From assembly GCA_964016885.1 (NCBI GenBank), contig OZ024740.1:333436001-333500000 (forward strand): a stretch of 64,000 bases of DNA, in the 5' to 3' direction. Origin of the DNA: Eledone cirrhosa (taxonomy: Eukaryota). The translations under genes were made by a program, and so were the position numbers. Below, piece after piece: positions 1 through 64,000 of the stretch (within the stretch, counting starts at the first letter, position 1; each line of letters opens with the position of its first letter). A model generated the notes under the pieces. It made no database searches and was not told the DNA's origin. It saw only the letters and a list, made by a program, of their open reading frames with translations.

Positions 1-44
1 AGCAAAGTAGCACACGAACGGATATATATATATATATGCGCGCG

Positions 45-51
45 TGTGTGT

Positions 52-141
<90 letters not shown>
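45..141. repeat. (TG)n microsatellite, representative of dozens of (TA)n/(TG)n/(GA)n tracts in the window
   Basis: Direct reading; other long tracts include 37498-37652, 41370-41561, 48250-48384 and 59862-60082. Confidence 0.99.
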
Positions 142-143
<2 letters not shown>

Positions 144-959
144 CCAAAATCGAAAATATATTCAGATGGCAGTAAATGGAATATCATGCGTTTGATTTTC
201 ATTCATATTTAAATCAATATGATTTCCAAGTCAATGGGATTCGAGTCACATTTCCGCTGAGGTTATATATAATTTTTGACGCATTTCAAATGCGTGTGTT
301 ATGATGAACTTAAATGTAGAAACTTTGAAACTTTTCATTGAAAACCTAATTAACACAAACATATGAGACTAAAATCCTTGTTAGCAGTAATGCATACACA
401 CACCTTCAAAGAAACACAAACGCACACTCTCCTGCAATGAAACAATAAAGCATTATGGGATATATATTTGCAGTATCTATTAGTCTCCTACCGTTTTCCA
501 CTTTTGCCCAGCAACTATACTTTCTAATCAAAGTAGACCGTTAGGTGTTTACTTCTCATTATTCAAATTTCAATTTTCAACTCTGTTAATTAGGAAATAC
601 ATTCTTCACATACAATTTAAGGGGAATTTATTACAATTCCAATTAAATTAAATGGTTTCACCTATATTCAATGCATGGTAATTCTAATTTATTTCGCAAA
701 TAATTTGTATTTTGCAAAATGAGTGACAAAAGACACTTTAATTTTCTTGTACGGAACATGATTAAAAATCCCCTTTTTTCCTAATACAACATAACTCGCC
801 TTTTTGTTGCTTTCTTCGTACTACGAATATATCGACTGGGCCTTTCTTAAAAATAATTTTTATTAGTATTTAATCATATAACATCTTAAACGTTACAGAG
901 ATATGTTTATTTGTTTTACGTTATATACTCTTTGTAATAGGGTTAAACATATTTAGTTA

Positions 960-1560
960 ACTTTATGCAAGATAGTTCGGTTTTCAAACGTGTCCATGAA
1001 TATTAAGAAACAGGGGATGTGACAGTACTGACAATTGGTAGATTTCAGCTGTCAAGTTGTTTGGTATCACCTTATCACCATTTATCCGAACAATATACAC
1101 GCATATTCCTATAGATATATCAGGGCAACGAGAACTTATCCTTAGATGATCCCATACTTGGGAAGAAAACTCCACAAGAGCTCCGTCAAACGCAGTCATA
1201 TCTTGATTGTTGAGATATACGACGCAAGTATACACCTCTTGGCAATATTCCAATGATTTCTCAAAGATATGCCATAGTGTGAAATGTTGGTCAAGTGTGT
1301 GGTGAGTGGGCGGAAAACACGCTATTTTTCAGCTAGCTTAGACTTGATAGAATTCTTATATGTCTTTCACAGACACTTAGCACTGCTTTTACTGAGGAGT
1401 CTTTAAAAGGAGTTCCCTCTATAATTCTAGCAATTTCTCTTGTCACCTAATTTGAAAATTTGCAATATCACTCCAGATTGCCATTTCATCGGTATTGTTC
1501 CAGATATGCAGTTCACTCAGCCAATAGGAGTCAGTCAGAGAGCATATTCTGTATTTAAGG
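960..1560 (-). pseudogene. Degenerate non-LTR (RTE/CR1-like) reverse transcriptase fragment
   Basis: Minus-strand translation gives PMKWQSGVILQIFKLGDKRNC*NYRG (like W..I.PIFKKGD...C.NYRGI) and DQHFTLWHIFEKSLEYCQEVYTCVV (like DQIFTLRQILEKS.EY...Y.CFVD). It has stops and frameshifts; boundaries are approximate. Confidence 0.7.
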
Positions 1561-1873
1561 CTTTTAATATACTGGATTGAATTTCATCATCTCAATATAA
1601 TTGCTCGAATGATCTTAACCACGTAGAAATTAGTCATCACTCCGAGATTTACATTGTGTACGTAGTAAGATATTATAAAGAACGGGTTAATGAGATCAGC
1701 ATAAAATTCTCTTCTCCTCGCAAAGAGAAATTTATTTCAATATCACCGGATGATCTACCAGAATACAACATTTGCTGATCTGAAGTCAGATTCCATCTTA
1801 AACGAAAAGTTCTACTATGTCTTTACAGCTGTATAACATTTCATATATCAATGTTATATCATATGTATATTTA

Positions 1874-1955
<82 letters not shown>

Positions 1956-2091
1956 AGAATGTGAGTGTTTTTTTTACAAAATGAAAAATAACCGGTGTCC
2001 TACAAGAGTGAAAGTATAAAGAAAAAAAAATGAAATCGAAAATGCAACTGGAGTCTTATTTTTAAATATATATATATATATTTATTTGGTT

Positions 2092-2129
2092 CCTCTAACG
2101 GTTTCACAGTTCTTCTGCTTTTCAAAAGT
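2092..2129 (-). ncRNA. Degenerate type I hammerhead ribozyme (UUGAAAA core family)
   Basis: Reverse complement reads ACTT-TTGAAAA-GCAG aagaa CTGT-GAA-ACCGTT-A-GAGG, a mutated paralog of 6589-6626. Confidence 0.6.
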
Positions 2130-3198
2130 AGAGTTGAGATGGAGGGCCTGTGGTTTTTCTGACATCTGGTTGGTCTTTGAATGTTACTTGTTTTATATGG
2201 AAAAAAGTAGCTCGAAAGGCGAGGTTTTTAGAGAAGTAATTTGATTGGTTGGTCAATAATTATAATAAATTTCGCGCCAGTTCGCGTTACAAAGTTCTTC
2301 ACAAACAGGGGGGGGGGGGGGCTCAAGTTGTTTTTTCATATATGAGTATTTGTGTTTCTTTTTACTAAAAAAAAGGGCTTCACGAAGGCTTTTTTTTTAA
2401 TAAACGTAATTTGATTGGTTATAAATGAAATTATGGTTGTCACGTGAACAACTTTTCATTAAATTTCACGCGCTTATTTGGAAATCTATTCTGTAGCCTC
2501 GTTAGACGATTTTATGACAAGCAAAAGATAATAGTCAAGAGAAATGGGATGGGAGAATTGTTCTGGTTCAGTGAATATGGTTAGTTCGCTGGGGTGTCAG
2601 AATCAGATTTTCTATTGAAATAAAGAATGTAAAGATATGTTGTTTATTTGTGTGCTTGTGTGTGTGTGTGTATTGGAAGATGATTCTATTAGTAAACATG
2701 GGGGAGGGAGTTGTGTGTGTGTGTATATATGGGTGTTAAGTGTGTGTGTGTGAGGGGGGGAGTATGTTAATATGGAGAGAATATATATATTTTGTGTGTG
2801 TGTATATATATGTGTGTAGGAAAGTGATTCTATTAGTAGAAATGGGGGAGGGAGATGTGTGTGTGTGGGGGGGGGGGGGGTTATGTGTGTGTATGGGCGT
2901 TATGTGTGTGTGGGAGTATGGTAAGCATGTTAAGATGAAGAGAATATATATATATATATATATATATATTGTTTGTGTGTATGTGTGCGTGTGTAGGAAA
3001 ATGATTCCTTTAGTAGGAATATTTTTGAATGAACATATTTTCCTTACTTATTCGTGTTTGTTCTGTTGTATTGTCAGCGTAAACGTATGTTAAGGTTTAT
3101 TTAGCTCGAGTTTTTATTTTCTAAAGTAGCAGGTGTTATGTGTGTGTGTATGTGTCTGTTTGGATGGTTAGCATGCTATGGTGTTGACATAATGTATA

Positions 3199-5466
3199 TT
3201 AAACCATATTTAATGCTGGTCTATATTTTTGAATAAACATATTTCCCTTATTTATTCGTATTTGTTCTGTTGTATTGTTAGCGCAAAGGTAAAATGGGAA
3301 GACTTGGAATTTGGGTCTCTTATTACTTGCGCATATGTCTAGATGTGCGATTAGTGGTATCTGTTTCGTGGTTGGATCTCGTAGTTGTTGGCGATGAACT
3401 GTCATTCTGTTTCTGAGTGTGAGTTTAGTTTGTCCTATATAATCTTCATTGCATCCTTTACATTTAATTGCATAAAGAAGATTTTTTGATGAGCAAGTGA
3501 AGTGGTTTTTTACAGCAAAATGTTGTCCTGATTTAAATGTATACGTGTTGCCTTCAATGAGGTGAGTGCAGGTTCCACAATTTGAGCGACCACATTTTAT
3601 GACAGTTGATTGTGGGTTTGTGGTAGGTAATTTGGCATTGGTGAGTAATGTTTTCACTGATTTCGGTTGTCTTTTGCTCTTGATTATTTTGTGTGTTTCA
3701 AGGGCTTTTTTCATTATTGGGTCTTGTTTTAGTAGTGGAATGTTCTTGTGAATAGTGTTGAAAGCTTCCGCATTTCTTGGGTTTTGTGTTGAGATATATG
3801 ATAGAACATTGGACGTACCTTGAATTTGTTTCTGTTTTCGTAATTCATCAATGCCTATTGCTTTAGCCCTTTCTATTCCATTATTTATTAGTAATGGTGG
3901 GTACTCTCTTTCGAGTAGAATTTCCTTTAATTCTTGAAGTCTTTTATTTCGCGTTTCATAATTGGAGACAATTGTGCAAATTCTTCTTGCTAGGTTAAAA
4001 GGAATGTTTGTCTTCGTGTGCTTTGGATGGTTGGACGTGAATAGCAGGTATTGTTTGGAATCTGTTGGTTTGTAGTGTATGTCAGTTTCAATATTTTTAG
4101 TCTTTTTTACAGATTAAGATATCCAGAAATGGGAATTGATCTTGGCTGTATTCCATTGTGAATTGGATGTGGTTATTGATGCCGTTTATTAAGCTTTTTA
4201 AATCCTTCAGTTGGTCGAGTGTGTGGGACCAAAGAATGAGACGATCATCCAAGTAGCGTTTCCAATTCTCTGCTAAATATTTGTGGAAGTTTAATCCGTA
4301 TTTTGATTTGGACTGTTCATATATCTTGACTTCTATGTATGCCATGACTAAGTTGGCATAAGTTGGTGCGGCTTGTGTACCCATCGCAGTCCGAGATATT
4401 TGCTTGTATGTACTGCCATCGAAATCAAAAAAGTTGTTCTGTAAGATGAATTTTAATCCCTCGGTGATAAAGCTTTTTTCTATTCTGCCAGGTATCTCAT
4501 TGGGATATTTCTCTAGCCAGAATCCTATTGCTTCCAGTCCGTATTGGTTTGGGATCGTTGTGTAGAGATTCACTACATCGAAAGACACAATAATAGTGTC
4601 GTTGTTGACATATTTTCTTTTGAGGGGGGTGGGGGTTAAGAGGTCGAGATCGTCTCTTACAAGGCTTGGTATGTGTTTGAGAAGTATGTCTATAAATTTG
4701 CTCAGTCTGTGGGTTTCACATTGTTGGCCCGCTAGAATTCGTCTTAATTTAAGGTCCGTGGAGTATTGTGTGTTCACGCAGGTTGAGGTGTGTTGTTTAC
4801 ATGCATCGTTAATTATTTTACACTTGTGGATCTTCGGAAGTCCGTAAAGGTTGCTGGTTTTGTATTCAAAATGTGTTAAATAATCGCGTTCCTTTTTAGT
4901 TAGGTCTTCTGGTATCGACAAATCAGTGTGTTTAATCTGGTCATTGTTTTTGATTGCTGGTAGTTTTTCACTGTTTCATAGTAATTAGTATTTTTTAAGA
5001 GAGAGAACATAGCATTTTTATATTTTTCAGCATCCATAATGACAACAGTACTTCCCGTGTCCGCTTCCTTAATTATAATGTCCGTAGTGTTTTTTAGTTC
5101 ATGGATAATCTCCCATTCCCTTCGACTCGTGTTGGGTTTGGGTTTTGGTTGCGGCAGTTCATGGTATGGGAAAGTAGCTATATGGTCACAAAATTTGTCC
5201 AGAACTCTGTTTCTACCTTTTGTTGGGTTGTAGCTGCTTTTATTCCGTGCAATTGATTCGTCGTTATTGTCCTTGTCAAAGAATTCCTCTGTGAGACGTA
5301 ATTTTCTACAGAAGTGTGAGATATCATCATTCATCTCATTGAGGTTAGAGTATTGTGGTGTTGGTGTGAATTTCAGTCCTTTGGAGAGAATTAGTACTTG
5401 TTGGGCTGAGAAGTTTGTATTTGAAAGGATGATTATTTTCGGTTTTTCAAAATCGGTTTGTGCCAC
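3199..5466 (-). pseudogene. PLE RT-GIY-YIG polyprotein broken into several frames
   Basis: Consecutive ORF-track fragments carry RT motifs, then a CxxxxCxxC Zn-finger linker and the GIY-YIG motifs. Confidence 0.92.
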
Positions 5467-6362
5467 CGGGGTCGTGGGTCCTGTAGCCTTGGTCTAAAAA
5501 ATGATTTTCATGGAATGTTTTTTTCAATGGTATTATTATATCTAATGGTATTTCTCCTGTTATTGTGTGGTCTTGTATAGAAGTTTCGGACGTATTGAGG
5601 TTCGGTTTGTTGATAGTCCGGGTTCTAGATTTTGTTCCTTTGTGTGGGTTGGAATCTACGGTTTTGGAACAGGCTCTGTGTGGGCAAGGGTCTACGGTTT
5701 TGGAATAGGTTTTGTGTGGGTTGTGATCTGCGGATCGGATCCTGTCTTGTGTTGGGGGATCTTCGGTTTTGTTAGTAGGGTCATAGATTGGTCTATGGGT
5801 TCTGGGATTATATATATATATATACAAACACACAGACACAGACACACACACATATATATATATGTATATATATATATATAAAATTGTAATAAGCGGAGCA
5901 AGCAAGATTCAAACAATTTTTTAAAATAAATTAAAAAATATAATTTAAATATTCACCTATTCCTTTTTCTTTTACCGACAGTTTCACCTCACAAAAGAGT
6001 GAAAATCCTAGGGACTTCCAATGGAAATGTTCGGATCTTCAGAAAGCATTTTCCCTACATAGCACGTACAGTTCCAGGAAGGGCAAAAATATATTGCCAT
6101 CTGCCAGCTACTACAGGATTGAATGAGGCCGTAAACTTGACCTACACAAGAAACCAGCCCTTAGTAGAAGCGGAAGTAAACATAGACATTTTGTATATCC
6201 CCACAGGTACTAAGTACCTTTGGAAATATGTAGGGTGTCTATGGTACAGTGGTTGTTCCATGGTATTAATTTGACATACCATAATTATCAAATTGAGATA
6301 ACCGGAGTAAGCATGTTTCAAACAATTTTTTTATAAATATTGATCTTCTTTATATATATATA

Positions 6363-6450
<88 letters not shown>

Positions 6451-6457
<7 letters not shown>

Positions 6458-6657
6458 GTGAGGTTTTTTTTACAAAATGAAAAATAACCGAGGTGTCCTA
6501 CACGAGTGAAAGTATAAAGAAAAAGAGATAAAATCGAAAATGCAACTGAAGTCTTATTTTTTTTTAAAGTATATATATTTATTTGGTTCCTTTACCGGTT
6601 TCGCAGTTCTTCTGCTTTTCAAAAGGTGAGTTGAGATGGAGGGTCTGTGGTTTTTCT
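6451..6657 (-). repeat. Second pLTR copy, a direct repeat of 1953-2160
   Basis: ttagaaagtgaggttttttttacaaaatgaaaaataaccg...gagttgagatggaggg matches 1953-2160; flanked by (TA)n. Confidence 0.9.
6589..6626 (-). ncRNA. Minimal type I hammerhead ribozyme, U3-A8 core variant
   Basis: Reverse complement reads CCUU / UUGAAAA / GCAG-aagaa-CUGC / GAA / ACCGGU / A / AAGG. Stems I and II are perfect, stem III is palindromic and the cleavage triplet is GUA. Confidence 0.8.
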
Positions 6658-6671
6658 CACATATATATATA

Positions 6672-7285
6672 TATGGTGTCTGCCCACTCGTTCTCGAGTA
6701 TGGCCACTACTTTATATCCATGTAGGAGAACCCCTACTGATGTGTTGAGCGAGTGTGACTTTTTAGTCCAGCCAGCGACTTGAAAACTCTGGTACGAACA
6801 CCACACTTGTGACAATTATTGATACATAGTGCTGGGCCCATGGTGCCTTGTGACGACAAGTGCAGAGAGATCTCCAGATATAAAGCAATGCATGTGCCGT
6901 GAAGCTTTTATAGTGAGCAAAGGCATTGCACAAAGCCAGTCACACTCTCTTCACCAAGATGATATTTTCCAAAAAGAAGAACAAGTCAACATCATTGGAT
7001 ACCATCAGGTTTGCAGGTGTTATATCAGAGTGTTCCTTCTCCTAGAATTATGCCTTTACAAATGATAAGGGGTCATCTCTCCCGGTGATTTTTGATGGCC
7101 ATTGACACTTAAGAGCTCCTTTGCCCTTTGACAGGTTTTATTTTTAGTCCTGCAGGATGTCCAAAGTCACCCTCCTCACCCAGAAACCTTGGTGTGGTTG
7201 CCAGTTTAGTCTCCAATGAGCCGACCATGAGACAGGTTTTACTGGGATACATGTTACCAGTAGCACCAACTGGTGACCTGACACA
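6672..7285 (-). mobile_element. RTE-clade LINE-derived short element (3' end with terminal C2H2-like motif)
   Basis: Minus frame ends KCGVRTRVFKSLAGLKSHTRSTHQ*, like an RTE-type terminal zinc finger. It is followed by a short 3'UTR with a CTCG-agaa-CGAG hairpin and then (TA)n. Confidence 0.6.
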
Positions 7286-7299
7286 CATATATATATATA

Positions 7300-7498
7300 T
7301 ATTAAATGTTAAACGTTAATATCAAATGTTAAATGTTAATTTAACATGTACTTTCATTTTTTCACAATCTTCAGGTTCATATTCAAACTTGACTGTCACC
7401 ATTTAATATTCTACCATACTATTTCATTATAATATTATTATAATTTTAAAGGATTGTAAATAAAACGAGTAAATCAGACAAAGTTAGAATTCTTTTTA

Positions 7499-7502
<4 letters not shown>
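7300..7502. repeat. Fold-back fragment of the 27.4-27.6k pLTR family
   Basis: 7342-7379 is the reverse complement of a decayed hammerhead (tgaac-ctgaaga...gaaagtac); 7383-7502 matches 27452-27640 on the + strand. Confidence 0.75.
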
Positions 7503-7560
<58 letters not shown>

Positions 7561-7771
7561 TAGGTATACGTACATATATATATATATATATGCAGACGTA
7601 CAGTAGTATGTATATATATATACATACATGCACACATATATATATGTACGTATGGATTCACCGAACATTTATTATAATGCTCGGTGTGTTTCTATGCAAA
7701 CATCCCGAATTAAGCCGTACAGTGTCTATCTAGCAACAATCGTTGCTCATTTGTTCAACACTGACAAAGGA

Positions 7772-7814
7772 ACGCTGTACTAGTTTCAAGCTTATTAGCT
7801 ATCGTCAGCAGCGT
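7772..7814 (-). ncRNA. Minimal type I hammerhead ribozyme
   Basis: Reverse complement reads ACGCUG / CUGACGA / uAGC-uaauaa-GCUu / GAA / ACUAGU / A / CAGCGU, with a canonical core and 6-bp stem I. Confidence 0.88.
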
Positions 7815-8296
7815 ATACCTTCTTGTCAGATGATTGAACGTCTGAAAGTATATACTTTCCTTATGCATAATAACGTCTGAGCAGCCTAATTTGCATATCG
7901 AGTGAGTTAATCGGCCGGTGTACCGAAAACGATAACCGGAATAAATGAAACGAGATTTCATTACTCACTCTTAGTACGGCTGTTACTTAAATATAAGTAT
8001 GTATACGTACATACATATATGTATACAGACGTACTGTAGTATGTATATATATATATATACATACATGCACACATATATATATGTACGTATGGATTCACCG
8101 AACATTTATTATAATGCTCGGTGTGTTTGTAAACCAATATCCCGAATTAAGCCGTACAGTGTTCATTTTATCCGTTTATCGTTTTCAGTACCCCGGCCGA
8201 TTAACTCACTCGATATGCAAATTAGGCTGCACAGCCGTTAATATGCATAAGGAAAGTATATACTTTCAGACGTTCAATCATCTGGCAGGAAGGTAT

Positions 8297-8339
8297 ACGT
8301 TGCTGACGATAGCTAATAACCTTGAAACTAGTACAGCGT
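8297..8339 (+). ncRNA. Minimal type I hammerhead ribozyme (inverted copy of 7772-7814)
   Basis: acgttg-ctgacga-tagctaataacctt-gaa-actagt-a-cagcgt, with one stem II mismatch. Confidence 0.75.
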
Positions 8340-8610
8340 TCTTTGTCAGTGTTGAACAAATGAGCAACGATGGTTGCTAAACACTGTACGGCTTAATGCG
8401 GGATGTTTGTTTACAAACACAGCGAGCATTAAAATAAATGTTCGGTGAATCTATACGTACATATATATATATGTGTGCATGTATGTATATATATATACAT
8501 ACTACTATACGTCTGTATACATATATGTATGTACGTATACATACTTATATTTAAGTAACAGCCGCCGTACTAAGAGTGAGAAATGAAATTTCGTTTCATT
8601 TTTTCCGTTT

Positions 8611-8645
<35 letters not shown>

Positions 8646-8650
<5 letters not shown>

Positions 8651-8805
8651 CGAAGGAAATGTGGTAAGGAACCAGGTGGACCATAACGCACCAAAGTACT
8701 CAATACTTAGGGTAGTAGAGTGGGTAATAGGAACCAGTAAGACCCCGTCCAGAATTAGCCGTCGAAACGGCTTGAGCTCAGCCGTCAGGGTCTTACTGGT
8801 TCCTA
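8646..8805. repeat. Fold-back fragment of the 23.2-23.5k Naiad pLTR
   Basis: 8646-8746 is the reverse complement of 23357-23455; 8747-8803 matches 23317-23375. Confidence 0.85.
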
Positions 8806-8829
8806 TATATATATATATATATATATACA

Positions 8830-8906
<77 letters not shown>

Positions 8907-9064
8907 CTCCGTGTAGTTAATTATTTGTCTAGTCAAATTCTACAGGCTAAAATAAATAACTGGATAAATATTATATGTCTGTACATCGCGGAAGATAGTG
9001 TATCATTTGTCGATTATTTCTCCATATGTGTGTATTTATAGACACAAATATACTGGAAGGTTCT

Positions 9065-9257
9065 GGGCGGTGGATTGGCAGTATCGGTAGAGGGTCGGAC
9101 GCCATGCTTTCCAGCATAGTTACGTCCCTTTACGATCTGAGTTCAAATCCCGCCGAGGTTGACTTTGCCTTTCATCCTTACGGGGTCGATAAAATAAAGT
9201 ACCAGTAATGTACTGGTTAATTGCTGGCCTTGTGCCTAAAGTAGAAACAATTATTTC
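9065..9257 (+). mobile_element. tRNA-derived SINE (abundant octopus-type family)
   Basis: A-box-like ttggcagtatcgg, B-box gagttcaaatccc, core gcctttcatccttacggggtcgataaaataaagtacc and tail ggccttgtgcctaaagtagaaacaattatt. Further copies occur in the window. Confidence 0.85.
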
Positions 9258-9390
9258 TCCATAGTTACATTTTAAACTTATAGCCTCGTTTAAATGATTT
9301 TTTATGTGGTTGATTTATACGGACTAGGAGAAGAAATACTGTATATATTTTATCTAATAGTTCTTCAAACTTGCAATTTTATATATATGA

Positions 9391-9423
<33 letters not shown>

Positions 9424-9933
9424 TTTCCGTGTAGGTGTGTATTGTCTGGTTGTGCATGGGTGTGATATGCCTATAAATTATTTCAACACAACCCAGATAT
9501 TTATATTATCTTTGAATAATTATTACTGCTAATTCTATAGAGAGACTGAATGGGTAAAATCAAAATAGCGTAGACGTATATGATTGCATAGCGACAGAGA
9601 CACACTCAAGTGAATAAAGGTATATCAATTGCACGATGTCAGTCTACACATATGTGTGTATTTATAGACACAAATGTACTGGAAGGTTCTGTTAAATGAA
9701 ATAAATGGACCTGAATCAGCATATTTAATTAATAACACGATTAATTAAAATAATATTAGAAAACATAATTAAATAATATTTTTAATATACATATGAATAA
9801 TAATTATACCAGTGTTCATCTCACTGGTTCAGAATCTACATGAGCTCCCTTCCCTTCACCTACACCTATATACATGCTTATATATATATAGAGAGAGAGA
9901 GAGAAAGAGGGGGAGGAGCGCAGACACGCGGAC

Positions 9934-9966
<33 letters not shown>

Positions 9967-10653
9967 GACACATACATACACACACACACTCACACACATA
10001 CACGCACACTCACACACATACACACACACACACACACATACACACACACACATATATATATATATATAGAGAGAGATATGTATATATATGAAGACTTTCA
10101 TTTTCAAATTAAAAACTGGATTAGGTGCAGAGGATATATCACCTCAATATATCAGAGGATATATCACCATTGAGGTGATATATCCTCTGATATATCACCT
10201 CAAAATACGGTCATTTATCATAAGAAACTGTACATAATGCTACCTATCATACTTCCTATTTTTTTTCAAACGAGTATATGTACAGAATCATAATGTGTTT
10301 TAATTAATTACACGTGGTACAAATTATTCATTAAATTATATTACGAAATACAATTTCACATCAAATCTTGATTTACAATTAATTCATCCCCAATAGGACT
10401 TATCAAAATCAAATATTTATGCACAATTACCACAGCACGTTCATCTCTTCAAACACAACAAAAAACCACGGTGAAACTTTATTTACATTAAATATAAATA
10501 CATAGTCATAATATTAAATGTGAAGACTAAAATCCAAAGAGGGCTCGATAAGTATAATATACACACATACAATATATAAAACCGTTATGGGTGAAAGCAC
10601 CGATTCTTTGCTTAAACTTTAATCTGTATTTTAATAAATAAATAAATAAATAA

Positions 10654-10735
<82 letters not shown>

Positions 10736-11941
10736 GTTACACAACAGTTAGTTCACCATACCGGGGAAAATTGTTTCTCCTTAGCGGATCCTCAGCTCGT
10801 AATGGACATGGTTATACGGAACAGGAAGGACAATAGTATCTAAGTGTTCTCATGTATATATATATGTTGAACAGTGTTGTGTCCAGCCTGTAATTCTTTT
10901 CGTGTTCTCTTACTTTACTACTTTTCGTACATCCATAGAACGCTTCTTATGGCGCAGAATAGATCCCACTCTAGAATATCATATGCTGACACTCATAATA
11001 TGCATTATCCGAACTCAACGGAATGATGCCACCTATATTTAGGTGCAACAGGTTGCGGGATATTGTGTGATCAGGATATCATGTGTGCTACCATGAAATA
11101 TCGACGCTTTATGTATCTAAATACATCTTTCTATGCATGATTGTATTCTAGACATTGACATAAGAGATACATGGTCACATTCCCTGCTCATCGCTTGAGC
11201 ACATTATTACGTTCATGTGCATGTGCTGGCTAATAGAGTATGCTTGGTCGTTTCTCACTGGTGTAATTCTAAATTTGTCAATAATGCGAACGAGGGAAAG
11301 TGCCAAAATTGAATATGGAATTTGGTGAATGCACACAATATACATATACACACTCACACGCGCAGAAACATGCTATGTCAGTGCGTCATTACCACTCATT
11401 AATAAGAGCCTGCCAGTTTTCTTTATGCATGCAAATGAGATTGGTCAGTGGTTGTGCATAAGCATATAAACTATAAGCTTTTAGTTTATATTCGTCTTAG
11501 CATCCAAAAAATTAAAGAACGACGGTTAATGACCGAGAAATGGGGAAGTCAGCGTGACGTCCCTTGTTTGCTAAAAATTATGGTGAATAAATCATCGCTT
11601 CCAAGCTTCATAACGAGACTACAAAAAAACATTCTGTATATATTTCAGTATGCAATCCTAGTACTATATACATATGAATATATACATATTAATATATACA
11701 TATATGTGTGTATGTTTGTGTCTGATTGTATTTATGTGTGATTTTGTGTGTTTGTTTGTGTGTTAGTGAGTGTGTGTGTGTTGTGTGTGTGTGAGTGAGT
11801 GTGTGTGTGTATGCACATACATATTGAACCATTTCGTTTTCTCTATCTATATTTACTTCTGTCGTTTACTCGCTCCTTCCTTGTGTGACGTTCAATTTTT
11901 CATAACAGCCTGTACGTGTAAGTATGGTTGTTAAAAAATGA

Positions 11942-12050
<109 letters not shown>

Positions 12051-12051
12051 A

Positions 12052-12098
<47 letters not shown>

Positions 12099-13509
12099 TA
12101 AGTCACTGTTATTCTACAAAATTGTCTTACTTTAAATATTTCCTAAGAGAAAAATTACGTATTGATTTTTCGCAGCGTAATAATTAGCGTATATAAATAT
12201 ATTTAACTTTTGGTTACTTTCTTCCTTATACCCTCCACATAGCTTCAAGTCCTAATTTCAGCATGGAACTTAAAACAAATTTTGTTTTTTCTTTAGATTA
12301 CTCTCTCTCCCTGTCTCTCATTCTCACATGCAGACTATCTATCGCTCTCCCTCACACTCTCCCACTCTCTGCTCGCGTGTGTGTATTTAATATTAGAAGT
12401 TATTCAGAGTTTATTTTCCTCCTTAGCCATAGGAAATATTACATTTGAAGGTGGGTAGGTGTATTTTTTCGAAATCTCTCTACTTATTTTTTTCCTGCGA
12501 TGTATACAAATTAAAATATATTTAGCTCCAGGGCTGGGCCGTTATAGAAATTAAGTTACTTTGTTTAAATATATTTTTCTCACTTGAATTTTGTAATACT
12601 TTTGAGGCATACTGCGGAAAATATTAATGCTTGTTTATTCAAATATATCTTACTACGTATAAGTATATTCTAGATATAGTGGAAAATTAATGCTAGGTTT
12701 GAGTTCGATTTTTTTTTTTATATCAGAAATGTCTGATAAATGTCTACATATTTATTTATATTGGGATGATTTATAGAAACTTATGTTATATATTTAGAAT
12801 AAACCTAGCCCTGTACACCTATCCAAAGTTCTCTTTCACATACCGCGCAATGGCTACCTCACCCGTTTCACACAATACACAATGTCTTCTACGTTTTCAG
12901 TTAATCTAAACTGTCAATCCGTACAATCCGTTTATTAATTTATATCAGGTGTAATTCAAATTAGGCACACATTGAACATAGTTGCCTAATTTGTTTTAAC
13001 ACAGGATTGCATTTCTTTTTAAAATTTCACTTCTTAAGTTTTCGCTAAATCAACATTGCTTTTTAATAAATAACATTTTTAACAATAACATTCAGAAAAA
13101 CAAGCGTCTAAATTCCAAACGTTTTCAGTGTTTTTCGAAACATCCTCCTCATTTATAGTTCTCCTGGCGTTAGTGTAGTATGCCTCTAAATGTTGGCTAT
13201 GTATTTCATTTTTATTATATAAAGCGAACAATATAAAGGTCGATCATCTCATACTACTAAGTTGAATATTGTAATTCGATACTCATAGTTGCCGACTTTC
13301 CTTTTATCACTTTAGTATCTTGGGACGTTCATTTAATTTATCAAATTGCCGTTTATCCTGAACAACTTAATGTATACTATGCGAATATTATCATAATATA
13401 AAATACTTGAACATTAACACACCCACATACATAACCTGACACATACACCCCCTACACACACGCACACATACACACGCATATATATATATTTATTAAAATA
13501 ACAGATTAA

Positions 13510-13560
13510 AGTTTAATCGAAGAATCGCTGCTTCCACACTTAACGGGATCTTCTGAAACT
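13510..13560 (-). ncRNA. Decayed hammerhead, CAGAAGA (U4A) family
   Basis: Reverse complement reads agttt-cagaaga-tcccgttaagtgt-ggaa-gcagcgattcttcgatt-aaact. Confidence 0.5.
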
Positions 13561-14599
13561 AACAAAGACAATCTGTGAACGCAAAAGTGAATATTTCAAA
13601 AAACGTTGCAACCGGAAAAGACAGGAAGACGTTCGTGGAAACGTTCCCTGGCAAAGAACGGGAAAAAACGAATATATGTCATTATTTGGAGCGGTGAAAA
13701 ACAATTACACGCAAAGACAAAACCACGTCTATAGTATAAAAGAAGTCGTAGACTTATATTCTATTAGGTGGTTCATAGAGATGTTCTCTGGCAATGAACG
13801 GAAAACACGAAGATAATACGTCATATGTGGAGCGTGGAGAACAATTGCAGGCAAAGACTAAACCACGTAAATGGTATAACTGAAGACGTAGACTAAAATT
13901 CTAACTAGGAAACCGAATGATTCTCGGCTTCAGAGTTAAGAATAAAGTAAATGAAATACACAGGTAATTGAGATTAAATAAATGCATACGCGCTTCTCTA
14001 AACGTACATACACAAGCATACGTGAAAAGACTCACCATAGGTATACAAATACACGCACGTACACATAAAAAACAACAAAAAAACCCGCACGCCTATACAG
14101 AACCCACGCAACGCCTGTACCCGCACGCATACGAATCTATACACCAAATACCCATAAAATATATATTTAAAAAATATATATATATGTGTGTGTGTGCGTG
14201 TATACATATACTTAAATAAACGTATATAAATAAATAAATACGTATATAACAAGCGCACACACATACCTACACATATGTTCCGAGACGTACGTCAACCACA
14301 ACACACAGTACACATATGCACACACACTACATACGTACAAACCCGTATACTCACACATACGCAAAACTTACGTATACACATAACCAAAAGCATATGTACC
14401 AGAATATATAATATATACGCCATGACATATACAATTAAATATACGTACGAGAAAGTATACGTACCTTCACAAAATATACAGGTAATATATACTTACCTAT
14501 ACAAATAAGTAATGGTATAAACATAACATATACTTAGCTACCACATCAAGACGTAAAATATCCGCGTATAGTTCGTACTATCCGTTAGGGTATAATGTG

Positions 14600-16662
14600 G
14601 GGCAGTAATACAGGAAAGTTTTGTGCAATTTATGTTTACAGGCTGAAATTGCCTCAGATTTTTTGTTTAAGACGTGGTCTTTGGCGTAGAGTATTTCCAG
14701 GCCTCAGCGGCGCAGAGGTCACATGGTCTTTTATTTCCGTTATACGATCTAGCCCTAGCTAGCATCTCCCAGTGTAACTTATATTGGGTGTGGTTGTCCT
14801 TTAGAATCCAGATATAAGCTGAAAGTGACGTCATATTCCTTCTTAAAGGGTTACGAAAAGAATGGGTGTACATGTAAAGACGCTGCTTGAATCTATTGGC
14901 GGTTAACCCTATGTAGGCCCTACGGGACGTGGGTGTTTTAACGTTACATTTGTAGACAATGTTACTAGAGAGGCATTTCCCGGATAGGGGGCAGTCAACT
15001 AACTACAGGGTTGCATGTGTTCCTAAGGCTAGGAAGTTTAGCTAAATTTGAAGCTGTCATGTTACGTGCAAGTCGTAGAGTAAGACATTTTAATAGTATT
15101 TCTATTAAAAATGTTACTATATTTATGTGTAGGGGAAAAATGCTTCATAATAAGGGAGATAAAGATCTTAGCTAATGGTGTGGCCACCGCCATATTATAT
15201 GGTGGGTTATACCATATAATGCGTCGCGATCTATTTCTTCTAGGTCTATTCTCGTACTCTGTATATGCTACCTTATCGACAAATCTACTCCGAGAAAGAG
15301 CTTCATTGTAATATGAATGCAATGGTCGTTGAAAATATGCTCGTTAGTAGATAGACGGGAAAGCCTCAAAGAAACGATTCTTACCAGTTTCTTGGTTATG
15401 CTGGCAGGATGGTTAGAATGCTTCCTCGTGTAATTAAGCATATCATTCGGATTTCTATACGGGTAATGCAAGCCATTCGATAAATTGAGAGTAACGTCGA
15501 GGTAATTAACGAACGAGAGGGTGGCCTCAACCTGTATAGAGAGTTGAAACCTTTAAAGAAGGCTGTGAGTTCTTTTCTGAACATGTCGCAAACCAGTGGG
15601 CCGCATTTAGTCATGGTCAAAAGACCATCATCACGGTACAAACCACCGCCCACGTTGGGGAATTCTTCTTTGATAGAGAAAAAACGGAAAAGGCCGATAA
15701 GATCAGTAACCTCTGCAGAACCGCTGGCGCCCATACTCACGTCGTATGGGGTACTATTAGATTTTATAATCCAAATAGAGTCGTCGAAATTAATCACCGA
15801 CTTACGGGCATTGAGGATGACATCAACTTCGAAATCCTTAACCACTGTGAGTGTTTTAGCGAAATTGATAGCTCTAAGGAGCAGTTGTAAAATGATGGAG
15901 AAGTAGTAATTATTGATGTCGAATTGGATAAAACGGCAATGTTCCTTGTTGCATATGCCGTTGAACCAATCAATAACCGCGAAAGATTTGTTCCACAGTG
16001 CAAGAGGGGCCAAACTTCTAATTTCAGGTATAATTCTATCAAGAATCCTTTTACTAAGTCTACCTAAATCGGACTTCGTAGTGTTAATAATCCGAATAGA
16101 GGGGTTGTTTGGAAAATTGGATTTGTGATCCTTCAGAGTAAAGTGGGGAGAAATAGGGTCCAGAGGTTCAGACGGTCCAGGATGTTGAGATCAGAGGTGA
16201 TTTTAAACCCAGCATCGTTGATTTTATTAATGACACTCTGATTAGGTTTACGGTAATCCTTAGTTACAGCATTATGTAGCAGTTGATCCGCTCAACTTGA
16301 TATAGATTGCCAGTTTTGTCAGAATGGACGTGCATGGCATTAGAATCCTTAATAGAACGAATTCTATTATTCAGGTCCTGCTGGAAGGAATTGCTCCTAT
16401 TCCAAAATTTGATATTCCGTATGAGTTCCAAGACATCATTTTCGAAGGGTAGCAATGCTGAGTTACTCGGAGGGTTATTATAGGTTTTAAACCCAAATTT
16501 ATCCTGTTTGCTGTCTGATTTTCACTGATTATCGAAATAAAAGGCACGCCAGTGCAACCTTTTAATGAACGCGTTTGTTTTCTGTATGAGGAGTTTTAGG
16601 TATGTTTTTCTGCTTGGTACGGGTATGTTCTTTGTAGAAATATTCAGATGTTGTTTCTGCAT
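14600..16662 (-). pseudogene. Naiad-type RT-GIY-YIG ORF with stops and frameshifts
   Basis: ORF fragments 16264-16455, 15396-16013, 15268-15471, 15062-15322 and 14667-14873 are colinear; in-frame TGA at 16522-16524. Confidence 0.9.
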
Positions 16663-16736
16663 GATGAATATAAGTCAATAAAGTGCTCAACCGATGGAAC
16701 CAAATAGTAATAATAATAAATTTGAAGACTAAAATC

Positions 16737-16805
<69 letters not shown>

Positions 16806-17539
16806 TCCCGAAATATGATGAGGATCTTGTGCCTTTGAAACTCCAGTTTAACAACGCTCACTCATTCACGATAAATAAATTTATATATTTATATATGAAG
16901 ATGTTGACAGAAGAAAAATCTATTATGTAATCTCTCTTTAACATATGTTTCTTCACAATTACTTAACAGTCTACTTCTGCTGACTATATTGGGCAATGTC
17001 CATTCGATTGTATTACGCATCTGCAATTGCACTTCACAAGGGAGAGAACTATCTTGAATAACCATTACAAAACATCCACTATCGAAACCGCTGATAAATC
17101 GAAAACAAGATCTTCAGTTAAGAAAAAAACCAACCTGGTCCGCCACCAAGGAACACCTATCTTTAAACACCGTCCCCATAATAATCGCTTTTCTTTAGAC
17201 TTATTATGGTCCTCCCTCATAGAGCTTTCATGGGATCTTAAATAGGGAACATTCTGGCTTTCCCACTCTATCACAACGAACCTTATTAGCTTCATTATGA
17301 CGTCAAATAATAAATGACTCCGTGAGGATAACACCGACCAATATGAACCCGGACATGAACCAAACTCCACTATAAGAATACTTACCGATCATCTTCCTAA
17401 CCTACCGCATTTAATAGGGATAGCTGAAACATACTGGTGTATCGAAGAAACCCACATTCCTATATCTTGAATATCACCCCAAATTCAGGAACCAGGGATG
17501 ACCCATACATGTTGTACGGACACACTGCAACTGATGAGA

Positions 17540-17900
17540 TACTAATAAATGTTATTTAAATGGAAAATCTATGTATACAAACATCGTTTGCAAATGTCTG
17601 GTCAACACAGAATTGGGGATATATTAATATATGGAGGCTGCATCCAATGTTCTCGTTAAAAAGATGGTTTGTACACAGTCGCTCATTCAAAAATTATGAG
17701 CTACGTATATCAACTGCCATAGTAAAAAGAATCTGGGATTTAAAACAGGATAATATTGTTTACACAGTTTCTTGTTCAGTATGACGTTTCGTCCGCCCAT
17801 ATCAAAACGAAAGATGGCCCTGCAATATTTTTGTAGTGGAAGTGTTGCAGATTATGACTGGATCAGATCTGTTGAACTATCGACTCGATGAACTGATAAC
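17540..17900 (+). pseudogene. Old Naiad-like GIY-YIG endonuclease remnant
   Basis: SFKNYELRISTAIVKRIWDLKQDNIVY resembles the SF..ST.LS..IW.LK...Y segment of the Naiad ORFs in this window. Confidence 0.5.
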
Positions 17901-19179
17901 ATTAGGCAATAAAACCGTATCAAAATATTACACGGACTAGCATAGAAATCGTGTCTCTGTATCATTTCTACTTTACTTGACTCTCTCATAATGCCCCTTC
18001 TCGCAACCTGTATTCGTCCTGGTGTACGCTTGCCTCCTATGCTCTCGGTTTCTGTTGAAATGACTCTAACACTTTGCCCCTAAATGTAATTTATTGCCCT
18101 TCAGCGAAATCTTATCGTGTCTTGTCCTTTCGATTTTCCCTCCATTTTTCTTTTATCATTTTCTTATTTCTCTTTCTCTTCGCAATCTTTCCCTCCCCCT
18201 GCTGCACTAACGATCTCTCTATATGATTATAATAGGTTCCCTGACCAGTCATACTTGTCATTTGATGTTTTCTCCACCTGCAACTCTACTAATCTTCTCA
18301 TTGATCATGTGTACGGTAATCCCTCACCCCAGATATGTATCTATTATCTATATTTGGCAAAATTGTTGTTATTTATGTACGTATTTTTGGTCATTATGTT
18401 TTGTTCACTAATTTTGTTATAAATATATAAAGTTTTATTTACATCTTACTAAAAACAATTAAATAAAAAACAAAGAAAAGCAAATTCGATAGAGAAGAAA
18501 GAATGGAATGTAAGATAAGAAAATATAATAGAAAAGGAAAGGCAAAGACTTTAGTATCAATTTTGATTTTGATTTTCTCTGTATTCCAAACAGAAATTTA
18601 TATATTAGAAATGTGAACGGTAAGCGATGTTTCTTGCATAAATACGAAACTCACCACTAAGAATATAACAAACGCTTTCCCGTATAATTCTCCTTCTGAT
18701 GAAGTTTAATTGCTGACACATAATGCTTGCGATTGAACATTATACAATGTAGTCAGTGAATGTAGATTGTTATGTAATTGTGCAGAAATATGTTAAAAAT
18801 GGATTACATACACTCTTTTTCTTCTGTCCATTGTCCCTGCTTAGTTTTTCATAATTTTTTTCATGGACTATATTTTTATATATTAAATACTCCGTGAACT
18901 TCTCCTTGGTAATTGTACCATAACCATTATACCTAAATACCTATGGTACCCAATTTTAAGGAAGACGTCGGGAAAAATATTTGGGAAGCTGAATTTCATA
19001 TCTGGTTTGAATATTCTCCTCAAACATAATTGATTTGACCGTCACAAATGATGTATTATTTGTCATCTCATATATATATATATGCGAAATGTCAACGAGC
19101 AAAAATATCGCAAGAGGACAAGACAGTACTACGAAAATGTATATTAATTTAACGCGTAATAGTGTAGGCGAATAATTTT

Positions 19180-19207
19180 AATCTTTCTGGCGTTAGCCAT
19201 TCATCAG
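19180..19207 (-). ncRNA. Hammerhead-like core
   Basis: Reverse complement reads CTGATGA-a-TGGC-taac-GCCA-GAAA-gatt; stems I and III are weak. Confidence 0.5.
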
Positions 19208-19849
19208 AAGATAGAATGAGTGATAGAAAACAGAATAGAAAGATAGTTGAAAGTAATAAGAGGATGACACGGAAACATAAGTTTTTTTACGGGAGGGAAG
19301 CATGCATGTGTTTATTCTTCCACAATTCACATATTATTTAATATATTTCTGTTGAATATAGAATTAAATGAATTCAAATTAAGATAGAAATAGGTGTAAA
19401 TAGATATATTGCATGAATGAAATATTAACAATATGTTTTCATGGACACAATTGTATATTTGAATGTGATTCTCTTATATTTTCTCTTCATTCAATTGATT
19501 CCAACAGCTAAGAGAATTATCAATATTAATGCTAGAACAAACCTTCAGATAATTTCATGTAAACTTGCTGTGAAAGAAGGAGGTGTACCCACTTTCAATC
19601 ATTTCTTCTTTATGCGTAGAAAACAACAAAAAAGTAAAATATTCTATATATTACTTCACGTTTATAGAAACGCAATATCGTCTCCTTAGTAGAATATATA
19701 ACAGAAAGAGATGCAGATGCATACACTTGAACTCAAACTAATGACACATGCACATACTTCCCGTATATATGCACCCACATAAATACATGTAAATATGCAC
19801 ATATAACTACATATATGCGTTGATATATATATTTGTATGTAAAAGGTAA

Positions 19850-20985
19850 ACAGAAAAAACAACACAATCGGTACAGTATATGGAAGGTATATATTAGGTT
19901 AATGCTTGATATAGCAGGAAGAGGGTCTTAACGTTTCGGACGCTAGTCCTTCATCAGAGGAAAGAATGAGAAATAAAATAGATTGAGGGGACGGGGGAGA
20001 TGGAATTGGTGAAAATGTCTTTAGATAAAAATAACAGGCCCATTCCTGTTGACATCTCTTGCAAAACTGTTGCAGCTGGCGTTTTGAGTATGATTTGTTT
20101 TTTAGAAAAGTGGATGATGGAGCACGTCTACCTGAAATGGAAAAAAAAACTGTTTTGTAAAAATAGCTATACTTGAGTACGTGCGTAAGCATGTGTTTGT
20201 GTGTGTGTGTGTATGTGTGCGTGTGTGTGTGTTTGTGTTTGTGTGTGTTTATAGGTCTGTACGAAGCTAAGAAGAAATGTGTGTATGTATGTGAGTAAAA
20301 GAGTCTGTGTGTGCATGTAAGTACGAAGCTATGAGCAAAAGTATGTTAATATAATTGTGTGTATCGGCCTGTATTAGTTGTAAGAGCAGCTGCTAATGAT
20401 CAAGAGAAAGCGATAGGAATCTAGGGGTGTGATAATGGACGGGGTATTAGAGAAATTGGGTAGGTGAGTTGAGTTCAAGAGGGGATTAGGTCCCAAGGCG
20501 GTGAATCAGACTTTATTCAGTCCTGGTGCGCGAGGCCTGTGATCTATGATCTAAAAGGACCCCGGGGACTGAAAGATGTAGGGAAGAATGACCAGGAGAA
20601 CAGAAATGACGGGGGACAGGAGTATCCGCACCGAGTCAGATGTCCCTCAAATGTTCGGCAAAATGGTCCGCCATACGGCGTCCCGTTTGTCCGATATATA
20701 AAAACCCGCAAAGGGAACATCGGAAGGCATAGACAACGTGGGTGGATGTGGAGGTGAAGAAATAGCGGAGACGGAAAGACCCGTTAGGGCCTGTAAGAGG
20801 GCTGAGGGTGGAAATAAAGGGACAAGTTTTGCAGCGGGAACGGGAACAGGGATGAGAACCGGGTGCAGTTGTGGGAGAGGATGAAAAGGAACTGCGAACC
20901 AGGAGATCGCGGAGGTTGCGGGTGAGCTCTCAAAAGCAGTAATGGGTGGGTTTGGAAAAAAGCCAGTTTTAAGAAAAGAAAGTAT
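19850..20985 (-). mobile_element. 5'-truncated Neptune/Penelope-type PLE (endonuclease plus 3'UTR)
   Basis: Frameshifted minus translation [72 protein letters not shown]; hammerhead core downstream. Confidence 0.85.
19930..19957 (-). ncRNA. Minimal hammerhead-like motif in PLE 3' end
   Basis: Reverse complement reads CTGATGA-a-GGAC-tagc-GTCC-GA-AACGTT (palindromic stem III); stem I is short. Confidence 0.65.
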
Positions 20986-20992
20986 TGTATAA

Positions 20993-21105
<113 letters not shown>

Positions 21106-21535
21106 CATGCATGTTTATACTCTAATGTGTGTGCTTTTGACAAAAATCATTTTCCATTGAGTTCAAATATTCGCTAACAGAAACATAGTTAATAATCCAC
21201 TTGATGAAGGAAACATTTAAAAATATTATTATATTATGTGACTTCGTTTTAATTAATGCGCATAAAAGGAATCCCTACGTCAAATGAAGCTCTGTAAACG
21301 AGCTGGAGCATAGAAATACTGTAGAAGCTATTCACAAATTCTCCCACGTTCCTTGATCGACAGCTTTTCTAAACACCAGGATCTTAGAATTATCCAATAC
21401 GTTGAAAATTTCGGAAACAATCCGTTGACCGAAGAGATTTTTATCAGGTGATATCAGAATCTCTGGATATTGAACTGGTAGCTGACATGATTTCTCTATC
21501 TTAGTCTCGAATCAAATATGATAACGCGATTCGAT

Positions 21536-21570
<35 letters not shown>

Positions 21571-21731
21571 CGTTAACCTAATATATCCCTTCCATATACT
21601 GGACCGATGGTGTTGTTATTTCTGTTTAACTTTTACATACACACACGAATTTATATATATAACGAGGGCAGTGTTCAGAAGTAGCTGTGGAAACGTCTGG
21701 AGCTCAGCTGTCTGGGTCCTGACTCTTTTCC

Positions 21732-21793
<62 letters not shown>

Positions 21794-21803
21794 AACGAGT
21801 AGG

Positions 21804-21899
21804 ACCCCGACGGATGAGCACAAGCCGTTTCGACGGCTAATTCTGGACTAAATGAACATTTTTATCCTGCTATATGAATAGCCGAGCTTCTCAGGGGGT
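21804..21899 (-). ncRNA. Type I hammerhead with extended stem II (inverted copy)
   Basis: Reverse complement of 23265-23361 with a few substitutions in stem III. Confidence 0.65.
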
Positions 21900-23264
21900 A
21901 ATTCCATATATGGTAAAAGTGATTGTAACAAGGATTGGTCAAAAGTCTGTTGTTGAGACACATAATTCTATCATGGCAATTTGTGGAAGTTATGTTCGGA
22001 GGAAACTTTACAAATGTTGTTTTCGACGGACCAACTCCTAAACAAGAAGGACGAACTGGTAACTGCATGCAAACACAGATTGCGTAGGACTGACCTCGCC
22101 CTCAAACCCCATGATGACCCGGGGGGGGGGTAGACAAGGGCTGTAACACCCCACTTGCCGACTTTGTAATGGGTAACCCCTGCTTGCAAAGGTAGACGTA
22201 AGATTTTCTTTTATACCTTTTTATCGCTTCCTCTATATTTCCTTCTTCCCCCCATCCCTTCCTAGTCCTTCCACCCCAGTCCTCTTTCTTTGTCGTCGTC
22301 CTTTTCACGTTCTCGCCCACCCGAGGCAGCCCCTCGGTCTTTTGTAGCCTCAGTACCCCCACCCCTTTCCCCTATTCTATGATAGAATTGGTCGACTCCG
22401 CTTTTTATACCAGATGTGATAGACCCCGGATACTTGCTTTCTTATCCGATGGCTGCCCCTTTTCCGTGCTTTCTACGTTTCTTAGTGGTATCTTTGCTTT
22501 AATTTCTCGTATATCATTATTTTTTTTTTTTAATTAATTATTAAATTGTTCATATACTTCGTACGAGCATTTATGTAGTTTGCACTAGAATTTTTGTATC
22601 GTAGCGGCACCCTTAGAGATAGTATTAGTATTCTTTTTCGGGATTCTGATTTATTATTTCGTATTAGTTTATTTTTTGCACTGGGTTGTTGCTGGCCTTG
22701 TGCCTAGGGTAGAAACAATTATTTCATATTGGTCTCGGGACTCTGAATTATTATTTCGTGGTATTTTCTTTAGTCTTTTGGCCCCCCCACTTGTTGACTC
22801 GTCACCGTAATATATACTCGGTTGATTACTACTACCTCTTAAAAGGGTCTCATTATAATTCCGTTTTACCTAGTAAACTTTTCTATAGTCTAGCAGTACC
22901 AGTGAGGGACTTGATGGCTGTCGTTGGGGAATAGTAACCAGTAATGTTTTTTGTTTTTTTTTTATATTTAATTGTTTTTTTTTTTTATTCTCGGTATTCT
23001 TCTATATTTTTACCCCATATTGTTTTACTTTTTGTTTCGACTTCCTCCCCATCCCCCTCCCTAGTATACTTCCTTTGCTTCCTGCCCTGCTGTAGTTGGC
23101 ACTATCAACGCACGACGGGGTTTCCTCCACCCCCTCTCCCTCTTTCTTCTACTGGCAGGTTCATCTACCACTTCCTTCCACAAATTGCCATGATAGAATT
23201 ATGTGTCTCAACAACAGACTTTTGACCAATCCTTGTGACAATCACTTTTACCATATATGGAATT

Positions 23265-23361
23265 ACCCCCTGAGAAGCTCGGCTATTCATATAGCAGGAT
23301 AAAAAATGTGCATTTAGTCCAGAATTAGCCGTCGAAACGGCTTGAGCTCAGCCGTCGGGGT
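23265..23361 (+). ncRNA. Type I hammerhead with extended stem II and CUGAGAA core
   Basis: ACCCC / CUGAGAA / 57-nt stem II (ggcuauuc...gaauuagcc) / GAA / ACGGCU-ugagcuc-AGCCGU / C / GGGGU; predicted cleavage after GUC at 23356. Confidence 0.75.
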
Positions 23362-23452
23362 GCTACTCGTTCCTATTACCCACTCTACTACCCTAAGTAT
23401 TGAGTACTTTGGTGCGTTATGGTCCACCTGGTTCCTTACCACATTTCCTTCG

Positions 23453-23492
<40 letters not shown>

Positions 23493-23499
<7 letters not shown>

Positions 23500-23614
23500 C
23501 TGTGTATGGTATCGTTGGTATAATCTCTCTTTAAAAACTGTCGTTCATTTACACTAGTTAATTTATTCAGGAATGGTGCATTCGTTTGTTTCGTGCATTG
23601 ATTTTTATAGGGTG

Positions 23615-23702
<88 letters not shown>

Positions 23703-23900
23703 AGCATCCTATAAAAACCAATTCGTTTGTTTCGTGCATTGATTTTTATAGGGTGCTATATATATATATATATATATAGCATCCTATAGAAACCAATGCA
23801 CGAAACAAACGAATGCACCACTCCTGAATAAATTAACCAGTGTAAATGAACGACAGTTTTTAAAGAGAGATTATACCAACGATACCATACACAGCATACC
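23493..23900. repeat. Inverted repeat pair around (TA)n tracts
   Basis: 23493-23618 is the reverse complement of 23776-23898, with an extra partial copy at 23701-23758. Confidence 0.85.
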
Positions 23901-26047
23901 GAAAGTATGAACTTCCGAAAAGCGAAAATGGCGACAATAAATAAAATAAACACAATAATATATTGCAATAATATTTAGAATGTTGATACATTAAGTAACC
24001 TCACTGTATAGAACAATACAGGTTTTTAATTTAAACCTCACTTAAAATACCAAAATAGAATTCGGGCGTTTCAATATAAATTTTCTCCTGAGATACAGAA
24101 AAGGATTGCGAATGGTCTCACACTGAAATCGCAATAACGAACAGTTTTATAATAGTAAATGATTGTGGATATTAAATATCTAATTGCAGTTACAAATCGA
24201 TTCACGGAGAAAGGAACTGGAAATCTTGAATATCGGTTTCTAAATACCAGGAAACTCGATGATATTTTTCTTTAGTATTATTTGAATGCCTTTTTTTCTA
24301 TTTCAAATGTGTAGCAGTATTTGCGGTCTCAGCTGAAAACCGACCGATGTCAACTCTGCTTCTCACGATCGCATGTTCGAGAAAATGAAACGCCCGTCAA
24401 TATCAGCTTGTTCATCCTCCTCCTGATTTGCTGGCCTTGGGCTATTGGACAAATGCGTATGAATATTTTTTCTGGATGTTTCGTGTTCAAATCCAGATGA
24501 AGAGCCAGGCACGTACTCAATTTGTATTCATTGACTATTTTCTTTTAAACATTGCTGATTTTCTTCTTAAAGTAGAGATCATTATATTAATCTATCTTGT
24601 ATTTTTTCTTGTCATTGTTCAAAATACATTTTAAATATCATGGGTGGAAATCACAATTTTTAGAGGAATGTTTTAAGTCCCGAATCAATTTAATGGTTTC
24701 AGTTGAAAATGCGTGATGGTAAGTAGTTTGTGAAGTTATATACTTTATTTCCTAAAATCATTTGTTGGATTTGTATCTCGAGTTGAATCTTCCAGAAAAT
24801 CAATACTTATTGTTTACATTCCATCAATAAAAACACTTCGTTTCTCCAGGCTCGTAGGTATTTTGGAAGTGGTTATTTATCTACTCCCAAACAACAAATC
24901 AGTTCAGCTGAGCCGTTTTGTCGACAAATAATATTCAAAATAAAATATCGTTCTTCAAACCAATCGGGATTTATTCTACAACCAACATTTTTATTGGATA
25001 ATGTCATCTTTGTCATTCCATACATCACGATTCCCTTCTGTTAATTCATTATATCTGAAAAATAAATATTTTAAATGTACATCTCGCTGAAACGTTCTCA
25101 ATTATTTAATATATATTTTCTCTACACTTGCGTTTATACGTGTATAAAAAAATTGCTTCTATTGATGTTTTATTTTATTTTATTATAGTGTGAAAATATT
25201 TATCACATAATTCCCGAATCAATCCCAGTTGTATATTTCATATTCATCAATATTTGTGTTGTTATAAATACGTCTAAGCAAATGCATAGATGTATATCTA
25301 ATATAACTTTCGTGTTTGTGTATTGGGTGTTAATTCAACAAAATATATTCTGCATTTTGATAGCTATTTTCCAGTATAGGCATCGTGCACTTTTTACTTT
25401 CATATTTAACCCTTCTAAATTCACCGTTATTGAGTTGATGGGGGGTTGGGTTTAATCTACATACGTATTATACCCTAAAGAGAAATAACAGTTCACATTA
25501 AATTGTAATCTAACGCAATCGATTTAAAAGAAGCTACGAAGCGTGAACAACTTTAGGAATACAATGTGAGATATTAGCTGAATGTATGCATATCATATTG
25601 AACTATTTACATGTTCTTTTCCAATGTGTATCAGCAAATATTCAAATATATACAATATTTATAACCAGGAATATTTGTTGAGGCACATTATATTTATATA
25701 TCAAAGAAATACTAAAATGTTTACACACTTTTCCTTTCAATTGATCTTTTAAATTTTATATTTAGAAAGCTCAGTTTTGATTACAGGGAATGGAATCGCT
25801 TCCCTTAAAACAAGTGTATTATTCGTTTGAAAAAACATGGTATGTAAAATGCGTGTTTATTTTGTAACGTATAACATAAAATGACTATGGCGTTATCCCG
25901 ACGTTTAGGCTCATCCATAGTCTTTCAATAAAATGTGTATTCTAGGTTAAAAATGATCTTTCTGATAAGTTCACGTTAAGGGTGAAAGCAACGATTCTTT
26001 GCTTAAACTTTAATCTTTTTTAAATATATATATATATATATATACAT

Positions 26048-27106
26048 ATTGAAAAATCTTGGAAGAGATACCTTGACGACTGTTTCATCATCTGGACAGA
26101 ATCTCTAGATACTCTGGATGAGTTCAATATCCTCCTGAATAACCTACACCCATCTCTCCAATTCACAAAAGAGATGAGTAGGACCAAATTACCATTCCTA
26201 GATATAATGATAATCAAAAACGACACCACCATTACCACGGATATATATTATAAACACACAGACACCCATCAATATCTGAATTTTAAGTCGTGCCATCCAC
26301 CTCATACAAAACGCAACTGCCTAGCCAGAAGAATTTGTACCATTGTAGAAGATACGAATACCAGGTACAAACGCCTAACAGAACTAAGAGAATTTTTGCT
26401 CAAACAAAAATACCCATCTCTACTTATAGAAAATGGCATACAGCGGGCTATAAAAATACCTATACAACAACTTAGAACAACCCAAGGAAGAAGAAACCAA
26501 GAACTGGTCATACCATTTATAATGACACACAACCCATGTCACCAGAATATATTCAACACTGCCAAAGCAAACCTACCGATCATCGCTCAAAGTAATGAAT
26601 TAAAAGGCTTAATCACAGATCGATCTTTGACTCTTAGTAAAAGACAGCCAAAAAATTTGAAGCAATTGCTAACAAAAGCAAAGTTTGACCTTAACAACAA
26701 AGACCAATCATTCACTGTATCTAAATGCAATGATAATCGATGCGGCACATGTCAATCCATACACGCCGGTCAATATATGAAAACAAAAACTGGAAAAATA
26801 TTCCCAAATGCAAATATGAACTGCAAAAGCAGAAATCTAATTTACTGCATTAAATGCCCGAATTGTGAAGAACTGTATGTCGGTCAAACTGGAAATGCAC
26901 TATCGGAACGTGCACGGGTACACCGTCAACAAATCAGAGACCCAAATGTCCGTCAGATACCCCTAAGCGGCCACCTGGCAACATGTGGTCAGGGAATATT
27001 TATAATATTCCCATTCTACAAATTACACAGCCCAAGTGAAATCAAGAGAAAAATCAAAGAAAAGAATTTTATTGATAAATTCAAACCCAAGCTAAATGAA
27101 CAATAA
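26048..27106 (+). CDS. Open but 5'-truncated PLE RT/thumb plus GIY-YIG endonuclease frame
   Basis: The frame upstream of ATG 26174 reads IEKSWKRYLDDCFIIW, then LPFLD, YLNFKSCHPPHTK, CNDNRCGTC, NCKSRNLIYCIKCPNC and YVGQT. Confidence 0.9.
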   Translation: MEKSWKRYLDDCFIIWTESLDTLDEFNILLNNLHPSLQFTKEMSRTKLPFLDIMIIKNDTTITTDIYYKHTDTHQYLNFKSCHPPHTKRNCLARRICTIVEDTNTRYKRLTELREFLLKQKYPSLLIENGIQRAIKIPIQQLRTTQGRRNQELVIPFIMTHNPCHQNIFNTAKANLPIIAQSNELKGLITDRSLTLSKRQPKNLKQLLTKAKFDLNNKDQSFTVSKCNDNRCGTCQSIHAGQYMKTKTGKIFPNANMNCKSRNLIYCIKCPNCEELYVGQTGNALSERARVHRQQIRDPNVRQIPLSGHLATCGQGIFIIFPFYKLHSPSEIKRKIKEKNFIDKFKPKLNEQ

Positions 27107-27308
27107 TAACGCCTAGGGGTATTACTTCTACTACCACTATGACCACGACCACTAACAACAACAACAACAACAATAATAATAATAAAAGTGATGTTGATGG
27201 TGATGATTAATAGAAAATGCTATTTTCATCATTTCAAAAAGCAAAACAATTGATACGTTGGGTATGACTATTGGACGTTAGCATACTCAACCAGCCGTGA
27301 CGCTTAAA

Positions 27309-27414
27309 CCAATCAGCTGTAGTAATTCAGTCAAACTACACACTGATTGGTCGAAATACAGTTTACAGGGCTTTGCATTCTGGAGCCACTTTTCTCTGTA
27401 TAAAATGTATAAAA
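27309..27414 (+). promoter_or_regulatory. Putative pLTR Pol II promoter (CCAAT boxes plus TATAAAA)
   Basis: CCAAT at 27309, ATTGG at 27346 and TATAAAA at 27399 and 27408, about 65 nt upstream of the hammerhead. Confidence 0.45.
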
Positions 27415-27477
27415 GGTAGTAAATTTACCCATCTCATTACAGTTGAAAATTGCAAACTCGACTGTCACCACATATCA

Positions 27478-27516
27478 TGAACCTGAAGATTGCGAAAGCA
27501 TGAAAGTACTTGTTCA
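27478..27516 (+). ncRNA. Minimal type I hammerhead ribozyme
   Basis: UGAAC / CUGAAGA / uUGC-gaaa-GCAu / GAA / AGUACU / U / GUUCA. Confidence 0.88.
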
Positions 27517-27686
27517 ATTAACACTTAGAATTTAATATTCTAGCATACTATTTCATTATAATATCATATTATATATATTTTAAAGGATTGTAAATAAAAC
27601 GAGTAAATCAGACAAAGTTGGAATTCCTCTTATTAATATAATCTTCTATACACACCCGTGTATATTTACCTATCTATATCTATATA

Positions 27687-27726
<40 letters not shown>

Positions 27727-27729
<3 letters not shown>

Positions 27730-28090
27730 GATATTAAATAAATGGAAACTATATTTATAAAACCATATTTATTTCATTATATATATTTCAGGGATATCAT
27801 ATTAAAAATATGGTATGCCTTCATCAGACAAAATACAATATAAACAGTCTTATAAATAGATAGATTTGACATACCTTACACTTCAACTTCCATTTAAAAA
27901 GTTGATTTGGTAGTTGATTTTTAATATGATATCCCTGAAATATATATAATGAAATAAATATGGTTTTATAAATATAGTTTCCATTTATTTAATATCGTAA
28001 ATATACTCCAAATAATTGTTGAGTTCTTTTATATCAGTTATAAATATTTACTCGTTGTAACACAACAATTTAAATAAAACTTTGCATATA
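27727..28090. repeat. Fold-back pLTR-like repeat (same family as 39.0-39.46k)
   Basis: 27727-27810 is inverted to 27918-27998; hammerhead-like motif on the minus strand at 27777-27831. Confidence 0.75.
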
Positions 28091-28549
28091 TATATATATA
28101 TATATATAGTTATACTTTGGGATGGACATGCTGTCGATAAAAACACATAAGCCTGTTCGTTTTCACTTCAGTTCATTATACATTTCCGGTTGGTCGATTG
28201 GTTCGATAAACGAGTGGTTGCTTATATATTATGAAATCTCTTTCGGCTCACTTTCTGTGACCTCCTCAGTGACTAGGTTTTTATTTTGTGTCTCTCCGTT
28301 GTTCTGTCCTACACAATCTGGTTTTTGTTTATTGTAGTAAGTGTGCTTAGTTTGCGCATGCGTTACATCCATGTGTGTGTGTGTGTGCTTTTATTTATTT
28401 ATTTATCCATGTGCTTATTTACTTATCATTAGTTGGTTGTTTGTTCTACCTGTGTGTGTTTGATTTGTTTGGTTAATTTGGTTTTCGTGTGTCTGTATGT
28501 CTTCATTGTGTCCTTAATTACTAGTTGTGATGTTGCTATTCTACTCATG

Positions 28550-28760
28550 TTATCTGTTTAATTTTGGTTGGAGTTCCTTTATGTTTGTCGCCTCTGTGAT
28601 TTGTCTCAGCATTGCATCTTTAATATTATCTTTAATTCTATGTTCTTTAATGTGCCCCTATGATCTATTTTGGCATGTTGATTGAGTACTGATGAGTTTT
28701 TCCCATCCTGAAGTTCTCGCCAGAGTTCACTTATCCTTTCTCCTATGCTACATGCTCTTT
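28550..28760 (-). pseudogene. Decayed GIY-YIG endonuclease C-terminus (PLE-like)
   Basis: Minus translation SIGERISELWRELQDGKNSSVLNQHAKIDH...DAMLRQITEATNIKELQPKLN. Confidence 0.5.
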
Positions 28761-29212
28761 TACTAATGTATGTTATGTATCATATATAACATACATAGAG
28801 CTAATAAGCGAGTCATGTTACACTGGAGTTTCACCTGTTTATAATCCTGATCATTCTGTATTAAACAGGTGATACTCCATAGGAGAAAGACACCCTTCTT
28901 AGTCTTAATCTATAGAATATATTATAACAACTGCGTTACGTGTTGTCTCAAAACAAAAATCCAAACGATATGTATATATCCATTGATACGTTACCGGTTT
29001 TCCGTGTTATTCACTTCGTCGAGCAGTAAACATATGTCCGAAATTTTCAAGTAGCAGTTTATATATGTGTGGAGGTGGATATTAAGAGTGGCGTTGCTGC
29101 TTGTGAACTGGCGAGGTTATCAAGTTACGAGATTGGTCGCTTCATTCATACTGCTTTACATCTGTTAAGAAGAAGTCGGCAGATTTTGAATCACACAAAA
29201 TTCCTCAATTGG

Positions 29213-29323
<111 letters not shown>

Positions 29324-29620
29324 TAGGTTTATTGGTTGACCACTGGATAAAACTGGTCATTCCGTATGGTGAACATCGGAGTTTACTGAAAATTGATAAT
29401 TATAGACCTACTTTCAAAATCGAAGTTAAAAGGTTGTGGTGTCGTTCATGGCTTTCCTACAGCTACTAGTAATATTTAGTGTCGAGTTCTGGTCATTATT
29501 GAAAGTCTTTGGATTTCGCAAAATACATAATATTTTTTATTGGAGAAGGTATCTTTCCGCAAAAATTCGATTGCACTATTTTATTTCTACTTTTGTTTCC
29601 ATTTTTGAAAATGTTATTTA

Positions 29621-29648
29621 TCATTATCTATAAAAGGCAGATTGTTGC

Positions 29649-29725
<77 letters not shown>

Positions 29726-30686
29726 ATGTTCCATGTTTATACATTTGCACAATGTCAAACCGATTCGACTCAAAATCTGTAAGAATGTTGTAAATGGTCT
29801 GACTTAAGCTAACGAATATTTATTTCATTGAAACTCACCCACAATTATGGATATAATCGATAAAACTAAATACATGACGCCTTACCCCTCTAATAGAATC
29901 TGATTACCCTTTCTAGTCCCCTTAAAATTCAATAAAACTACATACATGCTTACAAACTTCCCTTAGGAACGCCGAAGAGAGAGAGGGAGAGAGAGAGAGA
30001 ACGTTTGTTTTTGAGTGTGGAACGGTCAAACATTTATTTACTTCAATGACAAAGAGAACTTATTACATTCCATACGAAACAACAATTATTCAAAAGCAAC
30101 AGATAAATTTATTCAACAACAAGAAAAATAGCGATACATCTTTTTTAAAACCTCTCAAAGAACGTGGAAGAAAGAAGTATTAGTTTATTTACTCTACGCA
30201 ATAATATACTCTATGAGGTCATTAAACCTGCTAGAAACAGTAGCTAACTCCCCCTCCCCTATCACACCACTCCCTACTGTCTTAAATTTAGAAAACATAT
30301 CCTCTATGAGGTCACTAAACCTGCTAGAAACAGCAGCTAACTCTTCCCCCTATCACACCTCTCCCTACTGTCTTAAATTTAGAAAACACACATTAGACAA
30401 CCATGCAGAACAACTCCATCGCAGCTCTGTTGTTCGGCTGGCATCGTCTACGCGCGTGTTGAGCAACTACTGTGAAACAATAAATTTCAACACTTCTTTG
30501 CACAGAGATAATATCCATAGGCGAAACTACAATTGTCACTGCTGGTGCAGCTCCTGCTTCGGTAGTCTAGGTCTGCAATTATTTCACCCAGTGCCTGGCA
30601 GACAAAAAAGTGGTGCCATAAAATGGGTGGTGCAACCTAACTTTGGTAACTTACTGACCCCGAGCAACGCCGGGCATTAATAGTAG
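29621..30686 (+). mobile_element. Non-autonomous Helitron
   Basis: Starts TC and ends in a hairpin (cccg-agcaacgc-cggg) plus GTAG (CTAG-like). It sits between A and T with no TSD; the empty site atgttattta|ttcattataa is seen in the inverted paralog at 30941-30960. Confidence 0.85.
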
Positions 30687-30775
30687 TTCATTATAAAAAT
30701 TAAATTATAGCATCCTATATGTAGGTGGAGCCCCTTCATCCCCTGGCAACCAATATTTCTAGACCCAGTGCGCTA

Positions 30776-30861
<86 letters not shown>

Positions 30862-31599
30862 TAGCGGACTGGGTCTAAAAATATTGGTTGCCAGGAGATG
30901 AAGGGAGCCCACCTACATATAGGATGCTATCATTTAATTTTTATAATGAATAAATAACATTTTCAAAAATGGAAACAAAAGTGGAAACAAAATAGTGGAA
31001 TCGAATTTTTGCGGAAAGATAACTTACCTTCTCCAATAAAAAATATTATGTATTTTGCGAAATCCAAAGACTTTCAATAATGACCAGAAGTCGACACTAA
31101 ATATTACTAGTAGCTGTTGGAAAGCCATGAACGACACCACATCCTTTTAACTTTGATTTTGAAAGTAGGTTTATAATTATCAATTTGCAGTATACTTTTG
31201 AAGCTGTCTTGGTGACCTAGTTAAAGGATTCATAAACGATGGTGACCCTTGGTCTGAAGTTCGATCCTGGTTTGAGGTAGGTTCCCGGTTAACCTTTTTA
31301 TTTTTTTTTCTATTGGTTGTAAAATAAAAGCTGAAAAAGGCTACATGTGCGCCCTGTCCAGGATTGAACCTAACGACAGGATCTCCCCCTCTCTATTACC
31401 CACCACTAGGCAACAGAGACAACTACGAAAATCTTATGAAAATTTATAGTTATAAAATTGCTTTCAAAATTTTCAAAACAAAGTGTTGTGGTGTCGTTCA
31501 TATCTTTCTTAATGATATTGCTGTTACTTAAGGTCGACTTCTAAATATTTAGGGTGTTCCATAAACTGCATCCTCATTTTGTTTCACACTTATCTAGAC

Positions 31600-31767
31600 C
31601 AGCGGTACCCAAAGTGCGTTCCGCAGACAAGTGTCTGGGGTTCCGTGAAAAAATGGTAGAGGGGCATATTTATAATACGACCATATAGCAGTATTAGATT
31701 TTGAGGTTCCCTCAAACGTTTCTGAACCAAAAGTGGTTCCGCGTTTGAAAAAGTTTGGGAAACCCTG
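31600..31767. mobile_element. hAT-family MITE
   Basis: Imperfect TIRs CAGCGGTACCCAAA / TTTGGGAAACCCTG, 8-bp TSD ATCTAGAC (31592-31599, 31768-31775) and an empty site at 32642-32649. Confidence 0.9.
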
Positions 31768-32851
31768 ATCTAGACTATATTATAACTTGTAATCCATGTT
31801 TCATTTCAGTAACACCTCATTTCTCGCCCCCCTCTCTCTCTCTGATATTTGAATCTACTATGATTTGGGATAACCTTATTTCTATATATATGTTTTTACA
31901 TGTCTGTTAGATTCAAAGTGACAATGATTGGTATTAAATATTTATATGTATACTGTGACGAACTAGATCTAAAAATATTGGTTGCCAGATGCTATCATTT
32001 AATTTTTATAATGTATGAATAACATTTTGAAAAAATACGTAAGTCGAAACAAAACAGTGCAATAACATTTTTGCAGAAACATATCTTACCTTCTCCAATG
32101 AAAAAATATTATGTATTTTGGGAAATCGAGAGATTTTCAATAATGACCAGATGTCAGCACTAAATATTACTAATAGCCCTAGGAAAGCCATAAACGATAC
32201 CACATCCTTTTAACTTTGATTTTGAAAGTAGGTTTATAATCATCTCGTAGCTGTCTCGGCGGCCTAGGTGGAGGAATCATAGACGCTGATGACCCTGGTC
32301 TGAAGTTCGAACCTGGTCGGAGGTAGATACCAGGTTAACCTTTTCATTTTTTTTTGTATTATTGGTTGTAAAATAAAAACTGAAAAAGATTACATGTACC
32401 TCTTGAGCAGGATTGAACCAAAGAACAGGATCTCAACCGTCTCTAGTACCTACCATAAGGCCTCAGAAACAACTACAAACATTTTATGAACATTCATAGT
32501 TATGAACTTACTTTCAAAATTTTCAAAACAAAGTGTTGTGGTGTCGTTCATGTCTTTCTTAATGTCATTGCTCCTACTTAATATTGACTTCTAAATCATG
32601 TGGGTGTTCCATAAACTACATCCTCATTTTGTTGCACATCTATCTAGACTATATTTTAACTTGTAATCCATGTGTCATTTCTGTTGCACGCACCTCATGT
32701 CCCCTCCTCTCTTTTTCTCTCTGTGATATTTGAATCTACTATGATTTGGGCTTAGCTTATTCCTATATATATATATGTGTTTTTGCATGTCAGTTAGATT
32801 CAAACTTACAATGATTGGCATTAGACAAGATCTAACAATATTAGTTGCTAG

Positions 32852-33043
32852 ATGGTGAATTGTCAGTATCGGTAGTGAGTCAGACGCATATGCTTTCCAG
32901 CATAGTTACGTCTCTTTACGGTTTGAGTTCAAATCCCGCCGAGGTTAACTTTGTCTTTCATCCTTACGGGGTCGATAAAATAAAGTACCAGTAATATACT
33001 GAGTAATTGGTGGCCTTGAGCCAAAATTAGAAACAATTATTTA
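32852..33043 (+). mobile_element. tRNA-derived SINE
   Basis: Paralog of 9065-9257. Confidence 0.85.
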
Positions 33044-33069
33044 TAAGTATATAAGTAAATATATATATG

Positions 33070-33103
<34 letters not shown>

Positions 33104-33148
33104 TATACACGTGTGTGTATGATTGTGTATAGAAGATTATCTTAATAA

Positions 33149-33342
33149 ACTGTTGAAAATTGCAAACTTGACTGTCACCACATAATATGAACATGAAGAT
33201 TGCGAAAGCATGAAAGCACTTGTTCTATTAACACTTAACATTTAATATTCTACTATACTATTTCATTCTAATACCATTATACATTTGAAAGGATTGTAAA
33301 TAAAACGAGTAAATCAGACAAGATTGGAATTATTTTATTAAT
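33149..33342 (+). repeat. Solo pLTR of the 26-27.6k PLE family with a mutated hammerhead (33188-33226)
   Basis: Matches 27440-27640; the core is ATGAAGA (C3A) and the stem III palindrome is broken (agcact). Confidence 0.85.
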
Positions 33343-33403
33343 ATATATATATATATATATATATAGAAATTACATGAATCAAAGTTCTGTTTAAATCATT
33401 TAT

Positions 33404-33452
33404 TTGCTTACAATTGTTTCTTCCAAATCGAGGTTTGGGGTCTTCGGAGCAA
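33404..33452 (-). ncRNA. Type I hammerhead, CCGAAGA (U4C) core
   Basis: Reverse complement reads UUGCU / CCGAAGA / ccccaaaccucgauuuggaa / GAA / ACAAUUGU / A / AGCAA. Confidence 0.75.
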
Positions 33453-33953
33453 TTATTCAGTGATTTTTTTACATACTTGACTTCCTTTTCAACACAAGAG
33501 ACATATAGAAACATATGTATATATTGACCCACAGTGGGTTGACATACATTATAATAATATAGCATGACAATTTACATACAAAGATTACAGTCATATTAAA
33601 GGACAAAATTAAAGTTAAAATTAAAAGTAAAATTAAAATTAAAATAAAATATTGGCAGTTTATGAAGATAAAGCAAGAGGAAAGTTTGGAGTAGCCAGTG
33701 TATGCAGCAGTCACACGTGAGGCATGCACGCGTGTCCTATTTATACAAGATTATAGTGCGGCAGATTGTTACATGTAAAACAAGCAGTCAAAGCAGGCAA
33801 TCAAGAGCATCATGGGGGCTGTACTGGTAAAGCATTTTTCACACTCACCTGTACAATATAGAAGCCCGTGTGTAGAGAAACACCAAAAATATCAAAAATA
33901 TTACAAATGAGAAGCAAAAGAGCACCACTGTCCTCGCACACACCACCACTCTG

Positions 33954-35441
33954 ATGATATTGGCCACCAACCGCGATGATGCACTTCTACTTATAGATTA
34001 TAAAAAATTCAATATAGAAAGAACTAGAAAACTATCGCACAAGACATTCAAAAACTATAACCTTAGTATTTCCATGGACAAAAACACTAAAAACGTTAAC
34101 TTCCTGGACGCCACCCTCTACCTAGATTCAAAGATGTATGCACCTTTCCACAAACCTAATGAAAAACTCATTTACGTAGATACCAAGTCTAACCACCCTA
34201 GATCTATATTAAACTCTATCTCTAAGGGAGTATCTAATAGAATCTCTAATCTATCCTATGACGTAAACATATTTAGCAAAAACTCGCAATATTATAATCA
34301 GGCATTAGCCAGATCAGGCCATAATATAGAGATCGAGTTCCTACCTACAAAAACACATAGCTACAACATTATTTCACACAACATGTCCATGAGGAAATTT
34401 AGTAATAGGAATAGCAACCACCTACACACTAATACGGAGGATGCCAACAAAAGTAACCCACACCACAGAAATTATCATAGTACCATAAAAGGAAACAACT
34501 CACCATACATAAAAAACAAAAATAGAAGAAATAATACATTTTTCAACCCTCCTTTCAATCTAAACGTCTCTACCAACCTACCTAGGGCTTTCTTCTCACT
34601 ACTAGATAAACACTTCCCATCCGGCCACAAGTACCATAGCATTTTAAACAAAAACACTATTAAAATCTCCTACTCTACTACGCCTAACATAGCATACCAC
34701 ATAGCTCGTAGCAATAAAAGAAAAAATAATTCTTACTTCCAACAAACTAAATCACAACAGACGATAAACATTCAAAATAACATTATAGCATCTAACCCTA
34801 ATATCAATAGAAATAATAGTAATAGCACACGTGTAAACAATAACGCTGGGAACGATAACCCTATAGCTACTATCCAGACTTCTACACAACATAATAACCG
34901 GCAGACTAACACCCAAAATAATTGTAACTGTAGATCAAATAGAACCTGCCCTTTAGATAAAAAATGCTTAATCAAGGATAGCATATACTCATGCACAGTC
35001 ACAACTAGCAACTCTTTTGAAACCTATATAGGCTCTACTTCAAACTGCTTCAAAACCAGATACAATTCGCACCTCCACTCTTTCAAAAAACACAGTCTAG
35101 CCAACTCCACTTCACTATCTAGCTACATATACTATCTAAAAACTAAAATTAAACCATATACATTTAAATGGGAAGTCATAGGTAACGCGACATCGTACAA
35201 ACCACCTAATAAATTGTGTAACCTCTGTCTACTAGAGACCCATTCTATCATCTTCTCAAACCATAACCTCCTTAATAAAAAATCAGAGTGTTCTCGTCTT
35301 GCCAACACCGCTTCCGACACTCCTTCCAAAACTTTAAACCCAATATATAACAATGTCAAACTTGAACCCGTCACCACCTCTAGCAACAAACATCAGGAGC
35401 ACACCTTACACCTCATCTCCACACCCATTAATCCACTTTAG
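33954..35441 (+). CDS. Truncated Naiad-type RT (from the DD motif) plus GIY-YIG endonuclease
   Basis: RDDAL, VNFLDATL, PFHKPN..YV..SNHP, FFNPPFN, KISYSTTPN, CNCRSNRTCPLDKKCL, IYSC..YIGST, CNLCLLE and LLNKKSE; probably frameshifted at the extreme C-terminus. Confidence 0.9.
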   Translation: MILATNRDDALLLIDYKKFNIERTRKLSHKTFKNYNLSISMDKNTKNVNFLDATLYLDSKMYAPFHKPNEKLIYVDTKSNHPRSILNSISKGVSNRISNLSYDVNIFSKNSQYYNQALARSGHNIEIEFLPTKTHSYNIISHNMSMRKFSNRNSNHLHTNTEDANKSNPHHRNYHSTIKGNNSPYIKNKNRRNNTFFNPPFNLNVSTNLPRAFFSLLDKHFPSGHKYHSILNKNTIKISYSTTPNIAYHIARSNKRKNNSYFQQTKSQQTINIQNNIIASNPNINRNNSNSTRVNNNAGNDNPIATIQTSTQHNNRQTNTQNNCNCRSNRTCPLDKKCLIKDSIYSCTVTTSNSFETYIGSTSNCFKTRYNSHLHSFKKHSLANSTSLSSYIYYLKTKIKPYTFKWEVIGNATSYKPPNKLCNLCLLETHSIIFSNHNLLNKKSECSRLANTASDTPSKTLNPIYNNVKLEPVTTSSNKHQEHTLHLISTPINPL

Positions 35442-36874
35442 CGCAAATAGTGACATCCTCCTAGTACCTTTTACCCTAGAGATATCCCCATGTACTTCTA
35501 CTTTTGGTATATTGGCCTTCAATTACTTAGACTACATTACACCAATATATAATTAATGTAAACTTTAAGCACGGAATTGGTTGTACTAACATCGTCCAGT
35601 GTATGGAGTGCCATCATTGGATAAATGAAAGATTAAGTAATTAATGTATTAACATAAAAGAGCTATATAATCTATATGCTGAGTGCAATGAATTATGTAC
35701 AGGTGATGTATGAGTTATAAATACATGTATGACTTGATGGTCAGATTAGTGTCTTTGTAAGTGAGAATTGATCTCTGGACTACCCTAGTGATATTTAACT
35801 TTGCCATGCAATCAGACATGCAATGCCCCAGAGCTTACCAGGAGTCATATATAGAAGTGATTCTAATAAGACCCTGCCAGGTTCTGCGGGTGGACTACAC
35901 TTACAAAGATCATTGATTTGGAAATCTGACACTTCATGTAGAATATTCGGTTGTGGCACTCTATGATAGAAGGTAATCATCCTAATATGAACACCTTTAG
36001 TACTTCTTGATAGACTACACTGTAATTTGTAGATAAGATACTTAAATTTAGAAATTGTTTATAACCTTATATGATAGGGACTCATTTGAGACACCATTAA
36101 TGTACTTTAGGATAATAAATTTAGCTATAGAAATCAACTAGTTACCTCCCCTTACGCATTAACTCCCCTTAATCACACACACACTTCCGGAATATAATAC
36201 GATGTCAACTCTCACAACAAAAACAACCTGCTATATAGAATCGAATTAGAGAACGACAAGCATGATGTTCTAACATGGTTCAACAGGCATCCAATGTTGA
36301 ATTATCGTGCATTGTGTGATGGACATGTAGTCTATAAATTGCGTTTCCTGGATTGTGAGAGTGGTGGTGTGTGCGAGGACAGTGGGGCTGTTTTGCTTCT
36401 CATTTGTAATATTTTTGATATTTTTGGTGTTTCTCTACACACGGGCTTCTATATCGTACAGGTGTGTGTGAAAAATGCTTTACCAGTACAGCCCCCATGA
36501 TGCTCTTGATTGCCTGCTTTGACTGCTTGTTTTACATGTAACAATCTGCCGCACTATAATCTTGTATAAATAGGACACGCGTGCATGCCTCACGTGTGAC
36601 TGCTGCATACACTGGCTACTCCAAACTTTCCTCTTACTTTATCTTCATAAACTGCCAAGGTTTTATTTTAATTTTAATTTTAATTTTAATTTTAATTTTA
36701 ATTTTAATTTTAACTTTAATTTTGTCCTTTAATATGACTGTAATCTTTGTATGTAAATTCCCATGCTCTATTAGTATAATGAATGTCAACCCACTGTGGG
36801 TCAATATATACATATGTTTCTATATGTCTCTTGTGTTGAAAAGGAGGTCAAGTATGTAAAAAATCACTGAATAA

Positions 36875-36923
36875 TTGTTCCGAAGACCCCAAACCTCGGT
36901 TTGGAAGAAACAATTGTAAGCAA
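36875..36923 (+). ncRNA. Type I hammerhead, CCGAAGA (U4C) core
   Basis: ttgtt-ccgaaga-cc-ccaaacc-tc-ggtttgg-aa-gaa-acaattgt-a-agcaa. Confidence 0.75.
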
Positions 36924-37122
36924 ATAAATGATTTAAACAGAACTTTGATTCATGTAATTTCTATATAACTGCTCTGTAAAACAACTGATGTTTTTACATT
37001 GAGCTATTTATCTTACTGGTAATAAGATAGTAATAAATTTTTGCCTTTCATTATTTAGGGTTTAAAATATATATAACTATAAAAGGTTTTAATATATACA
37101 TAATCATAAATAGTATCCTTAA

Positions 37123-37184
<62 letters not shown>

Positions 37185-37186
<2 letters not shown>

Positions 37187-37282
37187 ACACTACCTACACC
37201 ACCAATTGATTTGACAGGTGTCTTTAACCCATTGATACCAAATATTATTTGGTCAGTAGTTTGTGTGTAAGTATAAAAATAA

Positions 37283-37334
<52 letters not shown>

Positions 37335-37488
37335 TATATATATGTATATATATATACTATATATGTATATATATATATATATTTATTTATTTATTTTTAG
37401 ACTTACACACAAACTACTGACCAAATAATATTTGGTATCAATGGGTTAAAGACATCTGTCAAATCTATTAGTTGTGTAGGTGGTGTAC

Positions 37489-37490
<2 letters not shown>
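37185..37490. repeat. About 100-bp inverted repeat around a (TA)n core
   Basis: 37187-37288 is the reverse complement of 37385-37488. Confidence 0.85.
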
Positions 37491-37557
<67 letters not shown>

Positions 37558-37567
37558 TATATGTATG

Positions 37568-37658
<91 letters not shown>

Positions 37659-39004
37659 GATTAAAATACTTGAGTGCGTTGGAGTTATAGAAAATCTGAA
37701 ATATTTTCGTCCTGTCCGCATGCAATTTCTAAGTCCTTCTTCTATTATAGACCTAAAAACTCTGGTAGTTTAAACCGCATCCATTAGCTGCTATATTTCC
37801 TTATCTCTTTGGTTTTAGTTCATTATTATTACCATTATCAGTTTTCTACGGTTTTTTTGTTTTTAGTTTTCATAGTCTTTTTAGCTATCTTACCCTATCT
37901 ATCATCTTAACCATTATTACATTTTTGCTCACCATTGTCGCCTTATAAGTTTCTATCTTTATTTTCATCCCTGGTTTGAGGGTATCTTATTGAATAGTTT
38001 AATTTTAGTCTCCTACATCTAAGGCTAATGAACCTCGTCCTTTCTACACTTAATATTCGCCTTATTGATTATATATAAATTTTTACTTTTATGCTCCTTC
38101 CTACCGTCCATAGTCTCACTTCTTTCTGTTCCCATTGGTCTACCATAGTTTTATTTAGAGTTTTTTTTCTTTGGTAACGTTATTCGTCGGAACGGATCGT
38201 AATATATCCTGATAGATCTTTTAGCTTTTTTATTGAAATATCTTGATTTTATTCGACTTTGATGACTTGGGTTCTGTTCCGTGTGAAGTGACCCATGATG
38301 TCTTTTAAACAATTTTAGTATTAATTAATTTAATAAGGTTTTCAATTCAATTCTTTGATTTAGAATAGTAATATTATCTATATTTAACTAATGACTTGTA
38401 ACGCCTACGTGTCTGTGCTTGTTTTTGTTTTTGTTCTTCATTTTTATTTTATTTATTTTTTTACTACCACATGCTGTCTGTTTTCCTATCATCTGTTATT
38501 GTCTCCGGATATGTCTCCTTGTATTCATCGCGTAAATATGTCTTAAGCATTTTCCATTGATTCTGTGTGTCTGCCATTGTAATATTAACATGTCATATTA
38601 TTTTTATGTAATTGAATTATAAATATATGTCCGATATTGAGGTACTGTTTTGTAATATTTTATGAATTTGAACTGCCTATACCTCTGTATATTTATTGTC
38701 AATATTATATATATTTATATATATTTGTTCACCATACTTTATTTTTATTTGATATTTTTTCTTACCCTGTGAAAAACTTTATATACAATTTGTTGACCTT
38801 AAATGATACGTATGATGTAGTTTTATATATTTTTTAATGTCAGTATATTATTCTATTTTTTTGGTATTGTTTATGCAGACCGTCAGTGTGGTTATTCTAT
38901 TATAATGATTATTATATTATAACGTGTATATTTATATTTAAATATTTAAATAAGTGTTAGTATGTGTTTGTGTAAATGTGTATATATATATGGTATATAT
39001 ATAT

Positions 39005-39460
39005 ATATACAATATTAATAAATGGAAACTATATTTATAAAGCCATATTTATTTCATTATACATATTTCAGGGATACCAAATTAAATTATGGTATGCCTT
39101 CATCAGACAAAATACAATATATAACAGTTTTACAAATAAGCTTTGACGTACCCTATTAAAATGCAACCATTGTTTTTGGAAGCCATCCGGTTTCCAAAAA
39201 CAATGGTTGCATTTTAATAGGGTACGTCAAAGCTTATTTGTAAAACTGTTATATATTGTATTTTGTCTGATGAAGGCATACCATAATTTAATTTGGTATC
39301 CCTGAAATATGTATAATGAAATAAATATGGTTTTATAAATATAGTTTCCATTTATTAATATCGTATATCTACTCCAAATACTTGTCGAGTGCTTTATATC
39401 AGTTATACAAATATTTACTTGTTGTATCCCAACAATTTTCAATAGAACTTTTGCATATAT
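39005..39460. repeat. Near-perfect 360-bp palindrome of a hammerhead-bearing pLTR
   Basis: 39005-39181 is the reverse complement of 39192-39368. The CTGATGA-agg.atacca..tggtat.cct-GAAA motif lies at 39263-39315 (+) and 39057-39110 (-). Confidence 0.85.
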
Positions 39461-39464
39461 ATGA

Positions 39465-39658
39465 GTTGACATTCCACTCAGTGCTCCTTCGGGAGCCCCG
39501 ACATGGACACACTAGAAGAGGAAGACCAAGGTTAACATATGTTGATGCCCTAAGGACAGACACTGGTCTGTTGGAGATGCAGGATATGGCAGCGATAATG
39601 AGGGACAGAGACCGCTGGAGAGAACTCGTCCATGGATCTCGGGAATTTTACCCGCCTT

Positions 39659-39660
<2 letters not shown>
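39465..39660 (+). mobile_element. 3' terminal fragment of an RTE-clade LINE
   Basis: VLLREPRHGHTRRGRPRLTYVDALRTDTG...MRDRDRWRELV, the typical RTE ORF end. Confidence 0.85.
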
Positions 39661-39733
<73 letters not shown>

Positions 39734-40016
39734 GCTTTTTATTTCTTATTATCCATTATATTGTATTCTATATCATATTATAATTCTCACATTGTATTAC
39801 CATGTTGTGTTTTATGTATTTGTCTTATACTGTACTTTCAACGAGGGTTTGACATATTACTCGCTCTCTTGCCCTATAGTCTATATTTGCAAATGCACAC
39901 TTTTAACTTTAGCATATCTTTCCATGATGTCTTTCCTAAGTTTTCATAGATATAAAATCCCTGTTCTTCTGAGTTTTGGATTGTTCTGGCCGTTAATACT
40001 TCTTGTCTCTTTACTT

Positions 40017-40059
40017 GCTTTGACGAGTCGCTATTAATGGGACGAAACACTGTGTCAGC
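40017..40059 (+). ncRNA. Minimal type I hammerhead, U3 variant or decayed
   Basis: GCU / UUGACGA / GUC...GAC / GAA / ACAC-u-GUGU / C / AGC, followed by aataaa. Confidence 0.65.
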
Positions 40060-40112
40060 TAATAAAGACTTTTGATGTATTGAAGGCTTCTTTGTTTATT
40101 TTTTATAATTTT

Positions 40113-40197
<85 letters not shown>

Positions 40198-40200
<3 letters not shown>

Positions 40201-40879
40201 GGTGTGGACGATATTTGTTCGCGGGATTACTGTCTAAGAAAAAATAACACAGTAGTTTTATTTTTTAAGAATTATTTTATCAAACTTAGGTCAGTTTGTC
40301 TTCATGACTTGTTCTTTGTATCTCACGCGATAAACCCGCCATTGGCTTTGATGGCGGCCTCAAGCCGGCCCCGGAACCGGCTACAGGCCTTCGTCACTGT
40401 CCCCCGATTTAGGCTCCTAAAGGCACTTGTCTTCATATACCACCAGCCTAATGAGCTTTTCATCCACGCCTTTCTCCCTTGCAATGGCACGCATCCACTT
40501 GCTAGGTTCATTGTTGATGATATCCTGAACTACAGCGACGAACTTGGGCGTTCTGAAGGCATAAGATCGTCGATCATGTGTTTTCCTATCTAATGTTGCT
40601 TCGTAGTCGAATCCTGAATCTTCCAATTCCTCTCTGACCTTTTCAACCATTCTCCTGCTGACGCTGAGAAAGTCTGAAATTTCATTATTGGTCCTCCAAG
40701 AAGAACTCCGTGTCTCTTCCACAAATTTGGAGGTTCAAAATTATTCATAATCAATTATTCTGAAAATAAATAATGGAAATATGGTCACTGTTTTTATGAA
40801 GTCAGGAGTGATAACGGAAGTAAAAAACATTTGCATAAATTAGCAGTTGAAAATTGCTAACAATATCGTCCACACCCTG
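40198..40879 (-). mobile_element. Internally deleted Tc1/mariner (probably DD37D/maT-like) transposon
   Basis: TIRs CAGGGTGTGGACGATATT / AATATCGTCCACACCCTG within TA. The minus strand carries an HTH N-terminus (ISDFLSVSRRMVEKV...RTPKFVAVV...MRAIARE) joined to the C-terminus ACSRFRGRLEAAIKANGG; the catalytic domain is absent. Confidence 0.9.
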
Positions 40880-40911
<32 letters not shown>

Positions 40912-40921
40912 TATTCAAATT

Positions 40922-41022
<101 letters not shown>

Positions 41023-41365
41023 GCTTGTGTGTCTGTAACTATGTATGTATGTTTGCATACATGAAGGAATGAAGGAATACACAAAGTTTTATATTTAGTA
41101 GAATGTACAACCACTGATTCCAACTATTTGTATTATCGTATATTTTGGTTTCTAGTAATTACCTGGGGAATTGGTTTACCAAATGCTTTGTTTAATTGTT
41201 TAATTGTTTTATTTTTTATTTTATTCTTTCTCTTAGATTTCAGCGAAGCATTGGCCCCTAAAATACTACAGTGGGCTCTGCTATGCTGCTGTGGGTTCTT
41301 GAAATGTTACCGTGCGCCCCCTGTGGCCCATTTGCTAGTCCACTACAATATTTATATATATATAT

Positions 41366-41564
<199 letters not shown>

Positions 41565-43004
41565 ATATATAAGATCAAAAGATGGTTAAAAGAGTTCATG
41601 TATTTTATTATGCGCATTTCAAAAACATATATCATCATGCAATAACATTTGCGTTTTCGTCAGATAAAATAGGGAGACATGATATGAAGGTTAAAACACA
41701 CATATATATATACGTATACTTGGAAAATTAATAATAGATTTTGTCATTGAAGAAATATATCTGCAGCTTAAATTCATATGCTAAAATATTTGCATGGAAA
41801 TAAAGCTTTTGTAGATACACATATATCATTCCTTGTATATATCTCTACGTTTCTATCTCGCATTTAATTAGAAAGAGACATATTGATACCCAGGTTATTA
41901 TATTAGAGACAATCAACTCAAGCCGAGTACTAAACAAAGACACTAGTAATGCATTTCTGATTTTTGCACTTATGTATTAATTAATTCCAATTATGATTTT
42001 CACCTCTGTTAATCAATGGTCTAATTCTCTCCGAATTATGTCATTCAAACAAAGCATTAAAGTCTTAAAATATGCAATAACATGAAATGTGAATGACTTT
42101 AGCAAGTTTACATTGAATTTTAATTCTATAGAGAACAAAAGAAATATATTATTAAGAGAAGTGTAATTCTAAAAGCAAATGTTCATTCTCAAGTTCACTA
42201 GTCTGACATAATAAACCCCATTAAATAATTATAACAAAGTTTCTTTCAACATTAATACACCCGGGTACACAGACACTCTCTCTTTCTCTGCAACTCTGCT
42301 TCGCTCCCCTTCCTTATTCACAACCCCATATGTGTGTATGTGTGACTGTGTGTGTGTGTGTGTGTGTGTGTGTTTGTTTGTGTACGTGTATGTGTTGGTG
42401 TCAATATATATCAGTTTATTTAATTGTAGGTAATCATACACTACACCGGGCAAAACATTTAAAACGACATATATATAACTATGTATATATATATTATGTA
42501 AAGTGGTGTGAATTGGAGGAACGATTTCGGATTTATTCTGGAATTATATGGGACCTAGAACAGAATATAGCGGTAATAGACAAGATAAAGTTTAGATAGT
42601 ATGGTGAAAATAGTAAGTTTGTGCATCATCAAGAACACAGTTATAGTATTATTGCTTCTTTCTTTAGAATATTAATAACACTCCAGGCGTATGTAAAGAT
42701 GAGAAACTTGCAGTGATGCCAGGTAGAATAATCACTAAAGATAACAACCCAATTAGAAATAGCATTAGCAGCAGCAATTTCATTACAATTTACAATGTAG
42801 AAGTCCGCGTGAGTGCAAACTAAATAATCAGGTACCCATATGCAAAACATCGACACATATTAACACTTAACATGTCCAAGGATTTAGTGCCACAACGTTA
42901 AAACATCGCTTTTATAACCATAATGATTCCGAACGTCACGCACCGAGACCAACAATTATTAGAAATACTAGCAGAAAAACCACCCTTCGGGTGGTTTTTC
43001 TGCT

Positions 43005-43355
43005 AGCATGTGTAGTGTGTATATTGATATTATACGAAAAGTATATATGCATGTAGATATGATACATCAAATAAAATCGTAATTGACAATATACACAGAA
43101 ATTGAACGAAGACTGTGTTACACTCTCTTATATAATCAGAAACGTAATCCATGATACACTAAAAAAAGAGGATATTATATATCTGCTAGCATGTGTAGTG
43201 TGTAGTATTATACACAAGTATATATGCATGTAGATATGATCAAATAAGATCGTAATTGAAAATAAACACGGAAATTGAACGAAGACTGTGTTACACTATC
43301 TTATGTAATCAGTAACGTAATCCATGATACATTAAAAAGACGACATAATATATAA
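43005..43355 (+). repeat. About 180-bp tandem duplication
   Basis: ctgctagcatgtgtagtgtgt...atccatgatac occurs at about 43000-43180 and 43183-43355. Confidence 0.8.
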
Positions 43356-43749
43356 ACTGCATTAGGAGAAAATTAGTGACAGAAATATATGAATATTTAT
43401 TTAAATGAACGCTAAGCGGAAGTGTTGACTTTTGAAAATTTTAAAGAAGTGAATCTTTAAATAGATAACATATATTTAATGAACAGCCACGGTATTTAGT
43501 AGATAAATTATATAATATTCATTCATTATTTATTCAAAGTAATCCAACTTATTTTACTAAGGGGATAAACAATTATAAACCGTATGCACTCCCACGCTTC
43601 TTACTTCATTATAGTTTAGATTAATCCAAACATGGATGGGATTGCGTATGCACCTTACGCAAATTAAATATTAAGATATAACAAAACACAAAGTCATGTT
43701 GAGTAAAATTCGATACATTATACTCTATATAATGCAGAGAATTGGCAGA

Positions 43750-44048
43750 GTGATAATAATTGTTTCTACGTTTGGCACCAGTGTATTACTGGTACTTTAT
43801 TTTATCGACCCCGAAAGGATGAAAGGCAAAGTTAACCTTGGCGGGATTTGAACTGTGATAATAATTGTTTCTACTTTTGGCACAAGGTCAGCAATTTACC
43901 AGTGCATTACTGGTACTTTATTGTATCGACCCCGTAAGGATGAAAGGCAAAGTTAACCTCGGCGTGATTTGAAATCAGTCCGTAAAGAGACGTAACTGAG
44001 CTGCAAATCATGACGTACGACCCTATACCGATACTGGCAATTCACCAT
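43750..44048 (-). mobile_element. tRNA-derived SINE with tandem duplicated 3' half
   Basis: Reverse complement of the 9065 family; tatcgacccc..aaggatgaaaggcaaagttaacc is present twice. Confidence 0.85.
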
Positions 44049-47000
44049 GGATAGAATGCTTTCGTTATTCGTTCTGTCTGTTCAAATAATGTATTCGAAG
44101 ATAAAAACATACCAGTCTAGTAATGATGCCGAATATTCCCCGATATATTTTTCTCACATCTAATCCCTCACTCTCTATACTTTTGTTGACGAAATCTGCT
44201 GTATTCGGACCTGGAGAAGAGATGGATTATACCAATGTTCTTTTAATGCACTAAAAATGCTGTACAATATTACGGGGCCCCTACGAGCTCCTCATGACTT
44301 ACGGCACCGTGCATACGCGCATACTCTATGTATTCTGTATTTTATATTATATTATATTATATTTTGTATTTTATTCGTTAATGTTTTTATACCTTTATTG
44401 TTATAGTCATATTTATTGCTATACAAAACCTCGTTGATTTTAATAATTATCAATCCATATGGGATGGGGGTACTGTAATGTAAGCTACATCGGTATTCTC
44501 TTATCCACATTTCCATAGACATCTAAACTTATATAGTAATGAATCTGTACTTTACCTTCGAATCTAATTTTCTAGAGTAATTTACTCCTAGAATATTTTG
44601 TATCCGAATGCTTCCACCACAATAAATAAGTTAAATGAAAGACATACACACATACACTTGCATCAAACATTATTTCCTCTCCAAAATGTTGCACCACTAA
44701 TCCGGTCTAAAAGCACAAATTTTCGTCTATGCATCGCCTTCCCCATACACAACACCCTTCCACTCGCACACCCAAGCACATGAACAAACCCCAAGAACAC
44801 GAGGGAGCATCCACAAGCACACCCACTCACATGCACCAACACATGGATACAATAACACACCTCAGTAACTGCTCATGAACTCTCGCGAACCCTCGCTCAC
44901 AATTGCACACACGCATACACATATACACGTTCACACACACACACAGACACACACTGACCCCCAAGCCGCGCGCGGAGCTGATCAGTTACACACACGGCCA
45001 GCTAACACCACAAATACTCACAAACACCATATATGTTGACAGTATATGTGTCTGAGCCTTCGTACGCATCTGTTTATGCTTTTGTGCGAGTTGTAGTAAT
45101 ACGATTACTTTAACTAGTAAAAATTCCATACGACTATTTGAGTAGAAAATATAATCTCATCTTTTAAGGTTTTTCCTTGAGTCTCCTATGTTTATATTCT
45201 CATATGGAGAATTCATCCTCCGATGAGGCAACAATGGAGAAATATTTTACATATTTACTATAATTCTGTAAGTATTTATAGTACCTAAAATATCATGTAG
45301 CACTTCCCAGAAAGGCAAGTTCTTTGATCTAAGGCTTATGTATTTTAAAGCATTTGTGAACTATGAGACTAAAATATAAGTAATGAGGAAACGTATTTAA
45401 TATAGTGTAAACCTGTGTATGTATTGAAATATGGAATTGCATATATATAAAACTTCAGATACTTTCTCTTAATGACCATATGCGTTTTGTACATTGATTG
45501 CAAATAGCATTTAATAGTAAGATACTGGAACTGAGAATATATATTTATATGCAATGATTGATTCATTTATACTCAGATTATGTGTATTTGTTCATTAACT
45601 ATTGTAAAAGACAAATGGTTCTACTGTTCAAACGAAACCATTTTCAATTATCAGCCTAATTTGCTTCGTATTACTTACACAACCTCGAATATAGCAGTAC
45701 CCTCTAACACAATCACAATAATATCTTCACTTTATACTAACAATGTATTTCACAGGAATATGTTTATGAGTTATAAAATATGCTTCTTTTCTAGCTAACT
45801 ATCAGTCCAATAAGGTGTCGCTAGATTTTCACAAATTCCATAAACAGCGCCCTAAAATACCAAACAACACTTGTTTCTCGTAGGGAACAGTCAATGGTAA
45901 ATTGGTTATAAAAGATAACAATTTGTATATATCTTGTTTTCATTCACCTTTTGAACGTCCTGGTTAGAGTAGGAAAACAGTATGTATAGTATATTCATGG
46001 CGTTACTGAATGCGAGGGATTACGATTAGGCTTATAGAAAAAGTAGTTTTCCTCAACAAACTTTACACATAAATCAAGTACTTTTCGTGCATCTACGCTA
46101 GGACTTGTCTGCGAGTTAGTATAGCGAGGCTCATACATATCATGCAACAATCATACATTCCACGATACATGATACTCTGAAAATTTACTCCATCTGGGTC
46201 TATGATTTAAAATGAAAATATTTTTTTTCCTAATTTCTACTGAAATGGTAGGCAGATGGATACCATTCACGTATTCAGCTTTCCATGGTTTGAGAACTAA
46301 TGCCAGAGATCACTCAGCAATACCACGTGGCATGGACAACCCAATTTTTAAAATCCCACTTAGGATATGTCAAGTTTTTGCGTGTCCGTGTGTATGTCTG
46401 TGTGTATGAGTGTGTATGAATCTGAAGAGCGTAAAGAGATAAGTGGATGTTAAATATATGTATTTACATTATGACTTACCAGTCAACCAGTGTTCGTCTC
46501 ATTAAGCATGAATAAGCAGGAATAACATTTTCAGATGCGGTACAATTAGGTGTGGTGCCTTACATCTAGTGAAACTAATGGTTATGCAGATGTGGATATG
46601 TCAGTCTATTAGTAAACTTACACACACAAAATCATATATATATATGTGTGTGGGTGTGTGTGAATATATAATACATATAGTCACACAGATATTTATACAT
46701 ATGTACATCTATGTGTGTGATTTGATACAAGAAAATATATAACGAGGTTTGTTCATTTAGATATTTGGGCGTTCTAAAATGTTACACACTGTTCTTTTGT
46801 CCTATAAGCTCATGCGCATTCAAATAGAATGAGAGCAACGCCGTATGAACATCAATTGCGATTATATTATCAAAGGCAACGAAATAAAACCATAAGAATT
46901 GACAACTGTCTGGTCCACAGTACAGAACTTTATGGAAATGAAGTAACTTTTTCGTAATTTTGTTGCCATTGAAATCATCTGTGATATTTGGAATACAAAA

Positions 47001-48242
47001 AACAAAATATGATCGCCATCTATCGATATATTATTGCACACTATTATCAACAGACGTGTGTCGTGAATGTTCGAATAATCAATGAGAACATTCTTTTATT
47101 GCACATGACGTAAATTGACAAGATATTTGCAATAAATGCATAAAATAGCCGTATGTAATAATATAATGGGCAATGGAATTGTAAAGAGGAGTATTCCTAT
47201 GGAGTCTATATAAATAATATATAAGACATTTTAGTACAATTATTTTCGGATAGTTAGCAGGAATCGAAACGATAATGAAGGGAACAGTAAGAAGAGAACA
47301 GAAACAATAAAATAAATATGAAAAAACAAATTAATGAATCCTAAATTTCCCTACAAAAGATATGATAAAATCATATATGCATAGACAGGAAATACAGATA
47401 GGAATTGTTGTATCTGATAAAGGGATTATACATATTACGGATAGGAATAAATGATGTCGGCAAAAATATATATAGCACAATATCGGCAAACGAAAAGCTG
47501 GAATAAATTGAAGACTACTCAGTTCATGCATTTAATATTACATTTAATAAAATGATATATAAGTGTGGTGCAATTCGTTGCCCTCACCTATATTGCTACA
47601 GTTCTTAATGGGTACGCCTGCATAGGAGTGAAACTTGCATTGGCATCTACATTGTGCTAGGGCATATGTGGTCACTTTAATCTATCTTTATTGAATACAC
47701 TGTACTATGAGAGATATCTGGTGAAATACTTTCTTACAAGGGAAAGAAAGGACCCTGCCATGTTGATAGAAAATCAAGATAGTAAGGTGGGTTGTAGGGT
47801 TTGAACGTTTGAATTCTAGGCTTATCCTTGTTGGGGAGAGTGAATTGTATCTTATATTTTGGCAGAAGCTGCTTTTTTCAATGCATTATCGTAGACATAG
47901 ACGGCTCTGTCAATTAGATGCGTGTTGAAGAAAGTGGGTAAATATCAGGCTGCTAAAATTGTTCACTGTTTTGTGTTGATTTCTAAGGCGTTGTAGATAT
48001 ACTTTTTGCACTCGCTCGATAATTGGCTAGGTCTGTTTATGCCAAAATGTTAATTACTTTACAGATTTTATACGCGGTGAATCTTAGAAGAGAGTGTGGA
48101 AGAAAAATGTTAGTATAGAGATCAATCCCAATATCTTTATTTACTAAGCAAATTGTCTTACACTCACTTTTGGGTTCATGCGAATAGTCTTTGAACACAT
48201 TCTTGATAATATATATATATACATATACATATACACATACAC

Positions 48243-49380
<1,138 letters not shown>

Positions 49381-49909
49381 TGGTATTCAATTCTCATATC
49401 GTTTTTGATTGATATGGTGCATATATCGCAGCTATTCATATGTTTTAAACATTAGATAACGGTTGCTGATGTATATTGTACGACAGAATTAGCTGAAAAA
49501 TATTTTGAATGAACAAATAAAAGGAGATGTTTGTTGGTTGGTTCCTTCGCGTATCGCACGAAAAAAAAGGAAAGTGACAATCGGAAAGTATGTACAGGAT
49601 TGAGATAAGGGTATATCCAGGAAAGTTTATTGATAATAATTTTATAACACCAAAGAAGAAGAAAGACATACCTCGTATGCTAACCAACCTGACTGTTATT
49701 TCTAGCAGGTTGGGAATCAACTATAAGGGATTCTCTCTGCGAGTTCGTTGTCAGTGATGATCGTGTTTCGCGGCCTGTCTCCGATTCCAACAGTGGTTTA
49801 CACACACACACACACACTCACGCACACACGCACACACACACACACACACAGGCACACACATATACACACACACAAACACATACATATATATATATATGAA
49901 TATATATAT

Positions 49910-52570
<2,661 letters not shown>

Positions 52571-52634
52571 TAAATTTGTTTTATAAATAGAGACATAACC
52601 AGGAAAACCATACCTTATCAGATGGATATTCTCT

Positions 52635-52679
<45 letters not shown>

Positions 52680-52871
52680 TACATCTACCAAAAGTTTACG
52701 GTAGTGTCCAATCCGTATGAAGAACTCAATGTAATCCGGATATCATGAAAAGAAGAGATGCATTCAAAAACTACTTTCGGTGAAAAATAAACGGAAAACA
52801 GAGTCAAGATAAATTATAAAAAAAATAATGAATAAACAAAGAAACAGTTCCTTATATTAAACAAAAAATGT

Positions 52872-53010
52872 TCATTATTTTACGATCGTTTCTAGGACAT
52901 ATATGTGTTAGAATTGGTATGCATATTCTATAGATCTATGTACAATATTATGCAAACTATCAGAGGGAATATACATACCTTCACATATATATGCTGTCTT
53001 CAGAAATAAT
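52872..53010 (-). ncRNA. Type I hammerhead with about 104-nt stem II
   Basis: Reverse complement of 57148-57288. Confidence 0.78.
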
Positions 53011-54039
53011 TATGCTTGTTTATTGATAAGAACAAAGATTCAATACAACAGATCTGTTAGGGAACAGGTTTTGAATAGACAAATGAAATAGAGAATGAAA
53101 TATATAAAAATCTATCAAGAAATATAGTTAGATGTGTGTATATGTATGTAAATACGCTCACAGATGTGCATATATGTGTATGCTCATATGTATACGTATA
53201 GTGAAAAAGTGTGTGTAAATCTAAAATTTAGGGCCAATGTATCTGTATGTCTGTAATCTACAGACAGAATAGATACATCATAAGTATATGAATATGAAGG
53301 CGCGCGCATAAAAACGCCTACACACACGTACACTTAGATGCGGAAGTAAAAGAGGTAAGGGAGTGTAATAATTAAAGGAAAGTATCAATCTCGATATATT
53401 TATAAAAATGTAACAATAAATTAGAAAGAAAAAATTTTAGAAAGAAAAAAAAAAAAAAACTAAAGAAAAGACGACAAAAAAAAACGGGGGTACATACATA
53501 CATTGACACGCATGTCTCACAAAAGAAACGCAAAAATATATATGCTTATATACACACGCACACTTACACATCCATACGTTTGATACGTACATACACATAC
53601 ACACACACACATACTTACACTCACGCATATTGACCTGTTTGCATGCACACGCATAAAAATAAGTAAATCATATACCCATACATATATATATACCTAAATA
53701 TATATACATACATACAATGTACATATACAACCACACACACACACACACAGACACACATATATATATAGACATACACACACATATACACAGTCACACACAT
53801 ATACACATATATACACATATATACATATATCTACATATACATATATATATATATATACATATGCATTTTTACACTCTCATACATACACACATACATACAT
53901 ACACACTTATATATACATATACACATCCACGCTTACATATACATATAATTATTGGGGGGGGGGGATTAAATTTATTAGTGGGAAATAGTAAATATATAGG
54001 TTACAAGGAACATAGAGTCATAACCTGAAGTTAAAGCTA

Positions 54040-54990
54040 TATATGTGTTTACTTAATGGTATCAGTTTTAGGAAATGGTATTTGTAAGAAGGAAAGCCAA
54101 ATTATGTAGTTCAACATTAGTAGAATATTAATTATAGGTCAACTAAAATAAAAATAGTTTATATATTAATTTCTAAGGTGTATACTAATTAGGTTTATAA
54201 TATATAAAGCGGAATTATGTAGTTCAACAGTAGTAGAATATTAATTATAGTTTAACTAAATTAAAAATAATTACATATGTTTACTTGATGGTATCAGTTT
54301 TAGGAAATGATATTTGTAAGAGGGAAAGCCAAATTATGTAGTTCATTGGTAGTAGAATATTAATTATAGGTTAACTAAATTAAAAATAGTTAATATATTA
54401 ATTTCTATAGTGTATATTAATTAGATTTATAATATTTAAAGCAGAATTTTGTATTTTATCTGTAGTAGAATTTCAATTATAGGTTAACTAAATTAAAATT
54501 AATCTATATATTAATTTCTAAAGTGTATATTAATTAGATTTATATTTAAATGTTTTTCTCAGTTTATGATTACACGATATTTTGTATTTCATCTGTAGTA
54601 GAATTTTAATTATAAGTTAACTAAATTAAAATTATAGGTTAACTAAATTAAAATTAATCTATATATTAATTTCTAAATTGTATATTAATTAGGTTTATAA
54701 TATTTAAAAGTTTTTCTCCGTTTATGATTACACGATATTTTGTTGTATTTCATCTGTAGTAGAATTTTAACAATAGGTTAACTAAATTAAAATTAATCTA
54801 TATATTAATTTCTAAAGTGTATATTAATTACACGATATTTTGTATTTCATCTGTAGTAGAATTTTAAATATAGGTCAACTAAATTAAAATTATAGGTTAA
54901 CTACATTAAAATTAATTTATATATTAATTTCTAAAATGTATATTAATTAGGTTTATAATATTTAAATGTTTTTCTCAGTTTATGATTACA
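54040..54990. repeat. Minisatellite array derived from the Naiad ORF end and 3'UTR
   Basis: Repeated units ggttaactaaattaaaatt, gtatattaattaggtttataatattt and tttatgattacacgatatt. Confidence 0.85.
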
Positions 54991-56559
54991 CGATATTATT
55001 AATTCCAGTCGCTTATTTAATAGGATATCCTTAGATTTCATTATTTCGAAAAGTTCTTGGGAACACAATCTACATTCATTTCTACTATTTTGATAAGGGG
55101 TGGCTCTTTTGAGCACACTCCAGGTCATGTCATATTCTATATTCCTCTTTCTATAACTATTAATTTTTTCTGCTAGAGATGTTGTATTAGCTAATGCGGC
55201 ATTTTTAAAACTATGTTTGTGGGTATTAAATCTTGCCTTAAAATTGTTAGAAGTAGCTCCTATATATGAACAAATAGAGTCCTTAGTGTTAACTTTACAT
55301 TTATATACTATGTTATTAACAAGGCAATTTCCTTTTAATGGGCAGTTTGCCTTGTTTCTACAGTTACAACTTTTCGTTAATCCTGTATTTGAGGAGATAT
55401 TATGGCTAGTTTGATGTACTGGTGGTATACTTATGGGTTTTTTTCATGTATATGCATTATAGGCACTTATATTTTGTTTTATGTTTTTGGTTGTTGAGTA
55501 TGAGAATTTAACTGTTGATCTATTTAAGATTTGATGGTATTTCTGGTTTGGCGGGAAGTTTTTCTCTAGGATATTAAAGAATTTTTTAGGTATATTATCC
55601 TTAACCTGTAAATTAAAAGGAGCATTATACCAAGTAACACGTTTATTACGGTTTCTATGTTGTTTATTGTTTTTATAGGATGCATCCTGATGTTTACTAG
55701 GAGAATTATTGTTAATGACCTCTCCACACACATTTTTAGTTAGATTTATTGATTTAGGTGTTTTAGCTTGTTTATTAGGAGTTTTATTATTAACATTTAT
55801 TAGAGTTGTAGGATGAGTAGTTTTTTGAGAGTTACTATACTGTATATTAGAGGAGTTAGAGAAATTTGGTTTTATGTTGGTATTTTGGGGTATAGTGTGA
55901 GTGGCATTTAGGTGTGTACGTTTCATTTGGTGTTTGTTGGTAATATTAGGTTGTATGTTTGTAGTGTTATTGGTAGAAGGTATATATTCCAATCTATTTT
56001 TGTGGCCACTTCTAGCTAGAGCTTCGTTATAAAAGGTCGCATTTTTATCAAATACATCTTGGTTAGACGAAAGGTTAGAAATTCTAAGTGATATATTATA
56101 TGCAAGGTTTTTAAGGATAGATTTAGGGTGATTAGATTGTGAGTGTATGTAGTGTAAATTTTGGTTGGGTTTATGGTAAGGTTGGTAGATACCCGTAGCT
56201 AAGTCTAATGTTATATATAGGAAATTAACTACTTTACTTGTGTTTTCAAATGTAATATCTAGACTATAATAGTCTTTAAGGAAAGTTCTAATAAGCTTTT
56301 TGTTTTTCTCTATCTCTGAGAGGCTAAGGTTATTGGAAAGAAGAAGACAGTCGTCACGATATAACCCACCTTTAAGGTGGGGAAAGGAAGCATTTATGTT
56401 AAAAAGAAGAAAGAGGCCCACAAGATCAGTAATTTGGGCAGAATCGCTTGAGCCCATAGTAATATCAAATAGATTACTATATGTGTTTCTGGTCCAGTAT
56501 TCATTCTGAAATTCAATTAGTGTTAGTCTAGCATGTGTAATAATATTAATGTCATCCAA
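54943..56559 (-). pseudogene. Naiad-type RT-GIY-YIG ORF, truncated, one break near 55440
   Basis: FDITMGSSDSAQITDLVG, GGLYRDDCL, YIHSQSNHP, VTWYNAPFN, then CNCRNKANCPLKGNCL, YIGAT, CRLCSQE and LLNKRLELIISCNH. Confidence 0.92.
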
Positions 56560-57147
56560 AGTTAAGTTAGATCTATTAAACGTATGGATGTGTAAGTGTG
56601 CGTGTGTATATAAGCATATATATTTTTGCGTTTCTTTTGTGAGACATGCGTGTCAATGTATGTATGTACCTCCTTTTTTTTTGTCGTCTTTCCTTTAGTT
56701 TTTTTTTTTTTTTTTTTTTCTAAAATTTTTTCTTTCTAATTTATTGTTACAATTTTATAAATATATCGAGATTGATACTTTCCTTTAATTATTACACTCC
56801 CTTACCTCTTTTACTTCCGCATCTAAGTGTACGTGTGTGTAGGCGTGTTTATGCGCGCGCCTTCATATTCATATACTTATGATGTATCTATTCTGTCTGT
56901 AGATTACAGACATACAGATACATTGGCCCTAAATTTTAGATTTACACACACTTTTTCACTATACGTATACATATGAGCATACACATATATGCACATCTGT
57001 GAGCGTATTTACATACATATACACACACCTAACTATATTTCTTGATAGATTTTTATATATTTCATTCTCTATTTCATTTGTCTATTCAAAACCTGTTCCC
57101 TAACAGACCTATTGTATTGAATCTTTGTTCTTATCAATAAACAAGCA

Positions 57148-57288
57148 TCATTATTTCTGAAGACAGCATATATATGTGAAGGTATGTATATTCCCTCTGA
57201 TAGTTTGTATAATATTGTACATAGATCTATAGAATATGCATACCAATTCTAACACATATATGTCCTAGAAACGATCGTAAAATAATGA
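57148..57288 (+). ncRNA. Type I hammerhead with about 104-nt stem II
   Basis: UCAUUAUUU / CUGAAGA / 104-nt hairpin / GAA / ACGAUCGU / A / AAAUAAUGA. Confidence 0.8.
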
Positions 57289-58301
57289 ACTTTTTTTGTT
57301 TAATATAAGGAACTGTTTCTTTGTTTATTCATTATTTTTTTAATAATTTATATATATATATATATATATAATAGAATAATCGAGTATCGGAAAATCAGCT
57401 CACGAATTAACGATAAACAAATCCGATATGAGTGGCAGAGGGCTCAATAATTTAGATAAATCAGAGCTATAACTATCGTTAAAATACCAACACATAAAGA
57501 TTATGCCTAAAATCACCCATGCAGCCGAAAAAGAACGACCAGGAAGATTCGGGTCACTCAAATAAATATCAATAAATCAATAATTTAAATGAATGTAAAA
57601 AAAAATATATATATATAATTCAGAATATGAATAAATGAAGATATTCACATAATCAAAATATATTTTTTATTATATATATATTTGGAAGGTACTGTGCTGA
57701 TTTTTCAGTACGTCCTCCTCAGATAAAATACATGAATTGATGTATGACATACCTCAACGGTCTTGAAAGTTCATTTCCTGTTTTGGCAGTGATTTATTAC
57801 AACAAATCTCAACATTTATGTCCCACAAATAATAACATGATAAACTTAAATTTAAAGAAGAAGAGGATGTGGAGCGAGATATGGGTATATGGAGGGGCTT
57901 AATATGAGGAAATGCAAGAAGAAATAGATACATAAATATTTAAATGAGTAAATAGAAGTATTAGGGAATAAATATATAAAAGGAAAAGGAAGAGAGAGAT
58001 ACTAGAGAGGAAGAAAGAAGAAATAACCACAAAAAAAGAAAGAAAGAAATGGATTGGAAAGGTATACAGACCGTTGTTTTCAAATATTAAGTCAAATTGA
58101 GGCAGCCCATATATATGTATATATATATGTATATATATATGAGGCAACGCATATATATGTATGCGTTATGTCCTTGAGCAAGACACTTTATTTCACGTTG
58201 CTCCTTCTACCTGGAGTTGCGACCGATAGATAGTATTAGCAATTGGAAAGACCAACGGAAACATTGTTTCCTCGGTCCGATTTGACGAAAGTCGATCGTT
58301 C

Positions 58302-58412
<111 letters not shown>

Positions 58413-59644
58413 AATGTGTGTGTGTGTGTGAGAGACTCTGCTAGATACATACTTACGTATGTATGTATATATGTATGTGTGTATATATGTGTGTACGTAC
58501 GCATGTAAATGTGTATATGTGGAAATCAAGAGACGACATTGCGACTCCTTGCGCGAAAATACATCCATTTCATTCGCCACCCAATTTCACGTATATTTCA
58601 AAGGCACAAACTTCTTTTGATTTGCGGACGCAAAGCAACCGCCTTCTGATGAATTTCAAAGTTGTGCCACTTTGTATGTATGATGAATGACAGCTTACGT
58701 CAAAATTTAACGCAATCGTTTGAATACATAACTCTACTCTTTTTCTCAATATAACGTTGTTTAGAGTTCACGAACACGCTGCTTCAACGAAGCCTTTAAA
58801 TTACACATGAATAAACAGATACAGGATTCGACACAGCTCTTACACAATATTACATGTGGCATTTCAAATGTAATTTTAGTGTCAATTTGTTTTTTTTCTA
58901 ACCTTTATATCCGAAGGCTGTGGCATTTGTATTAATATATTTTCTATCCCGTAATATTATTCACATTATATCTGAACACAAAATAAATCTGCCTTTTACG
59001 ACAAGAAGCTAATTTTGTTTGTTTTCAAACATGATAGAAGGGCGCTTCTGTTAGCTATACAAAATCGGTTGGAATATGATATTTAATGAATTATTCATAC
59101 TTATTCATTTTTGGAGAAGAGAATCTGGTATCATTTTTTAAATTAAATTTCATTATTGGGTTATATCTTCTGATTTTCAATATTTTAGAGTATCAATAGA
59201 TTATTATTAGAATCAAAGTATTCATTATAGCTTTTCAACACAAATGTCAAAGTAGCAAATCTAAGTTTATTTCGTTGAAATAAAAATGTTCTGCTCGGAT
59301 TTCAAACACCCAAGTATTTTTCTCCAACACTTTGCATTTAGTCAATATAAAGTGAATTTTGAAGAAGGATATTTCTTTTAATTTGAATGAATATTACAAT
59401 CAACGCCTATTTTGATCCCAGTAATTCAGGAATGTTTCTTTAATTTCATCGATTTTATTGTAGTGTGTAGATCTTTCAAATATAAGAATCACATTTCCAA
59501 ATTTCGTACAAGCATATTTCTTCACAACAATGCTTATGAACAAAAGATCGATCACACATATGCATTATGCATTATACACATACACACGCCTACACACATA
59601 CACACAAACACACAGAGACATACACATACATACATATATATATA

Positions 59645-59859
59645 TAGGAAAAACTATGACCCCGACGGCAGAGCTCAAGCCGTTTCGCTGGCTATTTCTG
59701 GACTAAAAAAATTTTTTTTTTTTTGTCCAGAAATAGCCGTCGAAACGGCTTGAGCTCTGCCGTCGGGGTCATACTTGTTCCTATTACCTACTCTACTACA
59801 CTAAGTATTGAGTAATTTGGTACGTTATGGTCCATCTGGTTCCTTACCACAATTCCTTC

Positions 59860-59865
<6 letters not shown>
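59645..59865. repeat. Fold-back fragment of the 23.2-23.5k pLTR family
   Basis: 59645-59706 is inverted to 59722-59785 and continues into the pLTR tail. Confidence 0.85.
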
Positions 59866-59911
<46 letters not shown>

Positions 59912-59921
59912 GAGATAGACA

Positions 59922-59964
<43 letters not shown>

Positions 59965-59973
59965 AGAGAGGGG

Positions 59974-60057
<84 letters not shown>

Positions 60058-60198
60058 ATCAGAGAGAGAGAAAGAGAGAGAGAAATGTATATATAAATAT
60101 GTATCACTCAGTATATATGTCAATATATATATTACCTGCGGCTAATCTTCGATCCAAACCCCAAATTATATATATATATATATAGATATATATATGTG

Positions 60199-60334
<136 letters not shown>

Positions 60335-60829
60335 GTGTGTAATATTATTATATATATACGTGTGTGTGAGTTCGTGTTACCGAAAACTTGATCTTGGGTA
60401 TCAGGCTACGGTCTATATCAACACCTACAATCTAACTCTCTGTAGCCACGTTAGCGCTGGCCAAATTGACCTTTCGAATGTTACATTTTATTAAAGCTGT
60501 TTTAAAAAAATACCTTCATTACTCATTCCTATAACAATTACTTAATCCAAGGTATTTATGAAAAATGTCCCCATAGTTAAGTAGGCCAATATTGATAATA
60601 GCATTTCTGTTTTTTTTTCTTTATTTTTCTCGACAATAAGTGATACAATGTGGTGGCTGAGTTGTTTGATCTATTTTTTCTTCACTTGAAAGGAAGTGTG
60701 CAATCACCTGATGGCGGTCAAAAGGTTCTCATAAATGTTTAAAGTTTTTTTTCCGCAGAAGGTAGACTTAAACGTTTATGTTGCCACTATATTTATAATT
60801 GTTGTAACCCATTATATTTGAGCTTGTAG

Positions 60830-60935
60830 ACAGCGAATTGGCAGAGAATACTAGGCAGTATTCTCTCCGACGCTCTGCTCTCTGATATCAAATCCCACTG
60901 AGGTCAACTTTCATTCATTTAACGTCGATAAAAAA
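60830..60935 (+). mobile_element. Degenerate tRNA-derived SINE
   Basis: gcgaattggcagag...caaatcccactgaggtcaactttcattc..gtcgataaaa. Confidence 0.6.
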
Positions 60936-61660
60936 TACATGTTTGGTATTGGATTCGATATTTCCTCTATATTCTTTTTTTCTCTTTCTTTCTATCACTG
61001 TCTATACTTCTCTGGAAGACATCTGCTGTATTTAGACCTGGAGATGATAATTGTTCGACCAGGATTAATAGAACGCTAGAATGGAAATATGTAAATGTCT
61101 TGTCCTTACTATTCCTCGGGTGATACGTGCCCCAACATACAAATTTGTGAGTGGCTCAATTTTAGGAGTACACTGTTACCATAAATTCTATTTTAAGAGC
61201 AGCAAATTTAGAACAACGAAAATAGTGCCTGTCAAACCAACGTCCTACTCTGCACTACGTTAAGTGTATTCATACCTATCTCCATGAAGGATTTCCGTCA
61301 CTACAACCTTATGATCATATTTGTTCAGAGTTACTATTTTCCTCTTAGCACCAGGTCAACTTCATCGAATGTTTATGCATACCATTGTTATTAGTAAACT
61401 ATTCATTTATTTCCTACATTCAGGAAATTATTCTTTATGGATTATGCATTTTTTTTATCTCATGTATTTTGTAAATATTTAATTAGCTGAATAAAATATA
61501 ATTATGAACATTTTAAATTTCATTTCAAAATAATTGTTGTAAAACAATAAAAGGTTTGTTATTTGTGAGACAAATTTCAATATTTTGTATAAATATGACT
61601 TCAAAATTGTCGAACCTCGCGGAAATAAAACGTCTTGTAAATAATGTAAATCTCTCTCTC

Positions 61661-61723
<63 letters not shown>

Positions 61724-61762
61724 CGCCCTCTCTCTCTGTATATATATATATATATATATATA

Positions 61763-61885
61763 TAGGAAAAGAAAGAGGACCCCGGGGTGCTGACTCTTTT
61801 CCTATTAACCACTCTACTACTCTAAGTATTGAGTACATTGGTGCTTTAAAGTCCAGCTGGTGTGTTACCGCACCTTTGTTATATA
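61763..61885. repeat. Fold-back fragment of the 23.2-23.5k pLTR family
   Basis: aggaaaagaaagaggacccc|ggggtgctgactcttttcct followed by the pLTR tail. Confidence 0.8.
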
Positions 61886-62060
61886 TGTATATTAGTATAT
61901 ATTTGTTTCTGTATTTGTCTCTGTGTGTATGTATATATATATATATAGTAATAATAATAATAAATTTGAAAACTAAAATCCAAAGAGGGCTCGATAAGGA
62001 TAAATATATATCAAATATATAAGAACCATAGAGCAAATATTTATTAAAATAACAGATTAA

Positions 62061-62111
62061 AGTTTAAGCAAAGAATCGCTGCTTTCGCCCTTAACCGGAT
62101 CTTCTGAAACT
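62061..62111 (-). ncRNA. Type I hammerhead, CAGAAGA (U4A) core
   Basis: Reverse complement reads AGUUU / CAGAAGA / uccgguuaagggc / GAA / AGCA-gcgauucuu-UGCU / U / AAACU. Confidence 0.7.
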
Positions 62112-63333
62112 AAAAAAAATCAATCTGTGAGCGCAGAAGTAAATATTTCGAAAAACGTTGCAATCCAAGGAAGACAGGAAGACGATTCTCTGGTTCGTGG
62201 AAACGTTCCCTGGCAAAGAACGGGAAAAAAGAAGATAATACGTCATTATTTGTATCAGTGAAAACAATTACACGGAAAATCAAAACCACCTTGATGGTAA
62301 AAATGAAGGCGTAGACAAATATTCTATTAGGTGGTTCGTGGATACGTTCTCTGGCAATGAACGGAAAAAATGAAGATAATGTGGAGCGGTGAGTACAATT
62401 ACACGCAAAGACGAAACCATGTTTACGGTATAACTGAAGTCATAGACTAAAATTCTATTTAGGAAACCCAATGATTCTCGGCTTCAGAGTTAATTGATTT
62501 CACCGCTCCAAATAATGACGTATTGTCTTCGTATTTTCCGTTCTTTGCTAGGGAACGTTTCCACGAACCACAGTATCGTTTTCATGACTTCCTTCGGTTG
62601 CAACGTTTTTCGAAATATTTACTTATACGTTCACAGATTGATTTTTTAGTTTCAGAATATCCCGTTAAGGGTGAAGCAGCAATTAATTGCTTAAACTTTA
62701 ATCTGTTATTTTAATATATGTGTATTTACATGTAGGTATGTGTGTGCGCTTGTTATATACGTATTTATTTATTTATATACGTTTATTTAATTATATGTAT
62801 ACACGCACACACACACACACCACACACATATATATATATATTTTTTTTTTTAATATAAAAGTTTTTGTTTATTTGGTGTATACATTCGTATGCGTTCGGG
62901 TACAGGCCTTGCGTGGGTTCTGTATGTGCGTACGTGTTTTTGTTTGCTTTTTGTTGTGTACGTGAGTGTATTCGTATACCTATGGCGAGTGTTTTCGCGT
63001 ATGCTTGTGTATGTCCCTATATGGATGCGTGTATGTATTTATTTTATATCAATTACGTCTGTATTTTATTTACTTTATTCTTAACTGTGAAGCTGAGAAT
63101 CATTGGGTTTCCTAGTAAGAATTTCCATCTACAAACTTCTTTTATACCATAAACGTGGTTTTGTCTTTGCGTGTAATTGTTTTTCATCGCTCCAAATAAT
63201 GACATATTATATTCGTTTTTTCCCGTTCTTTGCCAGGGAACGTTTCCACGAACCAAAGTATCGTCTTCCTGTCTTCCTCCGGTTGCAACGTTTTTTGAAA
63301 CATTTATTTCTGCGTTCACAGATTGACTTTGTT

Positions 63334-63384
63334 AGTTTCAGAAGATCCCGTTAAGGGTGAAAGCAGCGATTCTTTGCTCAAACT
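63334..63384 (+). ncRNA. Type I hammerhead, CAGAAGA (U4A) core
   Basis: AGUUU / CAGAAGA / uCCC-guuaa-GGGu / GAA / AGCA-gcgauucuu-UGCU / C / AAACU. Confidence 0.75.
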
Positions 63385-63479
63385 TTAATCTGTTATTTTA
63401 ATAAATAGTTGCTCTACGGTCCTTTATATGTGATATATATTTATCCTTATTGAACCCTCTTTGGATTTTAGTCTTCAAG

Positions 63480-63561
<82 letters not shown>

Positions 63562-64000
63562 ACACACAGACATACATATTTTAATTGGAGGAGGATGATG
63601 CAGGTATTAGTGTAGGTCTGTATGTGTTCATGCTGGATGAGCAGCATATTCCGAAATAGAACCTATATGATATATATGAATAGTAAAACGCGGATAAATG
63701 CCTGTGGATTAAATACATCTAAACATACATTGACAGTCATATTTTACCAATTATAGAGCAAGTAATTTACGTCATGTGTTGTTTTTTTTTCTTCTGAATT
63801 TCATATTTTCTGCTGTGCCATCAGGTGCACATTCAACGAGAAGCTACAATTTAAAATTCTGAATAAATAATGCCTTGCCTTTAACAATGAAGATAATTAC
63901 AACGCAAAACGTAAGCACATAATCAAACATGTACTATACTTTCATTATAACGCATGACTGGGCATTTATATTTGCATTTCTTTTCAGAGGTAAATGTACA

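Follow-up and report, generated by a model that had tools for sequence, protein, structure and literature searches.

A hammerhead with a seven-base core and a C·A pair at positions 3 and 8 in the terminal repeat of a Penelope-like retrotransposon: a likely split ribozyme

The substitution G8A strongly lowers the cleavage of minimal hammerheads, and a C·A pair can mimic a U·G wobble. Hammerheads with a U3-A8 pair are a known natural and active variant (PMC4209133; PMC3088659), and File S2 of PMC8557442 lists 26 hammerhead rows for the Hydra clade of Penelope-like elements, all of them with C3-G8. For an Anolis element, PMC11167929 describes a ribozyme that needs protein and an in vitro insertion reaction that does not need the ribozyme. 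Single 3-8 mismatches abolished cleavage there and left insertion in vitro unaffected, and no RNA-seq reads in that data set ended at the cleavage site. These Anolis results support help from a protein at the locus described below, but they also support a rival view in which a C3·A8 ribozyme is dead and dispensable.

The window (the whole stretch of DNA analyzed, 64,000 nucleotides from contig OZ024740.1 of Eledone cirrhosa) contains a hammerhead at 23265-23361. Both the kind of ribozyme and the clade of element that carries it are known; what appears to be new is that C3·A8 became fixed in master elements. No report of a fixed C3·A8 or U3·G8 state was found in the part of the literature that was searched.

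The hammerhead and the insertion that carries it

The insertion, its target and the parts of the hammerhead on the plus strand are as follows.

21673..21734 (+), remnant of an older subfamily with the 3' half of the hammerhead only; its (TA)n tail is the target of the younger insertion
21735..21788, left (TA)n target tract
21789..21989 (-), inverted shorter arm that reaches to the first 3' end point and is identical to 23175-23376 in 197 of 202 columns
21804..21899 (-), second hammerhead copy with the same core, from sequence
21983..23456 (+), main arm, a 5'-truncated retrotransposon copy whose identity to a near full-length copy is 87% across 1,424 nt
about 21984-22133 (+), end of the GIY-YIG endonuclease frame in the main arm, followed by the 3' UTR, hammerhead and tail
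23265..23361 (+), type I hammerhead of the 3' terminal repeat, from sequence and from covariation over 46 copies
C3 23270, N7 (G) 23274, A8 23275 and A9 23276 (+), core positions, from sequence
G10.1 23277, C11.1 23333, GAAA 23334-37 and C17 23356, the end of GUC (+), from sequence
23277..23333 (+), stem II domain of 57 nt with closing pair, internal loop, helix and inner hairpin
23315..23318 (+), conserved YAGT of the stem II loop, where A 23316 is a likely start of capped transcripts
23337..23355 (+), stem III of 6 bp with a 7-nt loop holding the palindrome GAGCUC (23344-49)
between 23356 and 23357 (+), predicted cut
23362..23456 (+), spacer and tail with two 3' end points, at about 23373-76 and about 23453-56
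23457..23494, right (TA)n target tract

Three helices surround the core and the ends are joined in stem I, the arrangement of a type I hammerhead. Stem I of the plus copy is open and pairs 23265-69 with 23357-61 in 5 bp, and U4, G5, A6, N7, A9, G12, A13, A14, A15.1-U16.1 and H17 are all present. Across the 3.0-Gb genome, the core was counted as U3-A8 in 5,729 copies, as C3·A8 in 1,780 and with G8 in 93, including 17 with C3-G8. Since a Watson-Crick 3-8 pair, present in the U3-A8 relatives, is absent in the window and in the 1,780 C3·A8 copies, the window form is a variant rather than a canonical type I member.

A first-pass annotation made from the letters of the window had described a hammerhead with a shortened core, a 57-nt stem II and intact stems, present in two copies. 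The hammerhead itself is upheld by its core, helices, covariation and family, and the core letters CUGAGAAG (CUGAGAA) are indeed identical in the plus and minus copies. The length of the stem II domain, 57 nt inclusive, is also correct, but it is not a single stem: beyond the closing pair and an internal loop, it comprises 6+3 bp and an inner hairpin. Stems I and III and the GUC site are intact in the plus copy, where the loop called near-palindromic is an exact palindrome. In the minus copy, however, two substitutions break the palindrome and one stem III pair, and the predicted active share is below 0.0001. The two copies are arms of one insertion and are not independent.

The core was read in the first-pass annotation either as a loss of N7 or as a mismatch between C3 and A8, and it was considered that the deletion would be private to this insertion if most copies read CUGAAGA. 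Most copies do not. A pattern with exact flanks and a free gap had 864 matches in the genome versus 0 for the reversed pattern, so the hammerhead is not a chance occurrence, and a core private to the window insertion is ruled out. Among the 100 of these 864 matches that were listed, 97 read CUGAGAAG, 3 were point variants and 0 were longer. When position 3 was also freed there were 5,226 matches, and the 100 of them listed had one core length throughout. By hand count, position 3 in these 100 was U in 74, C in 23 and another base in 3, and position 7 was mostly G, with U in 14 and A in 1. Subfamilies with C7 and with A7 also occur, and an 8-nt core has 3 occurrences genome-wide. Because position 7 varies among relatives at a constant core length, as seen in the family alignment, it is near certain that N7 is present and free, that the core has its full seven bases and that the 3-8 pair is a C·A mismatch. 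Loss of N7 is ruled out by the alignment, the variable position 7 and the rarity of the 8-nt core. A six-base core that retains C3-G8 and places an additional A ahead of stem II, a register that the window letters alone permit and that recalls the base common between 9 and 10.1 in minimal Penelope hammerheads (PMC4209133), is hardly tenable, given that the supposed G8 is U, A or C across whole subfamilies, that the next base covaries with position 3 and that core length is unchanged from the canonical ancestor onward.

The active fold pairs 84% of cells over 46 aligned copies, and two-sided changes, located in stem II and at 3-8, are seen in 37 cells. None of 500 shuffles matched these 37 cells, a significance that is inflated by the kinship of the copies. 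RNAalifold recovered stems II and III and slid stem I onto the core, and the fold stability (z -1.1 to -2.3) is weak evidence taken alone. Rfam identified no hammerhead here at the gathering score or at E up to 10; its weak microRNA matches arise from the (TA)n between the inverted arms. The motif is a real hammerhead, and the terminal repeat in which it lies belongs to a Hydra-clade Penelope-like retrotransposon.

The relatives of the window copy contain one frame, a reverse transcriptase followed by a C-terminal GIY-YIG endonuclease, and are organized as partial tandems with an inverted 5'-truncated arm and a tail. Open frames of about 780 codons hold most of 81 scored matches. Frames of 784 codons are found in tandem units of 3,531 bp that differ by 0-1 bases, and the tail motif is counted 32,881 times in the genome by a pattern covering about three quarters of cases. 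In the frames of two relatives, RWR (RWK-like) and DKT were identified by eye, along with a CxCx5C linker and with CxxC and CxH around the E and N of the endonuclease. Together with the (TA)n target, these motifs fit the marks of the Hydra clade given in PMC8557442, and on that basis the family is placed in this clade. Pfam gave no reverse transcriptase or GIY-YIG match on six fragments of the element's frame. With the minimal Penelope hammerheads, as described in PMC4209133, the motif shares a palindromic loop III and a location in the terminal repeat; it does not belong among them, since they have an extra base between 9 and 10.1 and either no stem III or one of 1-2 bp, and here G10.1 comes directly after A9 and stem III has 5-6 bp. 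A non-LTR retrozyme was also considered and rejected, the units being 3.5 kb and coding rather than short and non-coding. In several copies (e.g. L034:7188-7204) the stretch between the 7-mer of stem II and its identical counterpart in stem III is cleanly deleted, an outcome that template jumps would produce. In the youngest subfamily (L081 4756-7107), the open frame starts inside stem III, ~70 codons ahead of the first ATG.

The window insertion is a dead, truncated copy. It begins at the last ~50 codons of the endonuclease and, with only these kept, cannot transpose by itself. Its two 3' end points, established by reading sequences, both join (TA)n through TAT, with a tail of ~80 nt to the second, and are likely internal priming sites by analogy with the Anolis element (PMC11167929). 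One change in stem II, found only in the two hammerheads of this insertion among 74 copies of the same subfamily, is predicted to favor a misfold.

Three further fold-back stubs of the family lie in the window at 8644-8806, 59644-59867 and 61764-61885. At 61783-61799 the cut site is the start of both arms, and at 8747 one arm starts from the cut site and the other from near the inferred start site. Fragments of other Hydra-like Penelope families with similar reverse transcriptase motifs are found at 15396-16190 (-), 33876-35441 (+) and 54943-56652 (-), the last with a CxCx5C linker and a weak GIY-YIG match at 54943-55443; one canonical hammerhead scan of these fragments gave no match. Broken Penelope-like elements of another clade, with Pfam matches to reverse transcriptase and GIY-YIG, occupy 3199-5908 (-) and 26024-27106 (+). 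Next to the insertion, at 23495-23899, lies an inverted repeat whose arms of 143 nt (97%) enclose (TA)n; it is likely the stub of another fold-back element, and a second inverted repeat at 27727-27999 has perfect arms of 83 nt. A canonical-core search with stem II up to 38 nt identified a different, small hammerhead family with a free N7 and a short stem II (loci L089-L118; 38 matches versus 6 for the reversed pattern).

History of the 3-8 pair

To follow the 3-8 pair through the family, 218 full copies were sorted into 11 subfamilies, whose divergence from their own majority ranges from 19% down to 2%. States were counted in searches blind to positions 3, 7 and 8. The oldest subfamily has C3-G8 in 19 of 25 matches, a middle subfamily has U3·G8 in 21 of 24, and another old subfamily is mixed (4 matches). 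The uniform C3-G8 of the published Hydra-clade rows supports a C3-G8 root.

Two trees were made from the coding frame. From 234 candidates, 221 rows were kept, of which 37 and 22 had sufficient coding sequence; one match that came from a neighboring copy was excluded. The first tree, from the last 510 columns of the frame at a distance of 1.2 kb from the hammerhead (37 rows), is ladder-shaped. Its order runs from old G8 and U3-A8 copies through U3-A8 to successive C3·A8 copies, with all 11 young copies nested inside (100/98), and a single clade for the 18 C3 rows was rejected (p 2.7e-41). One C3 row, nested among U7 copies, was excluded from the group tested, which did contain one C3-G8 point variant. 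The second tree, from a separate and non-overlapping set of 289 columns (22 rows), agrees (100/96; C3 clade rejected with p 1.2e-4). A FastTree analysis of the hammerhead region (172 rows, after 49 of 71 rows of the window subfamily had been removed at random) was poorly resolved and contained some chance rows; the conclusions rest on the coding-region trees.

It is well supported by these trees that C3·A8 lies on the trunk of the family, in the order C3-G8, U3·G8, U3-A8, C3·A8 and again U3-A8 in the intact copies of today, and that the master lineage carried the mismatch over three subfamilies before it was reversed. Well over a thousand insertions in the family carry C3·A8. Among copies with the window's type of 3' end, 71 of 100 are C3 and 29 of 100 are U3, the latter being a transitional stage. 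One lineage thus provides a dated natural series of all four pyrimidine-purine states at 3-8.

Over the 10 steps between subfamilies, the 38 loop columns accumulated 72 changes, the 11 fixed core columns 1 and the 6 palindrome columns 0, a contrast that points to selection on the fold. At positions 3 and 8 there were 5 changes, all of them transitions and at about the rate of the loops. The constraint at this pair looks like one for a pyrimidine and a purine rather than for strict pairing.

Where genomic copies begin and how the ribozyme may act

Among the tail-bearing copies listed (n=70), the end lies 26-55 nt upstream of the cut site in 46, 3-25 nt upstream in 10 and at or next to the site in 6; 2 end further up and 6 stop short of the site or are unscored. 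The loci examined contain 288 truncated arms, of which 212 have their ends between -34 and -46, most often at -40/-41, and 17 end further up to -61. The peak coincides with YAGT, of which AGT is kept in 11 of 11 subfamily majorities in a loop that is otherwise variable. Genome-wide, G was found in 2,929 of the 6,308 arms with a non-T base at -42. Among the matches listed for this position (n=100), 8 are fold-backs with G on both arms, where neither the template nor the partner arm supplies the G; C is about as common as G and is templated in one subfamily. A copied cap is the usual source of an extra G at the end of a cDNA. From the pile-up of 5' ends and the non-templated G, A 23316, which lies 41 nt before the cut site, is likely a capped transcription start. 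No downstream promoter element was recognized here by eye.

A second class of ends lies at the cut site. Among 31,132 arms that continue past it, three-base breaks fall exactly at the cut site in 461 and five bases upstream in 71. Of the 100 cut-site breaks listed from the 461, 94 are true breaks, and many of these are fold-backs in which both arms start from GGGG with a spacer of 1-4 nt; breaks at the control position are largely microhomology joints. By hand count of the breaks listed, the arms have the window's 3'-end type in 33 cases, the younger type in 57 and a hybrid in 4. The window's type is thus as frequent at the cut site (33 of 90 arms) as in the background (39 of 100, or 39 to 61; Fisher p 0.77). 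If only the U3 part of this type were cut, 16% would be expected (p about 1e-6, for arms or for insertions), and if C3·A8 were dead and half of such stubs came from U3 elements, the p value would still be 0.003. The ends are not attributable to the core of the molecule that cut them. Among the 71 copies in which the beginning of the coding frame is present, the first base lies no more than 3 nt from the cut site in 0 and near -41 in 1, and 58 continue upstream. A beginning of full-length copies at the cut site is ruled out by this count. Copying of a linear RNA, trimmed or capped, does not by itself account for full-length copies, and an additional step is needed, be it strand transfer, a circle or read-through.

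We consider it probable, with moderate confidence, that the terminal-repeat hammerhead with its seven-base core and C·A 3-8 pair is a split ribozyme that trims the capped leader of its own RNA. Transcription would start at A 23316, inside the stem II loop, leaving only the 3' half of a hammerhead at the 5' end of the RNA and a complete copy at its 3' end. The two ends would pair by swapping the strands of stem III, assisted by the palindrome, with stem I forming between the GGGG strand of the leader and the 3' copy, and stem II staying correct. The complete copy would provide the catalytic core and the leader would be cut after C17, removing 41 capped nucleotides to give a product that begins at GGGG and keeps both 3' priming points. 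The C·A pair may be accepted in the manner of a wobble, as the U·G of earlier subfamilies would have been, and the element's protein perhaps helps. Cleavage in vivo is likely, judging from the genomic ends.

The leader was modeled as joined to a full copy by a linker of 40 or 300 A, standing in for the real 3.4 kb. For 11 of 11 subfamily majorities and for the window copy, the joined RNA was 0.3-2.2 kcal/mol from the swapped active form, and cutting of the 3' copy by itself was 7-13 kcal/mol less favorable than cutting of the leader. The full monomeric stem III of the first-pass annotation can form, but the swapped duplex is predicted to be far more stable (-30.7 versus -14.2 kcal/mol for two hairpins). 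With the loop shuffled to non-palindromes, the swapped form was often equally accessible, so folding does not require the palindrome. Its conservation and the stability of the duplex nevertheless suggest a role in the strand swap.

A bolder version of the model is put forward tentatively. The promoter would lie inside the element's own hammerhead, and the split ribozyme of every transcript would assemble only when the ends meet and then decap the RNA. It would have been active in vivo while the 3-8 pair walked from C-G through U·G, U-A and C·A back to U-A, leaving hundreds of cDNA copies of the cut product in the genome. If this is true, the supposedly essential 3-8 pair varied while the ribozyme stayed active in vivo. 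For tests, the family offers genomic 5' ends at the predicted cut, a model of leader removal and young, intact and near-identical copies.

Against both versions stands the possibility, less probable and yet to be taken seriously, that the C3·A8 ribozyme was dead or nearly so, that cleavage is optional and that the lineage drifted through a broken state that was later repaired. The cut-site ends of that period would then be due to co-expressed U3-A8 relatives that cleaved in trans, or would mark points where reverse transcriptase halted at the base of stem III. The loss of cleavage, and not of in vitro insertion, upon single 3-8 mismatches in Anolis (PMC11167929) favors such a history. So does the C3·A8 stage itself, which also lost a stem II pair as the predicted active share of the monomer fell to 0.004-0.04 (0.004 in the window subfamily). 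The share later rose to 0.47 in the youngest subfamily after three changes, which regained U3 and a stem II pair and weakened the alternative fold. The loop-like rate of the five transitions at positions 3 and 8 points the same way, and the 9 changes over two steps in the C3·A8 stage are too few to show selection on the remaining core. The genomic ends, however, speak against a dead ribozyme: the mostly-C3 type is equally frequent among them, at the p value given above even if half came from U3, and the GGGG on both arms with untemplated spacers resembles a template end, whereas breaks at the control position are largely microhomology joints. In addition, the ladder-like trees show no large coexisting U3-A8 lineage, in a small sampling of 37 and 22 rows.

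Another explanation, which we regard as improbable and which is in part compatible with the split-ribozyme model, is that a double hammerhead cuts both repeats of a read-through RNA, and that the unit-length RNA is ligated to a circle from which rolling reverse transcription makes the tandems. Such a route was proposed for these elements in PMC4209133. Consistent with this, sequence upstream of the site, up to 1.75 kb of it, is present in 46 of 59 full-frame copies that were mapped. Within five arrays, 0-11 changes per 3.5 kb separate the units, compared to 20-44 between arrays of different lineages. However, two four-unit arrays alternate unit types, pointing to duplication at the DNA level, the same tandems would arise from strand transfer from one repeated end to the other with no need for cleavage, and self-cutting of the 3' copy carries the energetic penalty of the joined model. 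The alternating arrays consist of intact elements and lie at C1:437195500-437215300 and C1:91470000-91489800; units 1 and 3 are alike, as are units 2 and 4 or nearly so, which hints at duplication of a two-unit block or at a dimeric template.

The first-pass annotation had also proposed a conformational switch, in which a hairpin over GAAA competes with the active fold, and a hairpin selected to turn the monomeric ribozyme off is very unlikely to be the explanation. The hairpin is able to form, with 6 bp in the plus copy. It can pair in 95% of cells and is predicted to be dominant in the window copy (0.85) and the window subfamily (0.69). For the leader taken alone, six older subfamily majorities favor it (0.62-0.71), and there it could protect the cap before the two ends pair. 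On the other hand, it has 0 two-sided changes, with 475-500 of 500 shuffles scoring as high, and a single 7-mer, present in stem II and again in stem III, accounts for its pairs. The hairpin share of the monomer is 0.00-0.30 in six older majorities and 0.20 in the youngest; it reaches 0.45-0.69 in four subfamily majorities and the hairpin is dominant in only 3 of 11. The extra misfold of the window copy stems from a change seen in 2 of 74 copies, no trigger for a switch is evident, and the hairpin is absent from the predicted end-to-end fold. Covariation that keeps both folds, as in a riboswitch, was thus not found. The pattern is one of drift and repair, or of indifference to the monomer fold, and not of a kept switch.

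Comparison with known systems

Searches that require CUGANGA and a short stem II miss the whole family, as Rfam did, and such variants are therefore likely undercounted.

In Drosophila Penelope (Schostak et al. 2008, PMC2377424), transcription starts at an initiator within the upstream repeat, a likeness to the start proposed here. The Drosophila start lies upstream of an intron that ends at helix I, whereas the one in this family would lie inside loop II.

Double hammerheads of the newt satellite, viroids and minimal Penelope elements (PMC4209133, PMC6765202) share the strand swap through a palindromic stem III. They have two active sites; here, in contrast, the 5' partner is predicted to be a half-hammerhead and there would be one site.

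Poseidon of Anolis (Frangieh et al. 2024, PMC11167929) has in common with this family two internal 3' end points beyond the hammerhead, which delimit a tail, and AT-rich targets, and its protein-assisted cleavage is a plausible parallel. Its hammerhead overlaps the start codon, whereas the first ATG here is about 190 nt downstream. In Poseidon the site yielded no RNA ends, while genomic copies end there in this family.

The elements of the Hydra clade (Craig et al. 2021, PMC8557442) also combine a reverse transcriptase with a C-terminal GIY-YIG endonuclease, insert into (TA)n and have inverted 5'-truncated arms, and their hammerheads are likewise of type I, near the 3' end and with a self-complementary stem III region. 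The listed members differ in having C3-G8 in place of U3-A8 or C3·A8, a stem II of ~12-25 nt compared to a 57-nt domain with a likely start site, and a stem III of 3-4 bp with loops of 1-3 nt compared to 6 bp with a palindromic loop. Their units are under about 3 kb, compared to 3.5 kb here.

Finally, the U3-A8 variants of Schistosoma Cercyon (PMC4209133) and of Perreault et al. 2011 (PMC3088659) have the state held by the majority of this family (5,729 of 7,602 copies). The window subfamily is unlike them in that its C3·A8 is unpaired and was fixed in master elements.

Follow-up and report, generated by a model that had tools for sequence, protein, structure and literature searches.

Head-to-head junctions of a Penelope-like element in Eledone cirrhosa point to template RNA ends at a predicted hammerhead cleavage site

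A short palindrome at 61783/61784 of the window (the whole 64,000-nucleotide stretch of Eledone cirrhosa DNA analysed here) raises the question of why two copies of one element end should be joined head-to-head at the base where a hammerhead ribozyme, predicted elsewhere in the window, would cut its RNA. An earlier note had proposed that the copy was reverse-transcribed from a self-cleaved RNA, the cDNA folding back or switching template at the ribozyme-made 5' end.

The palindrome and its element family

The palindrome is real: 61762-61783 pairs with 61784-61805 at 18 of 22 positions (mismatches at arm positions 6, 9, 10 and 11), and its junction pattern has 118 matches in the genome (4 among the 100 matches listed being one site on both strands) against 0 for the reversed control. 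Positions are numbered from the base directly 3' of the hammerhead GUC (GTC in the DNA), +1 being 23357. The right arm aligns with window positions 23356 onward at 82% identity, so both arms begin at the base after GTC (23354-23356), as had been claimed. Because C-1 and G+1 are self-complementary, the reading of the blunt CCCC|GGGG join may shift by one base in either direction, and this copy, taken alone, is ambiguous by one base. Loci of the palindrome's own subfamily also carry GTC directly 5' of GGGG (L120).

The whole structure is a 118-bp mini-insertion in (AT)n, composed of an inverted short arm head-to-head with a long arm (Table 1). The left arm is the family's usual inverted short arm, with the terminus TTCCTAT-(AT)n; its end at +22 in this subfamily, which has a 9-nt spacer, equals +20 in the main subfamilies, and it carries three substitutions relative to a perfect sister copy at C19:14344166. 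We rejected the alternative that it represents stem I's 5' strand after deletion of the core: its sequence is complementary, in reverse, to the 3' strand and terminates in (AT)n as all short arms do. Flanks differed between all 30 blunt-junction loci that were read; all 30 were short-arm/long-arm insertions, and (AT)n adjoined the short arm in every one of these palindromic loci. An assembly artefact is unlikely in view of the four mismatches and the many independent sisters; no public contig spans the junction.

Table 1. Coordinates in the window of the palindrome, the predicted hammerhead and related insertions
Feature	Position	Strand	Remarks
(AT)n target, left flank	61740..61761		read from the sequence
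Inverted short arm, pLTR +1 to +22	61762..61783	-	stops at internal RT start site
Head-to-head blunt junction	61783..61784		at predicted scissile bond (C17|N1.1)
Long arm, pLTR +1 through the 3' tail to about +96	61784..61879	+	stops at second RT start site
(TA)n target, right flank	61880..61888		read from the sequence
Reference type-I hammerhead of the family (predicted)	23265..23361	+	GTC| at 23356/23357
Initiator-like T(T/C)AGT in stem II loop	23313..23319	+	A at 23316 (-41), upstream edge of main 5' breakpoint cluster
Longer family copy: end of GIY-YIG ORF, 3' UTR, pLTR to +96	21990..23452	+	inverted short arm at 21789-21989 (21789-23452 in all)
Sister insertion	8623..8806	-	long arm from +1/-1, short arm from -40 (1-nt microhomology)
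Sister insertion of the common class	59644..59871	+	both arms end near -40, T-run filler

A 22-base tail anchor has 37,298 matches in the 3.0-Gb genome, corresponding to about 37,300 copies of the family. In a full copy (L282) the order is inverted pLTR, pLTR to +96, a leader of about 95 nt, an ATG near +190, the ORF, a 1.3-kb 3' UTR and pLTR, and a tandem (L419) has a period of 3,568 bp. A single open frame of 774 aa (L429) contains RT followed by a C-terminal GIY-YIG (YRDD at 398, VIY/YIG at 641/656), with DKT at 167 in place of DKG, RWR at 87 (a conservative change from RWK), a CxCX5C linker at 622, and CxxC at 720 and CxH at 748 beside conserved E and N; the GxKF/Y motif is absent from this frame. 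By these motifs the element is assigned to the Hydra clade of C-terminal-endonuclease Penelope-like elements (PLEs). A Neptune/Nematis PLE was rejected, since a CX2-5CxxC linker would be expected and DKT also speaks against Neptune. A non-LTR retrozyme was rejected as well, since it would form head-to-tail monomers, each with a whole hammerhead, whereas the mini-copies are head-to-head and lack the core. A Pfam search of the ORF gave no hit; a PDB search gave nothing usable. Part of the members among its unnamed protein-atlas neighbours carry GIY-YIG or RVT_1. Three ORF peptides were not found in the covered part of the Craig et al. 2021 supplement, where long runs are partly incomplete.

As far as the accessible part of Craig et al. 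2021 (PMC8557442) describes the Hydra clade, our element resembles it in DKT, the CxCX5C linker, the C-terminal GIY-YIG, CxxC with CxH and the lack of GxKF, and also in its (TA)n target, pLTR hammerhead and partial tandems with an inverted 5'-truncated copy. It differs in having RWR rather than RWK, a unit of 3.57 kb with a 1.3-kb 3' UTR against generally <3 kb, a tail of about 76 nt against 30-40, and a U3-A8 core with a long stem II and a stable stem III. Inverted 5'-truncated copies, tails and pLTR hammerheads were already described there, the tail was ascribed to endonuclease resolution and the function of PLE hammerheads was called unclear; that part of the paper makes no mention of a junction class at the cleavage site.

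Four further family pieces lie in the window, three of them in Table 1 and one a lone short arm at 21673-21734; all except the last consist of a long arm and a short arm, head-to-head. Other PLE-like ORFs of the window (33605-36705, 52809-57351, 3199-5493 and 26024-27106) are of the Hydra type and of a CX4CxxC-linker type; two of them are flanked by 350-650-bp inverted repeats, and the set is fit for the same junction count as is made below. At another locus (L094), a 714-aa open PLE frame of a different type (DKG, C-terminal GIY-YIG) adjoins a family copy.

The predicted hammerhead and the ends of ordinary copies

The hammerhead that the earlier note took as its reference is composed of stem I (ACCCC/GGGGT), the core CTGAGAA, a long stem II, GAAAC and stem III. 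It serves for the GTC| site, but it belongs to another subfamily than the palindrome and has a C3.A8 mismatch where most family copies have U3-A8. Among 36 cores, chosen mainly by flanking sequence and with some loci repeated, UGA-N-AA is kept in all, N7 being any of the four bases; U3-A8 is found in 22 and C3.A8 in 14. U3-A8 is a known variant of PLE hammerheads (PMC4209133), and those ribozymes share with ours a G10.1-C11.1 pair, a bulge where stem II begins, and opposite-strand motif pairs 100-700 bp apart. They have no stable stem III, and dimers were proposed for them, whereas stem III here has 5 bp and a palindromic loop. In 14 copies, 99.3% of the stem cells pair and no compensatory change was found; Rfam gave no match at the gathering score, and the hammerhead fold is not the minimum-energy fold.

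Stem III has been precisely lost again and again by slippage between two GCCGTCG repeats (L179, L381, L406 and L409; in some 6 of 70 rows). On the minus strand of the window, at about 19925-19965, there is a second hammerhead-like motif that belongs to a different family, with a canonical CUGAUGA core, a 4-bp stem II and a short palindromic stem III, and GC-rich ORF-like DNA lies upstream of it at 20400-20950. At 39002-39371 and at 27827 we observed an inverted repeat of 183 bp, spaced by 4 nt; its arms bear another CUGAUGA hammerhead-like motif, and its axis falls some 80 nt upstream of this core, not at a cleavage site.

The ends of ordinary copies were read in an unbiased sample, the first 100 distinct tail anchors on contig 1, with 69 adjacent short arms. 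Long arms start at -49 to -30 in 57 of the 100 copies (mode -41/-40) and at -2 to +2 in 6. Short arms start in the same interval in 57/69 cases and end at exactly +20 in 50/69, and in 23 of the 69 pairs the short arm starts upstream of the long arm by more than 3 nt. At five loci (L077, L350, L357, L370 and L371) the inverted arm also reaches +96, so that either start site is usable on either strand.

The upstream edge of this cluster is the A of T(T/C)AGT, an initiator-like word. Transcription would thus start at -41, inside the ribozyme, at a likely promoter start that splits the hammerhead, and RNA beginning there would lack the hammerhead's 5' half and be unable to cut in cis. An extra G at the -41 ends (13/50, against 6/50 at +1; p = 0.12) does not demonstrate a base derived from a cap. 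At loci with an ORF leader (the best 30 of 40 scored, four being repeats on one contig), 19 of 30 copies keep the whole uncut hammerhead, one starts at -40 and one at -1/+1. With so few of them starting at the cut, cleavage appears to be a side route; the data suggest that cutting is minor and yields mostly dead 116-135-bp mini-copies, not full-length ones.

Junctions at the predicted cut

Copies in which a filler separates the two arms define the arm ends exactly. In the whole genome, both arms end at one base with an unrelated 2-10-nt filler between them in 77 cases at +1 (one site included twice), 0 at -1 and 2 at +2. CCCC/GGGG microhomology alone, which had been raised as an explanation of such breakpoints, is ruled out by these filler-proven junctions. 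Most fillers are A/T or were templated by neighbouring arm sequence. A search for two short arms gave 552 matches, of which the first 100 were examined and five dropped because their left part was no inverted arm. The remaining 95 include 25 double-+1 copies with filler and 13 blunt ones; the 49 filler junctions among them have 98 arm ends, 69 of which fall on +1 and 1 within -1 to -3. By scaling, double-+1 copies number about 200-260, which is <1% of the family, against 1-2 expected on a rough estimate if arm ends were independent; the arms are therefore coupled. When breakpoints are set against the GUC site, as had been proposed, a peak at +1 is thus found for the double-arm filler junctions, whereas the main break of the family lies at about -41.

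A short arm reaching -36 to -44 marks an uncut template. Where it does so (70 parsed rows among the first 100 listed of 994 matches), the long-arm ends are flat from -24 to +5, and 3 of 37 filler ends are at +1 versus 36 of 49 in the filler junctions above (Fisher p = 7e-10; the gap limits of the two sets differ, 24 and 30 nt). Eight ends of this set are at +1: microhomology accompanies five of them and filler the other three, of which one is a mis-parse and two contain rearranged pieces. A mirror search (30 rows of 1,465 matches), which overlaps this set and uses heuristic arm labels, gave 0 of 11 filler ends at +1. These results argue that RT does not stall at +1 on uncut RNA, and together with the filler counts they leave neither microhomology nor stalling as an explanation; the class is accounted for by RNA that physically ends at the predicted scissile bond. 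Contigs aligned to the pLTR had five opposite-strand joints, 0 at +1, a number too small to use.

The subfamilies contribute unequally to the +1 class. One supplies 25/49 of it versus 6/66 of the background (p = 1e-6), a common U3-A8 subfamily is depleted (3/49 versus about 25 of 66) and the subfamily carrying C3.A8 still supplies 6/49. Constrained folding per subfamily, carried out on single, partly mutated copies, gives no account of this bias. The two arms are identical over 7 marker bases in 80 of 95 pairs, which, with the arm coupling, suggests that a single RNA was copied twice; gene conversion from arm to arm may have added to the identity. One +1/+1 palindrome (G000:C14:4934307) pairs arms whose marks assign them to different subfamilies, which suggests occasional use of two RNAs.

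The RNA end behind the +1 class was, in our judgement, probably made by the ribozyme. It is improbable, though of the alternatives this one survives best, that G+1 is a minor capped transcription start at which both cDNAs run off, the ribozyme being uninvolved. The pair C-1/G+1 would suit a pyrimidine-purine initiator, arm coupling of this kind would be predicted together with the sharp upstream edge, and an extra sense-strand G is present at 6/50 of +1 ends, with further cases among the +1/+1 matches with 2-10-nt filler. However, such a start would have to coincide to the base with the scissile bond, in a family that already has an initiator-like start at -41, and the extra G is expected from stutter in the G4 run and is no commoner than at -41 ends (13/50; p = 0.12).

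For the copy at 61783/61784 itself, one can conceive that cDNAs of uncut RNA were resected to C-1 and annealed via the self-complementary CG, a microhomology join to which we give slightly less credit still. The one-base ambiguity of the blunt join would accommodate an annealed -1/-1 junction, and annealing joins are common, as 180 symmetric blunt joins at the self-complementary GAGCTC in the genome and 12/95 joins via CGG demonstrate. Yet the same kind of join was found in 0/95 and 0/95 copies at two other 2-nt self-complementary sites, versus 13 at the cleavage site, no -1/-1 junction is filler-proven, and the filler class cannot be accounted for in this way. The proposal that a self-cleaved RNA was the template is supported at the level of the family; the blunt copy on its own is ambiguous.

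Fold-back, by which one cDNA would have reached the ribozyme-made 5' end, folded on itself and copied back to +20, is highly improbable. The arms do share subfamily marks, as self-copying predicts, but a fold-back requires a loop and should cost one arm its terminal bases, and both arms retain +1; it predicts a short arm contained in the long one, contrary to the 23/69 copies noted above; the +20 end is a fixed site common to long copies; and some palindromes pair arms of two subfamilies (C14:4934307). The sister insertion at 8623-8806 cannot have arisen so. Of the two routes in the earlier note, fold-back is not supported by these observations or by the fillers, and a template jump between two cDNA ends is possible. 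Least credible of all is that uncut RNA makes RT stall, either at the stem III hairpin's foot or at its folded junction. Hairpins are known to pause RT and stem III starts two bases upstream of +1, but a stall should include C-1 or enter the stem (0 junctions at -1/-1), should show a +1 peak with an uncut-template partner arm, which is not seen, and, being stochastic, would leave the arms uncoupled.

A two-cDNA route and its bearing on PLEs

It is quite likely, judging from sequence, that the palindrome arms start at the predicted cut because reverse transcription copied a self-cleaved RNA two times, after which the resulting cDNA ends were joined head-to-head; two separately primed cDNAs are indicated by the fillers and by the short arms that start upstream of their long arms. 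A read-through RNA with the whole hammerhead would be cut at GUC|, and its 3' fragment would retain both RT start sites, +20 and +96, at which fixed arm ends are seen in the copies. The element's protein would nick both strands of the (AT)n target, priming one cDNA per nick, and both cDNAs would run off at +1, often with untemplated A/T added, in keeping with the observed ends and fillers. The two 3' ends may then be joined by a template jump or by host end joining. Acting on RNA from -41, the same route would produce the most frequent type of copy; acting on long read-through RNA, it would yield full-length copies that carry an inverted pLTR. All copy classes are compatible with a pair of cDNAs primed at +96 and +20 from opposite-strand nicks.

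In the twin priming of L1, two cDNAs primed on opposite target strands are likewise joined, resulting in a 5' inversion. The arms of L1 cover different parts of the RNA, whereas here both copy the same segment from two fixed start sites, which produces a palindrome.

The Poseidon element of anole, PAc, offers a biochemical comparison, as far as the covered part of Frangieh et al. 2024 (PMC11167929) goes. Both target strands are nicked and extended in vitro, with two internal RT start sites; cleavage is dispensable in vitro, and no RNA reads begin or end at the cleavage site. Our family resembles PAc in two internal RT start sites bounding the tail, an AT-rich target, the cutting and extension of both strands as proposed here, and a predicted dimer, protein-assisted hammerhead upstream of the start sites. 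It differs in that its genomic copies record ends at the cut site, with coupled arms, and in the placing of the hammerhead, which is about 190 nt upstream of the ATG instead of over it. The side-route role of cutting proposed here is in line with the dispensable cleavage of PAc. A precedent for genomic 5' junctions that mirror a ribozyme cut is R2 with its HDV-like ribozyme, in the available part of Eickbush et al. 2013 (PMC3774820); there the normal template is made by cleavage, whereas in our family cleavage marks a minority class.

In vivo evidence for PLE hammerheads has been called absent (PMC4209133). A literature search that covered few subscription papers found no published report of the +1 junction class or of in vivo PLE hammerhead cleavage, and the accessible parts of 10.64898/2026.07.22.740005, PMC4918200, PMC6431247 and PMC6765202 report no PLE copies ending at the cut. 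The element is thus of a known kind, and the junction class, which was not found described, bears on two questions, the cutting of PLE hammerheads in cells and the origin of the inverted pLTR.

Whether animal PLE hammerheads cut in vivo has been at issue; their in vitro activity is low. Here the assembly provides an internally controlled signal, exact to the base, of cut RNA that serves as a template, and the +1 junctions are likely a genomic record that the predicted hammerhead works in living cells, with one RNA copied twice per insertion. From the arm coupling follows a model, open to testing, of how PLEs come by their characteristic inverted pLTR. Taken in full, a reading that we consider moderately probable, head-to-head PLE junctions would be a single-molecule record of the 5' ends of germ-line template RNA, showing to the single base that a U3-A8 animal PLE hammerhead cuts in vivo, that an intra-ribozyme promoter leaves most templates uncleavable in cis, and that the inverted pLTR arises when one RNA is twin-primed at its two fixed start sites. 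If this is true, the same junction count would measure the ribozyme activity of any PLE family from an assembly alone.
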